Virus record (IMG/VR): IMGVR_UViG_3300042934_000980
Coordinates: 1-64,000 of that record
Direction: 5' to 3' (one strand)
Length of the DNA: 64,000 bases
Part shown: positions 1 through 64,000 of the stretch, one piece after another
Numbering within the stretch: position 1 is the first letter of the stretch
Layout: every line of letters starts with the position of its first letter
Notes under the pieces: model-generated
Seen by the model: the letters and a program-made list of their open reading frames with translations, nothing else
Databases searched by the model: none
What the model was told of the DNA's origin: nothing
Translations under genes and position numbers: made by a program

Positions 1-198
1 CCAGTGTTTACCAAAGATCAAAGGTTCGCCGGTGAGGGTGGTAAGCCTTAAGCTTTCTACAAAGAACGGTGCATGCCGTGGCACCACAACCCGGCTGAAC
101 AAACCGGCTTCGACCGAGAACGGTTCACCGTCGATTGCGTTCTCAAGGTTGGTGCCTTCGATGTCGGTTTTGTACTCTTTGACGATTGGGAATTGCAT
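1..198 (-). CDS. Partial (runs off window) virion/tail-fibre-associated protein, paralog of 210..971
   Basis: ATG at 198 preceded by AGAGG. Hand translation: MQFPIVKEYKTDIEGTNLENAIDGEPF...VVPRHAPFF...PLIFGKHW. Shares the VPRxAPFF...PLIxG motif with the upstream gene. Missing from the ORF track because it is truncated. Confidence 0.75.
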   Translation of the reverse strand, partial: MQFPIVKEYKTDIEGTNLENAIDGEPFSVEAGLFSRVVVPRHAPFFVESLRLTTLTGEPLIFGKHW

Positions 199-209
199 AA
201 CCCGACCTC

Positions 210-971
210 TTAGTTAATGTTGAGCGTACCGGCGGCTTGTTGCCGGAAAGCCTCTTTAAGCACCGCCACGGTGACACTCTTGTTGGCGCTGTTGCCCTTG
301 AGGTCTTCGTTGGTAGCAGGCGCCATGTTTTCCACATCTTCCAACCCCAAGTCTTCCTTGGTACCGGGGTGGGCTTCGATCAGAGGTTTGTTCAAATGCT
401 CTTCGAGCATTTTCTGCACATCCATTATCCCATTGACCGACATCATGACGAGCACCAAGCTGTTGAGCGCGGTGTACATCTCCAAGTAGTCGTAGGTTTG
501 GGTAGCAGGATGGGTGTGCGGATCAGCTGGCCATTCGGTGGGAATGGTCACCGGGTCCAGATCGCTCCAGTCAGCCTGACGTGGGCTGTTGACGATGTTG
601 GCCACCAACTGGGCAAACGCTGCGTCATCGAGGGTGAACGGCCCGCCAATGGTGCTGTAGCTCGCCTCAAGCACAGCGTCGATCTTCTTGAGCAGTACCA
701 CCGAGCCAAACACGTTGCGACGGTTCTTAAGCACCAGTTGGTTGAAGGGGTGAGCAAAGGCGTAATCCACCCCCAAGATCAGCGGGGTGGTCGAACCCTG
801 GCGGTAAAGCTTGAACGTTTTATCGTCGGTCGGACCGCCTGAAAAGAACGGGGCGTAACGCGGCACAAACTCAAATCGGGTGTCGGTGGCGTTGACTTTG
901 ATAACTTCTCGTTTGATGTCGTTGTCAACGCGTTCCTGGAACGGGTTCCATTGAAAGGTGATGGCAGCCAT
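210..971 (-). CDS. Virion structural protein (phiKZ-type tail-fibre proximal/adaptor family)
   Basis: 253 aa with an AGGAG RBS. Motifs VPRYAPFF, LGVDY, WPADPHTHP and a C-terminal KEDLGLEDVEN repeat typical of tail-fibre proteins. Confidence 0.6.
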   Translation of the reverse strand: MAAITFQWNPFQERVDNDIKREVIKVNATDTRFEFVPRYAPFFSGGPTDDKTFKLYRQGSTTPLILGVDYAFAHPFNQLVLKNRRNVFGSVVLLKKIDAVLEASYSTIGGPFTLDDAAFAQLVANIVNSPRQADWSDLDPVTIPTEWPADPHTHPATQTYDYLEMYTALNSLVLVMMSVNGIMDVQKMLEEHLNKPLIEAHPGTKEDLGLEDVENMAPATNEDLKGNSANKSVTVAVLKEAFRQQAAGTLNIN

Positions 972-1091
972 TTAGCGCGCTCCTGAGACGGTTGGTGGGG
1001 ATATCTTATGACCTCACCCCATAGTGATAACGGTGCCTATAGGTCGTTTATAGGACCGAATTTTCATAGAATCGTAAGGAGCTCGCCCCCT

Positions 1092-2351
1092 ATGTACACT
1101 TACAAAAGGGCCGTTGGCATCAACCAACTTGTCCCCCGAGGAGAAGAACTTTTAGATATTTCCTCGATGCCCACGAAAGAGCTTTTCACCACCTACAGTG
1201 ATTTGACCCTTGTGGTAACCGACGAACTGGCCAAAGTCGAAGTGGCGATTGACGTCATAGGGTACTACAACGATCTGGTCGGGTTCACCGGAACCATTCA
1301 AGAGTGGTTGGACACCAAAAAGACTACCCCACTCAAAACCACCAACACCGTGCCGGGCAAAGAGTACCGCTTCGTTACCAGCCACGACATCCAGTACGAA
1401 TGGTTCAGCCTGCTGCCAGGTGACGTACGGCTCGCTGATGACCGCCAAGCCCTGTTGACCACCACCGGCGCGCCGGACATTCGGGTGGTGAAGACTGACA
1501 ACACGGAAGTGGATTTCAAAGCCTTGACCGAACGGGCCTTGTGGACGGTCAACGGGCATTTGACCCGCGCGGTCGAAGGCACCCGGGAGTTGTACCTGCT
1601 TAACGCCGGCAAGCACTTTAACGTGAACGACAACATTCACGTGGGCTGCTTGAACTTCAATACCGTCTCCAAGCTTGCCACCTACCCCATCACCGCCGAG
1701 ATGCTCAACTTTGCGGACAACGGCACCACCCGTTCGGTGCGGCTGGATGCCCCCACTCAAGCCAATGGCGAGAAGCTCTCCTTTGCCGGTAAGACGGTGT
1801 GGATGAGCTTGGGCGGGCGGTTGATGTTTAACGACGTGGTGCAAGTCAACGGTGACAAGGGCGTGACGCTGCGCACTGAGAAAGTGGACTGGTTTACCCG
1901 GATCTTTGACTCCAAGGCGATGATTGACCTTTCCGGCGTCATTGACAAGGAGCGCGACGTGGTGGGTGCAGAGTTCTTCAACACCGAAGAGTTCTTCACA
2001 GCCCTGCTGACTGACCCTTCAACGTTCTTTATTGTTCTGGACAACCCGAATTTGTACGTGTGGCGCAAGCCCTTGGAAGCGTACCAATACCCGTTTACGT
2101 TCCACACGGAAGAAACCAGACGTATCCCGTTGATGGTCAGCAATGGACTGTTGCCCAAATACTTCACGCGCAAGATCATAAACCGGAGGTTACTCGACAT
2201 CGATTTGGGGATTAATAAGCGATACCTCAACAAGACCACGGGGATCCATAACGAGGGCAACCTTTTCCATGGGTTCACGAACCGCTTTCAACCGAGCACC
2301 CTTTTCGAGGGATACCTGCTCTACATTCGTGCAATCATTCAAGGGGCCTAG
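1092..2351 (+). CDS. Conserved phiKZ-like hypothetical/virion protein
   Basis: Long ORF; start moved to MYTYKRA at 1092, which has AAGGAG upstream. Confidence 0.65.
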   Translation: MYTYKRAVGINQLVPRGEELLDISSMPTKELFTTYSDLTLVVTDELAKVEVAIDVIGYYNDLVGFTGTIQEWLDTKKTTPLKTTNTVPGKEYRFVTSHDIQYEWFSLLPGDVRLADDRQALLTTTGAPDIRVVKTDNTEVDFKALTERALWTVNGHLTRAVEGTRELYLLNAGKHFNVNDNIHVGCLNFNTVSKLATYPITAEMLNFADNGTTRSVRLDAPTQANGEKLSFAGKTVWMSLGGRLMFNDVVQVNGDKGVTLRTEKVDWFTRIFDSKAMIDLSGVIDKERDVVGAEFFNTEEFFTALLTDPSTFFIVLDNPNLYVWRKPLEAYQYPFTFHTEETRRIPLMVSNGLLPKYFTRKIINRRLLDIDLGINKRYLNKTTGIHNEGNLFHGFTNRFQPSTLFEGYLLYIRAIIQGA

Positions 2352-2353
2352 TC

Positions 2354-2848
2354 ATGGGCAAGTTTTTGGAATCAACCTTTTTCTCGGATAAGATCCGGGG
2401 GTTGGTAACCCTGTTTTTACTGGTGCTCATCGCGGGCTTTTTGTTGTTTCAAACAATCTTCCCGCACAAACCCACGCTTGACCAAGAAACCATGCAGTCG
2501 CTTCAGAACGTGACGGAGGTGCTGCGTAAGGCCGCCGTCAACCTGGAGTCTGCCGGGCAAAGTCAGGCTGAACTTAATGAGACGCTCAAACGACAATTGG
2601 GTGATCTCGACACCGCAAGGAACAAAGGATATGAGGAGCTTCTTGAAAAGTACGGCTTGGATGTGGATCTTCCCACTACTCCTGGTGATGGGCTCATTAA
2701 CCGGATGCAGCCACGGAACAACGATCTCCGAGGGAAACCTGTACCTCCAGGCTCAAGCCCAACAGGTGCAGATCAACACCTACAAAGTCCAACTCCAGGA
2801 CACCAAGAAAAGGCTGACCCAGGTCATACCGGCGGTCAAGAACGATAA
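2354..2848 (+). CDS. Putative inner-membrane spanin (Rz-like)
   Basis: Single N-terminal TM helix (GLVTLFLLVLIAGFLLF) followed by a coiled coil; overlaps a lipoprotein gene in another frame. Confidence 0.65.
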   Translation: MGKFLESTFFSDKIRGLVTLFLLVLIAGFLLFQTIFPHKPTLDQETMQSLQNVTEVLRKAAVNLESAGQSQAELNETLKRQLGDLDTARNKGYEELLEKYGLDVDLPTTPGDGLINRMQPRNNDLRGKPVPPGSSPTGADQHLQSPTPGHQEKADPGHTGGQER

Positions 2849-3122
2849 CCCCACGGTCCCGGTTACATTGGTAGGGGATTTGAGCGACTTCTTGGCGAGC
2901 AACGATTGCACCCAGATGTCGGGGAACCTCAAAGACAACTGCTACAAGGTAACCCGGGTCAAGCTCATAAATACGACGCGTGCTTTGGATGAAGCCAATG
3001 CGAATATTTATGCAGGCCAAGTGACCGTGAATCAACTGATCAGCAACATCAATGTCTTGGTGGACTCCTTGGGCCAGCCGGTAGACGCGTTAGGGAACCC
3101 GATACCTGCTGCACCTAAGTGA
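2631..3122 (+). CDS. Putative outer-membrane spanin lipoprotein (Rz1-like)
   Basis: ATG at 2631 after AAAGGA. Signal peptide MRSFLKSTAWMWIFPLLLVMGS with lipobox LTG-C; starts inside the i-spanin gene. Confidence 0.7.
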   Translation: MRSFLKSTAWMWIFPLLLVMGSLTGCSHGTTISEGNLYLQAQAQQVQINTYKVQLQDTKKRLTQVIPAVKNDNPTVPVTLVGDLSDFLASNDCTQMSGNLKDNCYKVTRVKLINTTRALDEANANIYAGQVTVNQLISNINVLVDSLGQPVDALGNPIPAAPK

Positions 3123-3132
3123 CGCGGCATAC

Positions 3133-3177
3133 CCTACTCCCCTCCAGAGCCCGTAAGGAGCTCTGGAGGGGAGTAGG
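3133..3177. terminator. Bidirectional hairpin between convergent genes
   Basis: Perfect 18-bp stem CCTACTCCCCTCCAGAGC/GCTCTGGAGGGGAGTAGG. Confidence 0.8.
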
Positions 3178-3207
3178 AATACGTTTGCTTGTGTTTCTTT
3201 TTTAACG

Positions 3208-3723
3208 CTACTCAGGGCGCCTTGGAGGGGCCTCTGGGACGGTGTTGTCCTCGGGGTAATCCAGTCTTCCGTAAGCCGGAGGGGGAGGAGGTGCCGGAGG
3301 AGGTGTTTCAGGACGATTCACTGGGTGACTGGGTGGTGCAATGATCTCTGCCATCTTGCCGCGGATCTTGGTGGTGAGCGAGGTGCCCTCCAGCAAAGTC
3401 GACAGCGTCTTGTTGGCGTTGATCCAGGTCCAGGCACAGATGATCGGACCGACGTTCATGATCAACATTATCATCATGTCCGGCCAGCCTTGTCCGGCAG
3501 TCACCGAGTGGTTCACGCTCCAGGCGTTCATCAACGCCGCGATGCAGGTGGTCAGTACGGCCAGTGTGCCTGTCAAGTTACGCAGCATCACTGTCCACTT
3601 ACCAAAGACTTCGCGTTCAATGCCACCTGGGTTGTTGCTGGGTACTTCAATGTTGAAGGCAGGCTCCACCATCACAGGGACAGGCTTGCCCTCTTCATTG
3701 GGGGTCTGGGTTGGATCGGTCAT
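3208..3723 (-). CDS. Two-TM membrane protein, holin candidate
   Basis: Two hydrophobic helices (LTGTLAVLTTCIAALMNAW; MMIMLIMNVGPIICAWTWI) and a Pro-rich C-terminal tail; adjacent to the spanins. The start at 3723 has a GGAG RBS. Confidence 0.45.
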   Translation of the reverse strand: MTDPTQTPNEEGKPVPVMVEPAFNIEVPSNNPGGIEREVFGKWTVMLRNLTGTLAVLTTCIAALMNAWSVNHSVTAGQGWPDMMIMLIMNVGPIICAWTWINANKTLSTLLEGTSLTTKIRGKMAEIIAPPSHPVNRPETPPPAPPPPPAYGRLDYPEDNTVPEAPPRRPE

Positions 3724-4309
3724 CGGGGAATACTCCATAATGCTTAGCTATCACTTCACAGCGATAAAGAGTGACGGCCCCGGCATCGACAGAGTGTTCG
3801 TCCATCAATGCAAGATCATGATCCCCTGGGTTCAGCCACGTGTAATTAAGAAGGCCTTGTGCAACATCATCTTTGGTCATACCCCGACCCGTGACCCCCA
3901 CAATAGCCTTGGCCAAGTTAGGCAAGACCATGGACAGGTGCACGTCGCGTGACGTACAGGTCTCACGCAACATGCCCACGCACTGGATCAACTGCTTAAA
4001 CGTGAGTGCACTCATGCCCAAGAAGTTGTCTTCGCAGATCGCAGTGTCCGGCTTGTAGGTGTCGATCAGGATACCCAGACTTCGTCCCATGCAGTAACTA
4101 CGCGCCATCACCCGTGTGCTGGCCAGGTCATCAAACTGAACTGGCACGTCATACAGGATCTTTTCGCCGTAGATGGTGTTTCCATACACCAGTTGAAAAG
4201 GCTCAGGCTTCTCAATGTTCACGTCAACGAACCAGACGCCCATGTTGGTGGTAGACGGGTCAATACCCATGACCCGGTACACACCTGGATGATTCATACC
4301 CTTAGACAT
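3695..4309 (-). CDS. ruvC: RuvC-like Holliday junction resolvase
   Basis: Catalytic motifs VMGIDPSTTNMG, AICED and DEHSVDAG of the RuvC/RNase H fold. Confidence 0.85.
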   Translation of the reverse strand: MSKGMNHPGVYRVMGIDPSTTNMGVWFVDVNIEKPEPFQLVYGNTIYGEKILYDVPVQFDDLASTRVMARSYCMGRSLGILIDTYKPDTAICEDNFLGMSALTFKQLIQCVGMLRETCTSRDVHLSMVLPNLAKAIVGVTGRGMTKDDVAQGLLNYTWLNPGDHDLALMDEHSVDAGAVTLYRCEVIAKHYGVFPDDRSNPDPQ

Positions 4310-4938
4310 AAGTAGCCCTGCTGGGACCCGTGAAGGATCTCGACAATTGCCACCATCTCAGAGTAGTCCACCATAAACTCGGTGGGGAGATCTTGCGTGG
4401 AGCCTTTGTACACCAGCTTAAAGCCCCCAGTGCACAGCTCACCAATGGTGCCCGACATCCAACCCCCCATAACGCGGTAGTTGTTAAGCAACTGCGCCAA
4501 GGTGTAGGCCACAGTGTTGTCGGTGCCCACGATGGGGTAGGTGTTGCCCACCCCCACGATGTCCAAGAACTCCAACTCTTCGACGTTGTGCACAGTAATA
4601 GGTGCGTTCAGCCAGACGGCCCGCGTGCCGGTGTCGTACAGCGGATTGTCAATGACCCAATCGTCTGAGTCGTCAACCGCCAGGCTGGAACCCTCCTCCA
4701 CCGGTTGAACGGCCATGGTCTTGTTGGTAAACGTCACCAACACCTCACCACTCTCCTTGTCAATCAGCTCCAGAGCAAACTGACGCGAAGGGTTCAAGAA
4801 CGCTTGGGACTGTTTAAAGTCTTCAGCGCTCAAGGCGGTGAGGTAAAACCCATTGCACAGTTCAATGGCTTGGACGGAGGTCATTCCTTCTTTCAACGGG
4901 AGGTGAACACCCCCCTTGAGGATTTCAGGAATCTCCAT
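4294..4938 (-). CDS. Hypothetical protein
   Basis: 214-aa ORF tightly packed in a minus-strand operon. Confidence 0.6.
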   Translation of the reverse strand: MEIPEILKGGVHLPLKEGMTSVQAIELCNGFYLTALSAEDFKQSQAFLNPSRQFALELIDKESGEVLVTFTNKTMAVQPVEEGSSLAVDDSDDWVIDNPLYDTGTRAVWLNAPITVHNVEELEFLDIVGVGNTYPIVGTDNTVAYTLAQLLNNYRVMGGWMSGTIGELCTGGFKLVYKGSTQDLPTEFMVDYSEMVAIVEILHGSQQGYLCLRV

Positions 4939-4941
4939 GGG

Positions 4942-5889
4942 TTAGTTCCCCTGGCTGGAAGTGCTGGCGGTGGCCGTGGTGTGCAGCAGCATAGGCTCAC
5001 TGGCACCGTGGTCGAACGCCAACTGGATCTTGGTGTTGTTGATCGCGTTACGCCCGTCACGCTCGGTGATGTAGTGGCTGAACACCGCGCTCAGCACTTC
5101 GGTGTAACGAATGGTCGCCCCGCCTGCGATCTGACCGTCGAACTGGGTATCAATCCCCCACGCCACACCCACTTCGTTGATCGACGCGTAGCTGCTGTCG
5201 CCAAAGTAGACTTTGCAGGCGTTGGCCAGTTCCACCAGGTCCTGCGCACTCATCGAGCAGTCCAGAATGGCGGAGCTGTTCATGTACGTGTCGCTGATCG
5301 GGACGGTGTTCTCGCTGGTGAAGTCCACCGGCTGCGGGTTGAACAGGTTGTCCTTGGACGGCACGTACGGCTTGGCCGTCTCGTTACCTGCTGCATCGCG
5401 GGTGATCTTGTTGACCGAGGGGTTGTAGTTGGCAAAGTCAATGAGCTTGAGCCAGTAAACCGCGTAGGTCACACCGTCGCTCAGCGTCTCAACCGTACGC
5501 AGGCGGTACTTGGCGCGGTTGACGTTATCCAGGTCGTTGTCGATCGGACGCAGGATAAACGGCACCGCGGTAAACAGGTTGCCGTCAATGGGCTGGTGCT
5601 GGTTGACTTTAAGCTTGGTCACGCCGCGCGCGTCTTTACCGTCGCAGGCGCTACCACGAATACCGATGCCGAAAAACTTCAGCTCGAAATCACGACCGTT
5701 CTTCACCCCGATCGATTCCTCCCCCATGATGTTGTACACTTCATTGAGGGTGGTGTACTGAGGCAGGTTGATCTTTTGGTTGGTCGAACAGCACTTGCCG
5801 ATCAGGTTGCCGTAAGGGGTGTTGGTGACGGTTTGCGTAGGAACCTCAGAGCGGTTCTGATCTTGTACTTCGGCACTGGAAATGGCCAT
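4942..5889 (-). CDS. Conserved virion structural protein (phiKZ gp139-like)
   Basis: Motif PFILRPIDNDL...RAKYRLR...YWLK that I recognise from phiKZ-like phages; syntenic with ruvC. Confidence 0.6.
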   Translation of the reverse strand: MAISSAEVQDQNRSEVPTQTVTNTPYGNLIGKCCSTNQKINLPQYTTLNEVYNIMGEESIGVKNGRDFELKFFGIGIRGSACDGKDARGVTKLKVNQHQPIDGNLFTAVPFILRPIDNDLDNVNRAKYRLRTVETLSDGVTYAVYWLKLIDFANYNPSVNKITRDAAGNETAKPYVPSKDNLFNPQPVDFTSENTVPISDTYMNSSAILDCSMSAQDLVELANACKVYFGDSSYASINEVGVAWGIDTQFDGQIAGGATIRYTEVLSAVFSHYITERDGRNAINNTKIQLAFDHGASEPMLLHTTATASTSSQGN

Positions 5890-5900
5890 GAAAAAAGTTC

Positions 5901-6305
5901 CTATTGGAAATAGAGAATGAAAGAGTTCCGAAATCGCATAGAATTCGGGGCTGTAACCACGGTGATTTGCTTATCACCCAGCACCAATTTGCTGATGTCT
6001 TCGGGGAGCAATTCCAAGTTGATTTGTCTGTTGACCCAGGACGCGATGTGGCCTTTGCTCAGCAACACGTCCCGGCTCGACTGCATGTCCTTGGGGATCC
6101 ACAACGACTTTTGCAGGCTTAAGGCTGTCACGTCCACCCGAGGGTGTTCGTACATCTCAGGCATGCCGTCTGGCGGCGCTGCAAGGAAGATGTGGTTCCC
6201 AGTGATACGATTTACCCGCTGGTAGACAAAGGCTGAAGCACTTAGGTCTTTCAGCCCCCGTTTACTGCAGAAGGCTTTGCGCACCAGTCGTAATTCCTGA
6301 CTCAT
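5901..6305 (-). CDS. Small virion/baseplate accessory protein
   Basis: AAGGAG RBS. The C-terminal VNRQINLELLPEDI...APNSMRF pattern resembles a beta domain common in jumbo-phage tail proteins. Confidence 0.5.
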   Translation of the reverse strand: MSQELRLVRKAFCSKRGLKDLSASAFVYQRVNRITGNHIFLAAPPDGMPEMYEHPRVDVTALSLQKSLWIPKDMQSSRDVLLSKGHIASWVNRQINLELLPEDISKLVLGDKQITVVTAPNSMRFRNSFILYFQ

Positions 6306-6316
6306 GGCGCAGCTCC

Positions 6317-8686
6317 TTAGGTGTTGGTTTTAAGCACGCTGTAATCGGTGCCCGGCAAGAGGGTCCAGTCGTTTTCGGTCGTTTGCGTTTGCTCGATCTC
6401 CAGCAACCCGTACTGGGTATTTGGAACGCGGGTAAACGGTAAGACCTCATCGCCTGGGAAGACCAACTTGTCGTAATACGTAGGCGGGATGTCAACCCAA
6501 GGCTCCACCGGGGTCAGGTCTTCAGGGAACTCCAACTGACCGTAGTAGGTCGGTGGGGGCAACTCTTCAACCGGTTTGGGGATATCGGGCAACGGCAACA
6601 TACGGAAGTACGAAGTGTCGTTAATTCGCACCGCGTAATCACGCAGGTCTGTAGTCAGGTCCACAGGTTTGATGTGGTCCCGGCTTTTGATCACGCCAAA
6701 GCCTTCGGAATCCATCACAAAGGTGGGCTTGGCCAGATCCACCAACTGCACCAATGTTTCGGTGTGGCGAATGCTGTCAATGTGCCCGTTGCTGTCAAAC
6801 TTGGCATTCTGGAAGTCCCCGTACGAACCGTTGCCTTCGCTGGTCCATTTAGGGTCGCCCACAAACGTTTCGTTCTTAAGCTCCGTAACCTCGGTGCCGT
6901 CATCCATCTCCTTGACCACGTTAATGGTGTAGGAGGAAAGCCGCATCATGATCTCAATCAGATCGTTCTGCTTAACCCGCAGCGACGGTTGGCTGTTGCT
7001 GTCCCACCCGGTGATGCGTTTGAAGATGTCCCACGCAAAGTTACGCGCTTCATCGACCGAGTACTCCGAGAAGTCCAGCTCATACGCCCCCAGCAGGTCC
7101 TTATAGGCTGTGTAGGACGTCATCTCGATGTAGCCTGACTCGTACATGAGTTCGGTGGTGTTTTTCACCCGCGCCCGCATGTTGAGGTCGTAGTACTGAC
7201 TGAAGATCTTGCGGTGGTTCCACTTAGCGTCGTACACCTGTGCGCTGTAGCTCATCAGGTATTCGGGAGCAATGAAGGTGTCCACGTTGATCCACTGATC
7301 GCGAATCCCTTGGGCCGTCTTCTCGTGGATAAACGCACGACCCCCGATCGCAATCAACGCGTCAATGGTCGGTGGCTTGATCTTCATGACGTTCTGATAG
7401 AACGCCGGCTCAATGGTGACTGGATCTTTGCCTTTGGTCAGGTCAATCAAGTACCGCCAGACATAGAAGGCATCCCCCACCGGCAATCGCAGCGACTTAC
7501 CGTTCTTGGGGTCCACCACCAAGATCTTGCCGCGGAACAACCCTTTACCCGCCAGATAGATCCACTCGTTGTACACGGTGGACATCAGGGTGTCGATGTG
7601 CCGGTTGGTATAATCGGTCATCGACGACACAAGGGTCTTGGTAGGCAGTTCCGAGTGCAGCGAGTACTTACCCTTAAGCAGCGCATCCTCGTAATAGATC
7701 GAGGTCTGGTCGTAGTTGTCTTTGGCCAAGTACTGCTGTTTAAGGATCAACGCTTGGGTGTCGATGAACGAGGCTGCCCGACCGTAGTCCTCAATCAGGT
7801 TCAACTGCAACCGGCGGTACAACGGGGTGGGGGTTAACTCATCGAGCTGGGTTTCGGTGGTCTCCACCATGTCGTACTTGGCCAGCGGGATTTCAGCACT
7901 GGTCAGCATGTTGTCCAGCAGTTTACCAAAGGTGTACTGCTGACCGGGGTTGTTCTTGACCCAGGCGATATTGCGGTACAACCACATGATCTGAAAACGG
8001 GTAAGGCTATTCTTATACTTGGAGAAGTCCCCAAATGAATCTATATGGCTCCAGATAAAGAAGTCGTGCGCATACCGGGTACCGATCGCTTCAAAGCGAA
8101 TCGTGCAGATCGCCTTGATCAAATCTGCGTACAACTGCATCACCGCGATAGGCAGCATCAAGTTGTCGGTGATCATGTAGTCATTCTTAAACAAATGACT
8201 GGTTTCGGCATTGACCCAGCTCTGTAGCTGCGGGATCAATTGGTCCTCATTCCAGAGCACCAGATTCTCGTTGTACTTGAGAATCTTATAGTCATCGGCC
8301 TCAATCGTCTCGGTGTACGGGATGGGAGCCAATATGCCGCGAATCAATTCTGACTGACCCGGGTAGGTGGTGCTCAGCCTTTGGAACAACTCACCGCCTG
8401 AACTGTACTCACGAAAGGTTTGCAGGTGAACGTTCAGGTTGGCCTTATTAAAGACAATCTCTTCGCCGGTGTCCACGGACTTGACGAACATGATCTCGTC
8501 AGTTGGGTGGTAGTCACCGTTTAAGTTCATGTAATAGCGCCAGGTGCGCTTGTCTGAACTGACGGGGTACCCTGCTTTTTGCAGGATGACGTTGTCGCGT
8601 AGAGCCACAGCCTCAATCTTGATCACCATGGTTCGCGTTAAGCGCAACACACTGGTTAGAAATGCATCGAATTCGATATTGTTCAT
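6317..8686 (-). CDS. Virion structural/baseplate protein (phiKZ gp128-like)
   Basis: Motif WRYYMNLNGDYHPTD; divergent from the portal gene as in phiKZ. Confidence 0.7.
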   Translation of the reverse strand: MNNIEFDAFLTSVLRLTRTMVIKIEAVALRDNVILQKAGYPVSSDKRTWRYYMNLNGDYHPTDEIMFVKSVDTGEEIVFNKANLNVHLQTFREYSSGGELFQRLSTTYPGQSELIRGILAPIPYTETIEADDYKILKYNENLVLWNEDQLIPQLQSWVNAETSHLFKNDYMITDNLMLPIAVMQLYADLIKAICTIRFEAIGTRYAHDFFIWSHIDSFGDFSKYKNSLTRFQIMWLYRNIAWVKNNPGQQYTFGKLLDNMLTSAEIPLAKYDMVETTETQLDELTPTPLYRRLQLNLIEDYGRAASFIDTQALILKQQYLAKDNYDQTSIYYEDALLKGKYSLHSELPTKTLVSSMTDYTNRHIDTLMSTVYNEWIYLAGKGLFRGKILVVDPKNGKSLRLPVGDAFYVWRYLIDLTKGKDPVTIEPAFYQNVMKIKPPTIDALIAIGGRAFIHEKTAQGIRDQWINVDTFIAPEYLMSYSAQVYDAKWNHRKIFSQYYDLNMRARVKNTTELMYESGYIEMTSYTAYKDLLGAYELDFSEYSVDEARNFAWDIFKRITGWDSNSQPSLRVKQNDLIEIMMRLSSYTINVVKEMDDGTEVTELKNETFVGDPKWTSEGNGSYGDFQNAKFDSNGHIDSIRHTETLVQLVDLAKPTFVMDSEGFGVIKSRDHIKPVDLTTDLRDYAVRINDTSYFRMLPLPDIPKPVEELPPPTYYGQLEFPEDLTPVEPWVDIPPTYYDKLVFPGDEVLPFTRVPNTQYGLLEIEQTQTTENDWTLLPGTDYSVLKTNT

Positions 8687-8707
8687 AATTCACTCATGAG
8701 GTTCATA

Positions 8708-11683
8708 ATGGCTAGGGAAACTCGTCATGGTACGAGAGGGAATGTCTCGGTAGACTACACAGCCCTACGGGCCGACATAAACAACATCAACCCGGTTGTA
8801 AAGGCAACCCTGCGTAACGCGGTGCCTCGCAACGGTACCCAACCTGAACGTGATGAGCTTCAGGGTACAACGACGGTCAACCCTTTTAAGTTGCAGCGGC
8901 TGAGTAACATCATCAGTGCCAACATTAACGCCGCCAGCGACCTGCGCCAGATTACGCCCTATATTGATAAGGCTGAGCTGATCTGGAGCACCATTTTGCT
9001 GTACCCCAACGGCAAACAAGACAAGACCCTCAACTACGACACCAAGCCGTCCAAGCTCAAGAATGCTAAGCTGCACGATGAGTTGCTGCGTAAGTGGGAT
9101 AACTATTACACGAACGACTATAAAATCGAGGCAGACCTGCGCTCGATTATTAACGACGTGTTGTGGAATACCGGCAGTTACACCCTGTTCAACTTAAGCC
9201 GTCCAGGCCTTGATTACCTGATCAACGGCAGCGAGATGGAAAGTGTGGCAGGTCAGGAATCCTTCAAGGAGCAAGCTAAGGCTGCAATTGACCAAGAGTT
9301 TGAGATGGTCGACGGCAAACTCCTGGCACGTAACTTGGGCACCTTTGTGCGTGACCCCAATGCCAAGGACCAGAAATCATCGGTCAGCGGTTTGGAATCG
9401 CTTTTCACCGGTCGGGCTAACTACAAAGGCACCGAGTTCAAACTCTTTAGCGGCACGGAGTTTGAAGGTGCTGAGTTCCCTATCACCCTGACGGACAACC
9501 CGGCGCTGTTGTACACCCAAAAGTTCAACGAAGTGACACGGCGCAATGATGTAAGCCAGGTCATGGGCACTGAGGACTTAAACCTTGTCATTCACCGTTC
9601 GGTTGCAAAGGACAAGAAAAAGAGAAAGCCCACCGACCCTAAGGCCACCACGCAAAACCTGTCTGAAGAACAAGCCGAAGCGATCAGCCACGGCCTGTTC
9701 CCCAACCGTAACGTGGCCAGCCAGAGCATTCAGTTTGTTAAGGGTTCTGATACCCTTAAGAGTCCTCTGTACGGGCGTGGTCTGACTTGGCACGTGCCGT
9801 CTGAAGCGGTGGTTCCTATTCACCGCCAGGGCAGCAATGGGCAAAAGCAAGACTTCATCTTGCTGGTGGATGACGACGGTAACTTTCTGAAGAACACCGC
9901 CGATGCGGACTACTATCAGAGCGCCAAGTCCACCACCGGCTCGATCGCCAACGCCCCTAAAGGCGGCAGCACCGATTCGTTGATCTCCAACCTGAAGAAG
10001 ATTCAGGATGGCAAGGAATGCGACTTTGACATGCAAGAGTTTGCGGAGATGAGTAAGTCCATCATCATCCGTCAATTCATGTCCTCGATCTTGAGCGGTA
10101 AAGGTGACAACATCAGTATCAGTATTGATGAAGAAACCAACAAGATCTTCTTGGCCCGCCTGTTCAAGAAGCAAGGGGTGCGGTGCTTGTACGTGCCGGG
10201 TGAGTCGATCACCTACATTGCACTCAAGCACAACCGCATGGGGATCGGGCAGTCGTTGACCCAGACCGCCAAGATGCACATTGCGCGTCTGGCCGCCTTT
10301 GACGTCGCTGACGCCATGGCTAACCTGGAAGCTGCTCAACCCCACACCCTGATGGAGATCAACATCCAGAAGGAAGACCCGGACCCTGCACACAGCATCG
10401 CCGTGGCTCGTGGGGTGTTCTTTGAAGCCAACCCACGCTTGCACAGCATTCTGAGTACCGCGCAACTGTCGGTGCCTCAGATTGTCGACGCCCTGCGCGA
10501 GTCCTCGCTGACGGTTAAGATCAACGCCGGTGATAACCCGCACATCCCTGCGCCTGACATTAACTTGTCACACATGGATAAGCAAACGTTCAAGCCGGTG
10601 GACCAAGGCAGCCGGGAGGAGGTGCTGAACAAGATCTCCAACTACTTCTTCTTGCCGCGCAGTTGGCTGGACGTGGTGGACGGGGGTGAGAACAACTTTC
10701 AGATCGAGGCGTTGGTTGAACACCAAATGCTGCTGAACCAAGGGGCCAACTGGCAGGAACAGCTGGCGGCGTTCATCATCGACTTTGAGCGCAAGCACGC
10801 CGCAGTCAACGGGCCCTTGCTCAATGACTTGGTGGACACCATCGTTGAGAACAAGACCCTGTGGACGCCCGATAGCAAGGAACCTGTCGACGGCAAGCTG
10901 CCCGAAGAAGTCCGCATTAAGCTGATCTTGAATGACTTTCTGAACAACCTTTATTGCTGGTTGCCGACCCCAAGCAGTACGGAGTCGACCAACAAGCTTA
11001 AGGAGAAGCTGGAAGCCATTAACGATCTGGTTGAGGCTTGGCAGGAGATCTCCGGGTACACCCAGGTGATGGAGCCTATCTGCAAGGTGCTGGGGCTGGA
11101 TAAGGAAGACTTCACCCCAGATCAGATCAAGGCCTCGCTTAAAGCGATATTCCTGACTGAAGCCTTCAAGCGCTACAACATCCCGATGCCGTTTGACGAC
11201 ATCGTGAACGAAGGTAAAGGCGGTGGTATGGCGTCGTTGATTAACGCCATGGTCTTCCAGCGGGCAAACGTGGGTGAGTTCTTGGCCAAGTTTGCTATCG
11301 ACGTGGCCGGGGCTGATAAGAAGCTGGTGGCCTCTCACCAAGCCAAGATCGCCAAAGCCATGACTGCACTGGAAGCGGTAATGGCACCGGAGGATGAAGG
11401 CGGCGAGGGCGGGCTTGACGCGGATAACCCAGCGGATAGCTTGGCTGCAGCTGACGACGGCGAGGGTGAGGACGACTTGGACGATCTGGGCGGTGGTCTG
11501 GATGACGACGACGGCGGTGCACCTGCCGACGACGCACCAGAAGACGGGGAAGAGGAAGAAGAGCCAGAAAGCGAGGAAGATGACAGCGGCACTGACGGGG
11601 GTGGTGATACTCCTGACGATGACGCAGGTGCCATCGACCCTGCTGACAATGACCCTAACCACAACCCGTTTGGCACTAAATAA
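8708..11683 (+). CDS. Portal protein (phiKZ gp129-like)
   Basis: ~990 aa, head-to-head with the gp128-like gene. G-x-E sites (AGQESF, SGLESL) and a very acidic C-terminal tail. Start MARETR at 8708 follows GAGG. Confidence 0.7.
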   Translation: MARETRHGTRGNVSVDYTALRADINNINPVVKATLRNAVPRNGTQPERDELQGTTTVNPFKLQRLSNIISANINAASDLRQITPYIDKAELIWSTILLYPNGKQDKTLNYDTKPSKLKNAKLHDELLRKWDNYYTNDYKIEADLRSIINDVLWNTGSYTLFNLSRPGLDYLINGSEMESVAGQESFKEQAKAAIDQEFEMVDGKLLARNLGTFVRDPNAKDQKSSVSGLESLFTGRANYKGTEFKLFSGTEFEGAEFPITLTDNPALLYTQKFNEVTRRNDVSQVMGTEDLNLVIHRSVAKDKKKRKPTDPKATTQNLSEEQAEAISHGLFPNRNVASQSIQFVKGSDTLKSPLYGRGLTWHVPSEAVVPIHRQGSNGQKQDFILLVDDDGNFLKNTADADYYQSAKSTTGSIANAPKGGSTDSLISNLKKIQDGKECDFDMQEFAEMSKSIIIRQFMSSILSGKGDNISISIDEETNKIFLARLFKKQGVRCLYVPGESITYIALKHNRMGIGQSLTQTAKMHIARLAAFDVADAMANLEAAQPHTLMEINIQKEDPDPAHSIAVARGVFFEANPRLHSILSTAQLSVPQIVDALRESSLTVKINAGDNPHIPAPDINLSHMDKQTFKPVDQGSREEVLNKISNYFFLPRSWLDVVDGGENNFQIEALVEHQMLLNQGANWQEQLAAFIIDFERKHAAVNGPLLNDLVDTIVENKTLWTPDSKEPVDGKLPEEVRIKLILNDFLNNLYCWLPTPSSTESTNKLKEKLEAINDLVEAWQEISGYTQVMEPICKVLGLDKEDFTPDQIKASLKAIFLTEAFKRYNIPMPFDDIVNEGKGGGMASLINAMVFQRANVGEFLAKFAIDVAGADKKLVASHQAKIAKAMTALEAVMAPEDEGGEGGLDADNPADSLAAADDGEGEDDLDDLGGGLDDDDGGAPADDAPEDGEEEEEPESEEDDSGTDGGGDTPDDDAGAIDPADNDPNHNPFGTK

Positions 11684-11708
11684 ACGAAACAAAAAAGGAA
11701 AGGTCATG

Positions 11709-11740
11709 CTGGTACCTCGGGCTAATGCCCGAGGTACCAG
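11709..11740. terminator. Bidirectional hairpin
   Basis: 14-bp perfect stem CTGGTACCTCGGGC-TAAT-GCCCGAGGTACCAG between convergent genes, with an A-tract to the left. Confidence 0.8.
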
Positions 11741-11755
11741 TAGCCTTATAGCCGC

Positions 11756-12412
11756 TTACAGATGTTCTTCTAGATGTGCGTGGATCATCCAACCTGGGTA
11801 CTGGGTTTTGAGTTCCCGGTACAGCTCGGTGGTCTGACGCAGTTGGTCTGGGTTGACCACAGGGTCTTTAAGGTCGATCCTGGTAGGGTCACCCACAATC
11901 AATACAGGGTTAGCCGCCTCCATGATAGGGCCTAGACTGGCCATGTTCTTGATCCCTTCCACCAGCAAATGGAATACGCGGGTCGCTTGTGGGATGTACA
12001 GTGGCCAGTTTCGGTTCTCTTCAACGATGTTGAAGATGTGTCCGATGGCCGCCATGACGACCTGGATGTCGTAGGACAAATCCCCGGTGGTCTGGAAGTG
12101 TTTGAGGCGGACCGTGAAGTAATTGGATCCGTGAACTTCAAACGCTCGTTCTAGGAAATCGTGGTCGAACTTGATGTTGCTGTTGGGGTCTACCAGCGCT
12201 CGGGTCCCCTTGGTCTCAGCAAGTGCAACAGGGGTTGGTTTAAGTGGCTTAGGAGTAGGCTTAGCCGGTTTAAGGCGCTCTTTTATCAACCTGATCAACT
12301 GGTTCTTAGCAGGGGGCTTTAAAGCTTCCAAATGGGGAGGAAGCTCTTGGGTCTGATAAATGTTGTAATAACTCAACAACTCAACAAGCTGCTCATTGGT
12401 AAGCTCCGACAT
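11756..12412 (-). CDS. Accessory protein with N-terminal helix-extension-helix-like module
   Basis: 218 aa; N-terminus MSELTNEQLVELLSYYNI...LIRLIKERL followed by a Pro/Lys linker. Confidence 0.6.
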   Translation of the reverse strand: MSELTNEQLVELLSYYNIYQTQELPPHLEALKPPAKNQLIRLIKERLKPAKPTPKPLKPTPVALAETKGTRALVDPNSNIKFDHDFLERAFEVHGSNYFTVRLKHFQTTGDLSYDIQVVMAAIGHIFNIVEENRNWPLYIPQATRVFHLLVEGIKNMASLGPIMEAANPVLIVGDPTRIDLKDPVVNPDQLRQTTELYRELKTQYPGWMIHAHLEEHL

Positions 12413-12448
12413 AATACTTCTACTACCTTCTCAAACAAATTAAGGAAC

Positions 12449-12474
12449 CCGTGGGGATAAACCACTCCCCACGG
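12449..12474 (-). terminator. Hairpin (terminator or processing site)
   Basis: 9-bp stem CCGTGGGGA/TCCCCACGG. Confidence 0.55.
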
Positions 12475-12490
12475 AACGTACCGCCTTAAC

Positions 12491-13465
12491 TTAGACGGTG
12501 GTGATAAAATGCATCGGGGTGGAGTTACGGTCACGCATACCTGCGGACAAGATCCAACCGTCGTAGTTGCGTGTTGTCACCGCAGCCAAACCCGGCGCGA
12601 GCGTGTCTACTGGAGCAACCTCAAGCAACCACTGCTCTTTCTCGTGCAGCGCGTAAGGGTAATCTTTAAGACGCGTTCTGATGCTGTCGTGCAGTGCATG
12701 CAACTTGGCGAAACGTTCGGGTTGGCTCATCGCGTCATCCGTGTCAAGCTCCGGGTAAGCTCGGTCCATGTAGGCGTTCCAGAGGTTGTCAAAGGTTTCG
12801 TCTTTGTCCCGGCCCAGCTTAAAGCTTACCAAAGCACTCCGAACATGCGGTTCGTTCTGAAGGTTGCTTTCGGTAGCAGATGTGGAAAGGGAGCACTGTG
12901 TTTGGCTCAGCTCACGGCGCACCAGTTCCAACAGTTCCAGCCCGTCGGGCAGGTTTGCGGCTTTTTGGCTGTGGTTGAACGGATGGATCTGGGTCAACGA
13001 GTACGCTGCCAGTTTATCCGCCAGCACCGAGCCTGATGCAACCTTGGAAGTGTAGGGACGCACTCCCAAAAAGAGCGGTCTCGGTGCTGGGACATCCCGC
13101 ACCTCTGACGGCCCAGGTTTAAGCTCATACACCTTGGGTGCGTTCGCATCACCTCGATTCTTCATGACAATGAATTCGTGACTGACCCCGAAAGGTTCAT
13201 TGGCGATGATCGAGAACTTGACCCGGTTTTTACCGTACGGTTCGTTCGAGTAGTAATGCACTTTGACCACCACGTCGTATTTCGTGGCCAACAGGTGGTT
13301 GATCTCTTGGTGACGCTCAAAGAAGCGTTCAGGGATCAGCACCGCGGCGTCGTCATCGAACATCGGTTGAAGGCACGCATTGGCGATGGGGGGCATGGTC
13401 ATCTTCTGTTCACCGAACATACCGGACAGGTCGAAGATGTACACTTTTGGAAGTTGGATACTCAT
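12491..13465 (-). CDS. Hypothetical accessory protein
   Basis: 324-aa ORF with an AAGGA RBS; no family recognised. Confidence 0.6.
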   Translation of the reverse strand: MSIQLPKVYIFDLSGMFGEQKMTMPPIANACLQPMFDDDAAVLIPERFFERHQEINHLLATKYDVVVKVHYYSNEPYGKNRVKFSIIANEPFGVSHEFIVMKNRGDANAPKVYELKPGPSEVRDVPAPRPLFLGVRPYTSKVASGSVLADKLAAYSLTQIHPFNHSQKAANLPDGLELLELVRRELSQTQCSLSTSATESNLQNEPHVRSALVSFKLGRDKDETFDNLWNAYMDRAYPELDTDDAMSQPERFAKLHALHDSIRTRLKDYPYALHEKEQWLLEVAPVDTLAPGLAAVTTRNYDGWILSAGMRDRNSTPMHFITTV

Positions 13466-13499
13466 GGCTAGTTTCCTTGTTACTGAATGTGGGTGAGAT

Positions 13500-14051
13500 T
13501 TACTTGGTGTTGTGCAGCCGGCGTTGAATTTCTTCGATCAGCTCTGTACCGGTGGGCAGCTCTTTACCCTTGAGGTACTCAGGTGCTGATTGGAAAGCCA
13601 GCAAACGGTTGCAACCGAGCAGGTTGGCGATGTCGCGGTTGGACAAGTGGCTGTAGTCCTTGGCGGGTACTTCGGTCGGCCCTGGGATCTGGTGCCCCAT
13701 GTGTTGGGTCGACACCACCGAGTCATCACTGTGGTCAACGGGAACGAGTTGGAAGTACCAGCCCTGGTAGTTAGTGAGAGGAGCAAAGTTCTTCTCGGCA
13801 CCAGTTGGGTGCTCAGGACGGGTTTGCCCGGGCTCTATGTTCTCGATCACGAAAGTGACCACGTGATCCCGCGTGGCACCCGATGCCACTACACCGTCGT
13901 AGATATCAAGCGCACGCTTCCACACACGGTCTGGATGCAGATTTTCAGGCCAGCTGGACAGCAGAGCTACTTCACGCAGCCGACGGGCCAGCCACTTCAT
14001 GCGCTCTGGGTGTTGCAGAGTACCGCTCTGGTTCAGGTCGATCTTGATCAT
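13500..14051 (-). CDS. Accessory protein with C-terminal helix-extension-helix-like module
   Basis: ATG at 14051 after GGAG; C-terminus HLSNRDIANLL...ELIEEIQRRL. Confidence 0.6.
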   Translation of the reverse strand: MIKIDLNQSGTLQHPERMKWLARRLREVALLSSWPENLHPDRVWKRALDIYDGVVASGATRDHVVTFVIENIEPGQTRPEHPTGAEKNFAPLTNYQGWYFQLVPVDHSDDSVVSTQHMGHQIPGPTEVPAKDYSHLSNRDIANLLGCNRLLAFQSAPEYLKGKELPTGTELIEEIQRRLHNTK

Positions 14052-14099
14052 GAGGTTCTCCAAAGCTTGGTTAAAAGATAAAGGTTCCGTAGAATTTTG

Positions 14100-14906
14100 T
14101 TACTTAGGCTCCTCTTTCTTTTCTGGGACCTGAACGGCATCCATCAGTTTCAAAGGCAGTATCTGACAGTAATGCCCTTCCAAACTATTTTTAAAAGCCT
14201 CTTGGTATTCGGCGTCGTGTGCGGGTTTTTCCTTGAGCAGTATATCCAATGGCCGGAAACGGTACTCGATTGTTTGGTCCTGTTCATTGATGACGAAACT
14301 ACCAACGTTCTCGTGGGTTTGCCAGAAGTGGAACTGGATTTGTTTGCCCTCTGTTGCATCACCCACACGTCGGCCCGAGAAGCGCCACACATGGCCGTTT
14401 GAGTAGATGTGCTTAAAGGTTTCCTTTCCCTCGGTCATGAAGATACGCCAATCAGAGAAGTCGGCCTTAATTTCAAGACGACAGACGTCGCCCTTATACG
14501 CTTTGCACGCTTCTTGAATGTTGATTACTTCTCCAACTTGTCGCAGGTAACTACGCCAGAAGCTTAACGGTTTGTCTGGTGTTTGTTTGAGCAAAAGGTC
14601 AATGGCTTCATCCGGGATATACCTGCCCCAACAATCTCGCTCCACCACCCAAGAAACACGGTAAACCTCACCCATGTACGGAACGGGCTTGATCGGTTGC
14701 ATGATCGCCAGACGTTCAGCGATGGCGGCCAGTACGCCGCGGGCTTCATCTGACATTGGCAGGTAACTGGCCAGAGTAGCTGCTTTCAACCCCAACACTT
14801 GGGTGGGTAGACCGAAGGTATTATCGTAGCTATTATGGACTTGGTTGGTCAGGGTGTTTTCCCCGAGCATGATCTTGGTCAACGGAGTTTTAGTGTAAGG
14901 TGACAT
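14100..14906 (-). CDS. Hypothetical accessory protein
   Basis: 268-aa ORF with a GGGAG RBS. Confidence 0.6.
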   Translation of the reverse strand: MSPYTKTPLTKIMLGENTLTNQVHNSYDNTFGLPTQVLGLKAATLASYLPMSDEARGVLAAIAERLAIMQPIKPVPYMGEVYRVSWVVERDCWGRYIPDEAIDLLLKQTPDKPLSFWRSYLRQVGEVINIQEACKAYKGDVCRLEIKADFSDWRIFMTEGKETFKHIYSNGHVWRFSGRRVGDATEGKQIQFHFWQTHENVGSFVINEQDQTIEYRFRPLDILLKEKPAHDAEYQEAFKNSLEGHYCQILPLKLMDAVQVPEKKEEPK

Positions 14907-14929
14907 GTTGTTGCTCCCAATTAGAAAAG

Positions 14930-14963
14930 AACAAAAAATAAAGGACCCCGTGAGAGGTCCTTT
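14930..14963 (-). terminator. Intrinsic terminator
   Basis: On the minus strand, stem AAAGGACC/GGTCCTTT followed by ATTTTTTG. Confidence 0.7.
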
Positions 14964-14976
14964 GAATCAGCAACCC

Positions 14977-15312
14977 TTACAGGCCGCTGACTTTACCGAT
15001 CGAGCCACCGACCATGGCGCCCAGCTGAGCACAGCTGATGCCGAAGCTTGCCGAGATGGCACCGGTCAGAATCTTGGCACCGGTACCGCAGTGGTTGGAG
15101 AATGGGGACAGGAGAGTACCCATGCCGTAACCGCCGATTGCGCCGGCCACAGCGCCGACTACACCTGCGCCTACCGATTGACCTTGAGCGACGGCTACCA
15201 CGCCACCGAGCAGGCCGCCCACTACACCGCAGACTTCCGAGACAGCTACGCCGTCGTTACGAACGCCCATGATGCCTTTGTATTCAGTGTTTTCTTGAGC
15301 TTGATTAGTCAT
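14977..15312 (-). CDS. Small glycine-zipper membrane protein
   Basis: 111 aa with repeated GxxxG (GVVGGLLGG, GAGVVGAVAGAIGGYGMG) in hydrophobic segments. Confidence 0.65.
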   Translation of the reverse strand: MTNQAQENTEYKGIMGVRNDGVAVSEVCGVVGGLLGGVVAVAQGQSVGAGVVGAVAGAIGGYGMGTLLSPFSNHCGTGAKILTGAISASFGISCAQLGAMVGGSIGKVSGL

Positions 15313-15370
15313 GTTCCAATACCTTGTGTTACGGACTGATAGAAAGTTATTTGTGTTGCTTAACTACATC

Positions 15371-15388
15371 GGTAATATAGGCTTGAAA
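15371..15388 (-). promoter_or_regulatory. Early (virion RNAP) promoter, TATATTAC type
   Basis: Minus strand reads TTTCAAGCCTATATTACC, containing the phiKZ early consensus TATATTAC; near copy at 20671-20688. Confidence 0.7.
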
Positions 15389-15402
15389 CAAACTGTAAGT
15401 TA

Positions 15403-15452
15403 AAAATAAAAAGAACGAATAGAGTCCTGCCCAGGTTTCCCCGGGCAGGCTC
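15403..15452 (-). terminator. Intrinsic terminator of the nvRNAP operon
   Basis: Stem CCTGCCC/GGGCAGG followed on the minus strand by a T-rich tract (TTCGTTCTTTTTATTTTT). Confidence 0.7.
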
Positions 15453-15477
15453 CACAAGTTACTTAGCGCTAAGTGAC

Positions 15478-17787
15478 TCAGTCCAAACTCAAAAACACCA
15501 GTGGGTTACGACGCGATACGTGGCGCAATGTTGCCATGTTCTTGTCGATCGCCGAATAGCTAAACAGCCAGAGGTTCTCACTGCTTTGGGTAAAGCAGAT
15601 CAACTTGTCAGTGACTTCAACCGACTGCTCGCCCATAGTCGAAGCAAAGCCTTTCTCGATCACATCGAAGTATTCCGGGAACGTGCTACGTTTCATGACG
15701 ACGGGCAGGTTCGTGTCGGTGTAGATCGGGCCGCCTTTTTGGTTGACGAAAGTGACAGAGAGGTTACGCTCCAGCACCAGTTCTTGTTCACGCTTGATCT
15801 GCTCGATCGCCCCCAGCTCTTGGTCGCCCGCTTTAAACGGATGGCCGAAGGTAAACAGCTTCAGGCTCTCGGTCAGGTAGTGCGGCTTGTCAACTTGGTT
15901 GAACAGACGAAACATCATCTCGTCGGTTTTGTCCAGGTGCAGGTCCAGCTCATCGTGGTCGCGGATGAGGCTTTCCACCGACAGGTGGTGCGGTTGATGA
16001 GGGAATGGGTCATACCCACCGGCGTTGATCAGGTAATCATTGAAGATTGCGGTAAGGCGCTCATCAATGAAGTCACACAGCTCACGGCTGATGATGCCGG
16101 CCTTGAAGTACCCCAGCATTTTCTTGCACGCTTCAAACAAGCTGGGCTGGTTCTGGATCTTGCTGTCCTTAAACAGGAACGGCAGGTCGTGGAACAAGCG
16201 AATCTTGTCTTCTGGGCTTTCGCAGTCAAAGGTGTCCCAGATCGTGCTGTTAAAGCTCACTGCGTTGGGGGTGGTGATCTTGCCGGCCAAGCGCTGGTTG
16301 ACTGCTGTCAGGGTGCTTTCCAATTGCTTGGAGTTGTTAGCCACCACCACGTCTTTAACGGCGATCACCGGCAAAGCTGCATCGAGCGCATTGAACGTGT
16401 CCAGCTCGATCTCAGTCGGCTTGTCGGTCTTAACCAGCTCTTCCATCGGATACGCCACCACCGACATCACACCGCCGCCGGTAGGGTTTTCGAGCAGCGG
16501 CAAGAGTTTAGTGGGGTCGGTTAACACGGTTGCCATGTCAAGGTCCTCGCTTCTTACCAGGGTACTGAACCACCCACTGTCCGCTTCCAGGTCGATGATC
16601 ACGATCCGGAAACAGCCGGGTTGTACCGTTTGTTCTTGGCCCATTTCTGGGTGTTTGCGAAACGCGTGTTTGATCTGTTTCCAATCGGATTCAGGAATCA
16701 CGTAATGCTTGGGTTTGCCGATGCTGTTAAAGAACCGACCCAGTTGGAACTCAGCCTTGTTCTCCGGAGTGAGGTTGTTGATGTCATTACGAATTTTGTT
16801 CCAACGCTCCTCCTCAAACATGCTGTTGACCCGCGCCGCTTGAAAGCCTGTTGCTTCGCCACGATACTCCCGCGCACCGCGGTGGATCATGTCGTACACA
16901 TCTTTCATGCTGCTGTTGTCGGCTGGCGCACCGGTCATGCCGTTGTTGCCGTACAGATAATCAGCGCCTGCCTCATAGCGCAGGTTCTGAATGTCGGTAC
17001 GCACCGGAGCTTTAACCTCAAAGGTCAGGCCGGCGTAAGGGTTGTTAACCCCAAAGGCTGCACACGCGGTGTTGACCACATCGTTCATCTTTTCCAGGTT
17101 GGGCATCTTGCTGGCCAGGTCCTTAGGAAGCGCCCGGGCGTGCAGTTGACCTTCTTGGGTTTTCATCAACCACTGGACCATCTCAAAGAACAAGATAGAC
17201 CGGATGGCGATTTCTGCCGCTTGCAGGTATTGATTGGCGTTGAGCTCGTCTTTACCGGTTTCGCGTTTGATGTTGATGATCCGCCAGCCAAACAATGGCG
17301 CGGCGGCAATAGCCACTGGACGGTTGAACTCGTGGTGCTTGGAGAATGTTGTCACAAACGCTTCACGGACACCACAGGGGTTGCCGATCTCGTTGCGACG
17401 AAAGCTTTCCAAGGTCTGGCGGTACACCTCATAGAACTTACCCATGCGGGCAATGATCTGTTGCATGAAGAGCACGTTCACCGGGGCAACTTGCGCTGCC
17501 ATGTACTGCATGGAATCTTGATCCGGGCCGGACGCATTGACAATTTCTTGAATGCCCGAATCGTAGCCAGCGCCTTGGTTGTACTGCTCCCACTTAATCG
17601 TGGAACCGTGCATCCCAACTTGGCCGCCTTCAGACATCTGGCGCATGATGGCCATGGGGTCTTGCTGTTGCATCATCCCCATTTGACCAGCACCTGGGTT
17701 GGCGCGGCTCGCCATACCTGGCATGGACTGTGGGACTTGTACAGCGGCACTCGGTCGCAGTAGATTGCCGGGATTGTTCTGTTGCAT
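15478..17787 (-). CDS. Conserved phiKZ-like protein downstream of the nvRNAP subunit; Q/M/G-rich N-terminus
   Basis: 769-aa ORF in the operon with the RNAP subunit; low-complexity first ~90 aa. Confidence 0.65.
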   Translation of the reverse strand: MQQNNPGNLLRPSAAVQVPQSMPGMASRANPGAGQMGMMQQQDPMAIMRQMSEGGQVGMHGSTIKWEQYNQGAGYDSGIQEIVNASGPDQDSMQYMAAQVAPVNVLFMQQIIARMGKFYEVYRQTLESFRRNEIGNPCGVREAFVTTFSKHHEFNRPVAIAAAPLFGWRIINIKRETGKDELNANQYLQAAEIAIRSILFFEMVQWLMKTQEGQLHARALPKDLASKMPNLEKMNDVVNTACAAFGVNNPYAGLTFEVKAPVRTDIQNLRYEAGADYLYGNNGMTGAPADNSSMKDVYDMIHRGAREYRGEATGFQAARVNSMFEEERWNKIRNDINNLTPENKAEFQLGRFFNSIGKPKHYVIPESDWKQIKHAFRKHPEMGQEQTVQPGCFRIVIIDLEADSGWFSTLVRSEDLDMATVLTDPTKLLPLLENPTGGGVMSVVAYPMEELVKTDKPTEIELDTFNALDAALPVIAVKDVVVANNSKQLESTLTAVNQRLAGKITTPNAVSFNSTIWDTFDCESPEDKIRLFHDLPFLFKDSKIQNQPSLFEACKKMLGYFKAGIISRELCDFIDERLTAIFNDYLINAGGYDPFPHQPHHLSVESLIRDHDELDLHLDKTDEMMFRLFNQVDKPHYLTESLKLFTFGHPFKAGDQELGAIEQIKREQELVLERNLSVTFVNQKGGPIYTDTNLPVVMKRSTFPEYFDVIEKGFASTMGEQSVEVTDKLICFTQSSENLWLFSYSAIDKNMATLRHVSRRNPLVFLSLD

Positions 17788-17820
17788 GGCTAGTTCACTC
17801 TATCTGGGGCACGGATGCCC

Positions 17821-19494
17821 CTAATCTGGCATCCGGCGCTTCAAGCGTTGTTCTGTCTTGTCGTATAACTCTTTGAACTCAGGGTTCAGGGCGGTTACTT
17901 TGTCGTTGATCAGATGTACGCAAGGCGTTAAGAAACCCCGACCATCAGGGTACGGATTGGTTACCCGCAGGTAACTGTTCACGAAAGGCAAGGACGCGTG
18001 GGTAAAGCAGGCGCTGTCGGTGGTGTCAAAGTCACCGCGCTTCTTCTTATTCCCGGCACCTGTGTAGACCTTGTGCTGCGGCATGCAGCCTAAGCCATAG
18101 TCAATGTACGGATTGTCAGTCGGCGTCGGTTCCTGGATGAGATTGGTCGTGCGCGCATTGTCAATCTCCTTAATGTGGAAGTTGTTGTTAAGGAACCGGG
18201 CCACTTTCTTTTGGCTAAGCTCAGAGTTGTTTTTGATGTCATGCTTGAAACTGTTGGCGGCTGTGATCAGCTTGTCCAACGTAAATTCCAGGCTGGCCAA
18301 CTCTTTGTGGAACATCGAGGCGCGGTCAGTGGTTTGCACGATCTCACTGCGGTTGGCAATGATAAAGTTAAACAACTCGAACATGTTGGTCACCACAATG
18401 GACTGGCTGGCGAACTTCTTGATGGAGTCCTCATCCAGATACTCATTGATGGAGTCAAAGTGCTCGTTCATCAGGCGCATGATGTATTCATTGCTATCGC
18501 CGGCTTTCACCGAGCAACGGCCAATGATCAGCTTCCAGTAGTCCGGGTTATCGATGTTGTCGATGTCGAAGTAGGATGACAAGCAATCGATTACAAACAG
18601 CAAGGCTGCGGCATACTGAAGTGCCATGGAGCTCAGCTCTTTACGTTTCACGTTCTTGTTGCGCACAGCGACCGCATAATCGTGCCCGACAAAATCACCC
18701 AGCGACTTGGCGTTGCGCGAACTCGAACGGGTGATGATCTCCCACCGGTCTTTGGCTTTGCACTCGGCAATCAGTGCATCGGTCGGACCTACTTCAAAAT
18801 CACACTCGCCATACTCTTCCATGGCGCGGCTGAAGCCTTTGTCAGCAAAGATGTACCAAGCCAGCAACGGGGTGGGGGTTTTGCTGTCCTTGATCTTGCG
18901 GGCTTCAGTCGGGCTGTAGAACCGATTGGCCGCTAGGTTGATGTCAGAGGTGCGGGTAAGGTTGTTGGCCGTTTCGGTGAACACCTGGTCATACAGGAAA
19001 TGTTCGATGCCGATCTTGAACTTGAACCCCAGCACTTTGACAAACAGCGAGTTTTCCTTGGTGACCGGCAGTCCACGCTCGGCCAGAACAAATTGCAAGC
19101 TGTACTGCGTTCCCCGCAGCCACAGGTCACCGTACACGTCGCAATACGGCAGCATGGTGTACACAGGCCCCATGGGGATAATGCGTTTGGACTTGTCCAT
19201 GTACTCAAACATCAATTTGACCGGGTACAGGGTCTCCTTGTGGATGTCGAAGATTTTGTTGCTGCTCTTGGTGAGGTAGTCGATGTACTCGCGCGGTGGC
19301 ACACGGAAGACGCCCCGAAAGAACACCCCGCGCTTTTCAATGGACTTGAAGATCAGCCGCAAGGACCGATCAAAGTAGTGCAGGCCTTTTTCAAACTCCT
19401 TTTGATGAAACCCCTCCACGATGGCCTGATTAAACCGCGGCATCGTCTCCTCACCAATGACTTTGGACAATTTCTGATGCATCAGGTACCCCAA
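17821..19494 (-). CDS. Non-virion RNA polymerase beta-like subunit (phiKZ gp123-like)
   Basis: 557 aa; motifs YTMLPYCD...LWLRGTQY and a C-terminal HASLP...PxPDGRGFLTP. Lies close to the MCP gene as in phiKZ. Confidence 0.75.
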   Translation of the reverse strand: MGYLMHQKLSKVIGEETMPRFNQAIVEGFHQKEFEKGLHYFDRSLRLIFKSIEKRGVFFRGVFRVPPREYIDYLTKSSNKIFDIHKETLYPVKLMFEYMDKSKRIIPMGPVYTMLPYCDVYGDLWLRGTQYSLQFVLAERGLPVTKENSLFVKVLGFKFKIGIEHFLYDQVFTETANNLTRTSDINLAANRFYSPTEARKIKDSKTPTPLLAWYIFADKGFSRAMEEYGECDFEVGPTDALIAECKAKDRWEIITRSSSRNAKSLGDFVGHDYAVAVRNKNVKRKELSSMALQYAAALLFVIDCLSSYFDIDNIDNPDYWKLIIGRCSVKAGDSNEYIMRLMNEHFDSINEYLDEDSIKKFASQSIVVTNMFELFNFIIANRSEIVQTTDRASMFHKELASLEFTLDKLITAANSFKHDIKNNSELSQKKVARFLNNNFHIKEIDNARTTNLIQEPTPTDNPYIDYGLGCMPQHKVYTGAGNKKKRGDFDTTDSACFTHASLPFVNSYLRVTNPYPDGRGFLTPCVHLINDKVTALNPEFKELYDKTEQRLKRRMPD

Positions 19495-19495
19495 A

Positions 19496-20653
19496 CTACG
19501 AAGTAAAAAGTTTATATCCTGTAAACCCTAAACCGGCTATCGTCCCGATAGCTTTTGCAAACTCGCCCCAGGTGTTTACAGAACCCTTGTGTTTGATCAG
19601 TTCCAAGTTGGCTTTGGCGGCAGCGTCTTTGATGCGCTGCTCATACTTAAACAGGTCTCCTGACATTTTAGTCTGGTGCTTAAGTTGGCTGATCTCGACC
19701 TCGTACCGGTGTTTCATTTGAGTGACCTCGGTGCGGTGGTCCTGCTTTAACTGGAGGACGTCTTGGTTTAGTTTATTACAATTGGCTTCCGCCCGTTCCA
19801 AGAGGGTGTCCAGGTTGTCAATCTGGTCCTTGGATTTTTGCAGCTCCTTATTCAGATCGTGCGCCCGTTTCTCAGCGGCGATGGCCCGTTCGGTGTTGCC
19901 CCCACTCTCACAATCAGAGCGGCTTTCGAACAAGCCCAAAGCTTCCAGTGCTTTCTTATCCAATCGGTCGAAAGTGTAGAATAGAGTCTGCGGTGATTCA
20001 TTACCATGCATGACCCCCATGTACAAGCCAGGCAACCGTGTCTCGTCGGACACTACTGGTACCTCAACGGCTTTGCCCATGATGTTGCTGTAGAGCGCTC
20101 CCATGTGTCTGCGTGGATCATTGCAGAAGATAAAGTGGTGCAGACCGCCTTCTGGTAGAGGCTGATCGGCGATGGTCATGTTGAACAGTTCTTGGATCGT
20201 AAACCCTGGGGTGTTCAGGCTTGGCTGGTTGGCATTGGTCAACCCGTTGTACAAGGTCATGCCCAACAACTCGCTGTGGATGGCGTCATTTTTCTCCACC
20301 ATGCTTTCCATCAGCTTGATCACCACATGCAGGGTGTGGCTAAAGGTCTGGTACAGGTACTGCCCGCCTGCATTCTTCTTCACCCGGTCCGCTTCCTGCT
20401 TGATGCCTTTAAGCAGCTCCCGATCAAACTTGGTCAGGGCCAGCTCTTCATCAATCAGCAAGTTCTCGATGTACACGTTAGGCAATTCCACGAACACGCA
20501 CCGCTCTTCCGAGTAGGTCGGTTCTTTGCAGCGCTTGATGATGTAACCCAACCCGCCTTTAGCCCGGACAATCATTTCCTGATTGGTGCGGTTGACTACC
20601 CGATAGTTTAACCGGAAAGTGTTCACTTCATTATCCATTTCGATAACACCCAT
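19496..20653 (-). CDS. Conserved early protein with C-terminal coiled coil and hydrophobic tail (phiKZ gp122-like)
   Basis: 385 aa; long heptad region followed by WGEFAKAIGTIAGLGFTGYKLF. Confidence 0.6.
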   Translation of the reverse strand: MGVIEMDNEVNTFRLNYRVVNRTNQEMIVRAKGGLGYIIKRCKEPTYSEERCVFVELPNVYIENLLIDEELALTKFDRELLKGIKQEADRVKKNAGGQYLYQTFSHTLHVVIKLMESMVEKNDAIHSELLGMTLYNGLTNANQPSLNTPGFTIQELFNMTIADQPLPEGGLHHFIFCNDPRRHMGALYSNIMGKAVEVPVVSDETRLPGLYMGVMHGNESPQTLFYTFDRLDKKALEALGLFESRSDCESGGNTERAIAAEKRAHDLNKELQKSKDQIDNLDTLLERAEANCNKLNQDVLQLKQDHRTEVTQMKHRYEVEISQLKHQTKMSGDLFKYEQRIKDAAAKANLELIKHKGSVNTWGEFAKAIGTIAGLGFTGYKLFTS

Positions 20654-20670
20654 ATTAGTTACTCTGAAGA

Positions 20671-20688
20671 GATAATGTAGGTTTGAAA
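20671..20688 (-). promoter_or_regulatory. Early promoter for the nvRNAP operon
   Basis: Minus strand reads TTTCAAACCTACATTATC, a 15/18 match to the 15371-15388 element. Confidence 0.65.
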
Positions 20689-20704
20689 AAGTCTAATGGC
20701 GAAC

Positions 20705-20744
20705 ATAACCCCCTCCCCCAACCGAAGCCGGGGGAGGGGGTTAT
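20705..20744 (-). terminator. Hairpin after the major capsid gene
   Basis: 15-bp stem ATAACCCCCTCCCCC/GGGGGAGGGGGTTAT. Confidence 0.8.
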
Positions 20745-20818
20745 TAGTGCTGCTCAACTTAGCCCAACATCACACCGTACTTACTCACCGACGGTGAGTG
20801 TTCCGTAGTTCGTGGGAC

Positions 20819-23038
20819 TCAGCCGTTTGGGGCTGCTGGGTCCACTGGATCCGTGGTACCGGTGTCGCCACCAGTTTGCACGTTCTTGCCAGCGTCGCCG
20901 ATGTTGTCAACGTTTACGCGCAGGTGCGCCAGACGCGACAGGATGCCTTCGTTGCCCAGGAAGTCACGAGCATCTTCGATCGTCAGCGAGCCGATGATCG
21001 GGTTCAGCGCCCAGTGCTTGTAGATCGGGAGGGTCATGACCACACCGAAGTCCTGCTGGTCACGAGTGACGTTGCCCTGGACGAGGATGTTTTCCTTGGA
21101 CACGCAGACGCCGACACCGCCCAGAGGGTTGATGGTATCGTTGGTGCTGGTGTTCTTCGGAACGATCAGGATCTGACCGATCTGGCTGTCGAAGTTCGTT
21201 TCAACGACGTTCAGCGTCTGCTGGTTGCCGATGGAGCGAGCGTCGCCGGAACGCATGATGAAGCGACCCAGGTTCTGGTGCACGATCACCGTCCACTCGA
21301 TCTTGCCATCAGTGCCGCCGTATTCCGAAATCGCGGCCAGGCCGGACTTGGTGTTCAGAGCAGCGGTGATGTCGCTGATTTCGTTGGTGATCACAGCGCA
21401 GACGGAATCGAACACGTCGCTGGAGTTGGTAGCCGAAACTACATCCGCCAGACGCATGCTGCGGTTAACCGCCGAAGCTGTTACGAAGTGCTGACCGGCC
21501 AGGACGTTGGAGCCCTGCTGGTTGCCGACCACTGGAGCGCCGTCGATCGAAGTGATGTACTTCAGGTGCTCTTGAGCCTTGTCGAACGCGTGCTTGGAGC
21601 ACTGGTTGTTGATCACAACCGACATCTGCTGGATTGCGAAGTCCAGGGAAGCCTGGTTGACGTCGTCCTTGGCGATCGGGTACTTGACCGAGATCGGGGA
21701 ACGGCGCTGAACCGACAGGTGCTTGCGAGCATCGAACACTTCGATACGGTAGCCGAAGTTACCGCGGTTGGTGTTGGACACGTTGAACGTGGCCTTCATG
21801 CCGATGACGGAGCCGCCGGTGAAGGTGCGGAACAGAGCGATCTGGTTCTTGTCAGCAGTGCCCAGAGTGATCAGGCGACCGGTGGTCAGTTCGCGCAGAG
21901 CGTGAACGTCAACAGTACCGCCGTTCAGGCGCAGCTCGTTGCCCTGGCGCTGGTAGTTGCCCGACAGCGAGATGTTGAGCATCGGTTCGTAGCCCGCAGT
22001 TTTGAAAGCTGCGAACAGGGTTTCGCCGACTGGCAGGCCGTCTTTGTCCACGACCGAGAAACCAGGATGGTTACGCAGGTGCATGTTCAGCTGACGGTCA
22101 TCGCTCGACTGACCCATGGTGGTCGGGCCGAAGGTGTTGTTGCTCATCGCACGGGTGTCGATGAAGAAGGCAACATTGGTGCTGCCCGATTTGCCGCCCA
22201 GTGCCAGTGCAGCAGCGCTGATCGAGTTGGACTCGATTTCGTCGGTGCTGGTCCATGGACGCTGGCCAGGAGCTTGGGTCAGAGCCAGCAAGTTCGGTAT
22301 GGTGACCGGAACTGCCAGGTACTGAGTGTCGTGCGCTTGACGGCCGTAGGCGTCGCCTGCGATGTAGCTGACTGGCAGCGGCGCTTTCACGTCGGCGGAC
22401 AGGAACAGGTCGCGGGTGGTGTCGTCAGCATCGGCTGGGTACACAGGGTACAGGCTCAGGACTTCGTCCTTGAACATTTCGCCGGTGCGCAGCAGGCCGA
22501 AGATTGGACGCAGGTCGGAAGCCGACTGCCAGGCGCTGTTGCCGTAGGCGTAGGTACCCAGACCAGCAGCGCGAACGGTGAGCTCGGCGCCTTCGTCTTC
22601 GTAGCGGACGGAGATGGTGGTGAACAGGGCTTCAGCGGCCGGGGTCTGCAGGTGAGACTGGGCGTTGAGGGTCATGTTCGCAGCTTTCAGGTCAGCTTGG
22701 CTGCCCTGGAAGTTTTGCATGGAGAAGCCTTCAAGACCACCAACCGACGCCAGGCCAGTCGCAGCTTCTTGGAAGATGCCCATCACGTCAGACGGAACGC
22801 CGTTACGAGTACGGGCCGACTGGAATGCTTCGAAGGAACCTTTGGTCAGAACTTTCAGACCGCCGGTGAGTTGATGTCCTTCGGTACCGCTGACTGTAGC
22901 CAGAGCCGTTTGAAAGCTGTCGAAGCTTTCGTTGCCACTGACGGTCGCCAGAACCGAATTGTTGGAGAGAGAAGAGCGGATTGCACTGAACAGGTTGTTC
23001 TCCGGTTTCAGCGCTGCCGTCAGTTGTTTCATGGCCAT
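20819..23038 (-). CDS. Major capsid protein (phiKZ gp120-like)
   Basis: 739 aa from MAMKQL (AGGA RBS). Strong codon bias; propeptide with G-x-E sites ending GGLE|GFSMQNF; syntenic with dnaB and the nvRNAP subunit. Confidence 0.85.
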   Translation of the reverse strand: MAMKQLTAALKPENNLFSAIRSSLSNNSVLATVSGNESFDSFQTALATVSGTEGHQLTGGLKVLTKGSFEAFQSARTRNGVPSDVMGIFQEAATGLASVGGLEGFSMQNFQGSQADLKAANMTLNAQSHLQTPAAEALFTTISVRYEDEGAELTVRAAGLGTYAYGNSAWQSASDLRPIFGLLRTGEMFKDEVLSLYPVYPADADDTTRDLFLSADVKAPLPVSYIAGDAYGRQAHDTQYLAVPVTIPNLLALTQAPGQRPWTSTDEIESNSISAAALALGGKSGSTNVAFFIDTRAMSNNTFGPTTMGQSSDDRQLNMHLRNHPGFSVVDKDGLPVGETLFAAFKTAGYEPMLNISLSGNYQRQGNELRLNGGTVDVHALRELTTGRLITLGTADKNQIALFRTFTGGSVIGMKATFNVSNTNRGNFGYRIEVFDARKHLSVQRRSPISVKYPIAKDDVNQASLDFAIQQMSVVINNQCSKHAFDKAQEHLKYITSIDGAPVVGNQQGSNVLAGQHFVTASAVNRSMRLADVVSATNSSDVFDSVCAVITNEISDITAALNTKSGLAAISEYGGTDGKIEWTVIVHQNLGRFIMRSGDARSIGNQQTLNVVETNFDSQIGQILIVPKNTSTNDTINPLGGVGVCVSKENILVQGNVTRDQQDFGVVMTLPIYKHWALNPIIGSLTIEDARDFLGNEGILSRLAHLRVNVDNIGDAGKNVQTGGDTGTTDPVDPAAPNG

Positions 23039-23122
23039 GTTTAAGTCCTGTGAGTTGAACGTTTGAAACAAATATATTTGTTTGCGCAAGTTGAGCTGCA
23101 CATAAAATATGTGCAGCAATGA

Positions 23123-23668
23123 TTATGGGTTCTGAATGCTCAGCAGTTTGAAAACCTCTGCCAAGGTAAACTCACCCAACTCAGGATGAACCACGGGAGC
23201 GCCATGCGCTTCCAAATAGCCGGCCTGTTTGTAAATCGCTTCCAGCATCGCTGCTGAAAAGGTCCCGCCTTCTAGCAATGCCCAACCCGGGAGCAACGGG
23301 TCATCAGCTTCTCCTGCCACCATAATAATGGATTGTGCGATTGTAACCATTTGGAAACGGCCCGCACGCTTGAAGATTTCAACTAACGTTTCACGGCTGG
23401 TTGAATTGAATGCTTCCTTGAGCATGGCGCCGTCATAGCCGTTGCCAAATGCAGGCAGCGGGTCTGGCATGGGAACGCCCATTACACTGGCAACCGCCAG
23501 CTGGAACTTAATGATGGCTGCCATTTCTCCGTAAGTCAGGACACCATGGTATACCGACAACTTGTCCAAGTCCTGCAACGGAACAGATTGTCTGAGCAGA
23601 GTCTCTACCATCCCTCTGGTCAGAAAGAAAAACTTTAATGGATGTCCGTTGGGATAATTCAAAATCAT
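23123..23668 (-). CDS. Conserved protein upstream of MCP (phiKZ gp119-like)
   Basis: 181-aa ORF between dnaB and the MCP gene. Confidence 0.6.
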   Translation of the reverse strand: MILNYPNGHPLKFFFLTRGMVETLLRQSVPLQDLDKLSVYHGVLTYGEMAAIIKFQLAVASVMGVPMPDPLPAFGNGYDGAMLKEAFNSTSRETLVEIFKRAGRFQMVTIAQSIIMVAGEADDPLLPGWALLEGGTFSAAMLEAIYKQAGYLEAHGAPVVHPELGEFTLAEVFKLLSIQNP

Positions 23669-23691
23669 CTTTAGCTCCCGGGGAGTTTTTA

Positions 23692-25224
23692 ATGAACGAT
23701 TTACTGGTGCTGGTTAAGATCCTATCGGCTCTCTATCAGGCTAAGAAGCTAAAAGACAACAACCTGATCAACGAACTGGTCGAGACGCTCGAAGAATTAC
23801 CCAAACCTAATCCCGATGTGTTTCAGCAGGACAAGGAAACACGCGAAAGTATCAGGGCCACGATTCAGTGGCTGCTTAAGCAGCCTAACGACGAGCCAAT
23901 CATAAAATCATTGCTGATGCAGCGTGTGGAGCTGTTTTGCAAGAACGATGATGCGTTGAAGAAAACCATCGAAGCCGGCCTTGAAGACTGCGCCGACGAC
24001 GAGATGACGCGCAAGCTGGTTTACAAGCACGTCACCGAAGTGCGCATGAATGGCGAGACCGAAGCGTTCGCCAAGAAGTTCAAGTCAGCGATTCGCGACT
24101 TCTACTTCAAAGAACTGCACGAGATGAAGAAAGAAGACTGGGGCAACTTGGTCGACATGATTCAAGAGCGCATCAATGCCACTTATGAAGAGCGGCAAAG
24201 TGAGATCGTTCATACGATCACATCTGATGCCCCTGAATCGTTCTACGACGTCATTGAGATGGCGAAGAAGGAGAACAGTAAGGAAGGTATCCTTAAGACC
24301 GGCTTGCAGGGTATCAACGAAGGCTTGGAACCGGATGGGGGCTTCCGGCGTTCGAAGATGTACTTGGTCAACGCCCTGACCAACCGCGGTAAGTCTCTGA
24401 CCATGGCTCACTTCCTGGCCTCGGTGGGGATGTACAACAAGCCGCTGCTGCGTAAAGCGGTCAAGATCCCGACGCTGCTCATGGAGTCCTCCGAAGACAC
24501 CATGGACTTGATCGTGATGCGCATGTACAAGCTGGCGACTGAATCTAAGGCCCAGTACGACAAGTCTTTCCAGACCTCTGAGAAAGAAGACATCGTTGAC
24601 ACCATTGTCAGCTGCTTTAAAGAGAACGGCTGGTATTTGATCGTTAACCAGATCGAAGCCAACAAAGACTCCATGCAGCACATCTTTGACCGCGTGCGCG
24701 CGTTGGAGATGAAAGGCCACGAAATTATCTGGTACGGTTACGACTACTTGGGCCTGGTGCCGATCGACAAGATCCCAGGCGAAAGCAAGTCGGACAAACT
24801 CCAAATCCTGTTCCGTCGTGTGCGCTCGTTTATGATTGCACGGGGCATCTGCTTTGTAACACCCCATCAGCTCTCACCTGAAGCTAAGAAGATGCTTAAG
24901 GAAGCGGACGATGAGTCTGAGGTTTACTTTGCCCGGGAAGCAGCCGGTAAATCTCTGACAGAGACCTCCACCAAGATCACCAACGAAGTGGACGTTGAGA
25001 TCACCATCCATGTCGCCAAGACCAACACCCGCAACTACTGGACGTTCTGTATCGGTAAGCAGCGCGGTGAAGGGTGTGCGCCGAATAAGCGCTTTGGCAT
25101 CTACGACATTGACCCGGTGTATGGTCTGCAACACGATATTCACACCAAGCCTAAGTACCGACGCAGCCTGCAACAAAAGTTCAGTGAGAACGGCGAACTT
25201 GTTAGCGACTTTGATCACTTGTAA
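23692..25224 (+). CDS. DnaB-like (SF4) replicative helicase (phiKZ gp118-like)
   Basis: Motifs LKTGLQGIN...GGFRR, Walker A ALTNRGKS, YDYL, TPHQLS and GKQRG. Start MNDLL at 23692 after GGGAG. Confidence 0.9.
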   Translation: MNDLLVLVKILSALYQAKKLKDNNLINELVETLEELPKPNPDVFQQDKETRESIRATIQWLLKQPNDEPIIKSLLMQRVELFCKNDDALKKTIEAGLEDCADDEMTRKLVYKHVTEVRMNGETEAFAKKFKSAIRDFYFKELHEMKKEDWGNLVDMIQERINATYEERQSEIVHTITSDAPESFYDVIEMAKKENSKEGILKTGLQGINEGLEPDGGFRRSKMYLVNALTNRGKSLTMAHFLASVGMYNKPLLRKAVKIPTLLMESSEDTMDLIVMRMYKLATESKAQYDKSFQTSEKEDIVDTIVSCFKENGWYLIVNQIEANKDSMQHIFDRVRALEMKGHEIIWYGYDYLGLVPIDKIPGESKSDKLQILFRRVRSFMIARGICFVTPHQLSPEAKKMLKEADDESEVYFAREAAGKSLTETSTKITNEVDVEITIHVAKTNTRNYWTFCIGKQRGEGCAPNKRFGIYDIDPVYGLQHDIHTKPKYRRSLQQKFSENGELVSDFDHL

Positions 25225-25242
25225 CTAAAACTCTCTCCGGTT

Positions 25243-25270
25243 CCTTCCCAGGGCGCAAGCCTTGGGAGGG
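25243..25270 (+). terminator. Terminator of dnaB
   Basis: 12-bp stem CCTTCCCAGGGC-GCAA-GCCTTGGGAGGG with a GNRA loop, followed by TTATTTTATGTTTG. Confidence 0.75.
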
Positions 25271-25325
25271 TAAGGATTATTTTATGTTTGAGTACCAAAT
25301 AAGTATTTTTTTATTTGGGTTCTAT

Positions 25326-25614
25326 GAGTATAACTCTAGGCGTTGCAATTCCACCCAATAGGGCATTCCTGTGGTGTGTGAAAATCCAACCTGTGCTTAG
25401 TTTGCGTGTTGTTCTTGTAGCCTGTCTTCAGTCGCCGATGGCCATTGTGAAGCGCTACGTTGCGTTTTGGGAGCATTCCCAGATAACCCTCAGCTTTCGC
25501 TAAGGTCTATCTCTCTAAATATCTTTAAAAAGGCTTTCAAACGGTCGGAAAGTACCTTTGTGTATACCACTGTTTAAACTGAATCCAAACTACAGAACAG
25601 CAAAAGCAACACAG
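25326..25614 (+). ncRNA. Candidate structured non-coding RNA (~290 nt)
   Basis: 25391-25432 pairs with 25578-25614 (~28 bp with bulges) and encloses four hairpins. G-U pairs favour the + strand. TATG at 25323-26 upstream, terminator downstream, and no convincing ORF. Confidence 0.55.
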
Positions 25615-25617
25615 CAT

Positions 25618-25649
25618 AGCCTACAGACCCGACCAGGGGTCTGTAGGCT
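25618..25649. terminator. Bidirectional hairpin
   Basis: 13-bp stem AGCCTACAGACCC/GGGTCTGTAGGCT flanked by GCAT and TATG. Confidence 0.8.
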
Positions 25650-25677
25650 TATGGCTTTATGTCCGCTTGGGTCACAT

Positions 25678-26025
25678 TTAAAGGGTGTCTTGCATCAGCA
25701 GTTGGATCACGTGTTTCTGCCACTCTAGGCGCTTTTGTACCATGTAGGCCACATCTCTACGACTCAGACCACTTGGTAATTCTTCATCGCTCACTTGTAG
25801 GAAAAGTTGCAGCTGTTCAATGCTGTATTCATTCCCTACCAAGGTGGCGTATGAAACCCTGACCTGTTCTTTATGAGGCAACGCTTGGAAGTTCTCTGGC
25901 AGATACCCCAACCCATACCCTTGATGAAACAACTGAGGCTTTACCCACATTGGGGTATGATCTTCAGGTGTGGTATCCGTGGGGTTGAAGAAGACAGTTT
26001 CTTTAAGCTCTTCTTGGGTATTCAT
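25678..26025 (-). CDS. Small protein with helix-extension-helix-like segment
   Basis: 115 aa; contains YSIEQLQLFLQVSDEELPSGLSRRDVAYMVQKRL. Confidence 0.55.
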   Translation of the reverse strand: MNTQEELKETVFFNPTDTTPEDHTPMWVKPQLFHQGYGLGYLPENFQALPHKEQVRVSYATLVGNEYSIEQLQLFLQVSDEELPSGLSRRDVAYMVQKRLEWQKHVIQLLMQDTL

Positions 26026-26069
26026 TGTTGTGCTCTCTTTCTAGTTGAGGTATCTACCTAAAGGTAAAA

Positions 26070-26102
26070 GCAAAAAGGAGGGGATCTTTCCTCCTCTGCT
26101 TT
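26070..26102 (-). terminator. Intrinsic terminator
   Basis: Stem AGGAGG/CCTCCT with a T-tract on the minus strand. Confidence 0.55.
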
Positions 26103-26154
26103 CGCAAAGAACTCCATGACGGTATAAGCATGGTGCCTGAGAGGCAAAACACTG

Positions 26155-27492
26155 TCAACTGTTCACCGTCACCGTTTGGTTGCTGATAAAGAGCTCCAAG
26201 GCGGCATGCTCTCTGAACACCGGAGACACCGACTGGGTGTCTTTAACCGCTTCACCCCGTGCACTGATCACAGTTCCTTCCCGGTACATCAGGGTTTCAC
26301 TGCCGTGCATGAAGTAGAACCTGCACGGCATCCCAGGAACCAGTTGGTCGATGTCGGAGTTGTGCCAGTTCAAGGACACAATCGAGCCATCGGCGTACGC
26401 GTTCTGGGAGAGCAGCTTACAGAGGTTGTTGGTGGGCTTGTCATGGAAAGGCAGCACTTCCTCCCCACTGCCGCGCTCAGAGGTCTTGTACTCGCTCAGA
26501 GAGTCTTGGCGCGTGGTTAACGCTTGACCCCGGGCGTAGTACCGTCCCACCTCCCCCATCACCGCGTCTGAGCTGATCACCCGCTTACCCGAACCCTTGT
26601 TCAGCTTCAAGACGTCAGAGCCGTCCACGTTGTCCCCACCCCCGGTTGCCAAGATGGTCAACACCTTGTCGTCGACAAACCAAGTGTTCTTAAGCGTGGG
26701 GAAGACGTCTTCAGGCAGTCGGTAGATATTGACCACTTTGCGGGCCTGCTCGTACCGACCGATCTTTAGGAGCGGGTAGACGTACCACATGCCTTTGCGG
26801 TAGTAACTCCCCATGGCCTTGCTGTAGAACCCGAACTTATCGTCGTTTTGCATCCACTCCGCCAGTTTGACCAGCGACATGGGCGGAATGACAATCACCC
26901 CAAAGATCCGTTCGTTGTCCATCGGCTCTTCAATGTCCACCCCCCGCCACGCATCAGCCCCGGTCAGGTTCAGCGTTTCGCCAAACTTGGTCAGCTGGTA
27001 ATGCAGGGCATCGCGCAGGGTGCACATCAACAGGTGATCAGAGACCTGTGCGTTGCGCAAGATGGCAAACCCTGGGTCCAGCAGCTGGAACGTCAGGGTC
27101 ACCATGTTGATCTCATCCTTGGTGGTCAGGTCTGCCATGGCCGTGTTGGTGCCGATCATGGTGGGGTCCGCGTCCCCTTGCGGGATAGCCCGGTAACGGG
27201 TCACCGTTTGGGTCAACCCTACCCGACGCACCACCTCGATGTACAGGTTATCGCGGTACGGCAGCACCCGGGTCTGGTACACCCCAGGTTGCAGCTGAGC
27301 GCTGATACGCACGTCATCGCTGTGGTTGATCCCAAACAGGCACAGTTTGGCCATGCCCGTTGGGATCAGCAAGGGGATTTGCTCAGTAGGGGTAATGATG
27401 GTGGCCGATATCTGAAACAGCCGTTCACTGCCGCTGCCGTCAATGGCGTTGGCGTAATTGATCAAGTTGGCTAACGGGCGTGGTAGTTCCAT
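26155..27492 (-). CDS. Virion structural protein, baseplate hub-like (phiKZ gp101-like)
   Basis: 445 aa; motifs GSYYRKGMWYVYP and WHNSDIDQLVPGMPCR, recognised from phiKZ-like structural clusters. Confidence 0.6.
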   Translation of the reverse strand: MELPRPLANLINYANAIDGSGSERLFQISATIITPTEQIPLLIPTGMAKLCLFGINHSDDVRISAQLQPGVYQTRVLPYRDNLYIEVVRRVGLTQTVTRYRAIPQGDADPTMIGTNTAMADLTTKDEINMVTLTFQLLDPGFAILRNAQVSDHLLMCTLRDALHYQLTKFGETLNLTGADAWRGVDIEEPMDNERIFGVIVIPPMSLVKLAEWMQNDDKFGFYSKAMGSYYRKGMWYVYPLLKIGRYEQARKVVNIYRLPEDVFPTLKNTWFVDDKVLTILATGGGDNVDGSDVLKLNKGSGKRVISSDAVMGEVGRYYARGQALTTRQDSLSEYKTSERGSGEEVLPFHDKPTNNLCKLLSQNAYADGSIVSLNWHNSDIDQLVPGMPCRFYFMHGSETLMYREGTVISARGEAVKDTQSVSPVFREHAALELFISNQTVTVNS

Positions 27493-27495
27493 GCC

Positions 27496-28206
27496 TTATC
27501 CCCTGAAGAGCCATTCGGTAGTGTCGTTACCGTGGGTCTCCAATTTGGCCAGACTGTCTGCCAGAGCCGCCGTAGGCACCGCAGGACGGTCCAGCATGAA
27601 GTTTTCGGACGTGGCGAAATCGGTGTTCTGCAAGGCATCCAAGTGACTTACAAAACTGATGTCGTCCAGTTTCTTGTTGTAGCTAAAGAGCATCCCCAGC
27701 CCCATCAGGCCTTTGCGGTTTAAGGCCTCATCTTCACGCATCTGCTTGTTGATGTCATGGGTCATCTTGAACGGCTTGATCTTTTTGTACATGGGGAACA
27801 GGTGGTAGGCCAAGGTTTCCAAGTACCGCAGCTCCGTGGTGGGCGGGGTCGGAAACTCCGGGGCGTTGGTCATCATCTCGCACCACAAGGAGATGTACTC
27901 CTGAATGGACTCGTAGATCTCCACCACCGTGTCGTTGGCGTCGCGAAACCCCAGATCATTGGGTCCGGTCACGTTGGGTAACAGGTCAATGATCTGGGGC
28001 ACCTTCATGCGCCGTACTTGAAACTCGCTGTAGTAGGTGTTGTCGTTGGCAAAACCTTCTTGCCGGTACTGCTCCCGGTCACGCATCTGTTCCAAGGTCA
28101 TCAGCGTGGCCGGGGTTACCCAGACTTCGTACTGGCGGTTGTTGAGGATGTTAAACAGTTTAAACACCCGCAGCCGCAGCGCGTTGTAACGCGATTCAGT
28201 CATCAT
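27496..28206 (-). CDS. Conserved hypothetical protein (phiKZ gp100-like)
   Basis: 236-aa ORF in the operon; motif EIYESIQEYISLW...ELRYLE. Confidence 0.55.
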   Translation of the reverse strand: MMTESRYNALRLRVFKLFNILNNRQYEVWVTPATLMTLEQMRDREQYRQEGFANDNTYYSEFQVRRMKVPQIIDLLPNVTGPNDLGFRDANDTVVEIYESIQEYISLWCEMMTNAPEFPTPPTTELRYLETLAYHLFPMYKKIKPFKMTHDINKQMREDEALNRKGLMGLGMLFSYNKKLDDISFVSHLDALQNTDFATSENFMLDRPAVPTAALADSLAKLETHGNDTTEWLFRG

Positions 28207-29492
28207 ATCGTGGTTCTCAGTTTACGACTTGCCTCCAGCAACAGAATCAGGATGGCCCCGTAGTACAGCTGCTGGCGTTGCGGCAAATCAAAGTACGTTT
28301 TGCAGTAGCGCAACAAGCGCTGCCGGTCCAAGATTTTGTCTTTGAGTACCGACCAGACCAAGTGTTCAAATTCATTGGCCGGCTGGCCTTTGTAGAACTC
28401 TTCGGTGAACAGGTAGTTGGCGATCGGTTCGCTGACGCTTGGTTGTAGAATCGGAAAGCCGTCAGCGTTGAAGTACGCCTTGTACTGGATAAAGTCTTCC
28501 GGGTTGGTCGTCACAAAGTAACGGAACTTGCTGGAGCGCAGGTTACCGTACATCCGGGTGTTGGCCAGGCGGGTGGTCTGCATCAACGCCGCTTTGTCGT
28601 CGCAGATGCGCAGCAGGTTAAAGTCCCCACGCAGCAACACTTCCCAGATGTTGATAGTGCCGTGGTAGCCGCGCTCCAACCCGCCGTACTGAACCGAGAA
28701 CTGATTGATGAACGGGTAGGTGGTGCGCAGATCCGGCGGCATGATCGCGCACAGGAAGTTCACCAAGTACGGGTCATAGACGTACTGACCTTGGCTGTTC
28801 TTGAACGCGATGGTCTTTTCCGGGTTCCAGTAGAAGGTGCGCATCAGGTAGTTGCCGATGGTCCCCCGCCAGCTGAAGAGCTCCTTACTGGCTTCGAACT
28901 CGTCAGTGGTCAGCAGACCTGCCCCACCACTTAACGCTGAATCCTTGGAGTAGACCAGTTCTTTAACCACACAGCTGTTGAGGGCTAGGTAGTTCTCCTC
29001 GGTCAAGATCCCCATCAACTTGTAGGTGATGTAGTAGACCTTGTTGGCCGTGAAGTTGCGGATCTCGGGTTGTTCGGTAATCATGAACAACCCGGCGTTG
29101 CCGTCGCCGATGTCAAAGATGATCACGTCATAGCGTACCGGGGCCACGTCCATGACCACCCAGCCATTGCACTCCGTTGTGGACTGAGCAGTGGTGGGGT
29201 CAAAGTTGTACGCCCCGCCGCCTTCTTGGCGGATGATGCAGTTCTTGATCCGGGTGTAACTTTGGTAGGTCCCGGTGTTGCCCGGCGAGAACGGGGTCGG
29301 TTCTTCGTCCCCCGTCAGGTACTGGCGGTAGTACTCACCCAAGCGCGGCGAACCGCTGACCATGGTAAGCAGGCTGACTTCAGGTTGATACGAGGAGTCA
29401 ACGATCGAATGCTTGTAGCTATCAGAATAGATCTTGGGGACTTCCGGCTCCGGCGCCTTGTTCTCCCCCAAGGGGGTAATGTTAACGGGCAT
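28203..29492 (-). CDS. Virion structural protein (phiKZ gp99-like)
   Basis: 429 aa; motifs SLLTMVSGS, DIGDGNAGLF and YDPYLVNF. Confidence 0.6.
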   Translation of the reverse strand: MPVNITPLGENKAPEPEVPKIYSDSYKHSIVDSSYQPEVSLLTMVSGSPRLGEYYRQYLTGDEEPTPFSPGNTGTYQSYTRIKNCIIRQEGGGAYNFDPTTAQSTTECNGWVVMDVAPVRYDVIIFDIGDGNAGLFMITEQPEIRNFTANKVYYITYKLMGILTEENYLALNSCVVKELVYSKDSALSGGAGLLTTDEFEASKELFSWRGTIGNYLMRTFYWNPEKTIAFKNSQGQYVYDPYLVNFLCAIMPPDLRTTYPFINQFSVQYGGLERGYHGTINIWEVLLRGDFNLLRICDDKAALMQTTRLANTRMYGNLRSSKFRYFVTTNPEDFIQYKAYFNADGFPILQPSVSEPIANYLFTEEFYKGQPANEFEHLVWSVLKDKILDRQRLLRYCKTYFDLPQRQQLYYGAILILLLEASRKLRTTI

Positions 29493-31014
29493 GCTTAACT
29501 TCCTCGATCAAAACAAACGCGTTAAGGTCAGCGTTCATCGTGTAAGTGTTGAAAGCGGGCTGTCCACGGCCAAAGCCTTTGGCGATGTCACGGCGCACTT
29601 CGTAAAGGTGGTTGATCCAGTCATCGTCAAACTGACCCCAGTCGTAGTTGGGGAAGATCGACTCGACCAAGCCCCATTCGTCCCGGTGTTCGCGCAGATC
29701 ATCCCAGAAGGCGTCTGCGTAGTCTCTGATGGCCCAATCGAGTAAAACCACAACACGGTATGTGTTCTTAAGGTTAGGCGCCCTGAGCAGCGTTATAGAG
29801 CCTTTGTCGTCCATCTGCAGATCCGTCGGGGAAACCCGCTGGTCATTGCTGTAGACTTGGATGAGGAACGGGGAGTGGTGATTGCCGAATACCCATTCAT
29901 GCCGCCGACACATGTACGCCTTGACCTGGGGGTTCCACTGGAAGCTTGGCAGGTCATCGAAGATGTTGCACAGCACCTGCTGTTCTTCAGCAGCCACCGT
30001 AAGGCGAGCCTGCACCACCGGTTGCAACCATGACTGCGCCGGCCACACCCACGGGTCGTGGTCGGGCAACTTGACGTAGTAAGGACCTTGAATGGCACGG
30101 TCAGGGAAACTGATGTCCCGGGCAAATGCCACTTCTGGAGCCACCCGGCGGTTGAACTCCTCCTTGTACTTGGTTTGGACCCGGGGAATGTAGACCGCAG
30201 GGATCTCGTCTTGGTAGACCATCAGCGGGTAGATCAATTCCCAGCCAATGAATTCTTGGAAGAAGAAGCTGTAGCTAAGTGTCACTTCGTACTTGCCAAA
30301 AATCTCAGCCCGGCGACTTAACGCGGTGCGTGGCTCATTGAAGTAGATACCAATGTTGTCCAAGCGCATCGGGAAGACGTTACGACGCATTTGGTTGGCG
30401 ACGTTACTGATGATGGTCATCGGGGCTTGGCAGCCTTTTTCAAACCAGTCTTCCAAAGCCGGGAAAGTGGGATCGTTCTTGGCCAGCAGCTTGTGGATCT
30501 CTTTGAAGAACTCCACGATGGTGGGGTTCATCAGCAAGTGGACCGTGGCGCTGAAGTTGTACGCCCCCACTTGGTTGGCCTGCAGCCGGTTAATCCGGTT
30601 GACAAACTGCTGGGCCGGGGTACGACTGTTGAAGTTGGCCGTAACGTTAACCGTGATCTTGCGCCCTTCAAAAGACGGGGTCAACATCAAGGGCAGGGCG
30701 CCATCATCGGACCACACCGACATCTCGGTCTGCATCCGGCGTTGGTTACTGAAGCCTGAGTTAAATTCATGGGCTTCGACTTCGGTGGTGACAAAGATCT
30801 TGTTACGGAAAATGCCGTCGGTGTAAAACGCTGCGCGGTCGCCATCGCCCATGTTGTTGCCCACCAGCTTGGCAACTTCGTTTTCACCGTTGTAGTAGAT
30901 CTGCGCTGCGCTCTGCAAGTTGTAGAACCGCAGGGTGGCGCGCAGTGAATCAAGGACAGCCGGCCGGAAGAAGGCGTTGTAATCCTCTTCTGACTCAACG
31001 AACGTTTCTAACAT
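29482..31014 (-). CDS. Virion structural protein (phiKZ gp98-like)
   Basis: Start moved to MLETFVE at 31014; the longer track ORF overlaps the next gene. Confidence 0.6.
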   Translation of the reverse strand: MLETFVESEEDYNAFFRPAVLDSLRATLRFYNLQSAAQIYYNGENEVAKLVGNNMGDGDRAAFYTDGIFRNKIFVTTEVEAHEFNSGFSNQRRMQTEMSVWSDDGALPLMLTPSFEGRKITVNVTANFNSRTPAQQFVNRINRLQANQVGAYNFSATVHLLMNPTIVEFFKEIHKLLAKNDPTFPALEDWFEKGCQAPMTIISNVANQMRRNVFPMRLDNIGIYFNEPRTALSRRAEIFGKYEVTLSYSFFFQEFIGWELIYPLMVYQDEIPAVYIPRVQTKYKEEFNRRVAPEVAFARDISFPDRAIQGPYYVKLPDHDPWVWPAQSWLQPVVQARLTVAAEEQQVLCNIFDDLPSFQWNPQVKAYMCRRHEWVFGNHHSPFLIQVYSNDQRVSPTDLQMDDKGSITLLRAPNLKNTYRVVVLLDWAIRDYADAFWDDLREHRDEWGLVESIFPNYDWGQFDDDWINHLYEVRRDIAKGFGRGQPAFNTYTMNADLNAFVLIEEVKHAR

Positions 31015-31084
31015 GACAAAGTACCTGCGGGGGTAAAGAAAATAAAACCAGTATGGAAGGTGACCCCTCCATACTGGCGTGGCC

Positions 31085-31831
31085 TTACTCGGTGTCTTCC
31101 GAGGCTTCTGTTTCAGGCACAGCTTCTTGTACGGGCAGTGCAAACCGTATGCACCAAAAGTTACCGCTGAAGTCTTTAAGGGCCAAGACTTTGGAAACGC
31201 CGTCTTGCAAGACGTCAATCACCTCACCCATGGCCAAGTCCTCAAGCGTAGGCATCACCTCCAGTTTAAGCGCTGTGAGGTATTCCAACACCGTCTCACT
31301 GAACTCGCGGGTCAACTGGTTGCCCGTCAGGTACTGACCTTCTTCAACGCTGAACACCGTGCTGATCAACGCCAGCTGGGTGCGTTCGCGTTCAAGAGAA
31401 GGCCTTAAAATACCGTCAGGTTTGTCGCACTTGCCTTTTTGGCGCAGGGTGAAGGTGAGTACCCCCCGCATGCTCACCGAGTCCTTAAGAATCGGCACGG
31501 TGCGCGACAGGGTTACTTGGTCACCAAACACCACGCGGCTGTTGCCCACGCTGTAATCCACACCGGGCACCAAGAACAGGCGGTACTTCTCCGCCAGCTT
31601 TTGCATGACTTCTTCCATGCTGGTGCCTTCGGCCACTTCCAGATCGACCACTTGAGAGCCTAGGTAGGTTGCCACGTCCGCTTTGGGCATCAAAACCCGC
31701 TTGATGCCTTGTTCGCGTTTAACCATGAACAACCCCTGCGTGGGGTTTTCGGACATGGCGCCTACCACTTCAGCACCCTGGGGCAACCGAGCCACGATGG
31801 ACTCCAAGATACGAGGGTGTACATTTTTCAT
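31085..31831 (-). CDS. Probable virion accessory protein
   Basis: 248 aa; LVPGVDYSV...DSVSMRGVL pattern like 5901..6305. Confidence 0.5.
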   Translation of the reverse strand: MKNVHPRILESIVARLPQGAEVVGAMSENPTQGLFMVKREQGIKRVLMPKADVATYLGSQVVDLEVAEGTSMEEVMQKLAEKYRLFLVPGVDYSVGNSRVVFGDQVTLSRTVPILKDSVSMRGVLTFTLRQKGKCDKPDGILRPSLERERTQLALISTVFSVEEGQYLTGNQLTREFSETVLEYLTALKLEVMPTLEDLAMGEVIDVLQDGVSKVLALKDFSGNFWCIRFALPVQEAVPETEASEDTE

Positions 31832-31834
31832 GGC

Positions 31835-33235
31835 TTAATCGCCCTTGCTTGTGTCTTCGACAAAGATCTTCGGGTTGATCCCGGCAATGGCCTTCTTCAA
31901 CCCAGACATCCACTTGTTGTGTTGCGAAAGTTCGGCCTTCACCTTTTTCAAGGCTTCCTTGGCTTCGGCCACTTTCTCTTGCACCCGGGCTTTGTTGGCC
32001 GCCACGACTTCTTTGTTCTCTTCGTCGCCTTTGTCCGCGTCGTCGCCGGCCTTCTTAAGCTCGTCTATCGTCTTCTGTGCTTCTTTGATCTTGTCGGCCA
32101 CACCCGAGCCGTCCAAGATCCCCTTGCGCATAAACCCCAACATCCCATCCAGCACACGGGCGCCGTCCGCAGGGGTGGTGAGGTTACTGACCAGGTTCTT
32201 AAGCCTGCCGGTGGGGTCGATCTTTTCAGCCAGATCGTTGATGCCCTTACGGGCCGCGTCATTGATTCTGGCCGGGGTGTCTGACTTAATGGATTGCAAG
32301 GCTTTCTTGTTGGTGTCCGCGGTTTCTTTGGCGTCGTCCATTTTCTCTTGGTCGTCGCCTTCGTCAAACAGCTCCTTGACCGCCTTAAGTGACTCTACCG
32401 CCACTTCGTACGCTTTACGCCCCAGCTCTTTAAGAGCATCAAACACCGCCCCTTCCTGACCTTCCACGCGCCGCAGCCTTAGGCTGTTGGCGTGGGCCAC
32501 CCCTTCCATGTACGCCCGAGGCGCCGTGTCGCGGTCGGCCAAGAGGTCTTCAAACCCTTCCACCATCATCACCGCTTCATCCAGCCGGCAACCGCACAGG
32601 CAGTTCTCGTCACCGCACTCGTCGGTATCGAGTTCAAAGTCAGGCTCCGCAGGTTCAGGCAGATCGACCAGTGCCGACTCGGGGAATTCAGGCACCCCAC
32701 TTACCGCAGCAAAACGGCTGGTAACAAACACGTCCGTCAACTCCAGCGCTTTGAGCACTTGGTGCAGGTTGTGGGTGTGGAGTTGGAACTGCGTGCGTGG
32801 GGCTTGTTCCTCGTACCCTTCGTCGTGCAGCTTGTAGAGCTCCGCCAGCTTTTGGTAGCCGGTCTCGATCAACAGCAACACCCCGTCGGTCTCGCCGTAG
32901 ATCCCACCCTTATTCCCCATGGCACTGATGTTCACCGCCATCTGCCGGCACGTCTCACCTTGGGCCACGTCAATGGACTGGGCAAGCTCTGTGAGGTAGA
33001 GGTTAAGCGCCGGGTTGGTTTGAATCTCCAGCGACTCGTAGTACTTAAGGTCGGCGTCAAACTCACCCACCGAACGGATGTACTCTTGGCGGATGCGGTC
33101 TTTGTCCTGGAGCACGTCACCGTAAATGCCGAGCTGGACCAGCATGTTGAAAAGCACGGGGTTTTCTTCAGGGTCGACCGTCTTGTCTTCGGCCATCAGC
33201 AACCCTAGCATCTCCAGCTTGATTTGCTTGTTCAT
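31835..33235 (-). CDS. Internal head protein
   Basis: EGQE|GAVFDALKELG followed by an amphipathic helix; Lys/Ala/Glu-rich C-terminal half. Confidence 0.6.
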   Translation of the reverse strand: MNKQIKLEMLGLLMAEDKTVDPEENPVLFNMLVQLGIYGDVLQDKDRIRQEYIRSVGEFDADLKYYESLEIQTNPALNLYLTELAQSIDVAQGETCRQMAVNISAMGNKGGIYGETDGVLLLIETGYQKLAELYKLHDEGYEEQAPRTQFQLHTHNLHQVLKALELTDVFVTSRFAAVSGVPEFPESALVDLPEPAEPDFELDTDECGDENCLCGCRLDEAVMMVEGFEDLLADRDTAPRAYMEGVAHANSLRLRRVEGQEGAVFDALKELGRKAYEVAVESLKAVKELFDEGDDQEKMDDAKETADTNKKALQSIKSDTPARINDAARKGINDLAEKIDPTGRLKNLVSNLTTPADGARVLDGMLGFMRKGILDGSGVADKIKEAQKTIDELKKAGDDADKGDEENKEVVAANKARVQEKVAEAKEALKKVKAELSQHNKWMSGLKKAIAGINPKIFVEDTSKGD

Positions 33236-33244
33236 CGGATACCC

Positions 33245-33736
33245 CTATTTGATTTTGATTTGAACCACGCCTTTGTAGACCACCGCGCGGCGGGCATCAA
33301 CAATCAGGCAGTCATCCAGTACGCTGAGATCGACTTGAGCACGGGGCAGGTCACCGATCCCGACCATCCGGGTCCAGTTGACAAAGTGCTGACCCAGTTC
33401 GTCGCTTTCTGGGATCAGTTCGTAGTCGCTGGTCTCCACCGGGTACTGAGCGGTCATGGGGTCGATCCCCAGTTGGCCGTTCAGCTGGCTTACATCACCC
33501 CCCAAAGACTCCTCAAAGGCGATGTGAGAGATGTCCAGAGGCAAGCCTTCAAACAGCACGCCCAAGTCCACACGAGCGATCAGCGCATTGCTGGAGGGGT
33601 CACTGGCCATGCTGTATTTGAACAGGTCTTTGTTCACGGCCTGTGCTTCACCAAAGCGTGGGTTCATCTGGGTGAGGCCGGCGTGACTTAGAGCACCTGT
33701 GACAATCACGGTTTGGTTCAGCAGGTTTAAGCGCAT
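33245..33736 (-). CDS. Hypothetical (virion) protein
   Basis: 163-aa ORF with an AAGG RBS in the structural operon. Confidence 0.55.
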   Translation of the reverse strand: MRLNLLNQTVIVTGALSHAGLTQMNPRFGEAQAVNKDLFKYSMASDPSSNALIARVDLGVLFEGLPLDISHIAFEESLGGDVSQLNGQLGIDPMTAQYPVETSDYELIPESDELGQHFVNWTRMVGIGDLPRAQVDLSVLDDCLIVDARRAVVYKGVVQIKIK

Positions 33737-33747
33737 CGTAGTTTACC

Positions 33748-34719
33748 TTAATCGTTGACAGCAGCCTTGAGGATATTGACAGCGGCACCCGCACCCCGAA
33801 ACAGCAGACTCTCCAATTCCTTGATAGTCCCCATGGAGGTACGGATGTGGCGGCGCAGCACTTCAAGCTCTGCAGTTTCTTCAACCTTGCCCAAGGCCTT
33901 AAGCAAACCGTTTTCCAGCTCAACCGATTTGTTGACCATGGTCTCCAGCTTGTTCTGTACGCCTTTGATCTCATCGACCAAGTGACGGACCTGGGTGAGG
34001 TTGGTCTTAAAACTACCCGGGGCTACCCGTGGGTCACGTGCCAGCTTTTCGGTGGAGATACGCCCTTCAGGGTTTACCTTCACCTTGTAGGGGCCAAAGA
34101 AGTGCTGACCCTCGGCAAAGTGGGTCTTGACCGCAGCCAGGTACTGTTCCAAGTCAGTGCCCTGGGTAGTCCCGCTGTGCACGGCCTGGGCAAACGCCCG
34201 GGTAGCGTCCAGGTAGTTCTCGACCTTGCCAATGGATGCTGCCAGCGTTTTGATCTCAGTTTCCAGCCAGGTCAGGCTAGGGTCTGGTTTCGACGCTTTG
34301 GTGTACAGCTCAAAGACTGAGAGCGGGTATTCAACGTCACCGGCTTTCACCCCCTTTACCTTGAGGGTGTCTTCTAAGTCTTCGGTCTTGTTCTCCAGCC
34401 GGGATTGCTTACCGGTAAAGAACTCCCACAGCCACTTAAAGAAATCCTTTACCGCTTGGATCAGGGCTTTGGTGCCGTTGGCAATCGAGCCCAAGAAACC
34501 TTCGGTCCCGGTCACTGTGTCAGTGAAGACCACAGGCTTATGTTCCAGCAGGGATTTGTAGAGCGATTCAAAACCCACAACGCGGTCGTACTCGCGGCTA
34601 AGCTTTAGCGGAGCATCGCCTTCGATCTGGGTGTCGTAGCCTTTTTGATCGGCCTCGTAATCCTCCAACACGGTAGGTGTGTTGATGAACCGAGGACTGG
34701 TCGCGGAAATGGAGGACAT
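33748..34719 (-). CDS. Internal head protein paralog
   Basis: Start MSSIS at 34719; TGTE|GFLGSIANGTKALIQAVKDFFKWLWEFF. Confidence 0.65.
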   Translation of the reverse strand: MSSISATSPRFINTPTVLEDYEADQKGYDTQIEGDAPLKLSREYDRVVGFESLYKSLLEHKPVVFTDTVTGTEGFLGSIANGTKALIQAVKDFFKWLWEFFTGKQSRLENKTEDLEDTLKVKGVKAGDVEYPLSVFELYTKASKPDPSLTWLETEIKTLAASIGKVENYLDATRAFAQAVHSGTTQGTDLEQYLAAVKTHFAEGQHFFGPYKVKVNPEGRISTEKLARDPRVAPGSFKTNLTQVRHLVDEIKGVQNKLETMVNKSVELENGLLKALGKVEETAELEVLRRHIRTSMGTIKELESLLFRGAGAAVNILKAAVND

Positions 34720-34790
34720 ATACCAACCCTTCGTAATGTGAATATAAAGGTGCCTATAGCATTCTGGAAAAACCCCCAAGCGGCCATAAG

Positions 34791-34822
34791 GCTAACCCCC
34801 GGGATTGCTCCAGGGGGTTAGC
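34791..34822 (-). terminator. Hairpin after abundant head protein gene
   Basis: 10-bp stem GCTAACCCCC/GGGGGTTAGC. Confidence 0.7.
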
Positions 34823-34851
34823 TTATTTACAGCAGGCTTAACCCGTGAGGG

Positions 34852-36102
34852 TTAGACGTGCGCGGAGACCGCGTCCAGAGTCCAGGAAGCGCAACGAACG
34901 TTGTGCTTGTTCAGGGCCTGGGTGAAGCTGGAAGCCGAGGTGTAGATAGCACGAACCAGCGCGATCTTCTCGTTGACTTCCTTGGCCTTTTCCTTGTCTT
35001 CGGCTTTGATCACGCCGAGGGAACCGATCACCTTGTCGCGAACCGACTTGGAGAACGAAGCCGAGACTTTGTCTTCACGCATCTGGGTGATGGTGCCACG
35101 CACTTCAGCCAGGATAGCCTTCAGACCAGCCTTGTCGACCTTCGGCGCAACTTCACCGGTGGTCAGCTTCTTGACGTCGCCAGAGCCGAAGTGGATCTTC
35201 AGCGAGCGAGCCAGGACAGCGGCTTCAGCCAGATCCTTCGCAGGACCTTCTTTCATTTCGGCGTGGATACGCACACCAGCCGACTGGCCGATCAGGATCT
35301 TCTTGTCGCCCTGGGATTTTGGACTGGCGTCCAGATCTTTCTTGGCGTCTTTGAAGACGGACAGCAGCAGGTCGCCGTAGGCGCTGTTGAAGCTGTTCAG
35401 GTCAACCGAGGTGACGTTCTGACCGATGTTGGTGAACTTGGCCAGGGCCGCCAGAGTACCGCTCCAGCCTTCGGTGCCTTCTTTCAGGCCGTGGGCTTCG
35501 TAGTCGAACAGAGCGTTCCAGCCGCCCAGCTTGATCTTTTCCTTGACGGCTTTGGCGTCGTCAACGCGCTTGACCAGTTGGTCGTGGCGGCGCAGCAGCT
35601 TTTCAGCCGAGGAGAAGATGCCGACGAAGAAGTTGATCACGGCGTTGAAGATGTGCTTGATGGCTTCGATAGCCTTCTTTGCCCAGCCCTTGACGGTGTC
35701 CATGAAGGACTCCATGCCGTGGCGAGCCATGATCTGCGCGGTGCCAGCGTCGCCCAGGGCTTCAACGCCCATACGGTCAACGGACACACCGCCGAGCTTG
35801 GCGTTCAGCTTGGTGGCGCGGTTGTAGAGGGTGGCGAACGCGGTGGAGTTGAACGAGCCGGAGCCGATCAGCGATTCCATGCCTTCCACAACTTCCTGGA
35901 TTTCTTCGACAGCTTCGTCCTGCTCTTCAACAGCAGCCTTCAGCTCTTCGATTTCCTGGCCTTGCTGTTCCAGCTCGACCTGAACTTCGGCGACTTCGGC
36001 GCGAACGGCGTCTTCCACGATTGCAGCGGTCTGCTCGCCTTCAGTGCCAGTGCCATTCAGCTCCAGGTTCTCGAAGCCGGCATAACGGTCCAAAATGCTC
36101 AT
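34852..36102 (-). CDS. Abundant internal head/inner-body protein (phiKZ gp93-95 paralog family type)
   Basis: Acidic coiled-coil propeptide with several G-x-E sites, then HGME|SFMDTVKGWAKKAIEAIKHIFNAVINFF; MCP-like codon bias. Confidence 0.7.
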   Translation of the reverse strand: MSILDRYAGFENLELNGTGTEGEQTAAIVEDAVRAEVAEVQVELEQQGQEIEELKAAVEEQDEAVEEIQEVVEGMESLIGSGSFNSTAFATLYNRATKLNAKLGGVSVDRMGVEALGDAGTAQIMARHGMESFMDTVKGWAKKAIEAIKHIFNAVINFFVGIFSSAEKLLRRHDQLVKRVDDAKAVKEKIKLGGWNALFDYEAHGLKEGTEGWSGTLAALAKFTNIGQNVTSVDLNSFNSAYGDLLLSVFKDAKKDLDASPKSQGDKKILIGQSAGVRIHAEMKEGPAKDLAEAAVLARSLKIHFGSGDVKKLTTGEVAPKVDKAGLKAILAEVRGTITQMREDKVSASFSKSVRDKVIGSLGVIKAEDKEKAKEVNEKIALVRAIYTSASSFTQALNKHNVRCASWTLDAVSAHV

Positions 36103-36147
36103 TGGGTATATCCTTCGTTAACGAAAATGATTGTCTGTTTAAACAGG

Positions 36148-37152
36148 TTAAGCGAAAACACCCAGTACACCATGAATGTACCGGTCGGTATAGCCGACCA
36201 CACGCGGGGTGAATCCACTATAAAATGCAAGTGCTCCGTGATTCCCCTCAAGAAGCTTCTCCGCTTCCTTCAGTGCGCTCTTGCTCACCTTGAACTCCAG
36301 CTTGCCCAACGCTTCGTCAACGACCTTGACCATTTCGGCCCAAGACTTGAGAAATGCAAGGTAACCGTCGTAGGCGTCTTTCACACGCTGATGGAGACTG
36401 TTCACTTTGTCCAGCTTGTTCAGCACCTCAGCGATCTGAGATTTGGACAGCGAAAGGTTCCCACCTTCGCCCGCAGGTGAATCCCCGGACATAGAATATT
36501 TCGGGGAGTAACCATCAGGATCGTTAAACGTCCACTCTTTGCCCCCGGGCAGCACGGCAGAGTGCTGAGCGCCCGATTGGTTGCGCGGAAGTTTGAAGGC
36601 TGGGTACTTCAGTTTTTCCATAGCATCGATCACTGCGAAAACGTCATCGGTATGCTTGGCATCTTTGAGCTTACGGACGGCGATCAACTGAGCATCCAGA
36701 TGATCGAGTACTTCCTTGCTGTGCTTGTCGAGAATCTCAAGTTGCGACAGCAGAACGTCCATATCGTGCCCAATATGATCGTGATCGCCTTGGGAGGTGA
36801 TCAACGCCACTTGGGCGGCGCTCAGTTCGATAGAATGTTCCTCTTTATCAGAGGCCGACGAAATCACCTTGCGGATCAACGTCTTGTTATCATCGAACGT
36901 CTTGGACAGCTGGGACCCGGCCGCCTTAAACCCCGTGGTAAGGCCTGAGAGCGCTTTACCCCCAACCCACTTGGTGACGCTGAGCAAACCGGAGCCCAGG
37001 TTCTGCAGGCTGTCCATGAACGCTTCTTGGCCTTTGACCGAGTCCACGTCCAAAGCCATGAGGCTACCGAGCTCAATCACGTCACGCAGCGACTGGCTCA
37101 GTTGCAGGTGCTGTTCCATGCCGGTGATCAGCAAACGCTTGTTCTGACTCAT
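36148..37152 (-). CDS. Internal head protein paralog
   Basis: KGQE|AFMDSLQNLG site and an LPGGK motif. Confidence 0.6.
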   Translation of the reverse strand: MSQNKRLLITGMEQHLQLSQSLRDVIELGSLMALDVDSVKGQEAFMDSLQNLGSGLLSVTKWVGGKALSGLTTGFKAAGSQLSKTFDDNKTLIRKVISSASDKEEHSIELSAAQVALITSQGDHDHIGHDMDVLLSQLEILDKHSKEVLDHLDAQLIAVRKLKDAKHTDDVFAVIDAMEKLKYPAFKLPRNQSGAQHSAVLPGGKEWTFNDPDGYSPKYSMSGDSPAGEGGNLSLSKSQIAEVLNKLDKVNSLHQRVKDAYDGYLAFLKSWAEMVKVVDEALGKLEFKVSKSALKEAEKLLEGNHGALAFYSGFTPRVVGYTDRYIHGVLGVFA

Positions 37153-37163
37153 TGCAGACCTCC

Positions 37164-38483
37164 TTAAGGGGTATTGACCTTGATGGAGGTGTAGCAGAGC
37201 TCAACCATGCCGGAGAAGATCAACACCAGGTAGCTGTTGACCGCAGCCCGTACGTTCAGCATTTCCAGCTGGTTCTTACGGATCACGGCGTTGAACTGGG
37301 TGAGCAGGCGGTCTTTGAGCTCGGTGGAGATGTCCGCTTCCACAAAGCCTTTGACGATGTCCAGGTACTCTGGATCGCTCAGCTGGTAGCGGCTGGTGGT
37401 CTCCACGCTTTTACGCCAGTCCTTGAGGACTTCACGCAGCAGCTTGGTCACCGACTTGATCTCGCTCTGGCTCAGGCTTTTGATTTCCATGCCCAGCTTG
37501 GGGAAGACCATCGGGGCGTTGTTCTCGAACCCGGTGAAGTCCACCTTGACGTAACGCTGGATCGAGTCTTCAGCCGCTTCTAGGGTCTTGACGTCGCGCA
37601 CCGGCGAATCCTGACGCACGTCCACAAAGTAGGCGCCGCCCATCAGCTCCACGCTTTGCTTGGCGGTAACACCTGGCGCTGCGTAAACGCGGTTGGGGTA
37701 GGTGCACTCTTTGAAACGCTCCGACGGGATGGCCTTGGGCATCAGCAGGAACCGTTCTTCGGCCGCTTGCTGGTCCAACCCCGAGAAGCCGCCAAAGTAG
37801 CTCAGCGTGCTGTTGAGGTTGTTCTTGGCGTTCAGGTGGTAGTTGTTGGACAACCCACTGATGGTGCGGCTGAGTTTACCCAGGTTGGTGACCCACTCGC
37901 CGTTGACTTCACCGTTGACCTTGAACAGGTTGAACAGGCGCTCGCCCAGGTTGATGGTTTCCAGGTCGCGGTTGAACGCAGGGGTGGTGTTGATGGAGTT
38001 TTCCAGCAAGTCCACTTGCTTTTCCAGCGCATCCTGAGACTGGGTCAGCAGGATGTAAGCCTCACGGAAACTGATGCTCATCTGGGTGACCACTTGCCGG
38101 GAGCGCTTGAAGAAGTCTTCCAGGAAGCTCTCACAGCCTGCCAGACGCGTGACAATGTACTCACGCGGCAACAGGGTAAAGCCCAGCGCTTCAGCGCCCT
38201 CCACGACGTCCATGCCCTCAGCGGGCGCGATCTCAACATCCGAGCGCTCCAACTGACGGTCCAGGCTGAAGGCAATGCTTGGGGTGATCTCGTGGGCCTT
38301 GAGGATGTTCAGGGTATTGCGCACGGCCTGAACCCGGTCCTTGGCGTCGTCGAGTTTGTTCTGGTAACGGTTCAACTCAGCCGAATCAGAAGCGTGAGCC
38401 ACCAGTTCCTGAGACTGTACCACGTTGATAGCCGCCATTTCGGCTGCCAACTTTTCACTTGCAAGTACCTCAGGACTAGCCAT
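37164..38483 (-). CDS. Internal head protein paralog
   Basis: Start MASPEV at 38483 (GGAG RBS); AGCE|SFLEDFF site and SVELMGG motif. Confidence 0.6.
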   Translation of the reverse strand: MASPEVLASEKLAAEMAAINVVQSQELVAHASDSAELNRYQNKLDDAKDRVQAVRNTLNILKAHEITPSIAFSLDRQLERSDVEIAPAEGMDVVEGAEALGFTLLPREYIVTRLAGCESFLEDFFKRSRQVVTQMSISFREAYILLTQSQDALEKQVDLLENSINTTPAFNRDLETINLGERLFNLFKVNGEVNGEWVTNLGKLSRTISGLSNNYHLNAKNNLNSTLSYFGGFSGLDQQAAEERFLLMPKAIPSERFKECTYPNRVYAAPGVTAKQSVELMGGAYFVDVRQDSPVRDVKTLEAAEDSIQRYVKVDFTGFENNAPMVFPKLGMEIKSLSQSEIKSVTKLLREVLKDWRKSVETTSRYQLSDPEYLDIVKGFVEADISTELKDRLLTQFNAVIRKNQLEMLNVRAAVNSYLVLIFSGMVELCYTSIKVNTP

Positions 38484-39000
38484 AGTAGTTTTCTCCGCCC
38501 AAGAGTAGGAATAGACGTCCCAAGGCAGCGGGGCCGATGCCTGCCGCAAGACGGTAAAGGTCGTAGTCGTCGAGGCGGTAACCCTTCTCGATAAAGGGCA
38601 CACTGGAACCTGCACGGTGGATTGGACCGTACGTGGCTGCGCGGCGTTTGGCCGCGGCCTGGAGGGTGTGCTCTTGAATACGGATTTGCGAGAGCAGCGA
38701 TTGCACACCCACCTTACCGTTAAGGTAATGCAGGATGTCCTTGGCCAGCACCGCCATAGGCCCGCGGCCGCTGTCGTAGTTGGCTTCCAAGAACTTGGCA
38801 AAGTTGCCGCCGGTGATCAGGTTGACGTCGCGCAGCGTTTCGATGGCCACGTAGCCTTTCATCACGATCTCGAAATCGTTGTAGCTGTCGATTCGCAACA
38901 GCCGCAGATTACGAAACAGGGACGCAAGGTCCCCGTCGCTCAACGCAGCGTTCACGTAACCGTTACTGGCCAGTCGAAAGTCAGGCATAGCTGGCCTCAA
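38476..39000 (-). CDS. Virion protein (phiKZ gp91-like position)
   Basis: ORF overlapping both neighbours; the true start may be the internal MPDF. Confidence 0.55.
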   Translation of the reverse strand: MRPAMPDFRLASNGYVNAALSDGDLASLFRNLRLLRIDSYNDFEIVMKGYVAIETLRDVNLITGGNFAKFLEANYDSGRGPMAVLAKDILHYLNGKVGVQSLLSQIRIQEHTLQAAAKRRAATYGPIHRAGSSVPFIEKGYRLDDYDLYRLAAGIGPAALGRLFLLLGGENYYG

Positions 39001-39862
39001 TACGCTCGATGGCGTCCTGGTTCTTGATGATCTCGTTCTGATAGATCTCGATCTGACGTTCCAGCTGGGGATCGTCGCCGCCGTTTTGCTTGTTGACGGC
39101 TTGGGAGACCTTCATGGCGAAGAGTTCGTTTTCACGACGCATCTTTTCAATGCGCATGATGTTGATCTTGGACCACAGCAGGCTGACCCAGAACATGGGG
39201 TTAACCAGGTGCACACCAAAGCCTTGTTTCAAGGCGTCCACGCTCTGCGCCCCTTCCATGCTTTCGAGCACGTCCAACGAGGTCTGCGAAGCTTCCACAT
39301 CCGGCACGTTGTTGAGGTTGGTGATCATGGCGCGCGAGCCGCTGAACAGGTCAGCCGACAGGGTGCGGTAGAACATCTCGGTGCCGTTGATCCAGCGGAA
39401 GTCCACCTTGTCCAGATACTGCGCAGGGTCCTGACCTTTGAGGTGGTTGGTCAGCAACACATCGAACACCATGCGGGTGTACTTGCACCAGAACAGCAGG
39501 TGTTCGATCATGTTGAGCAGGTTGAGCTGGCGGACGGTGAGCAGCTTGCCGTCCCAGATCTTTTCCTTGTAACCCTGCACCAGCTTGGTCAGCTCAGGCA
39601 ACAGCGACTCGATCACGTTGGTTTCATACAGCACCGCTTCCACCAAGGTGTTGCCGGTAAAACCGCGGGCCTTCAGGTGCTTCATCACACCCTTGGACAC
39701 GATCCAGCGCTCGCTTTCGGCAACCAGCAGGATATGGTTGCTTTGCATGCGCATCAGGTTGGCCTTGATGTCCAAGACCGCCACCTTGACGTTGAGCAGG
39801 CTTTCGAGGATCTCGCCTTCCTTGAAGGTCTTGACACCCCGTGCGTATTCAATAACGTTCAT
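38981..39862 (-). CDS. Inner-body structural protein (phiKZ gp90-like)
   Basis: 293 aa; VNPMFW motif and C-terminal DPQLERQIEIYQ coiled coil; synteny. Confidence 0.65.
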   Translation of the reverse strand: MNVIEYARGVKTFKEGEILESLLNVKVAVLDIKANLMRMQSNHILLVAESERWIVSKGVMKHLKARGFTGNTLVEAVLYETNVIESLLPELTKLVQGYKEKIWDGKLLTVRQLNLLNMIEHLLFWCKYTRMVFDVLLTNHLKGQDPAQYLDKVDFRWINGTEMFYRTLSADLFSGSRAMITNLNNVPDVEASQTSLDVLESMEGAQSVDALKQGFGVHLVNPMFWVSLLWSKINIMRIEKMRRENELFAMKVSQAVNKQNGGDDPQLERQIEIYQNEIIKNQDAIERIEASYA

Positions 39863-40998
39863 TACATACCCCCGTTCAACAGTTTGACCAGATCGGCCAG
39901 CGTGTTGCTGCCGGTGTCTTTCTTGGATTTGATGGCCAGGTCACGACGCGTGTAAACTTCTGGCATGTCGTTACCGTGGGTGTAGAAGGTAAACACACCG
40001 CGGTCTTCGTTGCAGACCACGATGGTGTTGGCCTTCACGGCGCGGAAGATGTGCTCGCGGCTGGTGGCATCACCAAAGCGCTTGCCGATGTCCAGCTCCA
40101 ACTGAGTGGAGGTGTCTTTGTTCATCACAAAGGCGTTGGCCAAGTTGTTGAAACTGACCAGACCGGTACGCAGGGCTGCCATCTTGTTACCGGTTTCCCG
40201 GTTCATGGCTTCCTTGTAGTACCCGGACATGTCTTCGTTCTTGATCTTGAAGCGTTCTTTGATGATGTCCTTACCACCCAAGAACTCAGGGCCGGTGATT
40301 TCGCCGGTCTTGAGCATCAGCAGACGCGCAAAGAAGCCGTCTTCGCCGCGCGCAGCGGTGAATACTCGGGTCAGGTCCTTGCCCTGGATGGGGACGGGGA
40401 TCTGGCGGAAGGTCAGCGGGAACTCTTGCTTGGCGCCGGCTTCACCGTAGATGGTGGCGAGCACGACTTTGCCGATGGCCAGCGGGGTGTATTCATTCAG
40501 GTCCGGGAAGGTCTTGCCACCGATCTGCACAGTGTTGGCCGGGATCGGTTCTTTTTCATCGCCCTTGTCCTTGGGGTCGGCTGCTTCATTGCCGGTGACC
40601 AACTTGATGTTGTCATCCAGCGCTTCAGCACCCATCACCGACAACAGACCGCCGCGGTTGGGGTTGATGGTGCCGATGATGTTTTCAACCTTGACGCCCA
40701 TGCCCACCGAGTTCTGCAACGACAGGTGGGTCAGGGTGGCGACGATGTCGCGCAACATGATGACCTGCATCAAGTCGCCCATGAATTCTTGGTGCAACAA
40801 TGGGGCTTCAATCGCCGTCATAGGGGCGATAATGGCACGGTTTGCACTCTGGTGAACAGAGGTCGTGCTGACCACATTGTATGAATGTTTTGCGCGCTCA
40901 GCCACCGAGGCAGCGGAGCCTATGTCCTTGCTATCCGGATAAAGCTTGGACGCAAAGTCCAACAGGAAAGACCCCAAATTGAGCACTGTACCGATCAT
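39862..40998 (-). CDS. Inner-body structural protein (phiKZ gp89-like)
   Basis: 378 aa; G-x-E sites (MGAE, TGNE) and motif PLAIGK; divergent from the gp88-like gene. Confidence 0.65.
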   Translation of the reverse strand: MIGTVLNLGSFLLDFASKLYPDSKDIGSAASVAERAKHSYNVVSTTSVHQSANRAIIAPMTAIEAPLLHQEFMGDLMQVIMLRDIVATLTHLSLQNSVGMGVKVENIIGTINPNRGGLLSVMGAEALDDNIKLVTGNEAADPKDKGDEKEPIPANTVQIGGKTFPDLNEYTPLAIGKVVLATIYGEAGAKQEFPLTFRQIPVPIQGKDLTRVFTAARGEDGFFARLLMLKTGEITGPEFLGGKDIIKERFKIKNEDMSGYYKEAMNRETGNKMAALRTGLVSFNNLANAFVMNKDTSTQLELDIGKRFGDATSREHIFRAVKANTIVVCNEDRGVFTFYTHGNDMPEVYTRRDLAIKSKKDTGSNTLADLVKLLNGGM

Positions 40999-41027
40999 GT
41001 TAACCTCTCCAAGAAGGAATGTTCTAA

Positions 41028-42101
41028 ATGGCCATCAAGGACCAAAATTCTGAGGGATGGTTCGAGGGAACCCCAGGAAACCAGAAACCGACTGCCGCCT
41101 TAGACTCAAGTAATGTCGGCGAATTTTTAGATTACGCGTTTCGTGAAAACGGAGGACCGGGATACGGGAGTGCGTTGGTTAACATGCTCCGCGGCATCAG
41201 AATCCTAGGTCCAGGGAACCAGTTAGCGCCCATCCCCGACGACACCATAGGATTAGCGTTTGTTAGCCGGCCGATGCTGAATTTGTCCGATGAAAACGTA
41301 ATCAAACACCCGCAGTTGGCTCCCTTGTACCGGCCGCAGAAAAACACCTTGATGGCTTACATCAAAGGCTTGTTGGACCCCACGTGGGGACGGGGTAACA
41401 GTGGGCTGTCCGATATCTTGGACCCGCTTTACCCCTGGATCGCTCCGGTCACCAACCTGCTCAAGGTCAGTTCCGGGTTTCCGGACCTAAGCCTTGCCAC
41501 CACTAAAAGTGGCAGCGGGTTTCGTAAGGAAGTCCACCAGCGCGCCGCCGGGGTGCTTAAAGTCAACTACGACTTTGAGATGCGCCAAAGCTACCACATG
41601 CCCAAACCCAACGTGCTGCCGTACATGTACGAAGCCTGGGTGCATTACATAGAAGCGGTAACGTTGGGCGATGAAGGGATGGAGCCGTACCCTGAAGCCT
41701 TGATCGAGAACTACCTCGATTACGACTGCCGCATCTACCACATGATTCTGAACAAGAACATGCGCAACATCGAGTGGCTGTTCTGTAACGCCAGCTGCTT
41801 TCCCACCACCTTCCCCTCAGGCGCCTTCAGCACCATTGACCGGACGCAGAACAGTTTGCGCGGTCAGGGTCAAGACGAACTGGAGATTGGGTTTAGCTGC
41901 GTGGGGTTCCGGTTCGGGAACATTCGCATTGCCGACATGTTTAACCGCACCACCCTTAAATTCAATCCAGGTCTGCATCCAAGCGTGCGCGATCAAGCCT
42001 ACCGCAAGCTCGACTTCTCCGAGTACTTTGCCGGGGGCTACGACGTGACGCCGTGGATCAACATCAACACGATGGAACTGGAATACTGGAGTAAGATCTG
42101 A
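41028..42101 (+). CDS. Virion structural protein (phiKZ gp88-like)
   Basis: Motifs GLAFVSRPMLNLS, IENYLDYDCRIY and PWININTMELEYW. Confidence 0.65.
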   Translation: MAIKDQNSEGWFEGTPGNQKPTAALDSSNVGEFLDYAFRENGGPGYGSALVNMLRGIRILGPGNQLAPIPDDTIGLAFVSRPMLNLSDENVIKHPQLAPLYRPQKNTLMAYIKGLLDPTWGRGNSGLSDILDPLYPWIAPVTNLLKVSSGFPDLSLATTKSGSGFRKEVHQRAAGVLKVNYDFEMRQSYHMPKPNVLPYMYEAWVHYIEAVTLGDEGMEPYPEALIENYLDYDCRIYHMILNKNMRNIEWLFCNASCFPTTFPSGAFSTIDRTQNSLRGQGQDELEIGFSCVGFRFGNIRIADMFNRTTLKFNPGLHPSVRDQAYRKLDFSEYFAGGYDVTPWININTMELEYWSKI

Positions 42102-45031
42102 TGGCACTGTCACAAGATGACTTGGAGCGGTTGGCCAACAACCCCCAGCGTGGAATCAACCAGGTCGTAAACGAGATCGAGACCAACTGGTTCAATGGCA
42201 CGGTGCGCCTGAACAGCAAAAGCCACCCGGCGGTGCTGAGCATCGATCTGATCTTGGGCACCACCCATGGCTTTTTGAACCGGCTCAGTGATGCGGTAAG
42301 CAAAACGTTTCTGATGCACGCCCGCAACATCAGCGACCTGTCGCGCAACATGGCCGATGAAGAGCGCTTTGGTCTGTTTGCCAACCCGGCTGACTGTGAA
42401 CTGCAATTGGCCATCTCGGAAGCCAGCTTTTTGGAGATCGCCAAAGATTTCACAATCTCTCAGGGCAAGAGCACCCTGACCTACAAAAAGTTGCTGATCC
42501 CCAAAGACACCGTCATCGAGGTCAATGGCTACAGCTTTGCGGTCAACAACGGCATTGAGCTGCGCTTCAGCGAAAAGTCAGGCTGGCAGGCGGTGTATGA
42601 CGAGGAAACCAACAACCCGTTCGCCCCCATCACCACCAACCTGATCGGCAAAGACAAGAAGGTGGTGGGCAGTACTGTGTACCGGTTGTTTACCATCCCA
42701 GTCCAGCAGCTGCACATCCGGGCCACGGAAAACATCACCTCCAACGAAGGGTCGGGTTGCCGCGGCAGCATCGAGTACACCGACTACCTCTACGGGGTGC
42801 GGGCCTTCCTTATGAAGGACGGGGTACTGAGTGAAGTTCGGGTCACTTACGACCAGGACGTGTTTGATCCTTTGACCCCCACCTTGACGCTGAACATCGA
42901 CACGGTGAACCGGATGTTTCAGTACGAAATCCCGGACGTGTACATCAGCAACAAGCTGGGGGTGGGGAGTCTTCGGATCTACACCTACACCACCAAGGGT
43001 GAACTGACCAAGGATCTGCGTGAGACCCCTTCGCAAGAAGTGGTTCCCAACTATCAGGACTACCGCTACGGTGCGGGCAAGATGGGTGAGTACTCCACGC
43101 CTTTGCGTAATGCCCCAGGGATTGCGTGGGCGGTGAGTAAAGTCACCACAGGTGGCAGTAACCCGGTGGACTTCAACGTGCTCAAGCAGCAGTTGATCAA
43201 TGACCGGCGCAGCCGTGTAATCCCTATCACCGAAAACAACCTGACCGGTAAGGTTGAGAACTACGGCTACAACGCCGTGAAAGCAATCGACTACCTGACC
43301 GGACGCAGCTACTCGGTGAGCAAGGAACTGCCGATCCAAGACAACAAAGGCTTCTACGCCCCGATGTCGTGTTACGTGGGCAGTCACCTGACCTCGGCCA
43401 ACGACTTGGTAGGGGCGGGTGTGGTCATGGACAACGGCAAGCGGATCACCATTCCGCACAACGTGCTGTTTGACATCACCCAGCCCACCTCCAAGCTGGT
43501 GAACAGCCTGACCAAGGACCGTTACTTGGGCTTGAGCAGTGAAGCTTTGGTTGACACCATGGCCGACCTGACGCTGGCCTACACCCCGTTCTACTACGTG
43601 ATGGACCTGACCAGCAACCAAGCCGTGCTCAGGACTTATCACCTGGATGAACCTAAGGTGAACAAGCAAACGTTCGTGGCCGAGAACTCGTTGCTGGGCT
43701 TTGAACTGGGGGTGGGGGCGCTGACCATCGAGCACCAAGACGACGGTTACCTGATCACGGTGCAAACCAAATCCAGCGACGCGTACAAGAAGTTGGACAA
43801 CAACCTCTTGGGGCTGCAGTTGAGTATCACCCCGCAGGACTCCAACAGCTTGGCCAGCATGGCAGGTGAATTGGTGGCCTTAAGCGAGGATGGGGAACGG
43901 ATCTGGGAGTTCCGCCTGAAGAGCAAGTTTGATGTGGACGTCAACGACGTGATCTACTTCACCAACTTCTCGCAGTTCGGTTCGGTCCAACCTTCCACCG
44001 GCACCCCGTTGGATCTGGAGATGACCCTGATCTTCACCTACGCCGGCGACCCTGAGCTGACCAAGTCCGATTCTGACGTCAAGATCGATAAGACCTTGTT
44101 TGAAGACGACATGGTGGCGATCATCGAGACCCGGTACAACGCAACCTTGGGCAAACTGCTGGGCAACCTCTACAGCCGGATCCGTCCGTTGGTGGGGGAG
44201 GCGCAGTACAAGCGTTACGAAGCCGATGTCCCGCAGACGTACACCCAGACCACCATGCGCCGTGAGAACGGCCAGTTGGTGTTTGACGAGGCCGGTAACC
44301 CAATCCCTGAGCACCAAGCCGGCGACATCGTCTACAACGACAACGGCAGTGTGCGGTTGCTGTACCGCCGCGGTGACGTGGTGATAGATGAGAACGGGCA
44401 ACCGGTGGAACTGGCGCCGCGGGACTTGAAGTACCATTGGGACTTTATTGCGTTCGATGGCAACTACTTCTTCTCCAACGACGTCTACGACCAAGAGTTC
44501 GCTCAGGCCACCAAAGACTACTTTGTCGATGTGATCAGCAAAGACATGGAAGCCTTTACCTCGCAAGCACTGGACCGCACTAACCTGCTGTACCAGCCGC
44601 GCAGTAAGCTGGGGTACCAGAAGGTGGTGGTCAACAGCAACTACGAGTCGTTCTTGAAACAGGACCTCTCGTTCACGGTCACCTACTACCTCACGGCCAG
44701 CGGGTACCGTAACCAGAACCTCAAGGACGCACTGAGTAATTCCACCCCGCAGGTACTCAACCAACAGCTGTACGGGTCGAGCACCATTGCCATGTCCAGC
44801 TTTATCACCTCGCTGTTGGGTGATTCCAGTCAGGATGTGGTGACGGCTAAGATCAACGCCTTGTCGGGAGACACGACAGTTGATGTTATCAGTAACGTGG
44901 ACGACCTCACAGGCTTCAGTGTTCGTAAAGAACTCAAACTCAGTGGGGACGGTGGTGTGGCAGTTAAGGAGGCGATTGACATCATCTTCTTGCCGCACGA
45001 CATCAGCACCGCCGGTGTGATGAACAACTAA
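42101..45031 (+). CDS. Large baseplate wedge-like structural protein (phiKZ gp87-like)
   Basis: 976 aa; motifs IYTYTTKGEL and TTGGSN typical of wedge proteins; 1-nt overlap with the upstream gene. Confidence 0.7.
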   Translation: MALSQDDLERLANNPQRGINQVVNEIETNWFNGTVRLNSKSHPAVLSIDLILGTTHGFLNRLSDAVSKTFLMHARNISDLSRNMADEERFGLFANPADCELQLAISEASFLEIAKDFTISQGKSTLTYKKLLIPKDTVIEVNGYSFAVNNGIELRFSEKSGWQAVYDEETNNPFAPITTNLIGKDKKVVGSTVYRLFTIPVQQLHIRATENITSNEGSGCRGSIEYTDYLYGVRAFLMKDGVLSEVRVTYDQDVFDPLTPTLTLNIDTVNRMFQYEIPDVYISNKLGVGSLRIYTYTTKGELTKDLRETPSQEVVPNYQDYRYGAGKMGEYSTPLRNAPGIAWAVSKVTTGGSNPVDFNVLKQQLINDRRSRVIPITENNLTGKVENYGYNAVKAIDYLTGRSYSVSKELPIQDNKGFYAPMSCYVGSHLTSANDLVGAGVVMDNGKRITIPHNVLFDITQPTSKLVNSLTKDRYLGLSSEALVDTMADLTLAYTPFYYVMDLTSNQAVLRTYHLDEPKVNKQTFVAENSLLGFELGVGALTIEHQDDGYLITVQTKSSDAYKKLDNNLLGLQLSITPQDSNSLASMAGELVALSEDGERIWEFRLKSKFDVDVNDVIYFTNFSQFGSVQPSTGTPLDLEMTLIFTYAGDPELTKSDSDVKIDKTLFEDDMVAIIETRYNATLGKLLGNLYSRIRPLVGEAQYKRYEADVPQTYTQTTMRRENGQLVFDEAGNPIPEHQAGDIVYNDNGSVRLLYRRGDVVIDENGQPVELAPRDLKYHWDFIAFDGNYFFSNDVYDQEFAQATKDYFVDVISKDMEAFTSQALDRTNLLYQPRSKLGYQKVVVNSNYESFLKQDLSFTVTYYLTASGYRNQNLKDALSNSTPQVLNQQLYGSSTIAMSSFITSLLGDSSQDVVTAKINALSGDTTVDVISNVDDLTGFSVRKELKLSGDGGVAVKEAIDIIFLPHDISTAGVMNN

Positions 45032-45037
45032 GCAGTT

Positions 45038-45078
45038 ATAACCCCTACCCCAGCCATTACGGTCGGGGTAGGGGTTAT
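45038..45078. terminator. Bidirectional hairpin, CCCTAC family
   Basis: 14-bp stem ATAACCCCTACCCC/GGGGTAGGGGTTAT. Confidence 0.8.
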
Positions 45079-45083
45079 GTTTG

Positions 45084-45803
45084 TTACTCACCCAGTGGGT
45101 AGTGGTGCAGGTAGTTGGCAAACAGCAGGATCAACTCCATTACCGCTTCGATGGTGTTCAGGCGATATTCCACCGACCCCAACGACATCTCCCAGCGCAC
45201 CGGCATTTCCTTGTCCACAAACGTTTTCAAGGCTTCGCCCACCAGCTGTTCCAGGTTTTCCAAGAACAGGTAGTCCCCTTGTTCAACGATATCCACCGTT
45301 GGACTCAGGTCTTCCCATTTCGCCGCACCGTTGCTCAGCAACTGCGAACGAATCTCGTAAACCCCCCAACCCATGTAACCCAGGAACTTGGCAACTTGCA
45401 TGCGCACGGTATTGATCGTGGTGACCAATTCCGGGGTGCTTTGCACCGGCAAGCCGTTGACATGGTCCAGGACCGCACGGATCTGGCATTGCAGGTCTTC
45501 ACTGGCCTTAACGAAGAACGCTTGGGTGATGACCGTGGTGATGGTTGCCCTCACACGATCGTCCAAGCCTTTCTCCAGGATAATTCGACCGTTTTCCTTG
45601 GGGAAGTTGTTGTACAGCTTGGTCTTGAGCACCATCGCTTCGCGCGGTTCCCAGAAGCGGTTAACAATCTCCACCGCTTCTTCGTAACTCACCCCGTGAC
45701 GCAGTTGGGTCACCAAGCCCTTGAGAGCCCCGCCAACGGCCGACAGCTCCGTTTGGGCATTGGTGCGTGCCTCAACCAATTGCTCGTACGCTGGATGGGT
45801 CAT
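45084..45803 (-). CDS. Hypothetical protein
   Basis: 239-aa ORF coupled to the upstream gene by an ATGA overlap. Confidence 0.6.
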   Translation of the reverse strand: MTHPAYEQLVEARTNAQTELSAVGGALKGLVTQLRHGVSYEEAVEIVNRFWEPREAMVLKTKLYNNFPKENGRIILEKGLDDRVRATITTVITQAFFVKASEDLQCQIRAVLDHVNGLPVQSTPELVTTINTVRMQVAKFLGYMGWGVYEIRSQLLSNGAAKWEDLSPTVDIVEQGDYLFLENLEQLVGEALKTFVDKEMPVRWEMSLGSVEYRLNTIEAVMELILLFANYLHHYPLGE

Positions 45804-47317
45804 AGCGGTTTACTCCAGCCGGTTTGTTTGGCCAACTCGTTGAAGTTCTCCTTGATACCAGAGATCTCCAACACCATGTTGGTGTTAGCGGCAGCTTTCT
45901 CGCCAAAGGTACGGGCGTCAGCTTCTGGGATGAACTCGCTGTCAAGCGGGTTACCCAATGCATCGGCGTACGGACTCAGGCCTTCAGCACGGGCTTTGAG
46001 GTTGATCTCTTGCAGCTTTTCCAGATCATCCAACACGCCGTGGTAGTAGTACATCGACGCCCGGCCGTGCCAGTCGATCAGGTTGGTAGCCTGCTGATGC
46101 ACGACCATGAGGCTTTGCGAGACGCTGAAGCAGAACTGGCTGAAGTTACGCGTGGCCACAGTCGCGTCCTGGTAAGCTTGCAGCAGGGCCGGGAAGCTGT
46201 GGTGCGCCGCAATCTCTTGCACCTTGGTGGCATCGTCTTTATCAGCGATCCCGCCAATGGCTTTCCAGTTCACCCCCGACAGGTCCATCTCGTGGGGGGC
46301 AATGGAGACATAACGGGCGTTGAGGTATTGGATCGTGCGCAAGATCTCTGCGACGTTGTTTTTACCCAGCTTAACCCGTTCGGCGGCAACCTGTTCCTGG
46401 ATCTTGGTTTTAACCGCGTTGAATCCGTTCAACAGTTCGTCACTGCTGAAGTTGATCTTGTACAGCGCTTCGTAGAGCTTACCTACGTCGGCTGCCAAAC
46501 CATCCGGGTCCAAACACGCTTCTACTTCCAAGCACGCCTTGGTCAAGCGGTTCAGCTCAGGGGCGTCCTTGGCCGGCACTTGCAGGTCAGGCCGAGTGGA
46601 ACGCAGGCGCGTGCGCTTGTGCTCTTCGGTGATCACCTGCTTGAGCCGCTTGGACGCTTGCACCACCTTGTCGGATGAGTTCTTAAGCTTGGCAATGCAC
46701 TGTTGGATCAACGGCAATGCATCGGCCAGACCTTGGATGGCTTCCTGGTCGCTTTCCACCTTGCTCTTCATGATCAAGACCTGACCCATACGGTCAGTGC
46801 CGGCAGGCAGGTTGCCGATGTAGTTTTCCAGGTTGTAATCAGCCGCTGGGAAACCAAGACCGGACATGGTCTTTTCAAACTCTTTCTTAACGCCGCCGAG
46901 CTTGTCGTTGATAGCCGAGTTGATGCGCTCAGATTTGCGCATACCCAAGATCCGGGCCACCGTGTCCACCACCCAGTTGATCGCCATGCGAATGTACTTG
47001 ATGATGTTTTCGATGAACGTCTTAAAGCCTTCTTTCAGGGTGTGAAAGAAACCTTCTTGACCGGCGCGGGCGTTACGCTCGGACGGGAACGGGTCGTAGT
47101 TACGCGCCCCCGGCAGATTCAGCTGGATGGCAATGCGCTTGGACAGCTTACCCAGGTTAAGCTCTTCGGAGCCTGTGACCATGAGCGTGGCAACGTCCTG
47201 CTGAGTCTCTTTGTAGTACTCAGTCAGGTCGATGCGCTGCTTGTCGTCACCCGGGACAAAGCTGTCAACCGTGTGCCCTGAGGCGAGCTGGGTGTAGGAA
47301 TCGAGGATGTCATTCAT
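45800..47317 (-). CDS. Internal head protein (phiKZ gp86-like position)
   Basis: AGQE|GFFHTLKEGFKTFIENIIKYIRMAINWV. Confidence 0.6.
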   Translation of the reverse strand: MNDILDSYTQLASGHTVDSFVPGDDKQRIDLTEYYKETQQDVATLMVTGSEELNLGKLSKRIAIQLNLPGARNYDPFPSERNARAGQEGFFHTLKEGFKTFIENIIKYIRMAINWVVDTVARILGMRKSERINSAINDKLGGVKKEFEKTMSGLGFPAADYNLENYIGNLPAGTDRMGQVLIMKSKVESDQEAIQGLADALPLIQQCIAKLKNSSDKVVQASKRLKQVITEEHKRTRLRSTRPDLQVPAKDAPELNRLTKACLEVEACLDPDGLAADVGKLYEALYKINFSSDELLNGFNAVKTKIQEQVAAERVKLGKNNVAEILRTIQYLNARYVSIAPHEMDLSGVNWKAIGGIADKDDATKVQEIAAHHSFPALLQAYQDATVATRNFSQFCFSVSQSLMVVHQQATNLIDWHGRASMYYYHGVLDDLEKLQEINLKARAEGLSPYADALGNPLDSEFIPEADARTFGEKAAANTNMVLEISGIKENFNELAKQTGWSKPL

Positions 47318-47726
47318 GGCCGCCCACCAGTTCTTTAACTAGGTAACCCACCAGCGTGTCGAACATTTCGTCTTGGAAAGCACCGTTATCAACTTCATCA
47401 CGGGTGCTGTCCGGGGCAAAGGCACGGGGGGCAGGAGGACGACCGGTTTCCATCAGCTGCTTGCGCAGGGTGTTGAGACGGTACTTGACCGTTTCGAAGA
47501 TCATTGCCCCTTTGATGGGGCTGACCTTGTTCCAGCGGTCCAGTTGCTCCCAGACGTGTTCTTCTTCATCGTCGCTCAAGCTCAAGGTGGAGCTGTGGCG
47601 GAAGTGTGCACGCAGGATGGCGTTGATGTACGGTTCCTGGGCAAAGTTGTTCAGCTCTTCGGGGCAAGTGATCCCCAGATTCAGCAGGTGTTTGCGGTAA
47701 TCGAGTACGTGAGGCAAATGCGACAT
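47310..47726 (-). CDS. Small head-cluster protein
   Basis: 138 aa with an AAGGA RBS. Confidence 0.55.
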   Translation of the reverse strand: MSHLPHVLDYRKHLLNLGITCPEELNNFAQEPYINAILRAHFRHSSTLSLSDDEEEHVWEQLDRWNKVSPIKGAMIFETVKYRLNTLRKQLMETGRPPAPRAFAPDSTRDEVDNGAFQDEMFDTLVGYLVKELVGGHE

Positions 47727-47752
47727 GATAGTTTCCTTGGCGAGGGAGTGGT

Positions 47753-49186
47753 TTAGGCTTCGAAGGTTTTGACGTCGTCTTCAGGGCCGGTGTAGGTGGT
47801 GTCCTGGCGACGTGCGGTCAGCGCGGACAGTTTGGATGACAGCAGGTACAGCTCATGGTTGGCCATCACCTGCGTGTAGTGTTCAACTTCGGAGAGCTTA
47901 AAGTCCCCGCCGCTGTACACCCAGCCCATCATGCGGTAGATGACGGTGTTGTCATACCAAGGCTTGAGGGCTTTGTTGATGGTCAGCAGGTTTTCGATTT
48001 CCTTGATCAACTGGCTGCGCGCTTGGCTGTTGAGGTTCTTGTCCTCTTTGAGCTTGGCAATCAGTTGACGCAGGGCGTCGTCAAACCGGCGGTGGTCGGC
48101 GTTGTAGATCCCCGAGTACCCGCGTGAGAAGTAGTCCATCACAAAGATGGTGGTGAACATCACCCCGCTTAGGAAGATAAACGGCCCCAGGCCGCCGGCC
48201 ACGGTAATGGTGGTGACGAAGATCGGCAGCAGCAACAGTTCGGTCAGCACCGTCAGCAATGCAGCGGTCATCAGACTGGTGGTGACTGCGGTGATCAACC
48301 CGACGTCCACCAAAGTGCCGATGGCAGCAACAATGCCTTTATGGCACCCCATGCGGATGGCGTACATGTCAGCCACCACTTCGGAGGACATGCGTTCCAC
48401 CCCCACCGACAAACTGCGACGGGTATTGCGCTGCGCCACCAGTTTGTTGAAGTACAGGATAAAGGCTTCGTCTTTGGCGTCTTTGGCGATGGCTTCAAGC
48501 TCTGCTTGTTTGGCCGGGGTTTCTTCCAGCACCGCCGCTGTTTCACGCAGCACCACCACCCGGTCCTCAGCACGCTCAGCGCTGCGGTAGTAATGCAAGG
48601 CAGCCTTTGCCGCCAAGTTGTCGCTGGCTTGGGTGTGCATCATCATGCAGCCCCCAAATACGTGACCCATTTCGTGGGCCAAGGCACCTGCGATCAAACC
48701 AGCCAGAGGTTCACCGAACTTCTGCACCCGGTCATCAGGGAAGGTCACACTGAGGTTGACGTTGATGTACAGCGTCACCGGTACGGTCTTAAAACTACCT
48801 TTTACTTTACCGGTGGAGTAATCAATATCCCCCTTGAAGACTTTTGACTTGTTATCGCGGAACCAGCGATACAGGGTGGACTTGGTGACGTTGAGGTATT
48901 CGTCAATCCCCTCGTTGTTGAGCACGTGACGCGGGGAGAAGAATCCGGTGTCGACCGCCAGGTTACCGTACTGCTCGAAACGGATCGTGATGTTTTCGAA
49001 ACCACAGTACTCTTCTATGGCTTCCAAGATGTCCTTTCTGGAGTTAGAGCTTAAGACCGGTTTGCCTGTCTCCAGAGAAATGTGTTTTTCAAGCTTTGCG
49101 GTGAGGGTGTCGTAGAAACGGGTCGTTTGAAAATCAATAAACTCGTTCCCACCCACCAGCTTGGGTAGGAAAGCCATAGAAATCAT
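47753..49186 (-). CDS. Virion-associated HExxH zinc metalloprotease-like membrane protein (phiKZ gp84-like)
   Basis: ALAHEMGH plus SEVVADMYAIRMG; long hydrophobic hairpin; N-terminal GGNE site. Confidence 0.65.
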   Translation of the reverse strand: MISMAFLPKLVGGNEFIDFQTTRFYDTLTAKLEKHISLETGKPVLSSNSRKDILEAIEEYCGFENITIRFEQYGNLAVDTGFFSPRHVLNNEGIDEYLNVTKSTLYRWFRDNKSKVFKGDIDYSTGKVKGSFKTVPVTLYINVNLSVTFPDDRVQKFGEPLAGLIAGALAHEMGHVFGGCMMMHTQASDNLAAKAALHYYRSAERAEDRVVVLRETAAVLEETPAKQAELEAIAKDAKDEAFILYFNKLVAQRNTRRSLSVGVERMSSEVVADMYAIRMGCHKGIVAAIGTLVDVGLITAVTTSLMTAALLTVLTELLLLPIFVTTITVAGGLGPFIFLSGVMFTTIFVMDYFSRGYSGIYNADHRRFDDALRQLIAKLKEDKNLNSQARSQLIKEIENLLTINKALKPWYDNTVIYRMMGWVYSGGDFKLSEVEHYTQVMANHELYLLSSKLSALTARRQDTTYTGPEDDVKTFEA

Positions 49187-49264
49187 GCGAGTTGCTCCAG
49201 GTGAATTGAGACAAGGACCCTATTAATATAGTGTCAAAAGCAGGCATAAAATGCAGGGTATCCA

Positions 49265-51094
49265 ATGAACCAACCTAATTCCCCGATAATCGCGAAAGTC
49301 TGCAAATCCGCAGCTCAGTCGATTAACCGTTTTGACAAAAGTAAAGATTTGCTGTGTGCCAAGATTACCAACATCCACGAGGACGGCACACGCTCCAATA
49401 GCTTTGTAGCGCTGGAAAATTACAAGCAACCGTTTTGGATTGTCAAAGAAGACAAACGCAAGTTCAAGCAACATAAAGATTACATTGAAGAGACTGCGTG
49501 CAAGGAATATCGCGCCCCACGGTGTCAACTGGGTTACGCGGTCAGCAAGTACCTGTATGGCAGCCCGGACCGCAGTTACAGCGTGCGTCAGGCCAGTGAC
49601 AACTGCTTTGTGTTTGGGTTGGACCAGACCCCACCGGTGCACTTTAAACGCAAGTTCTTTGAACGGTACGGCGACCATCAGGAAACCGAAGCGTACACCA
49701 TGGCCAGCTACGACGTTGAAACGGACATGTTCAAACCGAACAACCCGGTCATGATGGCGTCGGTGACCTTTAAAGGCAAAGCGTTCTTTGCAGGTGTGCG
49801 CGGCTGGTTTAAGGAAAAGCACAAAGACCGCAAACGCGACCTCACCGATGAGATGATTCTTAACAACCTTAAGGAAGCTGAAGACAAGCACCTTAAGTCG
49901 CACTTGGAGCGCCGTAAGTGTGAGGTGGAGTACCTGTTGGTGGATACTCCGGGTCAGGTGGTTGCAGCCTGCATCCAAAAGATGCACGAGTGGGAGCCCG
50001 ATTGGGTGACTGCGTGGAACGCCCTCTACGACATGACCAAAAACGAAGAAGCCTTGATGGCCGAAGGGTATGACTTGGCGGACGTGTATTCCGACCCACG
50101 CATCCCTTACGAGTACAAGTCGTACAAGTTGCACCCAGGGCGTACGCACAAGGTAAAGGAAGACGGCACCAAGACTCCTTTGGAATGGCAAGAGAAGTTC
50201 CCCACGGTGCGCACCATGGCGTCTTGGCAGTTTGCTGATGCCGGGTCTTTCTACGCCATCAAGCGTCAACCGGTGGTGGGTAAGCTTGAGTCCTACGCGC
50301 TGCAGGCGATTGCAGACCGTGAGAAGGTCCCAGGTAAGCTGTACACCGAAGAAGGCCGAGACCATGACTTGGGCTCTCCTCAGTGGCACCGCTACATGCA
50401 GGAGAACTGGCCGTACATCTACGCCATGTACAACATCTGCGATAACTTTGTCATTGAAGAGATCAACGAGAACACCAACGACTTCTCGCTCTCGCTCCCA
50501 ATGCTGCTGAAGTACTCGGAATACTTCAACTACGTCTCTCAGCCAAAACTGATCTCCGACACCTTGTCATTCATGGCGCGTGAACGCGGTTATGTGTGGG
50601 GCTCGACGCCGGGCAACCGGGACAAGAGCTTCAGTGAGAAGCTGCCGACACTGGGTGACTGGATTGCGTTGCTGGACACTGAGAAGAACGCCTCGTTTGG
50701 TAAGGCGCTCTTTGCAGGCCTTGACGACGTGTTCAGTAACGGGCGCACCGACACCTCAGACATTGACGTGGAAGGCGCGTACCCGCACGTAACGCTTGCA
50801 CTGAACGCCAGTAACCGAACCACCATGATGGAGGCTTACCAGATCCAAGGGGCTGACCCCATGAAGTTCCGCGAGATTGGGGTGAACTACGCCAGCAGCA
50901 CTGAAGCCAATGCGTTTGGTCTGTGTCATGATCTGTTCCGTTTCCCGCAGCCGGACAAACTCAAAGAGGTGTTTGAGGACCGCATGAACCAACTGGGTCT
51001 TATTGACGAGTTGGCCATGCTTAAGAAGAACCTGGAAGCCAAGCGACAAATCGCCACAGAAGAAGACCTTACTGAAATCCTAGAAGTGGCATAA
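49265..51094 (+). CDS. Split family-B DNA polymerase, exonuclease-containing subunit (phiKZ gp82-like)
   Basis: ExoI SYDVETD, ExoII AWNALYD, ExoIII YNICD, then motif-A-like DIDVEGAYP near the C-terminus. Confidence 0.8.
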   Translation: MNQPNSPIIAKVCKSAAQSINRFDKSKDLLCAKITNIHEDGTRSNSFVALENYKQPFWIVKEDKRKFKQHKDYIEETACKEYRAPRCQLGYAVSKYLYGSPDRSYSVRQASDNCFVFGLDQTPPVHFKRKFFERYGDHQETEAYTMASYDVETDMFKPNNPVMMASVTFKGKAFFAGVRGWFKEKHKDRKRDLTDEMILNNLKEAEDKHLKSHLERRKCEVEYLLVDTPGQVVAACIQKMHEWEPDWVTAWNALYDMTKNEEALMAEGYDLADVYSDPRIPYEYKSYKLHPGRTHKVKEDGTKTPLEWQEKFPTVRTMASWQFADAGSFYAIKRQPVVGKLESYALQAIADREKVPGKLYTEEGRDHDLGSPQWHRYMQENWPYIYAMYNICDNFVIEEINENTNDFSLSLPMLLKYSEYFNYVSQPKLISDTLSFMARERGYVWGSTPGNRDKSFSEKLPTLGDWIALLDTEKNASFGKALFAGLDDVFSNGRTDTSDIDVEGAYPHVTLALNASNRTTMMEAYQIQGADPMKFREIGVNYASSTEANAFGLCHDLFRFPQPDKLKEVFEDRMNQLGLIDELAMLKKNLEAKRQIATEEDLTEILEVA

Positions 51095-51103
51095 AGCAAA
51101 CAT

Positions 51104-51139
51104 ACCCCTACCCCCGACCGTAAGGCTGGGGGTAGGGGT
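51104..51139. terminator. Bidirectional hairpin, CCCTAC family
   Basis: 12-bp stem ACCCCTACCCCC/GGGGGTAGGGGT. Confidence 0.8.
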
Positions 51140-51160
51140 TATTCACGCCAGGGGATGCAC

Positions 51161-52267
51161 TTACTTCTTGCCGCCCGCTTCGTGGACGAAGAACATCTTG
51201 TTGATCGCGTTGGAGTATTCCTTTTCCGCTTCGATCGACTTCTTGATGTACGTCGCAACCGCAGCGCTGACCGACATGATACCGCGCAGGTACTGCAGTT
51301 CTTTGGTGTGCTTGTCGTGGCCGTCAGAACCAGGCTTGGTACTGCCCAACTGTTTTTCGACGTCGGACATGGCGCCTTTGATCTTGCCGGTGTAAGCGTT
51401 GCACTCACGAATCAGCTGCCCCAGCGCCTCGATCGATGCAGTGATCTCGGTCTGAATATGCTTACCGTCGTCAAGGGTTTTGATTTCACCGGACAAGGCC
51501 GAAGTGCTGGCAGATGTCTTGTGGTGTTCCACAAACTTCTTGATCACGCTGAAGAAGCTCTCTGCCAACGTTTTCGCAGCGGCGCTTTCGTCGTTGTGGT
51601 TGACCCCCAGCGAAGAACGCTTGTTGCCTTCCTTCTCGAACCAGGTCAGGAAACTGCTGTTCAGGCGCACAACCTTTTCAGCCGCCGCTTTGACCTTACG
51701 ACCGCCTTTCTCGTTGTAGGTGCCGATCTTGGAATAGATTTCCTTGACGACCTTTTCAGCCGCAGCCTTACGCTCTGCAGGCTCACCTTCTACCAAGCTG
51801 GCCAACCAATCGCGGGTCTTTTGAGGGTCGACGTTGTGCTCGCCGTTTTCAATCGCGTGGGCCATGGTTTTGGCTTTTGCAATGGCTTTGTCAGCACCCT
51901 CGGCATTGACCGAAGCTCCAGCACTTACCAGCGCCTCAGCGTTAGCCTGTACTTCTTGCTTGGCTTCTTTAACCTCTGCAGCCGCATCGCGGTTGAAGAA
52001 GAATTCCCAGACGCTTTTAAACATCTTGACGATGTAATCCCACACCGCCTTGGCGCCTGAAGCGATCGAGCCGAAGAAGCCTTCATTACCAGCACGGTAG
52101 TTGTTGGCACCCAGCACGCCTGCCGCGTAAATCTGGGTGGGGGTCAACACCATGCCTTCAGTACCGGACACGGTATCGTTCAACGCATCAAACATGATCT
52201 CGACATGCGGACTGTCCGGGATGCTGTCATCCAGTTCGTCCGTGGGGTAGGTGTTCAGGGTGTCCAT
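51161..52267 (-). CDS. Internal head protein paralog (tandem copy 2)
   Basis: PHVEIMFDALNDTVSGTEGM...AGNE|GFFGSIASGAKAVWDYIVKMFKSVWEFFFNRD. Confidence 0.65.
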   Translation of the reverse strand: MDTLNTYPTDELDDSIPDSPHVEIMFDALNDTVSGTEGMVLTPTQIYAAGVLGANNYRAGNEGFFGSIASGAKAVWDYIVKMFKSVWEFFFNRDAAAEVKEAKQEVQANAEALVSAGASVNAEGADKAIAKAKTMAHAIENGEHNVDPQKTRDWLASLVEGEPAERKAAAEKVVKEIYSKIGTYNEKGGRKVKAAAEKVVRLNSSFLTWFEKEGNKRSSLGVNHNDESAAAKTLAESFFSVIKKFVEHHKTSASTSALSGEIKTLDDGKHIQTEITASIEALGQLIRECNAYTGKIKGAMSDVEKQLGSTKPGSDGHDKHTKELQYLRGIMSVSAAVATYIKKSIEAEKEYSNAINKMFFVHEAGGKK

Positions 52268-52294
52268 GACGTATTTCCTGAGGTGGGTGCTGGA

Positions 52295-53359
52295 TTACAG
52301 GCCAAAGACCGAGTTGACCGTTTTGCTCAGGACAACCTGGGCCTTCATCGAGCGCTTGAGGTACTGCGCCACGTTGGTGGAGAACGTCAGGATGCCACGC
52401 AGCACAGTCAGATGACCGGAGGTGTGGGTGCCTTTGGCGTCTTCCTTGGCCAAGCTCTCGTAGAACTTGATCTCGTTGTTGAGCGAGCTGGTGTGCGACT
52501 TGACTGTGTCGACCAAAGCCTTGTTCGCCGCGATTTCTGCTTGCACCTGGGCGTGAATGGCTTGAGCCTCAGCTACCGATTTGATCTCGGTATGCTTTTC
52601 AAGATCGGCAACTGTCTTGCTGGCATGACCCAAGTACTTGGCCACATCACCCACGATGGCGTGCACCAGCTTGGTCACGTCCGCATCGATGTTGCCGTTG
52701 ATCTTGGTGTCAGCACCTTGGCACAAGGCGATGAACTTCTTGTTCAAGTCCACCACGTTTTCCACGGTGTGCTTAAGGCTGTACTGGCCTTTCTTGTTGA
52801 CCTTGGGCATTTCATTGACCAAGTTCTTAAGCGCGGCTTTCTTTTCAGCCACGGTGCCGCTTTTCAGGGCTTCTTTACCTTCGGTCATGAACTTGTCGAG
52901 GGCTGCCTGATCGCCAGTGGGAATGTCTTCCAGCTTGGCGGCAGTGGAGCTGACCTTTTTCAAGGCTTCGTTGACAGCTTCTTCAGAACTTGGGCTGACC
53001 ACCGCGTCCTTGAAGTGCTGCTCGGAATCTTTTGCTTCTTTCTTGGCTGCTTCCGCTTGGGCAGCGCCGTCGCGGTTGAAGAAGAAACCCCAGACCGACT
53101 TGAACATCTTGATGATGTAGTCGTAAACAGCTTTGGCGCCAGAGGCAACAGAACCAAAGAAACCTTCGGTACCGGCGACGGACGTAGCGGGGCGGTAACC
53201 GTTGGCCGACAATACACCCGCGGCGTAATGCTGGGCGGGGGTCATCCCTTCAGTCCCGGTTACAGTATCGTTGAGGGCGTCGAACATGATCTCGACGTGG
53301 GGGGCTTCGGGGATGTCAGCGCCGGCATCGTCTTCGTGGGTGATGTCAAGTGGTTCCAT
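52295..53359 (-). CDS. Internal head protein paralog (tandem copy 1)
   Basis: PHVEIMFDALNDTVTGTEGM...AGTE|GFFGSVASGAKAVYDYIIKMFKSVWGFFFNRD. Confidence 0.65.
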   Translation of the reverse strand: MEPLDITHEDDAGADIPEAPHVEIMFDALNDTVTGTEGMTPAQHYAAGVLSANGYRPATSVAGTEGFFGSVASGAKAVYDYIIKMFKSVWGFFFNRDGAAQAEAAKKEAKDSEQHFKDAVVSPSSEEAVNEALKKVSSTAAKLEDIPTGDQAALDKFMTEGKEALKSGTVAEKKAALKNLVNEMPKVNKKGQYSLKHTVENVVDLNKKFIALCQGADTKINGNIDADVTKLVHAIVGDVAKYLGHASKTVADLEKHTEIKSVAEAQAIHAQVQAEIAANKALVDTVKSHTSSLNNEIKFYESLAKEDAKGTHTSGHLTVLRGILTFSTNVAQYLKRSMKAQVVLSKTVNSVFGL

Positions 53360-53401
53360 GATAGGTCCTATGGAGTGGTGAGTAAAGGGTGAAACCAGCG
53401 C

Positions 53402-54061
53402 TTACGCGCTGGCTACCTTGCGGAAGTATTGCGTGACGTTTTCTTTGCCTTTGCGCGGCATCGGAGCAATCACAGAACTGATGTCCATCAGCTTGCCCAG
53501 CTTGAAGCGAACCTTCCAGTTCTGAGCAATCTTGGTGAGCATCTCGATGTAAGCCTGGTAGTTCTTGATGTACTCGGACGGGTAGTCCTTGCTCAGGCCT
53601 GCGGCGAAGCGGAAGGCCATGCCATCGGAGAACACCTGCGGGTTTTCGCGGATCACGTTCAGGAAGTAGTCGGTGATCACGACGTACTGTTCAAAATCGA
53701 GCTTGAGCATGTTGCCCACGGTCTCGATGAAGTTGACCTGTTCTTGGGCGGCTTGTTCGACGCTTTCGAAGCTGGCTTCGCCGCGCAGGTACTTGACGTG
53801 GTTTTCGATGCGCTGTTGCATGATGTCGCTGACCACGTTGCCTTTGGCGTTCAGCATCTTGCTCACCGAGATCACCGCAGGGGTTTCGGCCAGGGTCGGT
53901 TCCTTGGCGGTGTCCTGGGTCTTGGTCTCGGTGTCTTTGCTCGCCGAAGACTCGGAAGTTTTGGCGGTGGATTTGGCGGCTTGTTCCAAGGCCTGGTCGG
54001 CCTTTTCAGCAGCTTTACCCGTGTTCGAAGTTTCTGGCGGGGTGTACTCGGAATTGCTCAT
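53402..54061 (-). CDS. Conserved hypothetical protein, disordered N-terminus
   Basis: 219 aa with strong codon bias. Confidence 0.6.
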   Translation of the reverse strand: MSNSEYTPPETSNTGKAAEKADQALEQAAKSTAKTSESSASKDTETKTQDTAKEPTLAETPAVISVSKMLNAKGNVVSDIMQQRIENHVKYLRGEASFESVEQAAQEQVNFIETVGNMLKLDFEQYVVITDYFLNVIRENPQVFSDGMAFRFAAGLSKDYPSEYIKNYQAYIEMLTKIAQNWKVRFKLGKLMDISSVIAPMPRKGKENVTQYFRKVASA

Positions 54062-54118
54062 GGAAAGGCCCTTTGAAGAGGAGTGGGTGGGGCGAAAATA
54101 GGGGACGCATCTTCATAA

Positions 54119-54150
54119 GATATCCCCAGGGAATGACCCCCGGGGATATC
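54119..54150 (-). terminator. Hairpin
   Basis: Stem GATATCCCC/GGGGATATC followed on the minus strand by TTATG. Confidence 0.65.
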
Positions 54151-54168
54151 CATTTAGGAAGGTTGGTG

Positions 54169-54678
54169 TTACAGAAGTCCCTCTTTCTTAAGCAGTTGCT
54201 CTACCTCACGTTGCTCTTTGGTGGGCTGACCGCCTTCGGGTTGACGTTCAGCTTCTTGCCTCGCCCGCCGATCACTGCCGGTCACGATCCCCTCAATCAA
54301 ATCCTCCACAAAGTAGGCCGGCAGGTTCAGGTACTCCTGCAAAGGAATGATGTCCTTAAGCCTGGCGTACCCGTACTGCTGACCGATGTGTTTAATGGAC
54401 CAAGGATGGGTGAACTTGTTCTCCTCCTCGATAAACCGCACCGAGCTGTGAGGGGTCATGGTGGCAGGGGTCAGATACCCCATGTTGAAGTCGTGCAGGA
54501 ACTGCTGGTCAAACTCTTGCTTTTCCAAAGTGCCTTGCAAGGGTTTGCCCAACAGGTTCTGGGTAACTGCACGGTGGGTGTCGGAGTAAACCCGTTGGGG
54601 TTTTATTCCGAGATGGCTTCTTGCCGGGCCGCTTGCGCTTCCGAGGCTTGGGCCATCATCTTCAACTGGGTGAGGGTA
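54169..54678 (-). CDS. -1 frame extension (gpT-like) of 54603..56327; no convincing independent start
   Basis: The frame is open from 54747 to the stop at 54169, across the upstream stop codon. The first candidate start is a TTG (54552) without an RBS. Confidence 0.6.
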   Translation of the reverse strand, partial: YPHPVEDDGPSLGSASGPARSHLGIKPQRVYSDTHRAVTQNLLGKPLQGTLEKQEFDQQFLHDFNMGYLTPATMTPHSSVRFIEEENKFTHPWSIKHIGQQYGYARLKDIIPLQEYLNLPAYFVEDLIEGIVTGSDRRARQEAERQPEGGQPTKEQREVEQLLKKEGLL

Positions 54679-56327
54679 AAAAAAGCCATGAATGGGTCCA
54701 GCGGGGTGTAACCCAGACGCCGGCTTTGCTCGTTGGCTGAAGAGTGTTCACCGCATTTCGGGCACTGGCTGTTGGCCACCCCCACAAAGGTGTGGGACAT
54801 CAGCGGGGTCTTGTTGAGCACGAAGGCTGAGAACGCTTTGTTCAGCGCAGCGCTCTCCAAGATCACGTCCATCAAACCCTTGTTGAACTCCGTCGAGTCA
54901 TGCTCCGAACGTTTAAGAACAATGTCCTTCTCGTCGGTGTCCGGGGTGGCCACGTTGATGAACGCCCGTACCCAGTGCAGGTATTCGGTAGCGCCCAAGG
55001 TGGCGAGCAGCATGCCCACTTGGGTTTCGAATTCCTGCTGGTCCACGATCTTGCTGCGCAGTTCGGCCAACTGAGGGTTGACACGCCCTGCGTAGTAGTC
55101 GAAGGTTTCAAACGCTTCGGCCAACGACGGCGAACCGATTTCCAGGCAGATCGACTTGTCCTCGTTGTACACCCGGTTGGTGTCTAGGTTGTACGTGGCC
55201 GCCATGATCAGTTCCAGGGTCTCTTCAACGGTGTACTTGGCCTTGCCGTTGAGGAGGTTGGCGTAGATCGCGTAGTCTTCAGGTGTGTGCGCCGAGTGAC
55301 GGATACGCACCATGCGGTCCGGGTCCGAGATCTGGAACTCATGCCAGTCGCACTTGTCCGACAGGCAGCGCAGGTCCAGGTTGATGCCGTTGGCGTGAGT
55401 AGCACGGATCAACGCCATGCACAGCACACCAAAGTCCTTCAACCGGATCACCCGGGCCAACTCGTTGAAGTCAACGATGCCGGTAACGCTGCTGCTGACG
55501 ATACGCGGGGCCAAGAACTCCCACACCGCACGGGCGCCCGCAATGTAAGCCAGCGAGATGCTGTTCTCACCCACTGTACGCACGTAGCCTTTGACGGTCC
55601 GGTTGATGTCAGAGACCAACCCTGCCAGGTCCAGCTTGCTTGGGCGGATGAACGTCAGGTTGGTGTACGAATCACGCAACAGCACGTCGAACTGGAAGTC
55701 GCCCTTTTCAGCCCGGATCGAGGAACGGCGCATCAGCTCAGAAACCGAGAAGCCTTTGGAGCTGTTGCTTGGGCGCTTGCCGACGATGTCCGGGGTGACG
55801 ATCTTGCTGCCCCGGTCAGAGACGTTGGCCACGTCAGGTTCGTTGAGGATCTTTGAACGCACCGCCACGTTGTCCTGGAAGTCTTCAAAGAAACGGTAGA
55901 GGTTGGAGGCCAGGTCTTCCATCTCTTCCAGGGTTTTGTTCGGGTAGCTTTCTTCCAAGTACTGCGACCATTCGTTCTTGGCCACAGCTTGGACACCGTC
56001 ACCCACTTGGCCGGACTTGTACAGGTCCAGCACCGCCTGCTTTTGCAGCCAGCGACCCAGCAGCTTTTGGGCTTGTTCCTGATCGACCCGGGTATTGCCC
56101 AAGAAGAATGGCAGGTAACCCTTGGCGCGGTCTTCGTCGGTGCCTTCACGCAGTTTGGTGTCTTGCACCGGCAACACTTTTTTCATCGGGGTATTGGCGG
56201 GCGTGTGCACGTCGCCGAACGCTGCTTCGGATACTGCAACCGGTTCTGCTGGGGTAGCCGGCGCCGGAGGAACCGAGTTAAGCTCTTCCGAACCTTGTGG
56301 GTTTTCAATGTCACTCATTTCAGACAT
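54603..56327 (-). CDS. Putative tail assembly chaperone / T4 gp26-like hub assembly protein
   Basis: 574 aa; two Cys pairs (CLSDKC, CPKCG) followed by DPFMAFF, as in gp26/TAC-type proteins. Confidence 0.55.
   Translation of the reverse strand: MSEMSDIENPQGSEELNSVPPAPATPAEPVAVSEAAFGDVHTPANTPMKKVLPVQDTKLREGTDEDRAKGYLPFFLGNTRVDQEQAQKLLGRWLQKQAVLDLYKSGQVGDGVQAVAKNEWSQYLEESYPNKTLEEMEDLASNLYRFFEDFQDNVAVRSKILNEPDVANVSDRGSKIVTPDIVGKRPSNSSKGFSVSELMRRSSIRAEKGDFQFDVLLRDSYTNLTFIRPSKLDLAGLVSDINRTVKGYVRTVGENSISLAYIAGARAVWEFLAPRIVSSSVTGIVDFNELARVIRLKDFGVLCMALIRATHANGINLDLRCLSDKCDWHEFQISDPDRMVRIRHSAHTPEDYAIYANLLNGKAKYTVEETLELIMAATYNLDTNRVYNEDKSICLEIGSPSLAEAFETFDYYAGRVNPQLAELRSKIVDQQEFETQVGMLLATLGATEYLHWVRAFINVATPDTDEKDIVLKRSEHDSTEFNKGLMDVILESAALNKAFSAFVLNKTPLMSHTFVGVANSQCPKCGEHSSANEQSRRLGYTPLDPFMAFFTLTQLKMMAQASEAQAARQEAISE
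54678..54684 (-). promoter_or_regulatory. Putative -1 ribosomal frameshift heptamer T TTT TTT
   Basis: ATG GCT TTT TTT ACC in the zero frame, in the correct X XXY YYZ phase. Confidence 0.6.
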
Positions 56328-56329
56328 CC

Positions 56330-57151
56330 TTACTGCGGTTGTTCAGTGGAGACGGCTTCAACGTCTTTGACCAGGTCCGGCTCAACGCTCAGCACCGGGG
56401 TTTCGACCGGGTCCAAAGGCATCGGGTCGGCTGGGGTGTAAGCGTGTTCAGCGGCCGCTTCCTTGGCTTCGAGGAACTGCTCGTGCAAGAAGGTGGCGTA
56501 TTCGGCACCCACACGCAGCATGCGCAGGCCATGCAGTTGTTGCTGGTAGGCGAACATCGGCATGTTGCCGCGGTGTTCGTGAGCGTACTGGTCGATCAGA
56601 TCCTTTTGGGTCTGCAGCATCGCAATCACAGCCGGCTGGGTATCGTTACCGATCTGGGCCAGCACCTGGACCAAGTGCATGTAGACTTCGGAGTAGTCGT
56701 CCGGGGTCTTGCCGGCTTCGATCAGCGTGTTAATCGCGTGAATGTCTTCGCAGATCTGAACGGTGCGCTCGTCGGTGTCCTTCATGACCTGGATGTTTTC
56801 AGGCGTCAGCTCGAAACGCTTTTCCTTGGCCAGGATGTCGAACAGCTCTACGCCGGCGTGCAGTTGCACGATCTGGGGCAGGACGTTGGTGATGTTTTGC
56901 ATCACGACCTTGTTGGTCAGCTCTTCGGCTTCGGTGCCTTGCTTTTTGCGCTTGCGCTTTTCGTGTTCCTGGTACGCAGCAGCCCCCACACCGCCTTGAG
57001 CGATGCTTGCCATCATACGCGCGTCTTCACGACGGCCCAGCAGTTGGGAACTGGCGCTGCGCTCCACGTTGGCCTTTTTCTGCTTTTGCTTGGCTGCGGC
57101 TTTACGCTTGGCCAGCTTCTTGGCCTGTAGTGCAGCGGTTTTAGTTGCCAT
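56330..57151 (-). CDS. Conserved hypothetical protein with basic N-terminus
   Basis: 273 aa; basic segments KKLAKRKAAAKQKQKK and EKRKRKK. Confidence 0.6.
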   Translation of the reverse strand: MATKTAALQAKKLAKRKAAAKQKQKKANVERSASSQLLGRREDARMMASIAQGGVGAAAYQEHEKRKRKKQGTEAEELTNKVVMQNITNVLPQIVQLHAGVELFDILAKEKRFELTPENIQVMKDTDERTVQICEDIHAINTLIEAGKTPDDYSEVYMHLVQVLAQIGNDTQPAVIAMLQTQKDLIDQYAHEHRGNMPMFAYQQQLHGLRMLRVGAEYATFLHEQFLEAKEAAAEHAYTPADPMPLDPVETPVLSVEPDLVKDVEAVSTEQPQ

Positions 57152-57195
57152 ATGCTATGTTTCCCTATTAATGAACAGCCACGGGTATTACCCCA

Positions 57196-58143
57196 ATGAT
57201 TATTGACACTCAAGAAGCGGTATTGGTTAACGAGGATGATGATCTTGCCGCCAGCCTCATGGGGGGTATCTGGGAGGACTTTAAGGCCTCGATCCCCGAG
57301 CCTCAAGCTAAACTATTAGTCAAGGCGTTTAATTTAATTCTCCTCAGCACCCCTGAATCATTTCAGCTGGACGAGGACGGTGACGCCGGCAGCTTTGATA
57401 CGCTGTTGCCCAACATCGTCACGGAAATCTTGGTGGATGACAACACACACATCCCCGAAAAGAAAAATGCGGTGTTTGAGCTCATAACCGGTAATATAAT
57501 CGACACCTTGGTACAAATGGGCTTTACCCTCGATGAAGACGAGGCCATGCCCCAAACATTGCTGGAGATGATCAACATCGGCCAGTTGTTCTTTGACCTG
57601 GACCAGTACCAAGACTTGATCGGGTTGGCTGACCTGCTGGACTCACGCGACATTCCACCCAAGGAACGTTTCCTGTTGTTGATGGAAAAGTACTTGGGCG
57701 AGAACTTTGATTTGGACGTCTATGAACGTCTGATCGTCGACATCAGCGAGATGACCTTGATGGTGATCCGCAATGCCCTGTTGCAAGAAGACAGTGCCGA
57801 AGGGGTGCCCGTTAATATCATTAAGCGCATCGTGGCCAACAAGGCCGCGCTGGAAGACACCTTGGTGTCTGGACACATCCGCAACAACGGTCAGCTGGGT
57901 GGGTCGGTGCACAGCTTTCTGAACTTCTTTAAGCGCGAGCTTGAGGTGTACACCGACAACCCCACCGAAGATAACTTGGTGGCTTATGGTCGGGAAGTGG
58001 CGGCGATCTACTTGGCCAGTGAATTGAACACGCCTATGATCAAGGACGGGTTGATCCGTTACTTAAGCGACATCATCACCGATTACACCGCCATGCTCAA
58101 GATCGAAAAACTCATCAACGCGTTGGTATTGACTGATGACTAA
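57196..58143 (+). CDS. Acidic conserved protein preceding the vRNAP subunit
   Basis: 315 aa; overlaps the next gene by 8 nt. Confidence 0.6.
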   Translation: MIIDTQEAVLVNEDDDLAASLMGGIWEDFKASIPEPQAKLLVKAFNLILLSTPESFQLDEDGDAGSFDTLLPNIVTEILVDDNTHIPEKKNAVFELITGNIIDTLVQMGFTLDEDEAMPQTLLEMINIGQLFFDLDQYQDLIGLADLLDSRDIPPKERFLLLMEKYLGENFDLDVYERLIVDISEMTLMVIRNALLQEDSAEGVPVNIIKRIVANKAALEDTLVSGHIRNNGQLGGSVHSFLNFFKRELEVYTDNPTEDNLVAYGREVAAIYLASELNTPMIKDGLIRYLSDIITDYTAMLKIEKLINALVLTDD

Positions 58144-59434
58144 ACTTGAATTTCTCAAGTGGTGCTTTGACAACCAGGGCTATGGCTTAAAAGCCATGAT
58201 CCAGTCAATCATCACCATCCAGTTTGAAGACGAAGACTCCTCGGGGCAGTTTAAGAAGGTTCCGTACGCAGTCTTTGTAGAAGGCGGGAAGTACTGGGCG
58301 TTGGTGAACGACGAACCGGTGGTAGTGGACGGTGATGTGACTCAGTCGCTGTTTCACATGGACGACATCCTGGAGCTGCCCGGGGACTTTCACCCTTGCC
58401 TGAAGAACAAGGACACCCGCACCACCTTTGGCTTGTTCTTCTTCAACGTGGTGCTCTTCTGGGAGACATGGCATGGGTTGGTGGACTACATCAACCGACC
58501 CTTCACCAAACCTCTGATCGAGGGCATTATCAGCGACCTGATGGTCGATGACCCCAAACCTGGAGAGACGGTCCCGGAAGGCAAGAGCCCGGCCAGTGAG
58601 TGCTTGAAGTTCACCGAGAACTGTTACTTCCTAGAAGGCCTTGGGGCGCACTTTATCAAGCCAGGTGGGGTAGACGTCTTGGTGGTGAGCCCTGCGGTCT
58701 TAAAACGCAAGGCAGAGCTGCTGGAGCTGCACAAGCACGAGCTGAACGACCCGGTGGTGTTCACCGCCATTGTCGATGAGCTGGTGAAGCTGGACGAAGC
58801 TGAAATGCTTAAGGGTCCAAGTAAGAACTTCTTCATTAACAAGAAGTTTATCCACACCGCACGTAAGCGGATGTTCATCGCCTTTGGTATTGAACCCAGT
58901 GCCGATGGGGAAGGCTGGCAAGCCCTGCCTGATTCGTTGGACACAGGGATTGACCCCAAGCACATCGTGGACTACATCAACACCGCCGTGGCTGGTTCTT
59001 ATAGCCGCTCTATGGCGACCGGTGACGGTGGCGCACAGGTGAAGGCGACCCTACGCTTGATTGGTCGTTCCACGGTGGCTGAGGAGGACTGTGGGAGCCC
59101 TAAGGGCGAACCTATCCACATCAACTCCCTCAACAAGAAGCAGTGGGCTGGTTCTTACCAGATCGTGGACGGCAAGGCGGTGTTGCTGACTCAAGAGGCG
59201 TTGGATAAGTTGGTCGGTAAAACCATCAACATCCGCGTCACTGAGTACTGCACTACCAAAGAAGGTAACTACTGCAAAGTCTGCTGTGGTGAAAGCTTGG
59301 GTAAATACGGCACCCGTATCAGTGCTGAGGTGGTATTGATCCCCACCACCTCGATGTTGACGCGAATGAAAGCGGCGCATACCGCAGGAGGGACAATCGT
59401 AAGGTTAAATCTGGCCACGGCTATCCGGACCTGA
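58136..59434 (+). CDS. Virion RNA polymerase beta'-like C-terminal subunit (phiKZ gp80-like)
   Basis: Bridge-helix-like GSYSRSMATGDGG, Zn ligands EEDCGS...YC...YCKVCCG, and trigger-loop-like LTRMKAAH. Confidence 0.85.
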   Translation: MTKLEFLKWCFDNQGYGLKAMIQSIITIQFEDEDSSGQFKKVPYAVFVEGGKYWALVNDEPVVVDGDVTQSLFHMDDILELPGDFHPCLKNKDTRTTFGLFFFNVVLFWETWHGLVDYINRPFTKPLIEGIISDLMVDDPKPGETVPEGKSPASECLKFTENCYFLEGLGAHFIKPGGVDVLVVSPAVLKRKAELLELHKHELNDPVVFTAIVDELVKLDEAEMLKGPSKNFFINKKFIHTARKRMFIAFGIEPSADGEGWQALPDSLDTGIDPKHIVDYINTAVAGSYSRSMATGDGGAQVKATLRLIGRSTVAEEDCGSPKGEPIHINSLNKKQWAGSYQIVDGKAVLLTQEALDKLVGKTINIRVTEYCTTKEGNYCKVCCGESLGKYGTRISAEVVLIPTTSMLTRMKAAHTAGGTIVRLNLATAIRT

Positions 59435-59455
59435 AACAAAAAAATAAAGCATACG

Positions 59456-59486
59456 CCCTACCCACCCCCGAAAGGAGTGGGTAGGG
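59456..59486. terminator. Bidirectional hairpin, CCCTAC family
   Basis: Stem CCCTACCCAC/GTGGGTAGGG flanked by GCATA and TTATGTTTG. Confidence 0.8.
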
Positions 59487-59496
59487 TTATGTTTGA

Positions 59497-59748
59497 TCAG
59501 TGGGTTACCTTGACACCGCGTTTGGAAGAGAGGAACTCGCCTGCGTTTGCTTCGAGCATCATCCTGTCGAACTTACCTTCGGGCATAGCCTTAAGAATTT
59601 CTTGAAAATTCTTAAACGGCTCGCCTGTCTCTGGGTTAAGCCTTGACCCAGTGAAAGTGTTAGCGATTTCTTCACGGCCGTTGCGGGATGACCCCAGGTA
59701 GTGTCGGGACATTGTTTCGATCAAGTGTTCTTTTTGTTGAGGCGTCAT
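59497..59748 (-). CDS. Small hypothetical protein
   Basis: 83 aa; ATGA overlap with the HNH gene. Confidence 0.55.
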   Translation of the reverse strand: MTPQQKEHLIETMSRHYLGSSRNGREEIANTFTGSRLNPETGEPFKNFQEILKAMPEGKFDRMMLEANAGEFLSSKRGVKVTH

Positions 59749-60305
59749 ACCAGTACCCCCACGATGCCTGTGCCCGCTGGTTCTTCTGCGCCGTCACCGG
59801 CTTTAGGTGGCAGCTGCCATTGCAGGTTGCCCAGAGCGTAGTTGCCCTTGTCGCCGTCCAAGTGAATCACTTGCAGCTCTTTGGGGTGTTTGGTGCCCAG
59901 CTCCGGGGGCAGCGGCAGGAAGGCGCAGGCCAGTGCACGGGACAGGATGATGTGCTCGACCTTGTTCTTACCCAAACGCACTTGCACTTCGGGGTAGTCA
60001 GAGGAGTTGATGGTGGGTTCGATCCACTCAGGCTTTTTGCTGTTGCGCAGATTGACCACCCGACCCTTGTTGCTGATGTACCATTTGTACGGGTCGACCT
60101 TGAGGTTGTCGTTCTTGGCGCCCATGTGGGCTTCTTGCTTGTAGTAGGTCAGTGGAACAAAGACTTCGTAGTCCGGCTCATCCACCAAGCGTTCGGTCAA
60201 GTTCACGAACACCAGCTCATTACGAAACGGGAACGGCTGCTGTTGGTATTCCAGATACGCTTCAGCGGTCAGCAGCTCGGCAAGGCCATTGATATCAACA
60301 AGCAT
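59745..60305 (-). CDS. NUMOD4/HNH homing-endonuclease-like protein, probably degenerate
   Basis: Motifs YISNKGRV, RALACAFLP and VIHLDGDKGNYALGNLQW; terminal helix absent. Confidence 0.7.
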   Translation of the reverse strand: MLVDINGLAELLTAEAYLEYQQQPFPFRNELVFVNLTERLVDEPDYEVFVPLTYYKQEAHMGAKNDNLKVDPYKWYISNKGRVVNLRNSKKPEWIEPTINSSDYPEVQVRLGKNKVEHIILSRALACAFLPLPPELGTKHPKELQVIHLDGDKGNYALGNLQWQLPPKAGDGAEEPAGTGIVGVLV

Positions 60306-60342
60306 GGGGGTATTCCTTAAAGTTAAGGGAAAGCGGACATAA

Positions 60343-60366
60343 CCCTACCGTTCGAAAACGGTAGGG
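60343..60366 (-). terminator. UUCG hairpin, CCCTAC family
   Basis: Minus strand reads CCCTACCGTT-TTCG-AACGGTAGGG-TTATG. Confidence 0.75.
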
Positions 60367-60372
60367 AATGTG

Positions 60373-60837
60373 TTAGGCGGCGCCCAAGGTAAACAGAACT
60401 TTGTCACCCAGGTGCGTGGCCGTAAAGCTCATGTTGTTCACAAGCTCTGGGGAGTTGAGCACCGCGCTGATGGTGGCAAGGTCTGCCACATCGTTGACCG
60501 TCCCGATCGATTCCATCGCCGCAAACAACTTCTGGCTGACGTGCTCGTTGAACTCGTCGATGTTGTACTGCGGGGCGTTGGTGTCAACGCCGTTCTTTTC
60601 GTCGTGCTCGATCAGGATCGTCACCAGGTTTTCCACCGAGACCATCAGCTGGGTGTCGGTATCGTCCATGGCTTCTGCCACTTGCTCGTCGAGCGTTTTC
60701 GCACGCGCAGGCACCGGCAGCTCGTTGACCACGTTGATCACCGCTTCGAGCAGGATAAACGCCAGCAGGTCAGGCGAGATATCTGAATACAGCTCTTCTT
60801 GGGTCGAAGGATTCAGTTTGACGATAATACTTTTCAT
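60373..60837 (-). CDS. Hypothetical protein
   Basis: 154 aa, acidic, translationally coupled. Confidence 0.6.
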   Translation of the reverse strand: MKSIIVKLNPSTQEELYSDISPDLLAFILLEAVINVVNELPVPARAKTLDEQVAEAMDDTDTQLMVSVENLVTILIEHDEKNGVDTNAPQYNIDEFNEHVSQKLFAAMESIGTVNDVADLATISAVLNSPELVNNMSFTATHLGDKVLFTLGAA

Positions 60838-61205
60838 GCGGCGTTTGTCTCCGGGATCGTGATCAGCACCATGATGCCATTGACCGTGACGGCGCTGACT
60901 TCGTAGACGTTGCCCGCATACGGCGCCAGCGCTTTGAGGGCGTCGATGTACGGCGGGGTCTTCTCGAACGTCTTGAACGAATTCATGATGTCCCGCGCCG
61001 CGGTCTTGAAGAAGTTTTCCTGCTCATCGGCCGAGCGCAGGGTGGGTGGAATGGTCAAATACTTCTCAACCAGTTCACGGCTGGTGTCGTTGAACTTGTC
61101 ACCGGTCATGATGCACCGGACGCGTTCCTTGGCCAACAGCTGCACCAGGTAGTAGTTGCTGAACTGTTCCACCTGAGGGGTGGGCACAAACAGGGATCGA
61201 ATCAT
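60834..61205 (-). CDS. Hypothetical protein
   Basis: 123 aa; AAGGAG RBS and ATGA overlaps. Confidence 0.6.
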   Translation of the reverse strand: MIRSLFVPTPQVEQFSNYYLVQLLAKERVRCIMTGDKFNDTSRELVEKYLTIPPTLRSADEQENFFKTAARDIMNSFKTFEKTPPYIDALKALAPYAGNVYEVSAVTVNGIMVLITIPETNAA

Positions 61206-61630
61206 TTCTTAACTCCTTCGGCCAGCATGAGCCATTGGTTGCGAAACGCACGAATGACCGTCAGGTGCTGAAGGTCATAGTTTTCGCTGATCGAGTGGAT
61301 GTAGGGTTCGTTACAGGTTCGGAACTTTTCCAAGCAGGCGGCAACCTGATCGGCGTAAACCCGGCGTTGGTGATGGGGGTCTTGCATGAACTCCCACAAC
61401 TCAGGGCCTTGGGCTGTCAGCACGATCTCACCGTCCTCGTCGAACAGCCGATCTTGCAGGTTGTCCCAGTGCCAGAATTCGTTCCCCCAATCCTTAGGGC
61501 CTTCACCGTTAAGGAGCAGGTCAACCAGGGTTTCCTCAACCACTGCCGTAACAACTGTAGGCGCCAGATGGATCTCAGGACACCGCAACAAAAACGTAAA
61601 GTTCTCGCTGTCTTGTGATTTCTTGGTCAT
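61202..61630 (-). CDS. Hypothetical protein
   Basis: 142-aa ORF in the operon. Confidence 0.6.
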   Translation of the reverse strand: MTKKSQDSENFTFLLRCPEIHLAPTVVTAVVEETLVDLLLNGEGPKDWGNEFWHWDNLQDRLFDEDGEIVLTAQGPELWEFMQDPHHQRRVYADQVAACLEKFRTCNEPYIHSISENYDLQHLTVIRAFRNQWLMLAEGVKK

Positions 61631-61659
61631 GGTTGTACTCTTGATAGGGCTGTGCGCCG

Positions 61660-63960
61660 CTACTCCAGCGCACAGTTTGAGTCAATCGTCTTAAACGAAT
61701 GCTTCTTAGGCTCAAAGGCCACTTTTCGTTTTTGGTAATATTCCTTATGCTTGGGCTGGCTGATGCACACGGCAAACACAAACCGCGGACGAACACGCCC
61801 GTCAAACATCTTGAGCACCTTATCCCGCAACCGGCCAATCATTTGTTTATTACGTTGGATGGAAGACACAGTGTGGAAACAGATAACTGTAACCAACCCG
61901 TCGATGTCTTTACCCGTCCCGCAACTGCCCGGAGTGGTGATCACGTTCTCATGCTTGAGGTACTTAAGCTTGTCCGCGTTCTTCCCCTTGGTGTCTTCAC
62001 CGTGGAAGGTGACAAAGTCTTCACCGGGGTAGTCCTTTTGGAACATGCTCAGCATGACGTCGCACATGTTCACCTTGGAGAAGAAGAACAAGCACTTGGT
62101 GCCCGGCTCTCGGACATCGAGGTAATAATCCTCGTACGCCTTCTTAGCCACGTCGTAGTAGAACCGGGTCGTGACCTCGTTCTTAAGGATGCTGTCCTCC
62201 CACGTCAGGTCATTGTAGCTGCCAAACTGCATCGTCTTTAGGTTGTAACGCCTTGGGTTGATGTCGTACAGGTAGGCCACAATGTCGATGTAGTTCTCAG
62301 GCTCCGGCTCTTTCAGGCGGATGTTGACCGGGAACATGATCTTGTAAATCTTGTTGATAAACGGATCGTCTGCCGTCAAGGTTGCCGAGAGCAGCAAGAG
62401 CTTGGGGAAGTTGCCGTACATCAACGAGATGCACACCTGGTGGATGGCCTCATGGCCTTCGTCAATGATCCTGAGGCCGCAACCTAGGCTCTTGTACAGG
62501 GTGTCTAGGTCAGGGGCGTCCGGATCTTTCTTTTCATTGCGCAGGTACACATCGATCCGCGTCATGGTCAGAATAATGATCTTAGGATTCACCGCCCCCG
62601 ACGCCAAAACCCCAGGCAGCCGGCTTAAGTCCTGTTCCCAGAGCAGCACATCCTCAGGTGCAAGCTTAAGGATATCCCCCAGCGCTTTAAGCCACGTGGT
62701 CACGTACCGCGGTTGCACCGTGATCAACGTACGGGTGCCCATTAAGAGCATGGTGCGCAAGGCCATGTAAGTGTTGTGAGTCACCACATAGTCTTTGACC
62801 ACGTACAGCTTGCTTGGGTGCTCCACGGAGATACAGCAGGTCTCCTGAGGCATCCCACGGTTGATGGAAACAATCTTGAGGGCCAAGTCAGGGTTATGAT
62901 GACCACGCGCTTCAGACACCCGCTCAGGGCGTGTGAAGAACATCTCCGGGTATGGGAACTTGATGTACACGTTCGACAAGCGCGGCGTGGAGTTCAGTTC
63001 CGCAATCCCACCCAAACTCCACACCAGTTGCTGCACAAAGCTGGCCGTGCGTGGGTACTCGGTGGTGTAGGTTAAAGTGCCGTCCTGCTCCACGTACCCC
63101 CGGTTGTCCATTAAGCCTTGGAGCAGCTCCAGCCGTTGGACGGTAGAACCTTCCAAGTACTTCTCACTGAGCACTTGGTCTTCGAACCCGACCTTGTACA
63201 TGTTGCGGGCTTCGTTGCGTGGCGCTTTGCGCTCACTGTCCACCAACGGCAGGTAATAGGTCTTGCCCGACTCCACCATCTGTTGCGTGGTCAGGGTGTG
63301 GAACCCACCTTCAGCGGTGCGCACCTCCCACTGATGCTCAGGACAGCAAGTAACGTTACGACCGTCCTCCAAGATGATGATGTAGGTTTCAGTTCGGCCT
63401 TGGGGGTAGACACCGGTGACGTAGGTGTGCGAACCGTCCTGCGTCATCACCAGGTCATCCACCTGCAAGTTGCCGATGGGCACCCAGCCATTGATGGTGC
63501 GCACCGGGGTGTCCACGGCTAAAGCTTTGCCGTAGCCGGTTGAGGCGTTGTTGATCTTGATAGGCCCTGGGGCTAACTGGTAGTTGACCCACTCGTCCTG
63601 ACCTGGGCGGGTGTTTTCATACCCGGGCTGAAACTCAAAGCTTGCAGGTAACCCAAACAGCTCAGGTTCTTCGAACACTTGAATGCGGGTTGGGTTATAG
63701 CCTCGGTGCTGGGCGAAGTCTAAGAACTCCTTGAGCAACGAGGACGGAATGCGGTATTCGGTTTTGTCAAAGTTGGAACGGGCAAAGACGTGGGTCACCT
63801 TCCACGTTGTCTTGTTACGCACACCCGGTACAGGGACCTTACCCACCTTAAAAAGATGAGCTTTGCAAAAGGGCGTGATAACCTGTGCAAGGAACTCCCC
63901 GTAGAACCCAAAGATTCTCAGGTAGTTATGGGCACGGGCAATATGGGCTACATGTCTCAT
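61660..63960 (-). CDS. SF2 (DEAD/UvsW-like) helicase, intein-containing (phiKZ gp75-like)
   Basis: Motif I ASTGYGK|T split by the intein, motif II IIDEGH, motif III LSAT, motif VI QMIGRLR; 515 aa after splicing. Confidence 0.85.
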   Translation of the reverse strand: MRHVAHIARAHNYLRIFGFYGEFLAQVITPFCKAHLFKVGKVPVPGVRNKTTWKVTHVFARSNFDKTEYRIPSSLLKEFLDFAQHRGYNPTRIQVFEEPELFGLPASFEFQPGYENTRPGQDEWVNYQLAPGPIKINNASTGYGKALAVDTPVRTINGWVPIGNLQVDDLVMTQDGSHTYVTGVYPQGRTETYIIILEDGRNVTCCPEHQWEVRTAEGGFHTLTTQQMVESGKTYYLPLVDSERKAPRNEARNMYKVGFEDQVLSEKYLEGSTVQRLELLQGLMDNRGYVEQDGTLTYTTEYPRTASFVQQLVWSLGGIAELNSTPRLSNVYIKFPYPEMFFTRPERVSEARGHHNPDLALKIVSINRGMPQETCCISVEHPSKLYVVKDYVVTHNTYMALRTMLLMGTRTLITVQPRYVTTWLKALGDILKLAPEDVLLWEQDLSRLPGVLASGAVNPKIIILTMTRIDVYLRNEKKDPDAPDLDTLYKSLGCGLRIIDEGHEAIHQVCISLMYGNFPKLLLLSATLTADDPFINKIYKIMFPVNIRLKEPEPENYIDIVAYLYDINPRRYNLKTMQFGSYNDLTWEDSILKNEVTTRFYYDVAKKAYEDYYLDVREPGTKCLFFFSKVNMCDVMLSMFQKDYPGEDFVTFHGEDTKGKNADKLKYLKHENVITTPGSCGTGKDIDGLVTVICFHTVSSIQRNKQMIGRLRDKVLKMFDGRVRPRFVFAVCISQPKHKEYYQKRKVAFEPKKHSFKTIDSNCALE
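62773..63525 (-). mobile_element. Class 3 intein (251 aa) with a remnant LAGLIDADG endonuclease
   Basis: Starts ALAVDTPV; block B TCCPEHQW; block F ETCCISV; ends VVTHN|T; contains RLELLQGLMDNRG. Confidence 0.85.
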
Positions 63961-64000
63961 ATCCGACCTTTGTTAATAGGGCATAAGGGAACCCGAAGGT

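What the first reader, a model, noticed from the sequence alone, without database searches (positions are those of the whole stretch)
12272..13649. Shuffled LEM/SAP-like helix-extension-helix module in accessory proteins
Seen: the N-terminus of 11756..12412 (LTNEQLVELLSYYNIYQTQELPPHLEALKPPAKNQLIRLIKERL) aligns without gaps to the C-terminus of 13500..14051 (LSNRDIANLLGCNRLLAFQSAPEYLKGKELPTGTELIEEIQRRL), with 13/44 identities at helix-core positions. The rest of the two proteins looks unrelated. Known: L-[ST]-x-x-x-L-x-x-L-L...L-I-x-x-I is the HEH pattern of LEM, SAP and Rho-N domains, which tether proteins to DNA or partner proteins. Inference: a portable targeting tag (DNA, phage nucleus or shell) attached to different early effectors of a nucleus-forming phage.
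Basis: partly seen in the sequence, partly recalled or inferred. Interest (0 to 1): 0.6.

Follow-up and report, generated by a model that had tools for sequence, protein, structure and literature searches.

The report
Portable two-helix domain in jumbo-phage proteins
Three neighbouring genes of an uncultivated EL-like jumbo phage share a real, previously undescribed 48-residue two-helix domain, placed at the start, middle or end of otherwise different proteins; it is probably a protein-docking piece, and no test ties it to LEM, SAP or Rho-N DNA-binding domains.

Summary
The 44-residue match between the N-terminus of A (11756-12412, -) and the C-terminus of B (13500-14051, -) beats all 2000 shuffles. 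It is each segment's best match in the 220-kb genome. The next-best match of both lies in the middle of gene C (12491-13465, -), between them.

A profile of these copies finds about 33 more proteins among 1.84 billion, all from metagenomic phage contigs of about 210-232 kb. EL gp72 carries a short-loop variant. Counting A and the three B-type proteins, 37 proteins carry the domain: 18 N-terminal, 14 internal, 5 C-terminal. It also occurs almost alone in proteins of 73-85 residues.

Domain order really changes. B's N-terminal domain recurs (hhalign probability 95%) after an N-terminal module in a relative's gene. All copies lie in a hypervariable accessory island between two conserved genes, 2-3 per genome in tandem.

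No test links the module to SAP, LEM, HeH or Rho_N (Pfam, PDB profile, fold searches, hhalign against E. coli Rho), and its net charge is slightly acidic. Its helix, 16-residue loop, helix layout fits a helix-extension-helix shape only generically.

My best guess is an autonomous protein-protein docking domain; module-module pairing has weak predicted support (0.44, best control 0.02). Expression timing and any link to a phage nucleus are untested.

The parts
12272..12403 (-). Module copy 1 (M): residues 4-47 of protein A, N-terminal. The family-level domain spans residues 1-50 (12263-12412).
   Evidence: (A = P0001, E 2.9e-20 to the profile).
11756..12412 (-). Gene A, 218 aa: module, then a Pro/Lys-rich linker (about residues 48-78), then a C-terminal alpha/beta domain ending in the motif YPGW. 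Orthologues are P0030, P0032 and P0041.
   Evidence: A vs the L004 247-aa gene, E 1.1e-20.
12908..13039 (-). Module copy 2 (M): residues 143-186 of protein C, internal.
   Evidence: BLASTP C vs B, E 3e-4; E 1.3e-18 to the 36-row profile.
12491..13465 (-). Gene C, 324 aa: N-terminal beta-rich domain, module, linker, then a C-terminal domain ending in YDGW. Orthologues are P0038, P0034 and P0008.
13515..13646 (-). Module copy 3 (M): residues 136-179 of protein B, C-terminal.
   Evidence: the best-conserved part between B and its 56%-identical orthologue; pLDDT 64-77; helices 138-151 and 168-182; 47% identity to the N-terminal module of P0013, E 9e-17.
13500..14051 (-). Gene B, 183 aa: N-terminal domain (residues 1 to about 105, motifs WP and YQGW), a conserved linker, then the module. 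The same N-terminal domain follows an N-terminal module in P0045 (locus L003).
   Evidence: BLASTP E 8e-4; hhalign probability 95%, E 3.6e-8.
14100..14906 (-). Gene E, 268 aa: an island gene without a module. It has an orthologue in L001 and weaker relatives in L003.
14977..15312 (-). Gene for a 111-aa Gly-rich protein, the first gene of the island and the only one conserved in EL and RisingSun.
   Evidence: EL locus E 4.8e-12; RisingSun E 0.011.
15393..15411 (-). Promoter-like 19-nt motif upstream of the island. It occurs four times in the genome and resembles EL's annotated phage promoters.
14940..14963 (-). Intrinsic-terminator-like hairpin after the 111-aa gene.
15478..17787 (-). Conserved gene flanking the island upstream: homologue of EL gp81, 41% identity.
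8696..11683 (+). Conserved convergent gene flanking the island downstream: a 995-aa virion structural protein, the counterpart of EL gp103 and RisingSun gp88.
   Evidence: (phrog_3004, E 1e-241).

Best explanation
Shown: A, B and C each carry one copy of a conserved, autonomous domain of about 48 residues. I call it M. Its layout is a short aromatic lead-in, a 14-residue helix, a 16-residue conserved loop ending in P-x-G, and a 15-residue helix ending in R-L. M defines a lineage-specific multigene family of EL-like jumbo phages. The family lies in a hypervariable accessory island between the gp81-like gene and the convergent gene for a roughly 1000-aa virion protein. M is joined to varied alpha/beta domains in different orders (M-D in A, X-M-D in C, D-M in B). 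The three copies here are old paralogues: 18-28% identical to each other, but 44-58% identical to counterparts in other phages. So the layout arose by old fusion, fission or permutation of genes, not by recent shuffling in this genome. Inferred: M is a protein-protein docking or oligomerisation domain. It is tethered by flexible linkers and lets the two or three M-bearing proteins encoded side by side in each genome pair with each other through M-M contacts, probably as a small helical bundle. It may equally dock them onto one shared partner. I put the shown part at about 0.95. The confidence given below is for the docking mechanism.
For: Family and autonomy. The profile search finds 40 proteins at E<=1e-3, about 33 as single full-length matches. 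The alignment of 36 copies is nearly gap-free, with P, L, L invariant and L, G, R nearly so. M-only proteins of 73-85 aa exist (P0007, P0015, P0023; EL gp72). A has a Pro/Lys-rich linker after M, and larger relatives have long low-complexity linkers on both sides. Order change. B's domain profile matches P0045 residues 69-174 with hhalign probability 95% and E 3.6e-8, while P0045 carries its module N-terminally. B's M is 47% identical (E 9e-17) to the N-terminal M of P0013, whose remainder does not match. Co-occurrence. There are 3 copies in this genome and none elsewhere in it, and 2-3 tandem copies in the same island in L003, L004, L005 and L014-L017. Pairing. The predicted complex of B's M with A's M scores ipSAE 0.44 (median of 3 runs) against a best control of 0.02. 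The runs agree in at least 90% of contacts and the partner's pLDDT is at least 73. The tool's verdict is 'weak support'. Its stated calibration: the mark was reached by 58 of 80 solved complexes and 2 of 110 mismatched pairs, but scores of 0.60 or under came from only 7 of those 80 solved complexes and from both mismatches that passed. With unrelated partners the modules' pLDDT fell to 43-56. Conserved positions are mostly hydrophobic and the net charge is slightly negative.
Against: By the tool's own calibration, a complex score at this level is more often wrong than right unless the guess was likely beforehand. Short amphipathic helices pair easily in silico. No experiment, expression data or partner is known. 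AF2 models of the whole proteins are poor (pLDDT 41 and 51), so the three-dimensional shape of M is known only at the level of secondary structure. Tandem co-occurrence fits a shared external partner just as well.
Confidence: 0.4

Rival explanations
1. M docks its carriers onto one common non-M partner: a phage structure (nucleus shell or import machinery, or the procapsid, since the island lies among virion genes) or a host complex. On this view it is an address tag, close to the first reader's 'targeting tag' but without the DNA reading.
For: M works at any position and is set off by flexible linkers. Several carriers occur per genome. In EL the same island contains gp99, a homologue of PhiKZ014, an abundant protein that targets the host 50S ribosomal subunit immediately upon infection (PMC10914614, read; island map). 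Islands of this kind can therefore hold host-directed proteins.
Against: No partner is identified. M was not found in phiKZ, OBP or RisingSun, so any partner would have to be lineage-specific or fast-evolving. No localisation or timing data could be obtained.
Confidence: 0.3
2. One reading: M is a helix-extension-helix domain of the SAP, LEM, HeH or Rho-N kind that tethers its carriers to DNA or RNA.
For: The secondary structure is a helix, a 16-residue extended linker and a helix, with an L-[ST]-N-x-[DE]-L start and an L-I-x-x-I-x-x-R-L end. From my own knowledge, this recalls HEH motifs, and a LEM-like linker is longer than a SAP linker. A weak hit to the Crp helix-turn-helix motif appears in 3 of 36 copies (best E 0.059, below the cut-off).
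Confidence: 0.15
3. M is not an independent tag but one structural element of a composite fold with the adjacent domain. On this view the D-M and M-D orders are circular permutations of a single globular unit.
For: B (D-M) and P0045 (M-D) carry the same D domain in the opposite order. Motifs WP and Y-x-G-W recur in the flanking domains of A, B, C and many relatives, with weak profile similarity (P 0.003, 0.046, 0.063).
Against: M-only proteins exist. Long proline-rich or low-complexity linkers separate M from its neighbours. The same type of M is attached to unrelated remainders. P0045's module is the short-loop variant, not B's type.
Confidence: 0.1
4. The resemblance between A and B is chance similarity of two amphipathic, leucine-rich helical segments.
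For: BLASTP does not report the pair. phmmer gives E 0.7-0.85.
Against: 0 of 2000 shuffles reach the score. The two segments are reciprocal best matches among 61,345 windows, and both have the same third copy, in the gene between them, as next-best match. A family of more than 30 members was found at E down to 1e-10 in 1.84 billion proteins.
Confidence: 0.01

Closest known systems
Pseudomonas phage EL gp72 (YP_418105.1, 81 aa, hypothetical protein)
   Same: It starts with the same module: profile match E 1.2e-4 for the genome, and 51% identity over 45 residues to the module of P0045, E 2e-11. EL is the nearest cultured relative (41% identity in the gp81 homologue).
   Different: The loop is about 6 residues shorter. 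The protein is essentially M alone. The gene lies about 10 kb upstream of the island, before the DnaB gene. No function is known.
SAP, LEM, HeH and Rho_N helix-extension-helix domains (Pfam PF02037, PF03020, PF12949, PF07498; accessions from memory)
   Same: Small size (35-50 residues), two helices joined by an extended conserved linker, and use as a portable unit at different positions in different proteins.
   Different: No sequence-profile or fold match in any test here. The linker has 16 residues. The net charge is neutral to acidic. No DNA-related partner domains are found in the carriers; Pfam finds nothing in 10 full-length members.
Small helical docking or dimerisation modules in general (helical-hairpin dimers, docking domains of modular enzymes); a functional analogy from general knowledge, not a homology claim
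   Same: They work at any position, are set off by flexible linkers, have mainly hydrophobic conserved positions, and occur in several carriers per genome. M-M pairing is predicted with weak support.
   Different: No detectable relationship in sequence or fold. Pairing has not been measured.
Accessory island of EL (gp82-gp102), which contains the PhiKZ014 homologue gp99
   Same: It has the same chromosomal position, between the gp81 homologue and the convergent gene for a roughly 1000-aa virion protein. Its first gene, for a Gly-rich protein, is conserved.
   Different: The gene content is otherwise unrelated: 21 genes in EL, 5 here, 1 in RisingSun. phmmer at E<=0.1 finds no EL island ORF matching A, B, C or E, and tblastn of A and B finds nothing in the phage collection.

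Membership tests
SAP domain | Match to the Pfam SAP model | tested here: not met
   hmmscan of the three window copies and of all 36 family copies at E<=10 lists no SAP hit. HMMER's filters drop most matches above about 0.1, so only a very weak likeness could have been missed.
SAP domain | Two helices joined by a short turn of about 5 residues, in a motif of about 35 residues (from my own knowledge) | tested here: not met
   In the AF2 model of B the helices span 138-151 and 168-182, with a 16-residue linker. C shows helices 147-158 and 175-188. The linker length is conserved across 36 copies.
LEM / HeH domain | Match to the Pfam LEM or HeH models | tested here: not met
   No such hit. The PDB profile search gives no LEM or HeH chain at E<=10.
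LEM / HeH domain | Fold: two roughly parallel helices bridged by a long extended linker | tested here: inconclusive
Rho_N domain | Sequence-profile similarity to the Rho N-terminal helical domain | tested here: not met
   No Pfam hit. hhalign of the 36-row profile against E. coli Rho residues 1-60 gives P 0.61 with 1 aligned column.
Nucleic-acid-binding HEH tags in general | Basic surface or conserved basic residues (a proxy only) | tested here: not met
   Net charge of the core module over 36 copies averages -1.2 (range -4 to +4), and 25 of 36 are negative. Only one basic column (R before the final L) is nearly invariant. Binding itself cannot be tested with these tools.
Helix-turn-helix (Crp type) | Match above Pfam's gathering score | tested here: not met
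   Best E 0.059, 13.5 bits against a cut-off of 21. Only 3 of 36 copies hit, and only 13 residues of helix 1 are covered.
New 'M' domain family (defined here) | Full-length match to the family profile, with the conserved pattern aromatic-x-x-L-[ST]-N-x-[DE]-L-x-x-L-L ... P-x-G-x-[ED]-L-[IL]-x-x-[IV]-x-x-R-L | tested here: met
   A, B and C score 60-78 bits (E 2.6e-17 to 7e-23) over essentially the whole profile. The leave-one-out evidence is weaker.
Chimalliviridae (nucleus-forming phages) | Presence of a chimallin (nuclear shell) gene | tested here: inconclusive
   phiKZ gp54 and Pfam PF25677 find nothing in this genome, but they find nothing in EL either, so the probes are too narrow. Synteny with EL (DnaB, phiKZ-type major capsid protein, 'polymerase', gp81) is clear.

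The most novel reading that the evidence does not exclude
M is an address or assembly label specific to EL-like jumbo phages. It gathers a changing set of accessory proteins into one hetero-oligomeric body, or onto a phage-built compartment. In relatives it sits between long G/M/P/N/F/Y-rich low-complexity linkers, which might mean a condensate-like or pore-associated assembly. New effectors would be recruited simply by fusing M to them.
Probability: 0.1. Interest if true: 0.8.

Novelty: new member of a known kind. Interest (0 to 1): 0.45.

Why it matters
Jumbo phages carry hundreds of orphan genes, and very few handles exist for grouping them. This result turns three orphans of one genome, and more than 30 metagenomic proteins, into one family. 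The family is defined by a small portable domain absent from Pfam, PHROGs, NCBIfam and the PDB. It also gives a clean natural example of domain-order change within a hypervariable accessory island. If the domain proves to be a docking or address tag, it would offer a simple way to find, and to re-target, the accessory proteins of this phage lineage. EL gp72 offers a cultured system in which to test this.

Tried and rejected
- BLASTP of A against B does not report the segment. phmmer with single segments is not significant.
- Pfam, PHROGs, NCBIfam and PADLOC on A, B, C and E give nothing. Pfam on 10 full-length relatives gives nothing.
- tblastn of A, B, P0016 and P0011 against 50,697 phage records gives no match. 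Megablast of the region gives no match.
- The word-based protein search finds only A itself for A and one orthologue for B. For C it finds nothing, not even C itself.
- IMG/VR scans with A, B and C find nothing.
- Pairwise Smith-Waterman of the flanking domains is not significant. The one exception is a short P-E-R-F stretch inside C, reached by 3 of 300 shuffles, which I treat as unproven.
- hhalign of C's N-terminal domain against B's N-terminal domain or C's own C-terminal domain shows nothing.
- I considered whether the 121-aa gene upstream of P0013 is the same as B's domain. This is not shown with the single sequence and is only weak with a five-row profile (P 0.0045 over 36 columns).
- AF2 of C alone is unusable (pLDDT 41.5). 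AF2 of B is usable only in the module.
- Fold searches (VIA-wide, Foldseek PDB) and both Atlas searches give no meaningful neighbour.
- Chimallin probes are uninformative.
- Complex prediction gave 'weak support' only. I report it as such, not as evidence of binding.
Full report
**Setting**

The window is the first 64 kb of a 220,495-bp virus record, 54% G+C. IMG/VR classes it as linear and CheckV estimates it 96% complete.

The nearest cultured relative is Pseudomonas phage EL. The 769-aa protein at 15478-17787 (-) is 41% identical to EL gp81 and 28% identical to RisingSun gp86. Gene order matches EL: DnaB helicase, phiKZ-type major capsid protein, 'polymerase', gp81.

The finding concerns three consecutive minus-strand genes:
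- B: 13500-14051, 183 aa.
- C: 12491-13465, 324 aa.
- A: 11756-12412, 218 aa.

Yes. A residues 4-47 and B residues 136-179 align without gaps, with 13/44 identities and a BLOSUM62 score of 54. None of 2000 shuffles of B reaches that score (mean 15.6, sd 6.1).

A stricter control used real sequence. Against all 61,345 44-residue windows in 220 ORFs of the whole genome, each segment's best non-self match is the other. The second-best match of both falls at the same place in gene C, residues 143-186. Those scores are 31 and 43; the background maxima are 29 and 27. So there are three copies in three adjacent genes: N-terminal in A, internal in C, C-terminal in B.

Ordinary pairwise tools are weak here:
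- BLASTP misses A-B but finds C-B at E 3e-4.
- phmmer gives E about 0.8.
- Leave-one-out HMMs give E 0.0011 (A+C finds B), 0.049 (B+A finds C) and 0.8 (B+C finds A).

**The family**

A and C have no relatives in the word-based search, and B has one orthologue, 56% identical, whose module is the best-conserved part. The claim concerns a portable piece, so I used the one exhaustive search on a profile of the module itself.

It found 40 proteins at E<=1e-3 among 1.84 billion. Five are repetitive proteins with many partial stretches, which I set aside. The rest are single matches over nearly the whole profile.

Their modules align almost without gaps. The pattern is an aromatic residue, L-[ST]-N-x-[DE]-L-x-x-L-L, a conserved loop with a proline, then P-x-G-x-[ED]-L-[IL]-x-x-[IV]-x-x-R-L.

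All members come from metagenomes, several on contigs of 209-232 kb. None carries a Pfam family.

Counting A and the three B-type proteins, 37 proteins carry the module. It is N-terminal in 18, internal in 14 and C-terminal in 5. Four proteins are little more than the module: P0007 (79 aa), P0023 (85 aa), P0015 (73 aa) and EL gp72 (81 aa). EL gp72 is a variant with a shorter loop, found by searching the EL record.

phiKZ, OBP and RisingSun gave no match. In this genome there are only the three copies.

**Where it lies**

In this genome and in all eight related loci fetched (L001, L003-L005, L014-L017), the module-bearing genes lie in one island. The island sits between the gp81 homologue and a convergent gene for a virion protein of about 1000 aa. 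Seven of these loci carry two or three module genes in tandem; L001 shows one, but its contig ends right after it.

The island is hypervariable: one gene in RisingSun, 21 in EL (gp82-gp102) and five here. Only its first gene, for a Gly-rich protein of about 110 aa, is conserved.

In EL the island includes gp99. This is a homologue of PhiKZ014, a protein that targets the host 50S ribosomal subunit immediately upon infection (PMC10914614). That is a hint, no more, that such islands hold host-directed proteins.

A 19-nt motif resembling EL's annotated promoters precedes the island here and occurs three more times in the genome. A terminator-like hairpin follows the first gene.

**Shuffling is real but old**

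The three copies here are 18-28% identical to one another. Each is 44-58% identical to copies in other phages. A, B and C each have orthologues that keep the module in the same position. This is therefore an old paralogous set, not recent exchange within this genome.

Domain order does change between lineages. The profile of B's N-terminal domain matches residues 69-174 of P0045 with hhalign probability 95% and E 3.6e-8 (BLASTP E 8e-4). P0045, a 194-aa gene in the island of L003, carries its module at the N-terminus.

B's own module is 47-52% identical (E 9e-17) to the N-terminal modules of P0013 and P0006. The similarity extends into the lead-in before helix 1, while the rest of those proteins does not match B.

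In five relatives a gene of 118-121 aa directly abuts the gene with the N-terminal module. Its profile resembles B's domain only weakly (P 0.0045 over 36 columns). B as a fusion of such a gene with its neighbour's module is therefore a reasonable but unproven idea.

The flanking domains of A, B and C share the motifs WP and Y-x-G-W and weak profile similarity (P 0.003, 0.046, 0.063). So 'the rest is unrelated' is not quite right, but common descent of these domains is not established.

**Is it a LEM, SAP or Rho-N domain?**

No test supports that:
- Pfam lists none of these families for any of 36 copies, even at E<=10. The only repeated hit is a sub-threshold Crp helix-turn-helix match to helix 1.
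- A profile search of all PDB sequences gives nothing better than E 0.5.
- hhalign against E. coli Rho residues 1-60 gives P 0.61.
- The AF2 model of B, built with a four-row alignment, is confident only in the module (pLDDT 64-77). It shows helix 138-151, a 16-residue linker and helix 168-182. The low-confidence model of C shows the same layout.
- The Atlas searches were uninformative.
- The module's net charge averages -1.2. That does not suggest a nucleic-acid-binding tag.

What remains of the HEH idea is the generic layout of helix, long linker, helix. That layout fits a LEM-like shape better than a SAP-like one, and a good structure could still confirm it.

**How it most likely works**

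Several features fit a docking or oligomerisation domain better than a DNA tether:
- independence of position;
- flexible linkers: Pro/Lys-rich in A, long G/M/P/N/F/Y-rich stretches in the 450-630-aa relatives;
- module-only proteins;
- mostly hydrophobic conserved positions;
- two or three carriers encoded side by side in every genome.

I tested the simplest version, module-module pairing, with the one complex job. B's module plus A's module scored ipSAE 0.44 (median of three runs) against a best control of 0.02. The runs agreed in at least 90% of contacts and the partner's pLDDT was at least 73.

The tool calls this 'weak support'. Its stated counts are these: the mark was reached by 58 of 80 solved complexes and 2 of 110 mismatched pairs, but scores of 0.60 or under came from only 7 of those solved complexes and from both mismatches that passed. 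My own alignments were used, so the counts hold only roughly.

I rate docking by M-M pairing at about 0.4 and docking to a shared non-M partner at about 0.3. The nucleic-acid-binding HEH reading gets about 0.15, M as part of a permuted composite fold about 0.1, and chance about 0.01.

**Novelty and verdict**

The domain is absent from Pfam-A, PHROGs v4, NCBIfam, PADLOC and the PDB by sequence, and its carriers are unnamed. It is a new small-domain family of a familiar kind: a portable helical module recombined among phage accessory proteins.

The LEM/SAP/Rho-N label is not. 'Early effector' and 'nucleus-forming' remain untested.

Noticed in passing
window 15393-15411 (-); also genome positions near 111224, 157723, 196261 and a variant near 141226 (all -): A 19-nt motif, TTTTATTTTTAACTTACAG, is repeated four times nearly identically upstream of genes. 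It resembles the two 'putative phage promoter' features annotated in EL. It is probably a phage promoter class; its timing is unknown.
   Followed up: partly
window 14977-15312 (-): A 111-aa Gly-rich protein is the only island gene conserved across EL (gp82 position), RisingSun (gp87) and the metagenomic relatives. From its composition it is possibly a small membrane protein.
   Followed up: partly
relatives P0011, P0018, P0019, P0022, P0024 (450-630 aa), on both sides of the module: Long low-complexity linkers rich in G, M, P, N, F and Y flank the module in the large family members. They are absent from A, B and C; A has a Pro/Lys-rich linker instead.
   Followed up: no
L005 4495-4857, L014 4084-4449, L015 7626-7991, L016 9635-9991, L017 9645-10004: In five relatives a gene of 118-121 aa directly abuts the gene with the N-terminal module (10-nt gap or ATGA overlap). 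It shows weak profile similarity to B's N-terminal domain. This suggests B arose by fusing such a gene to its neighbour's module.
   Followed up: partly
window 11709-11740 and 12450-12473: Two GC-rich hairpins are visible in the sequence. One lies between the convergent genes A and the 995-aa virion protein gene; the other lies between C and A. The terminator scan did not score either, because the T-run is offset or weak.
   Followed up: no
L011 (Pseudomonas phage vB_PQ1, PQ516283.1): This EL-like record has its major capsid protein, polymerase and gp81 genes split into many short CDSs, with 'CRISPR' repeat features annotated inside them. It looks like an assembly full of frameshifts, so it was not used.
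   Followed up: no
window 12491-13465 (gene C): The word-based protein search did not return C itself, although it returned A and B. The public gene call for C may use another start, or may be missing.
   Followed up: no
L003 1895-2605 and 3220-3927: The related island in L003 seems to hold two E-like genes. They share the motif D-[FL]-S-D-W-R with E (14100-14906). One of them separates the B-like gene from the C-like gene.
   Followed up: partly

What the first reader, a model, noticed from the sequence alone, without database searches (positions are those of the whole stretch)
25293..25649. Candidate novel ~290-nt multibranch ncRNA downstream of the replicative helicase
Seen: the largest non-coding gap in the window, in an otherwise fully packed region. 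A long-range helix forms between 25391-25432 and 25578-25614 (CUGUG/CACAG, UUGC/GCAA, UGUUGUUC/GAACAGCA, UGUAG/CUACA, UUCAGU/ACUGAA; about 28 bp with bulges). It encloses four hairpins: AAGCGC/GCGUUU (25450-67), UGGGA/UCCCA (25468-81), AGAUA..CCU.AGC-UUUC-GCU.AGG..UAUCU (25481-512) and AAAGG-CUUUC/GAAAG-CCUUU (25529-59). A smaller 5' domain (CCAC/GUGG around AGGG/UCCU) precedes it. The non-Watson-Crick pairs are G-U on the + strand, which points to selection at RNA rather than DNA level. The segment lies between the dnaB terminator, an AT-rich inverted repeat plus TATG (25323-26; the phiKZ late-promoter core) and a 13-bp terminator right after the closing helix. I recognise no known family. 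Inference: a stand-alone phage RNA, for example an RNAP-binding 6S-like decoy, a protein sponge or anti-defence RNA, or a packaging/replication RNA.
Basis: partly seen in the sequence, partly recalled or inferred. Interest (0 to 1): 0.85.

Follow-up and report, generated by a model that had tools for sequence, protein, structure and literature searches.

The report
Structured non-coding RNA in jumbo phage
The 450-base gap after the helicase gene of this EL-like jumbo phage most likely encodes a conserved, folded RNA of about 310 nt on the + strand that matches no described RNA family, and its function is still unknown.

Summary
The gap 25225-25677 is real and no gene is called in it. It lies between the DnaB-like helicase (+) and a 115-aa orphan gene (-), and is bounded by two terminators of the phage's own type. 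Only four other lineages hold it, all close relatives (helicase 87-88% aa identical).

Evidence that it is a functional + strand RNA:
- The core is more conserved than four-fold sites of the helicase (0.78 vs 0.54; 0.98 vs 0.78).
- The long closing helix keeps -33 to -39 kcal/mol on the + strand in all five sequences, despite 19-29 substitutions in its arms. The same substitutions placed at random give -18 to -24 (p <= 0.008).
- On the - strand this helix falls to about -20 in most lineages.
- Folding z-scores are negative in all five sequences only on the + strand.
- In one leaf-surface metatranscriptome, the only genuine contig on 4.5 kb of a relative covers exactly this element.

The TATG "promoter" is not conserved. 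The G-U strand argument fails for the window sequence alone.

No Rfam match, no conserved ORF, no repeats typical of an origin. Function is unknown; my best guess is a protein-binding RNA. It is a new RNA family of narrow range.

The parts
25243..25291 (+). T1, terminator of the helicase gene: a 12-bp hairpin with a GCAA loop (25243-25270) and a U-rich tail holding TATGTTTG.
   Evidence: Read from the sequence. The tail matches the genome-wide terminator signature of a GC hairpin plus T TATGTTTGC. Hairpin identity among the lineages is 0.74-1.0.
25295..25343 (+). Conserved single-copy spacer motif (AAGTATTTTTTTA ... TAT..GTATAAC.C.AGGCGT). It could be a promoter, a processing site or a protein site for the RNA; its function is not shown.
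   Evidence: Shared with at least 9 lineages just downstream of the helicase stop. nhmmer finds it only here in the 220-kb genome (E 1.6e-8, next hit E 3.7). It is not an early promoter: PWM score 1.3 against 19-51 for true sites, and the match is not kept in relatives.
25342..25390 (+). P0, the 5' stem-loop domain, closed by GUUG (25342-25345) / CAAC (25387-25390). Its inner pairing is uncertain.
   Evidence: The closing helix reads GUCU/AGAC in L002, L162 and L172, which is two compensatory pairs. The consensus energy is weak at -3.5 kcal/mol.
25391..25432 (+). P1, 5' arm of the long closing helix.
   Evidence: The arms co-vary, including a bulge that moves in L172 and U:A changing to G:U in L162.
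25440..25507 (+). Inner domain: P2 (GGCC 25440-25443 / GGUC 25504-25507), P3 (GAAG.GCU 25449-25456 / AGCUUUC 25492-25498) and hairpin P4 (25466-25472 / 25477-25483).
Evidence: RNAalifold consensus of five sequences and pair counts. P3 and P4 each have one pair changed on both sides.
25508..25538 (+). Largely unpaired linker. It ends in the start of a block that is invariant in all five sequences.
   Evidence: Unpaired in all five minimum-energy folds and in the consensus. UAUCU and AAGGCUUUC are invariant.
25539..25575 (+). P5 hairpin: AAACGG(U)/(A)CUGUUU, GG/CC and GUAC/GUAU with a variable loop. Together with 25531-25554 it forms a block of about 25 invariant bases.
   Evidence: Present in the minimum-energy fold of every lineage. 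The loop varies (CUUUGU, UGAAU, UCAAU) while the stems are fixed. A U insertion in the window is matched by a C-to-A change opposite it. No true covariation is seen: all 12 pairs are invariant.
25578..25619 (+). P1, 3' arm of the closing helix. Its outer part also serves as the T-rich tail of T2 for - strand transcripts.
25618..25666 (.). T2, a two-way terminator: a 13-bp hairpin (25618-25649) with the + strand tail TATGGCTTTATGTCCGC. It ends the RNA and also the - strand gene 25678-26025.
   Evidence: Five compensatory pairs in relatives. The + strand tail reads TATGTTTGC in relatives, which is the phage's terminator signature.
25678..26025 (-). p115, an orphan 115-aa gene that accompanies the element in all five lineages. 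It is convergent with the RNA and shares T2. It is context only; a functional link is not shown.
   Evidence: No family or fold match.

Best explanation
The gap encodes a structured non-coding RNA on the + strand. Its body spans about 25342-25649 (roughly 310 nt).

Anatomy: a small 5' stem-loop domain (P0); a closing helix of about 35 bp (P1) around a junction that carries an inner domain (P2-P4); an unpaired linker; an invariant hairpin (P5); and the terminator T2 directly at the 3' end.

Shown: sequence conservation above the neutral level; maintenance of P1 by coordinated changes that work only on the + strand; terminator tails in the + orientation on both flanks; absence of a conserved reading frame.

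Suggested but not proven: accumulation as a discrete RNA, which rests on one metatranscriptome contig.

Inferred: the RNA acts in trans as a protein-binding RNA (scaffold or decoy). The partner would be a phage or host protein that recognises the invariant 25-nt block and P5. The rigid P1 and T2 would protect the ends from exonucleases.

Open: whether it starts at its own promoter in 25295-25343 or is cut from read-through of the helicase terminator.
For: 1. Selection. Core identity exceeds helicase four-fold-site identity in every pair with enough divergence to tell: 0.78 vs 0.54 (window-L002), 0.98 vs 0.78 (L002-L162), 0.73 vs 0.66 (L002-L172).
2. P1 stability. The + strand duplex energy is -35.5, -33.9, -33.2, -35.6 and -38.8 kcal/mol in the five sequences. 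The same 19-29 substitutions placed at random give -17.7 to -23.6 (sd about 4). The fraction of random placements reaching the observed value is 0-0.008 in all five comparisons between independent lineages.
3. Strand. On the - strand P1 is -39.4, -23.3, -20.6, -19.5 and -26.2. Core z-scores are -4.8, -3.1, -2.6, -2.6 and -4.0 on + and -5.6, -1.7, -2.4, +0.8 and -2.3 on -.
4. L002 vs L162. They differ at only 6 positions in the 5' domain and core.
5. Consensus structure. 94.3% of cells are paired, against 38-49% when partners are slid by 1-3 columns; 2 of 500 shuffles reach this value.
6. Terminators. T1 and T2 both carry the phage's + strand terminator tail.
7. RNA library. In run X10, the only genuine contig on L002:1-4488 is 2544-2790. 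This corresponds to window 25351-25609, inside the element.
8. Not coding. Indels of 1-2 nt break every frame. The one ORF start shared by all lineages (- strand ATG at 25616) has variable sites 8/6/9 by codon position.
Against: - Only five sequences from about three independent lineages exist, and three of them are near-identical. Column-wise covariation is therefore modest: 3 pairs changed on both sides, reached by 15 of 500 shuffles.
- In the window itself the - strand folds better.
- No promoter was identified. The early-promoter motif is absent and TATG is not conserved.
- The RNA evidence is a single low-depth contig (depth 2.2) without direction. RNA libraries can hold DNA, and a low-depth DNA run (X21) also has a contig there.
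- P5 and the invariant block show no covariation, so their pairing is not proven.
- The protein-binding mechanism rests on anatomy alone.
Confidence: 0.6

Rival explanations
1. The element is a structured 3' extension of the helicase mRNA. T1 is leaky, so the region is transcribed only by read-through. It acts in cis, stabilising the helicase message against 3' exonucleases or insulating the convergent gene p115 from antisense transcription. It has no trans function.
For: No promoter could be identified in 25271-25343. In sister lineages the conserved spacer motif lies inside the helicase 3' UTR, before the terminator. T2 carries the + strand terminator tail, as a back-up terminator would.
Against: T1 is a strong 12-bp GC-rich hairpin with a U-rich tail, conserved in all lineages. 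A mere back-up terminator or insulator does not need 230 conserved bases with an invariant 25-nt block. The metatranscriptome contig covers the element but not the helicase gene.
Confidence: 0.17
2. The element works at the DNA level as a strand-specific single-strand structure. Examples are a priming or primosome-assembly signal, or an origin next to the helicase gene. G.T wobbles are tolerated in folded single-stranded DNA, so the strand asymmetry alone would not rule this out.
For: It lies next to the replicative helicase gene. It has long imperfect inverted repeats, and its stability is strand-specific.
Against: There are no iterons or direct repeats beyond chance and no GC-skew turning point near 25 kb. 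The element is absent from complete sister genomes, which must also replicate. It sits in a hypervariable accessory slot, is flanked by two terminators as a transcription unit would be, and was found in an RNA library.
Confidence: 0.06
3. The functional strand is the - strand: a 3' UTR or read-through product of p115, or a small - strand protein starting at ATG 25616.
For: In the window the - strand fold is more stable (-80.1 vs -72.8). Hairpin 25488-25505 is a perfect 7-bp stem with a GAAA loop on the - strand. An ATG-initiated ORF starts at the same column in all five lineages.
Against: The - strand P1 energy collapses to about -20 kcal/mol and the core z-score reaches +0.8 in relatives. T2 stands between p115 and the element, and its - side tail also resembles the terminator signature. 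The ORF is 26, 45 or 33 aa long with shifted frames and shows no third-position excess (8/6/9). Its ATG abuts the T2 hairpin, so no ribosome-binding site lies at a usable distance.
Confidence: 0.07
4. There is no dedicated function. The region is a spacer left by gene loss in a variable slot, its hairpins arise by chance, and its conservation reflects recent common descent.
For: The range is narrow (five sequences). The slot is hypervariable. Intergenic regions of these phages fold well in general.
Against: Conservation exceeds that of synonymous sites. P1 is maintained against 19-29 substitutions. There is no translated similarity to the genes that fill this slot in relatives.
Confidence: 0.08

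Closest known systems
Small RNAs of nucleus-forming jumbo phages: 11 sRNAs of 201phi2-1, including sRNA005 which is conserved upstream of the phiKZ gp182 homologue (PMC11512511), and one predicted 75-nt sRNA of phiKZ (PMC8244752)
   Same: Non-coding transcripts of Chimalliviridae, bounded by a start and a nearby intrinsic terminator. Three of the 201phi2-1 sRNAs are intergenic. Their functions are unknown.
   Different: Those RNAs were selected as shorter than 250 bp, and most derive from 5' UTRs. The conserved one lies upstream of a tail gene. The present RNA is about 310 nt and multi-branched, and lies downstream of the helicase. A covariance model of it finds nothing in phage EL or in four complete sister genomes.
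6S RNA (an RNA polymerase decoy)
   Same: A stable RNA dominated by a long imperfect helix formed by its two ends.
   Different: 6S RNA has a large central bubble that mimics an open promoter. Here P1 closes a multi-branch junction. No Rfam match even at E = 10. No conserved UAUG in an open loop was noticed that could mimic the TATG start recognised by the phiKZ non-virion polymerase (PMC4666361); this was judged from the alignment, not searched for systematically.
Y RNA / YrlA-type RNAs of bacteria and phages
   Same: The 5' and 3' ends pair into a long stem that closes a structured module. Such RNAs are often phage-borne.
   Different: No Rfam match. No Ro60 (TROVE) gene in the phage genome. 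ARAGORN found no tRNA or tRNA-like gene in the window or genome.
Terminator-ended bacterial sRNAs, including 3' UTR-derived ones
   Same: The 3' end is formed by an intrinsic terminator hairpin with a U-rich tail. There is an unpaired conserved stretch upstream.
   Different: It is much larger and more structured. No significant or conserved target pairing was found in the phage genome: best -31.7 kcal/mol against a shuffled minimum of -31.3, and the pairing segment is not conserved in L002.

Membership tests
Any Rfam 15 family (4227 models) | Covariance-model score at or above the family's gathering threshold | tested here: not met
   On 24900-26100 at E <= 10 there were only two chance hits of 15.6-15.9 bits against gathering scores of 45-100. 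The whole window at gathering threshold gave 0. Relatives L002 and L172 at E <= 1 gave 0.
6S RNA | A long irregular helix with a large central bubble that mimics an open promoter | tested here: not met
   The consensus fold has P1 closing a junction with P2-P4, a linker and P5. There is no 6S hit in Rfam.
6S RNA | Binds RNA polymerase | not testable with these tools
   This needs a pull-down or co-purification with the phage or host polymerase.
Y RNA / YrlA | A partner Ro60 (TROVE) protein encoded nearby or in the genome | tested here: not met
   PF05731 is absent from the 220-kb genome, while the control genomes gave hits. A host copy cannot be excluded.
Retron msr-msd RNA | An adjacent reverse transcriptase gene | tested here: not met
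   PF00078 is absent from the genome.
Stand-alone terminator-bounded phage sRNA or ncRNA (generic kind) | Non-coding: no conserved reading frame | tested here: met
   Frame-breaking indels, ORFs not shared between lineages, and no codon-position bias.
Stand-alone terminator-bounded phage sRNA or ncRNA (generic kind) | An intrinsic terminator at the 3' end, in the orientation of the RNA | tested here: met
   The T2 hairpin has 5 compensatory pairs and the + strand tail signature.
Stand-alone terminator-bounded phage sRNA or ncRNA (generic kind) | A secondary structure conserved through compensatory change | tested here: met
   P1 energies and the random-placement test and pair counts. The test is limited to about three independent lineages.
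Stand-alone terminator-bounded phage sRNA or ncRNA (generic kind) | Its own promoter | tested here: inconclusive
   There is no early-promoter match. TATG is not conserved. The conserved single-copy motif at 25295-25343 has unknown function.
Stand-alone terminator-bounded phage sRNA or ncRNA (generic kind) | A discrete transcript | tested here: inconclusive
   One 248-nt contig from a metatranscriptome covers only the element. Its depth is 2.2 and it carries no strand information.
Jumbo-phage sRNA005 / phiKZ gp182 5' UTR sRNA | Homologous sequence and location upstream of the conserved tail gene | tested here: not met
   The locus is different (downstream of the helicase). Model R1 finds nothing in phage EL, which is reported to hold the sRNA005 homologue (PMC11512511).
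Replication origin or single-strand initiation signal | Iterons or an AT-rich unwinding region, a skew turning point, and presence in all replicating relatives | tested here: not met
   No repeat families beyond chance, no skew signal, and absence from complete sister genomes. Function at the DNA level itself is not testable here.

The most novel reading that the evidence does not exclude
The RNA and its constant neighbour p115 form an accessory cassette in a hypervariable slot of nucleus-forming jumbo phages. In this reading the RNA is an RNA-based counter-defence or host-takeover factor. It would be a decoy that sequesters a host immune sensor, a nuclease or an RNA-binding regulator. Alternatively it would act on the phage's own non-virion polymerase or on mRNA export from the phage nucleus.
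Probability: 0.12. Interest if true: 0.85.

Novelty: new member of a known kind. Interest (0 to 1): 0.55.

Why it matters
Very few non-coding RNAs of nucleus-forming jumbo phages are known. The literature read here describes short sRNAs of unknown function in 201phi2-1 and one unconfirmed prediction in phiKZ (PMC11512511, PMC8244752).

This would be a large, multi-branched RNA with comparative support, a defined strand and an invariant 25-nt block. These phages separate transcription from translation, so such an RNA might reveal RNA trafficking, polymerase control or RNA-based counter-defence.

The limits are real. The range is narrow (five sequences from plant-surface, silage, dairy, freshwater and wastewater samples). 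No cultured isolate is known, and nothing points to a specific function.

Tried and rejected
- Known families: Rfam and tRNA/tmRNA search gave nothing.
- Phage GenBank records by DNA: no match. By protein, phage EL is the nearest isolate at 65%.
- IMG/VR by helicase: 27 loci, of which only L002 holds the element.
- IMG/VR by two DNA patterns: one found L002 again; the other was L002-specific by my error and gave only chance hits.
- The single metagenome scan gave two chance, non-homologous hits.
- Pseudogene remnant: tblastx against the genes filling this slot in relatives found nothing.
- Conserved small ORFs: rejected.
- Repeats or iterons: none. Sigma-70 promoters: none. GC skew: flat.
- Early-promoter PWM: the weak hit at 25327 (score 1.3) is far below true sites and not conserved.
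- phiKZ middle-promoter motif: not enriched in this genome.
- Covariance model R1 (220 positions): finds only the five known copies. It finds nothing in 29 related loci, four complete sister genomes or phage EL.
- Base-pairing targets in the phage's translation-initiation regions: not better than shuffles and not conserved.
- RsmA/CsrA sponge idea: I counted only two GGA motifs by eye, and there is no Rfam hit.
- p115: no Pfam, PHROG or Atlas lead. The AlphaFold model is mediocre (pLDDT 64, helical C-terminal half) and has no fold match at E <= 0.001 in PDB or BFVD.
- No RNA run holds the window's own version of the element.

Full report
**Where we are.** The window is the first 64 kb of a 220,495-bp virus record that is 96% complete. 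ORF 23638/23692-25224 (+) is a divergent DnaB-like helicase (PF20307, E 8e-109). Its best match among isolates is Pseudomonas phage EL (65% aa), then Erwinia phages RisingSun and Joad (59%). Neighbouring genes include the phiKZ-type major capsid protein. The phage is therefore an EL-like member of the nucleus-forming jumbo phages.

**The observation.** The gap 25225-25677 (453 nt) lies between the helicase stop and the stop of a convergent 115-aa gene (25678-26025, -). Gene callers placed no gene in it in any of six public assemblies. The ORF 25315/25324-25503 is not shared by relatives. With that ORF set aside, this is the largest gap in the window. The whole 357 nt has z = -6.7, but the two terminators inflate this. 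Unrelated gaps at the same position in relatives reach -6.3 and -3.9. Without the terminators, the core 25390-25620 still has z = -4.8 on the + strand, but -5.6 on the - strand.

**Relatives.** The helicase found 27 IMG/VR loci, and only L002 (88% aa) holds the element. Protein look-ups added L162 (identical to L163 and L164), L172 and L173. That gives five distinct sequences from about three independent lineages: the window; L002, L173 and L162; and L172. A covariance model of the core (R1, 220 positions) scores them at 191-265 bits. It finds nothing in 29 other related loci, in four complete sister genomes or in phage EL. The element is thus restricted to a small clade. In sister lineages the slot between the helicase and the conserved 445-aa gene holds quite different cargo. 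Examples are a Kelch-repeat protein, a glycine-rich protein, various small ORFs, and four small genes in EL. The 115-aa gene accompanies the element in all five lineages.

**Selection.** Identity at four-fold degenerate sites of the helicase is 0.54-0.58 between the window and the others, 0.78 between L002 and L162, and 0.62-0.66 for L172 against the L002 group. The core of the element scores 0.77-0.78, 0.98 and 0.72-0.73 in the same pairs; window against L172 gives 0.65 against 0.57. The AT-rich spacer just after T1 evolves much faster: L002 and L162 differ at about 18 positions in 50 nt there, against 6 positions in 290 nt downstream. Indels of one and two bases break every reading frame. 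The only ORF start common to all lineages is a - strand ATG at 25616. It gives products of 26, 45 and 33 aa, and its variable sites fall 8/6/9 on codon positions 1/2/3. tblastx against the cargo genes of relatives finds nothing. The region is constrained, non-coding sequence.

**Structure.** Five-sequence RNAalifold and the individual folds agree on the following architecture.
- P0 (25342-25390) is closed by GUUG/CAAC. This reads GUCU/AGAC in the other lineages, which is two compensatory pairs.
- P1 (25391-25432 with 25578-25619) is about 35 bp with bulges.
- An unpaired linker follows.
- P5 is at 25539-25575.

Hairpin 1 changes C:G to A.A or A.G. The inner stem of hairpin 3 is lost to a 3-nt deletion in L172. 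P3 replaces both. P5 appears in every fold, has fixed stems with a variable loop, and in the window gains a U:A pair through an insertion plus a C-to-A change. P5 shows no true covariation, however. A block of about 25 nt (25531-25554) is invariant in all five sequences, including the fast-evolving L172.

**P1 is maintained, and only on the + strand.**
- The + strand duplex energies of the two arms are -35.5, -33.9, -33.2, -35.6 and -38.8 kcal/mol. The - strand values are -39.4, -23.3, -20.6, -19.5 and -26.2.
- The arms differ by 19-29 substitutions between independent lineages. Placing the same substitutions at random positions gives -17.7 to -23.6 (sd about 4). The observed value is reached in 0-0.8% of 1000 trials in each of five comparisons.
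- In L172 the bulge moves by four positions, and five substitutions on the two arms rebuild a continuous helix. Two U:A pairs of the UUGC/GCAA segment become U:G.
- L002 and L162 differ at six positions in the 5' domain and core. Two of these are the two sides of one P1 pair (U:A to G:U, an A.C mismatch on the other strand).
- Core z-scores are negative in all five sequences on the + strand (-2.6 to -4.8) but range from -5.6 to +0.8 on the - strand.
- Column-wise counting on the model-based alignment gives 94.3% paired cells, against 38-49% for slid partners. Three pairs change on both sides, and 2-19 of 500 shuffles reach the observed measures. This support is modest, as expected from five sequences with a register shift.

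**Flanks.** This phage has a recognisable terminator type: a GC-rich hairpin followed by T TATGTTTGC. It has 14 intergenic copies, several at convergent gene junctions where a promoter would make no sense. T1 (25243-25291) and T2 (25618-25666) both carry this tail in the + orientation. In relatives the T2 tail reads exactly TATGTTTGC. The T2 stem shows five compensatory pairs. T2 also ends the - strand gene, and its - side tail overlaps the outer part of the P1 3' arm. The layout T1, spacer, RNA body, T2 fits a + strand unit that ends at T2.

**The start is unknown.** TATG at 25323 reads TATT in all relatives. The early-promoter motif of this phage (..CC TATATTAC, more than 12 copies, all on the - strand) is absent. 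The best PWM score in the gap is 1.3, against 19-51 for true sites, and the hit is not kept in relatives. A single-copy motif at 25295-25343 is conserved just downstream of the helicase in at least nine lineages, including ones that lack the RNA. Its role is open.

**Expression.** No RNA run holds the window's own version. The L002 version occurs in about 20 runs from leaf, phyllosphere, silage, dairy, freshwater and wastewater samples. One of these is a phyllosphere metatranscriptome, X10. Laid on L002:1-4488, X10 gives one genuine contig: 248 nt with 2 differences, covering 2544-2790. This corresponds to window 25351-25609, from P0 to the end of P1. Nothing lies on the helicase, p115 or the 445-aa gene. 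By my own estimate, a single random 248-nt piece would fall wholly between T1 and T2 in about 3% of cases. Contigs carry no strand, the depth is 2.2, and RNA libraries can hold DNA. I count this as suggestive only.

**What it is not.**
- There is no Rfam match at any threshold tried and no tRNA or tmRNA.
- The fold is not 6S-like, because it has a junction and not a central bubble.
- The genome has no Ro60/TROVE gene and no reverse transcriptase.
- There are no iterons and no skew signal.
- Pairing of the unpaired linker with phage translation-initiation regions is no better than for shuffled queries and is not conserved.
- p115 gave no family, Atlas or fold lead.

**Mechanism.** The following is shown: a constrained, non-coding element whose long helix is kept on the + strand, bounded by + oriented terminators. 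The following is inferred: a stable RNA of about 310 nt ending at T2. The invariant block, where stems stay fixed even though compensation would be tolerated, suggests recognition of specific sequence. A closed multi-branch body with both ends protected is more typical of protein-binding RNAs than of base-pairing sRNAs. I therefore favour a protein-binding scaffold or decoy, with low confidence in that particular step. The position in a hypervariable accessory slot, together with an orphan gene, leaves room for a counter-defence or host-takeover role.

**Verdict.** This is a real feature and a new RNA family of narrow range. The function is unknown.

Noticed in passing
Whole genome, for example window 20707 (-), 45076 (+), 51104 (-), 59488 (+), 60341 (-): The phage uses a sequence-conserved terminator: a GC-rich hairpin (often CCCCTACCCC..GGGGTAGGGG) followed by T TATGTTTGC, with AATAA on the other side. 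The tail contains TATG, the phiKZ late-promoter core. Several copies sit at convergent junctions, where only termination makes sense.
   Followed up: partly
Window 15379 (-) and 49230 (-); further copies beyond the window (e.g. genome 93139, 116246, 157697): An early-promoter-like motif, a T-rich block followed by (A/G)A(A/C)CC TATATTAC. At least 12 strong copies, all on the - strand, mostly intergenic.
   Followed up: partly
Window 25295-25343; L004, L005, L007, L167 and L171 just after the helicase stop: A single-copy non-coding motif (AAAACAGTAAyTTTTwA ... yTATyrGTATwAA) is conserved downstream of the helicase in at least 9 lineages, whatever follows it. In the window it lies after T1; in sister lineages it lies before the terminator. 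Flanking stems differ between lineages around a constant GUAUwAA. Its function is unknown.
   Followed up: partly
Between the helicase and the 445-aa gene: window 25225-26154; L011:4684-5742; L168:4632-5297; L158:4599-6513: This slot is hypervariable among relatives. It holds a Kelch-repeat protein (E 7e-60), a glycine-rich protein, several unknown small ORFs, and four small genes in phage EL. It looks like an accessory-gene hotspot.
   Followed up: partly
Window 25678-26025 (-): The orphan gene p115 has only four known relatives. All share an invariant motif F(H/R)QGYGLGYLPE and a helical C-terminal half. L173's copy is only 50% identical to the window's, although its RNA element is nearly identical to that of L002. 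This suggests recombination between the gene and the RNA.
   Followed up: partly
Window 25539-25616 (-): A small - strand ORF starts at the same ATG in all five lineages (next to T2) and begins ML.C.CC. Its lengths differ (26, 33 or 45 aa) and it has no codon-position bias. It is probably a by-product of the TATG tail and the P1 arm.
   Followed up: yes
Whole genome (220,495 bp): ARAGORN finds no tRNA or tmRNA gene in the whole genome.
   Followed up: no
Window 20798-23044 (+) versus 20819-23119 (-): A 748-aa open frame lies on the strand opposite the major capsid gene. By comparison with EL the capsid gene is the - strand ORF, so the + strand ORF is a shadow frame.
   Followed up: no
L171:1930-2297: In the 77%-identity lineage L171, the spacer motif is followed by about 110 nt of different non-coding sequence and then a terminator. 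This may be a different small RNA at the same place.
   Followed up: no

Follow-up and report, generated by a model that had tools for sequence, protein, structure and literature searches.

A conserved signal for a probable -1 frameshift in a core gene of phiKZ-like jumbo phages

Introduction

Near the end of a 574-codon gene in IMG/VR virus record IMGVR_UViG_3300042934_000980, the mRNA carries a run of seven U's, and the reading frame one base back remains open beyond the stop codon. Does this run make some ribosomes slip into the next "gene", or are the two ORFs separate genes, as they are annotated in every record that we looked at? To address this question, we analyzed a 64,000-nucleotide stretch of that record (positions 1 to 64,000, hereafter the window) together with related phages. 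An earlier note, based on the letters alone, had proposed a programmed -1 frameshift yielding a G/GT-like protein pair in a jumbo phage. Our data support the conclusion that slippage at this site is very probable, although the evidence is entirely comparative.

Results

The heptamer and the open -1 frame

We first re-examined the window, and found that what the earlier note described is correct to the base. The mRNA reads AUG GCU UUU UUU ACC, so that the run starts at the third base of an Ala codon, in X_XXY_YYZ phase. The coordinates of all features are given in Table 1. After the slip, the reading is YPHPVEDDGPSLG... for 169 amino acids (aa), which would give a 550+169 = 719 aa product. The junction would accordingly read ...MAFFYPHPVEDDG... 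in the window and ...MLSTFFYFGGLEVK... in phiKZ, and the corresponding tryptic peptides would read ...LGYTPLDPFMAFFYPHPVEDDGPSLGSASGPAR and ...IPIDMLSTFFYFGGLEVKPDGVVNDLR, respectively.

Table 1. Features of the locus (positions in the window; all on the minus strand)
Feature	Position	Description
ORF A	54603..56327	574 aa; phrog_4585, the family of phiKZ gp77 (Chimalliviridae core gene cg18); four invariant Cys residues (C321, C326, C522, C525); last helix spans 545-573
Zero-frame stop	54605-54603	Stop of ORF A
Slippery heptamer	54678..54684	U_UUU_UUU (GCU UUU UUU; Ala548 third base, Phe549, Phe550)
Open -1 frame	54747 to 54169	Stop at 54171-54169
Dual-coding overlap	54603..54677	Zero frame: last 24 aa of A (TLTQLKMMAQ...EAISE) plus the stop; -1 frame: start of the extension (YPHPVEDDG...)
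Trans-frame extension	54169..54678	169 codons plus stop, in the -1 frame relative to A
ORF listed separately by gene callers (in ORF B)	54169-54552	phrog_19747; contained in the extension
First NTG of the -1 frame after stop A	54552	TTG; no Shine-Dalgarno pairing (duplex energy +0.2 kcal/mol)
Stretch between stop A and the first NTG	54553..54602	Looks intergenic, but is open and evolves as coding sequence in the -1 frame
Linker	54586..54678	Pro/Ser/Gly-rich, predicted disordered (extension residues 1-31; pLDDT below 50)
B domain	54181..54429	Conserved, helical (extension residues 84-166; pLDDT 64-87); invariant His91 motif H-P-W-S and motif PL.DYL.LP...V.D.
Window-specific stem	54612..54657	GAUGGC (54657-54652) / GCCAUC (54617-54612), beginning 21 nt after the heptamer; not conserved, probably not a stimulator

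To determine if the heptamer could be incidental, we counted T6H heptamers across the window and found them to be depleted (8 found versus 29.8 +/- 6.4 expected); the two other T7 runs are intergenic. The site is more than chance, and its conservation in relatives, described below, is far beyond chance.

As homopolymers are error-prone, the earlier note had asked that a sequencing error be excluded. Raw reads were not mapped to the window itself, so the length of the run was checked there only indirectly, by the identical IMG/VR contig, by two soil-metagenome runs from two different studies that contain 100% of the sampled 31-mers of this region, and by all closest relatives, which also have T7. 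In addition, contigs spanning the run in three EL-like runs show no indel. The same split is present in more than 40 independently sequenced phages and metagenome contigs, with T7, T6C, T6A or T8 always giving the same frame relation, and the zero-frame C-terminal helix and its stop are conserved. Thus, a miscall splitting one 719-aa gene, or a decaying pseudogene, is a barely credible explanation.

Conservation of the signal in relatives

Megablast of the region against phage genomes returned no near relative. ORF A matches phrog_4585 at E 3e-107, as does phiKZ gp77 at E 9e-196, and cg18 corresponds to phiKZ gp077 in Table S3 of Prichard et al. 2023. The gene order RNAP beta' / gp79-like / gp78-position gene / A / B is the same in all phiKZ/EL-type records read, whereas Phobos and SPN3US keep A-B beside an RNA polymerase gene, but in a different order. 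Pseudomonas phage vB_PQ1 was left out because its assembly has fragmented genes.

The earlier note had stated that non-slippery Phe codons in homologs, or stops in the -1 overlap, would count against frameshifting. Neither was found. In 35 of 35 distinct loci surveyed, the heptamer is in phase and the -1 frame is open to the end of B (155-190 codons after the slip), and this is also the case in nine more distant phages, namely, OBP, PS1, D3, pEt-SU, SXP01, Phobos, phiKZ (gp77/gp76.4), SPN3US (gp39/gp40), and RSL2. These lineages span GC 0.36-0.55 and amino-acid identity down to about 20%. The heptamer is U_UUU_UUU, U_UUU_UUC, or U_UUU_UUA in all 44 lineages, encoding Phe-Phe or, once, Phe-Leu: Kosakonia phage Kc263 has U_UUU_UUA, so that the slippery pattern is kept while the amino acid changes. 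The +1 frame closes at once.

Elsewhere in ORF A, the UUU share of Phe codons is only 0-0.3 in most lineages, as these genes prefer UUC. The chance of the heptamer arising from codon usage, multiplied over 14 lineages with under 50% identity, is 10^-16.9; likewise, the chance that the -1 frame stays open up to the first NTG, multiplied over 14 lineages in all of which it is open, is 10^-19.5. Since the lineages are related, these products overstate independence. Linker length varies only by whole codons (88-96), and B always lies in the -1 frame although the spacer length varies.

Selection on both frames

To investigate if the overlap is constrained in both frames, we measured synonymous-site conservation along ORF A. 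The peak starts exactly at the first base of the heptamer and runs to the stop of A: all 15 highest windows lie in the overlap, and third positions at -1, 0, +2, and +4 are invariant in 21/21 lineages. Pro2 and Pro4 of the -1 frame are invariant, while the zero-frame residues vary. Beyond the stop of A, the seemingly intergenic segment shows substitutions biased to third positions of the -1 frame (218/151/357 by codon position), and among single-difference codons 184 are synonymous versus 92 non-synonymous, i.e., a 2:1 excess.

Initiation of the downstream ORF

Independent initiation of the downstream ORF had likewise been named as a refuting observation, and it is what an ordinary separate gene with a non-canonical or poorly recognized start would require; the open -1 frame upstream of that start, together with the T-run, would then be incidental. 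All GenBank records looked at annotate B in this way; Miami, FishSpeaker, and a few metagenomic lineages have an ATG with some SD pairing 36-46 codons after the heptamer; and some lineages have an ATG with a good SD sequence in the linker (for example, the surveyed lineage L062, -9.7 kcal/mol), so B may also start independently there. However, we found no conserved start position or SD sequence. In the window, the best candidate gives -3.0 kcal/mol, against about -5 to -6 for the starts of ORF A in most relatives. In two further surveyed lineages (L006 and L035), RisingSun, and Kc263, the first NTG lies 60-66 codons after the heptamer, at the very start of or inside the conserved B core. GenBank starts are inconsistent (TTG in EL, internal Met in D3 and phiKZ), and the called N-termini of 74 representative B proteins scatter over profile positions 1-112, with none longer than 172 aa. 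A separate gene would also leave the heptamer conservation, the synonymous constraint that begins at it, and the coding-type evolution and conserved residues upstream of any start unexplained; we thus regard this alternative as very unlikely.

No natural in-frame fusion was found among 1.84 billion representative proteins, nor among 34 A homologs of 559-586 aa. In the phiKZ TnSeq supplement (PMC12676376), PHIKZ077 (1602 bp) and PHIKZ076.4 (243 bp) carry 0 insertions, while the neighbors 076.2 and 076.3 carry thousands of reads.

RNA structure and the mode of slippage

The stem proposed as a stimulator in the earlier note is present in the window and appears in its minimum-free-energy fold, but it is not conserved. 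Single-sequence folds differ between lineages, RNAalifold found 0 pairs over 24 lineages, and Rfam gave no match; no conserved stem-loop or pseudoknot lies 5-9 nt downstream, a feature that is common but not universal at such sites, and there is no upstream SD-like element. The efficiency could therefore be low.

The absence of a conserved RNA stimulator raises the possibility that the same A-B protein arises by transcriptional slippage, whereby the phage or host RNA polymerase adds one extra U, so that a share of the mRNAs carry U8 and read straight from A into B. Most lineages have a homopolymer of 7 and some of 8 (RSL2 T8, SPN3US T7 followed by C), and we are not aware of how phiKZ-type RNA polymerases behave in this respect. 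Contigs from libraries labeled RNA that span the EL run show no insertion, but contigs drop rare variants and these are not shown to be transcripts; this test is weak, does not separate the two modes of slippage, and leaves the matter undecided. Nevertheless, the conserved feature is the codon phase and the X_XXY_YYZ pattern rather than the run length (6-8 nt): nine lineages have only six T's followed by C or A, and the run always starts at codon position 3. Moreover, known bacterial slippage sites usually need about nine or more identical bases. We consider transcriptional slippage unlikely.

Searches for a function

To explore what A and B might do, we searched sequence and structure collections. 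Pfam gave no hit for A, B, and six distant homologs (E<=0.1, and E<=5 in a second search), and PDB sequence and fold searches returned nothing. Using the AF2 model of A (pLDDT 87, pTM 0.86), Foldseek against BFVD linked A to T4-like "baseplate hub assembly proteins" (E 1e-3 to 8e-3, TM 0.45-0.52), and the ESM Atlas neighbors of A (score 0.90, 194 shared features) include clusters carrying PF12322. In contrast, T4 gp26 and gp51 themselves score 215 and 177 bits against PF12322, which A and the six homologs do not match. The earlier note had suggested profile comparison with these families; hhalign of the A family against the T4 gp26/gp51 family gave 3-18% probability (3-8% against the gp26 family), so that profile and fold evidence together do not settle the relationship. 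Across these runs and those comparing the two halves of A with each other and EL-type with phiKZ-type B, registers were plausible but probabilities were only 0.2-18%; we therefore do not claim an internal duplication or B-family unity. The ESM Atlas on B, and a BFVD fold search with the low-confidence B model, were uninformative. The only TAC signal was a 103-residue structural neighbor of another cluster's model (TM 0.16/0.55).

Discussion

Our analysis supports the central interpretation of the earlier note, a programmed -1 frameshift at U_UUU_UUU that fuses ORF A to the downstream frame, but not its stimulator stem, and its likeness to T4 gp26 only weakly. "G/GT-like" holds as a description of the expression logic, not as family membership or as a shown function. 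The note's remarks that the locus is not next to tube or tape-measure genes, and that such a shift is undescribed for phiKZ-like phages, agree with our findings: searches of the literature, subscription journals not being covered, found no description of a frameshift in these phages.

In the explanation that we favor (probability roughly 0.8), ORFs A and B form one recoded gene. Most ribosomes would read A to its stop and make the 574-aa protein, whereas a fraction would slip back one base while the two Phe tRNAs sit on the heptamer, replacing the last 24-residue helix of A with a roughly 30-aa flexible linker and a roughly 130-aa helical domain. B appears to be made mainly or only in this way, and the heptamer itself seems to be the main signal. 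In this view, the arrangement is ancestral to the phiKZ-like nucleus-forming jumbo phages (phiKZ gp77 plus gp76.4), and that it is never resolved into a fused ORF implies that both forms are needed in a set ratio. What the computations demonstrate is the signal, the open frame, coding-type selection in both frames, the absence of a conserved start for B, and conservation across the family; that slippage happens on the ribosome, how efficient it is, and what the proteins do are inferences. No trans-frame protein, junction peptide, or ribosome-profiling signal was seen, as no proteomic or profiling data were examined and the Grad-seq supplements lack these genes. For function, our best guess is a non-virion assembly factor for the tail or baseplate hub related to T4 gp26/gp51, with B as an added binding module in the manner of lambda G/GT or P2 E/E+E'. 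On absence from virions, there are no direct data: the phiKZ record marks gp79-81 as structural but not gp77 or gp78, and the main text of the Goslar virion paper does not name gp081, which does not decide the point either way.

A bolder and doubtful reading is that A and A-B are the counterpart of the lambda G/GT pair in phiKZ-like myoviruses, a group in which we know of no such pair (T4-type phages likewise). A would then be an enlarged gp26/gp51-type hub assembly factor whose frameshift-added B domain tethers it to the tape measure (gp181 in phiKZ) or to the tube-initiator complex, with the slip frequency setting the stoichiometry of tail initiation. If so, the frameshifted-chaperone principle would extend to giant contractile tails, and T4 gp26/gp51 would be tied to the same logic.

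The finding defines an unannotated protein of about 700 aa, essential-looking in phiKZ, for every nucleus-forming jumbo phage examined, including the model phages phiKZ, EL, SPN3US, and RSL2 (checked directly) and, by cg18 orthology only, Goslar and RAY; some of these phages are studied for therapy. It corrects the annotation of the small downstream "genes", gives a concrete handle on tail or hub assembly through cg18, a core gene of unknown function, and adds a deeply conserved, apparently stimulator-free U_UUU_UUN site to the set of bacterial recoding signals.

Comparison with known systems

T4 gp26/gp51 (PF12322; NCBI name "gp26 family baseplate hub assembly chaperone") share a layout with A, i.e., two Cys pairs, then CPxCG, then about 10-25 residues, then Phe-Phe close to the C-terminus, and T4 gene 26 is also annotated with two products (26 and 26'). 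However, A is 2.5-3 times longer, T4 encodes Phe-Phe as UUC UUU, which is not slippery, and its second product comes from an internal start rather than a frameshift.

In E. coli dnaX (tau/gamma), the shifted product is the shorter one and the site has strong flanking stimulators (an upstream SD-like element and a downstream hairpin), whereas here the shifted product is the longer one and no conserved stimulator was found. Both are cases of an essential (here, essential-looking) gene in which a -1 slip on a homopolymeric heptamer gives, or here would give, two proteins with a common N-terminal body and different C-termini; in dnaX their ratio is fixed.

The tail assembly chaperone pairs made by -1 frameshift (lambda gpG/gpGT; P2 gpE/gpE+E'; Xu, Hendrix and Duda 2004) differ in that A is 508-705 aa rather than about 100-150 aa, matches no TAC Pfam family, and lies beside the virion RNA polymerase beta' gene, in the block that also holds the gene for a gp79-like virion protein and a DNA polymerase gene, not between the tube and tape-measure genes; the presumed phiKZ tape measure, gp181, is far away, and no binding to a tape measure or tube protein has been shown. 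As in those pairs, an X_XXY_YYZ heptamer lies a few tens of codons before the stop of the upstream ORF, the two proteins would share the N-terminal body, the longer one would gain a downstream domain lacking a start of its own, and the arrangement is conserved across very divergent phages although the sequences diverge. P2 uses a T-rich heptamer (T6G), and in such pairs a strong RNA stimulator is often absent.

Slippery heptamer near the end of ORF A

The earlier note had described a U_UUU_UUU heptamer near the end of a 574-aa ORF, an open -1 frame passing the zero-frame stop, and a TTG without a ribosome-binding site as the first possible start in that frame. Near the end of ORF A the mRNA reads AUG GCU UUU UUU ACC, and the run of seven U's starts at the third base of the Ala codon, so that it has the classical X_XXY_YYZ phase. 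The -1 frame is open across the zero-frame stop, and a slip on the heptamer gives a product of 550 + 169 = 719 aa, whereas the +1 frame closes at once. The first NTG in the -1 frame after stop A has no Shine-Dalgarno (SD) pairing, and the best of four candidate starts reaches only -3.0 kcal/mol, relative to about -5 to -6 for the starts of ORF A in most relatives. The length of the T7 run, for which the note had asked that a homopolymer error be excluded, was confirmed only indirectly in the window itself. T6H heptamers are avoided in this genome (8 found versus 29.8 +/- 6.4 in shuffles, i.e., about 3.7-fold depleted), and the only other T7/A7 runs in the 64-kb window are both intergenic; one sits in an AT-rich spacer, and the other comes just after the stop of another ORF and before a GC-rich hairpin (CCCTACCCAC...GTGGGTAGGG). 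An A6 run near the 5' end of ORF A (AUG AAA AAA GUG, in the conserved motif TPMKK) is not in X_XXY_YYZ phase and was therefore not treated as a second slippery site. In addition, a perfect 9-bp inverted repeat, GATATCCCC ... GGGGATATC, lies about 20 nt after the stop of the extension and could be a terminator-like or regulatory hairpin at the end of the A-B unit (B being the downstream ORF), although no T-run follows it. Thus, every detail of the observation made in the note is correct.

Coordinates of the features described in the text
Feature	Sequence	Position	Strand
ORF A (574 aa)	Window	56327-54603	minus
Slippery heptamer (seven U's)	Window	54684-54678	minus
Zero-frame stop of ORF A	Window	54605-54603	minus
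Start of the open -1 frame	Window	54747	minus
Stop of the -1 frame	Window	54171-54169	minus
First NTG (TTG) of the -1 frame after stop A	Window	54552	minus
Conserved block before the stop of A (nucleotide alignment columns 63-95)	Window	about 54606-54622	
A6 run in ORF A	Window	56178-56184	
Inverted repeat after the extension	Window	54119-54150	minus
Other T7/A7 run	Window	25306-25313	
Other T7/A7 run	Window	59438-59444	
ORF ending before one of the other runs	Window	58136-59434	
"Intergenic" gap after the A homolog	phiKZ locus	4689-4906	
"Intergenic" gap after the A homolog	Aeromonas phage D3 locus	3528-3763	
T4 gene 26 region	T4 locus	5803-6429	minus

Conservation of the heptamer and of the -1 frame in relatives

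The window is part of a 220-kb IMG/VR contig from a soil metagenome and has no near-identical phage in GenBank. ORF A belongs to phrog_4585 and B to phrog_19747, both of unknown function. A tblastn search found homologs of A in 69 jumbo-phage records, including EL (43% identity), RisingSun (38%), Miami (36%), and Vibrio and Aeromonas phages (27-31%). In the phiKZ/EL-type phages the gene order is the same, i.e., a virion RNA polymerase beta' gene and a gp79-like virion gene on one strand, followed by a small gene, A and B on the other strand. In Phobos and SPN3US, A-B also lies beside an RNA polymerase gene, but on the same strand and in a different order. In Pseudomonas phage vB_PQ1 (PQ516283), the whole region is broken into many short ORFs compared with EL, which looks like an error-rich assembly rather than biology.

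The note had named two findings in homologs that would speak against recoding, namely Phe-Phe encoded by non-slippery codons and stops in the -1 overlap. We collected 63 loci from GenBank, IMG/VR and JGI metagenomes, of which 35 are distinct. All 35 carry U_UUU_UUU, U_UUU_UUC or U_UUU_UUA in the same codon phase, 70-88 nt before the stop of A, and in all 35 the -1 frame is open from the heptamer to the end of B, 155-190 codons later. Two of the collection scans used a peptide pattern containing Phe-Phe, which biases the sample toward lineages with those amino acids but not toward particular codons. In Kosakonia phage Kc263, Phe-Leu is encoded with U_UUU_UUA, so the slippery pattern is kept while the amino acid changes.

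To assess if this conservation exceeds chance, we used several measures. Elsewhere in ORF A, Phe is mostly encoded by UUC (the UUU share is 0-0.3 in most lineages), and for 14 lineages with less than 50% identity to one another the product of P(NNU) x P(UUU|Phe) is 10^-16.9. Among all 9-codon windows of ORF A, the 15 with the highest synonymous-site conservation all lie between the heptamer and the stop; third positions at -1, 0, +2 and +4 are invariant in 21/21 lineages, while positions just upstream vary freely. The probability that the -1 frame stays open only as far as the first NTG, multiplied over the 14 lineages, is 10^-19.5, and the distance from the heptamer to the invariant His of B varies from 88 to 96 codons, always by whole codons. 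As the lineages share ancestry, these multiplied probabilities are upper bounds on significance; however, the signals are independent in kind and all point the same way. In the roughly 40 codons between stop A and the conserved B core, close relatives differ 218/151/357 times at codon positions 1/2/3 of the -1 frame, and codons with a single difference are synonymous 184 times against 92. Likewise, the extension has invariant Pro2 and Pro4 directly after the slip, while the zero-frame residues there vary (TLT, IHS, VLT, DQA, DRT).

Absence of a conserved start for B

Independent initiation of the downstream ORF had also been named as an outcome that would refute the frameshift. The first NTG lies 36-66 codons after the heptamer, depending on lineage. 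In RisingSun, Kc263 and two further lineages of our collection (L006 and L035), it lies 60-66 codons after the heptamer, at the very start of or inside the conserved B core. The conserved Met of the NMGY motif never has an SD sequence. Independent initiation of B in some lineages is not excluded. In GenBank, TTG was chosen in EL and internal Met codons in D3 and phiKZ, and the annotated B starts differ from record to record in the roughly 20 records examined; the phiKZ and D3 records leave "intergenic" gaps of 218-236 nt after the A homolog and annotate truncated B genes (phiKZ gp76.4, 80 aa; D3 gp201, 69 aa), although these gaps are open and conserved in the -1 frame. A profile of the extension searched against 1.84 billion representative proteins found 74 proteins of 61-172 aa, whose called N-termini scatter over profile positions 1-112 and none of which is long, and the 34 A homologs found in a 5.8-billion-protein set are all 559-586 aa. 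The frameshift arrangement is therefore never replaced by a fused ORF, suggesting that both the short and the long product are needed.

Distribution among phages

Searching with more distant members extended the A family to 205 phage records. The sites that we checked by hand are all in phase and open to the end of the downstream ORF. In phiKZ, phrog_12109 matches residues 27-163 of the extension, which includes most of the "gap".

Codons at the slip site in distant members of the A family
Phage	Codons at the site	Remark
OBP, PS1, D3, pEt-SU, SXP01	NNU UUU UUC	
Phobos gp41/gp42	CUU UUU UUC	
SPN3US gp39/gp40	GUU UUU UUC	
RSL2 ORF189/188	GUU UUU UUU	
phiKZ gp77/gp76.4	ACU UUU UUU	-1 frame runs 167 codons through a 218-nt "gap" in a 37%-GC genome

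phiKZ gp077 is core gene cg18 of the Chimalliviridae (Goslar gp081, RAY gp267), listed as a hypothetical protein, whereas B is not in the core list (Prichard et al. 2023, Table S3). In the supplement of a phiKZ transposon-sequencing preprint (PMC12676376), PHIKZ077 (1602 bp) and PHIKZ076.4 (243 bp) have no insertions according to our reading of unlabeled columns, while the neighbors 076.2 and 076.3 carry 1527 and 5481 reads, respectively. Both parts therefore look essential.

Mechanism of the proposed slippage

The strict conservation of codon phase and of the X_XXY_YYZ pattern, including runs of only six U's, fits tandem tRNA-Phe slippage on the ribosome. It fits polymerase stuttering less well, because that depends on run length. 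As a one-U insertion in the mRNA would give the same protein, transcriptional slippage remains a rival, which we consider unlikely. Contigs of four sequencing runs were aligned to the IMG/VR copy of EL, and those spanning the run in three of them have no indel; these are assemblies that drop rare variants and are not shown to be transcripts, which leaves this comparison without a verdict on transcript slippage. The programmed -1 frameshift proposed in the earlier note is supported by these results. The conserved heptamer, the open -1 frame, its coding signature and the lack of a conserved start for B are demonstrated by sequence comparison, whereas slippage on the ribosome and the function of the products are inferred. 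All of our evidence is comparative or predicted and includes no protein, ribosome-footprint or raw-read RNA data. The efficiency of the shift is unknown.

We found no conserved stimulator. Minimum-free-energy folds differ between lineages, RNAalifold on 24 lineages predicted no pair, and Rfam gave no match. The GAUGGC/GCCAUC stem that the note had suggested as a possible stimulator is real in the window, but it is not conserved and starts 21 nt after the heptamer. Two nucleotide blocks are conserved, namely the roughly 15 nt after the heptamer and GAAGCCCUCUC near the stop of A, and double coding can account for both (TLTQL over YPxPV; EALS over RSPL). For the second block, GAAGCC(C/A)UCUC(C/G), which is conserved across most lineages, double coding may be the explanation, but a role for the RNA was not excluded; in several lineages (collection loci L008, L024 and L033) it can pair with a G-rich stretch just after the stop, forming a hairpin over the stop codon.

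Predicted structures and possible function

AlphaFold2 gave a confident model of A (pLDDT 87, pTM 0.86), in which the slip site, F549/F550, sits at the start of the last helix (545-573), so that the shift swaps this helix for the extension. The model of the extension is poor (pLDDT 62), with residues 1-31 disordered, followed by a helical domain. A has no PDB relative by sequence or by fold. Against predicted viral structures, it matches jumbo-phage proteins strongly (E 1e-13 to 6e-34) and T4-like "baseplate hub assembly proteins" weakly (E 1e-3 to 8e-3, TM 0.45-0.52), and its ESM Atlas neighbors include clusters carrying PF12322.

T4 gp26 and gp51 are both PF12322 members, and are thus paralogs, and NCBI names the family "gp26 family baseplate hub assembly chaperone". 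T4 gp26 ends ...CPECGKTHAHVIRGLKEFFELL (CPECG...EFFELL), a layout like that of A, in which CPKCG is followed by 23 residues and then FF. T4 encodes its Phe-Phe as UUC UUU, which is not slippery; gene 25 starts on the last base of the gene 26 stop codon, which puts it in the -1 frame. Profile comparison of A with the gp26/gp51 family had been named as a check in the note, but neither Pfam nor hhalign confirmed homology. A role as a hub or tail assembly factor is therefore an inference, which we put forward only tentatively. The phiKZ record marks gp79-81, but not gp77, as structural, and the Goslar virion paper does not name gp081 in its main text, both of which are compatible with a non-virion assembly role.

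Comparison with known recoded genes

In line with the note, which knew of no such case, we found no description of a frameshift in phiKZ-like phages in the searchable literature, subscription journals excepted. What appears to have been overlooked is the presence of a well-understood recoding mechanism in this gene family and in this phage family. The expression logic is that of lambda G/GT and P2 E/E+E', i.e., a shared body plus a frameshift-added domain with no start of its own, conserved across divergent phages, and the "G/GT-like" label of the note holds in this sense. It also resembles dnaX. The differences from the tail-chaperone pairs are size (508-705 aa), genomic position (not between the tube and tape-measure genes) and family (no TAC match).
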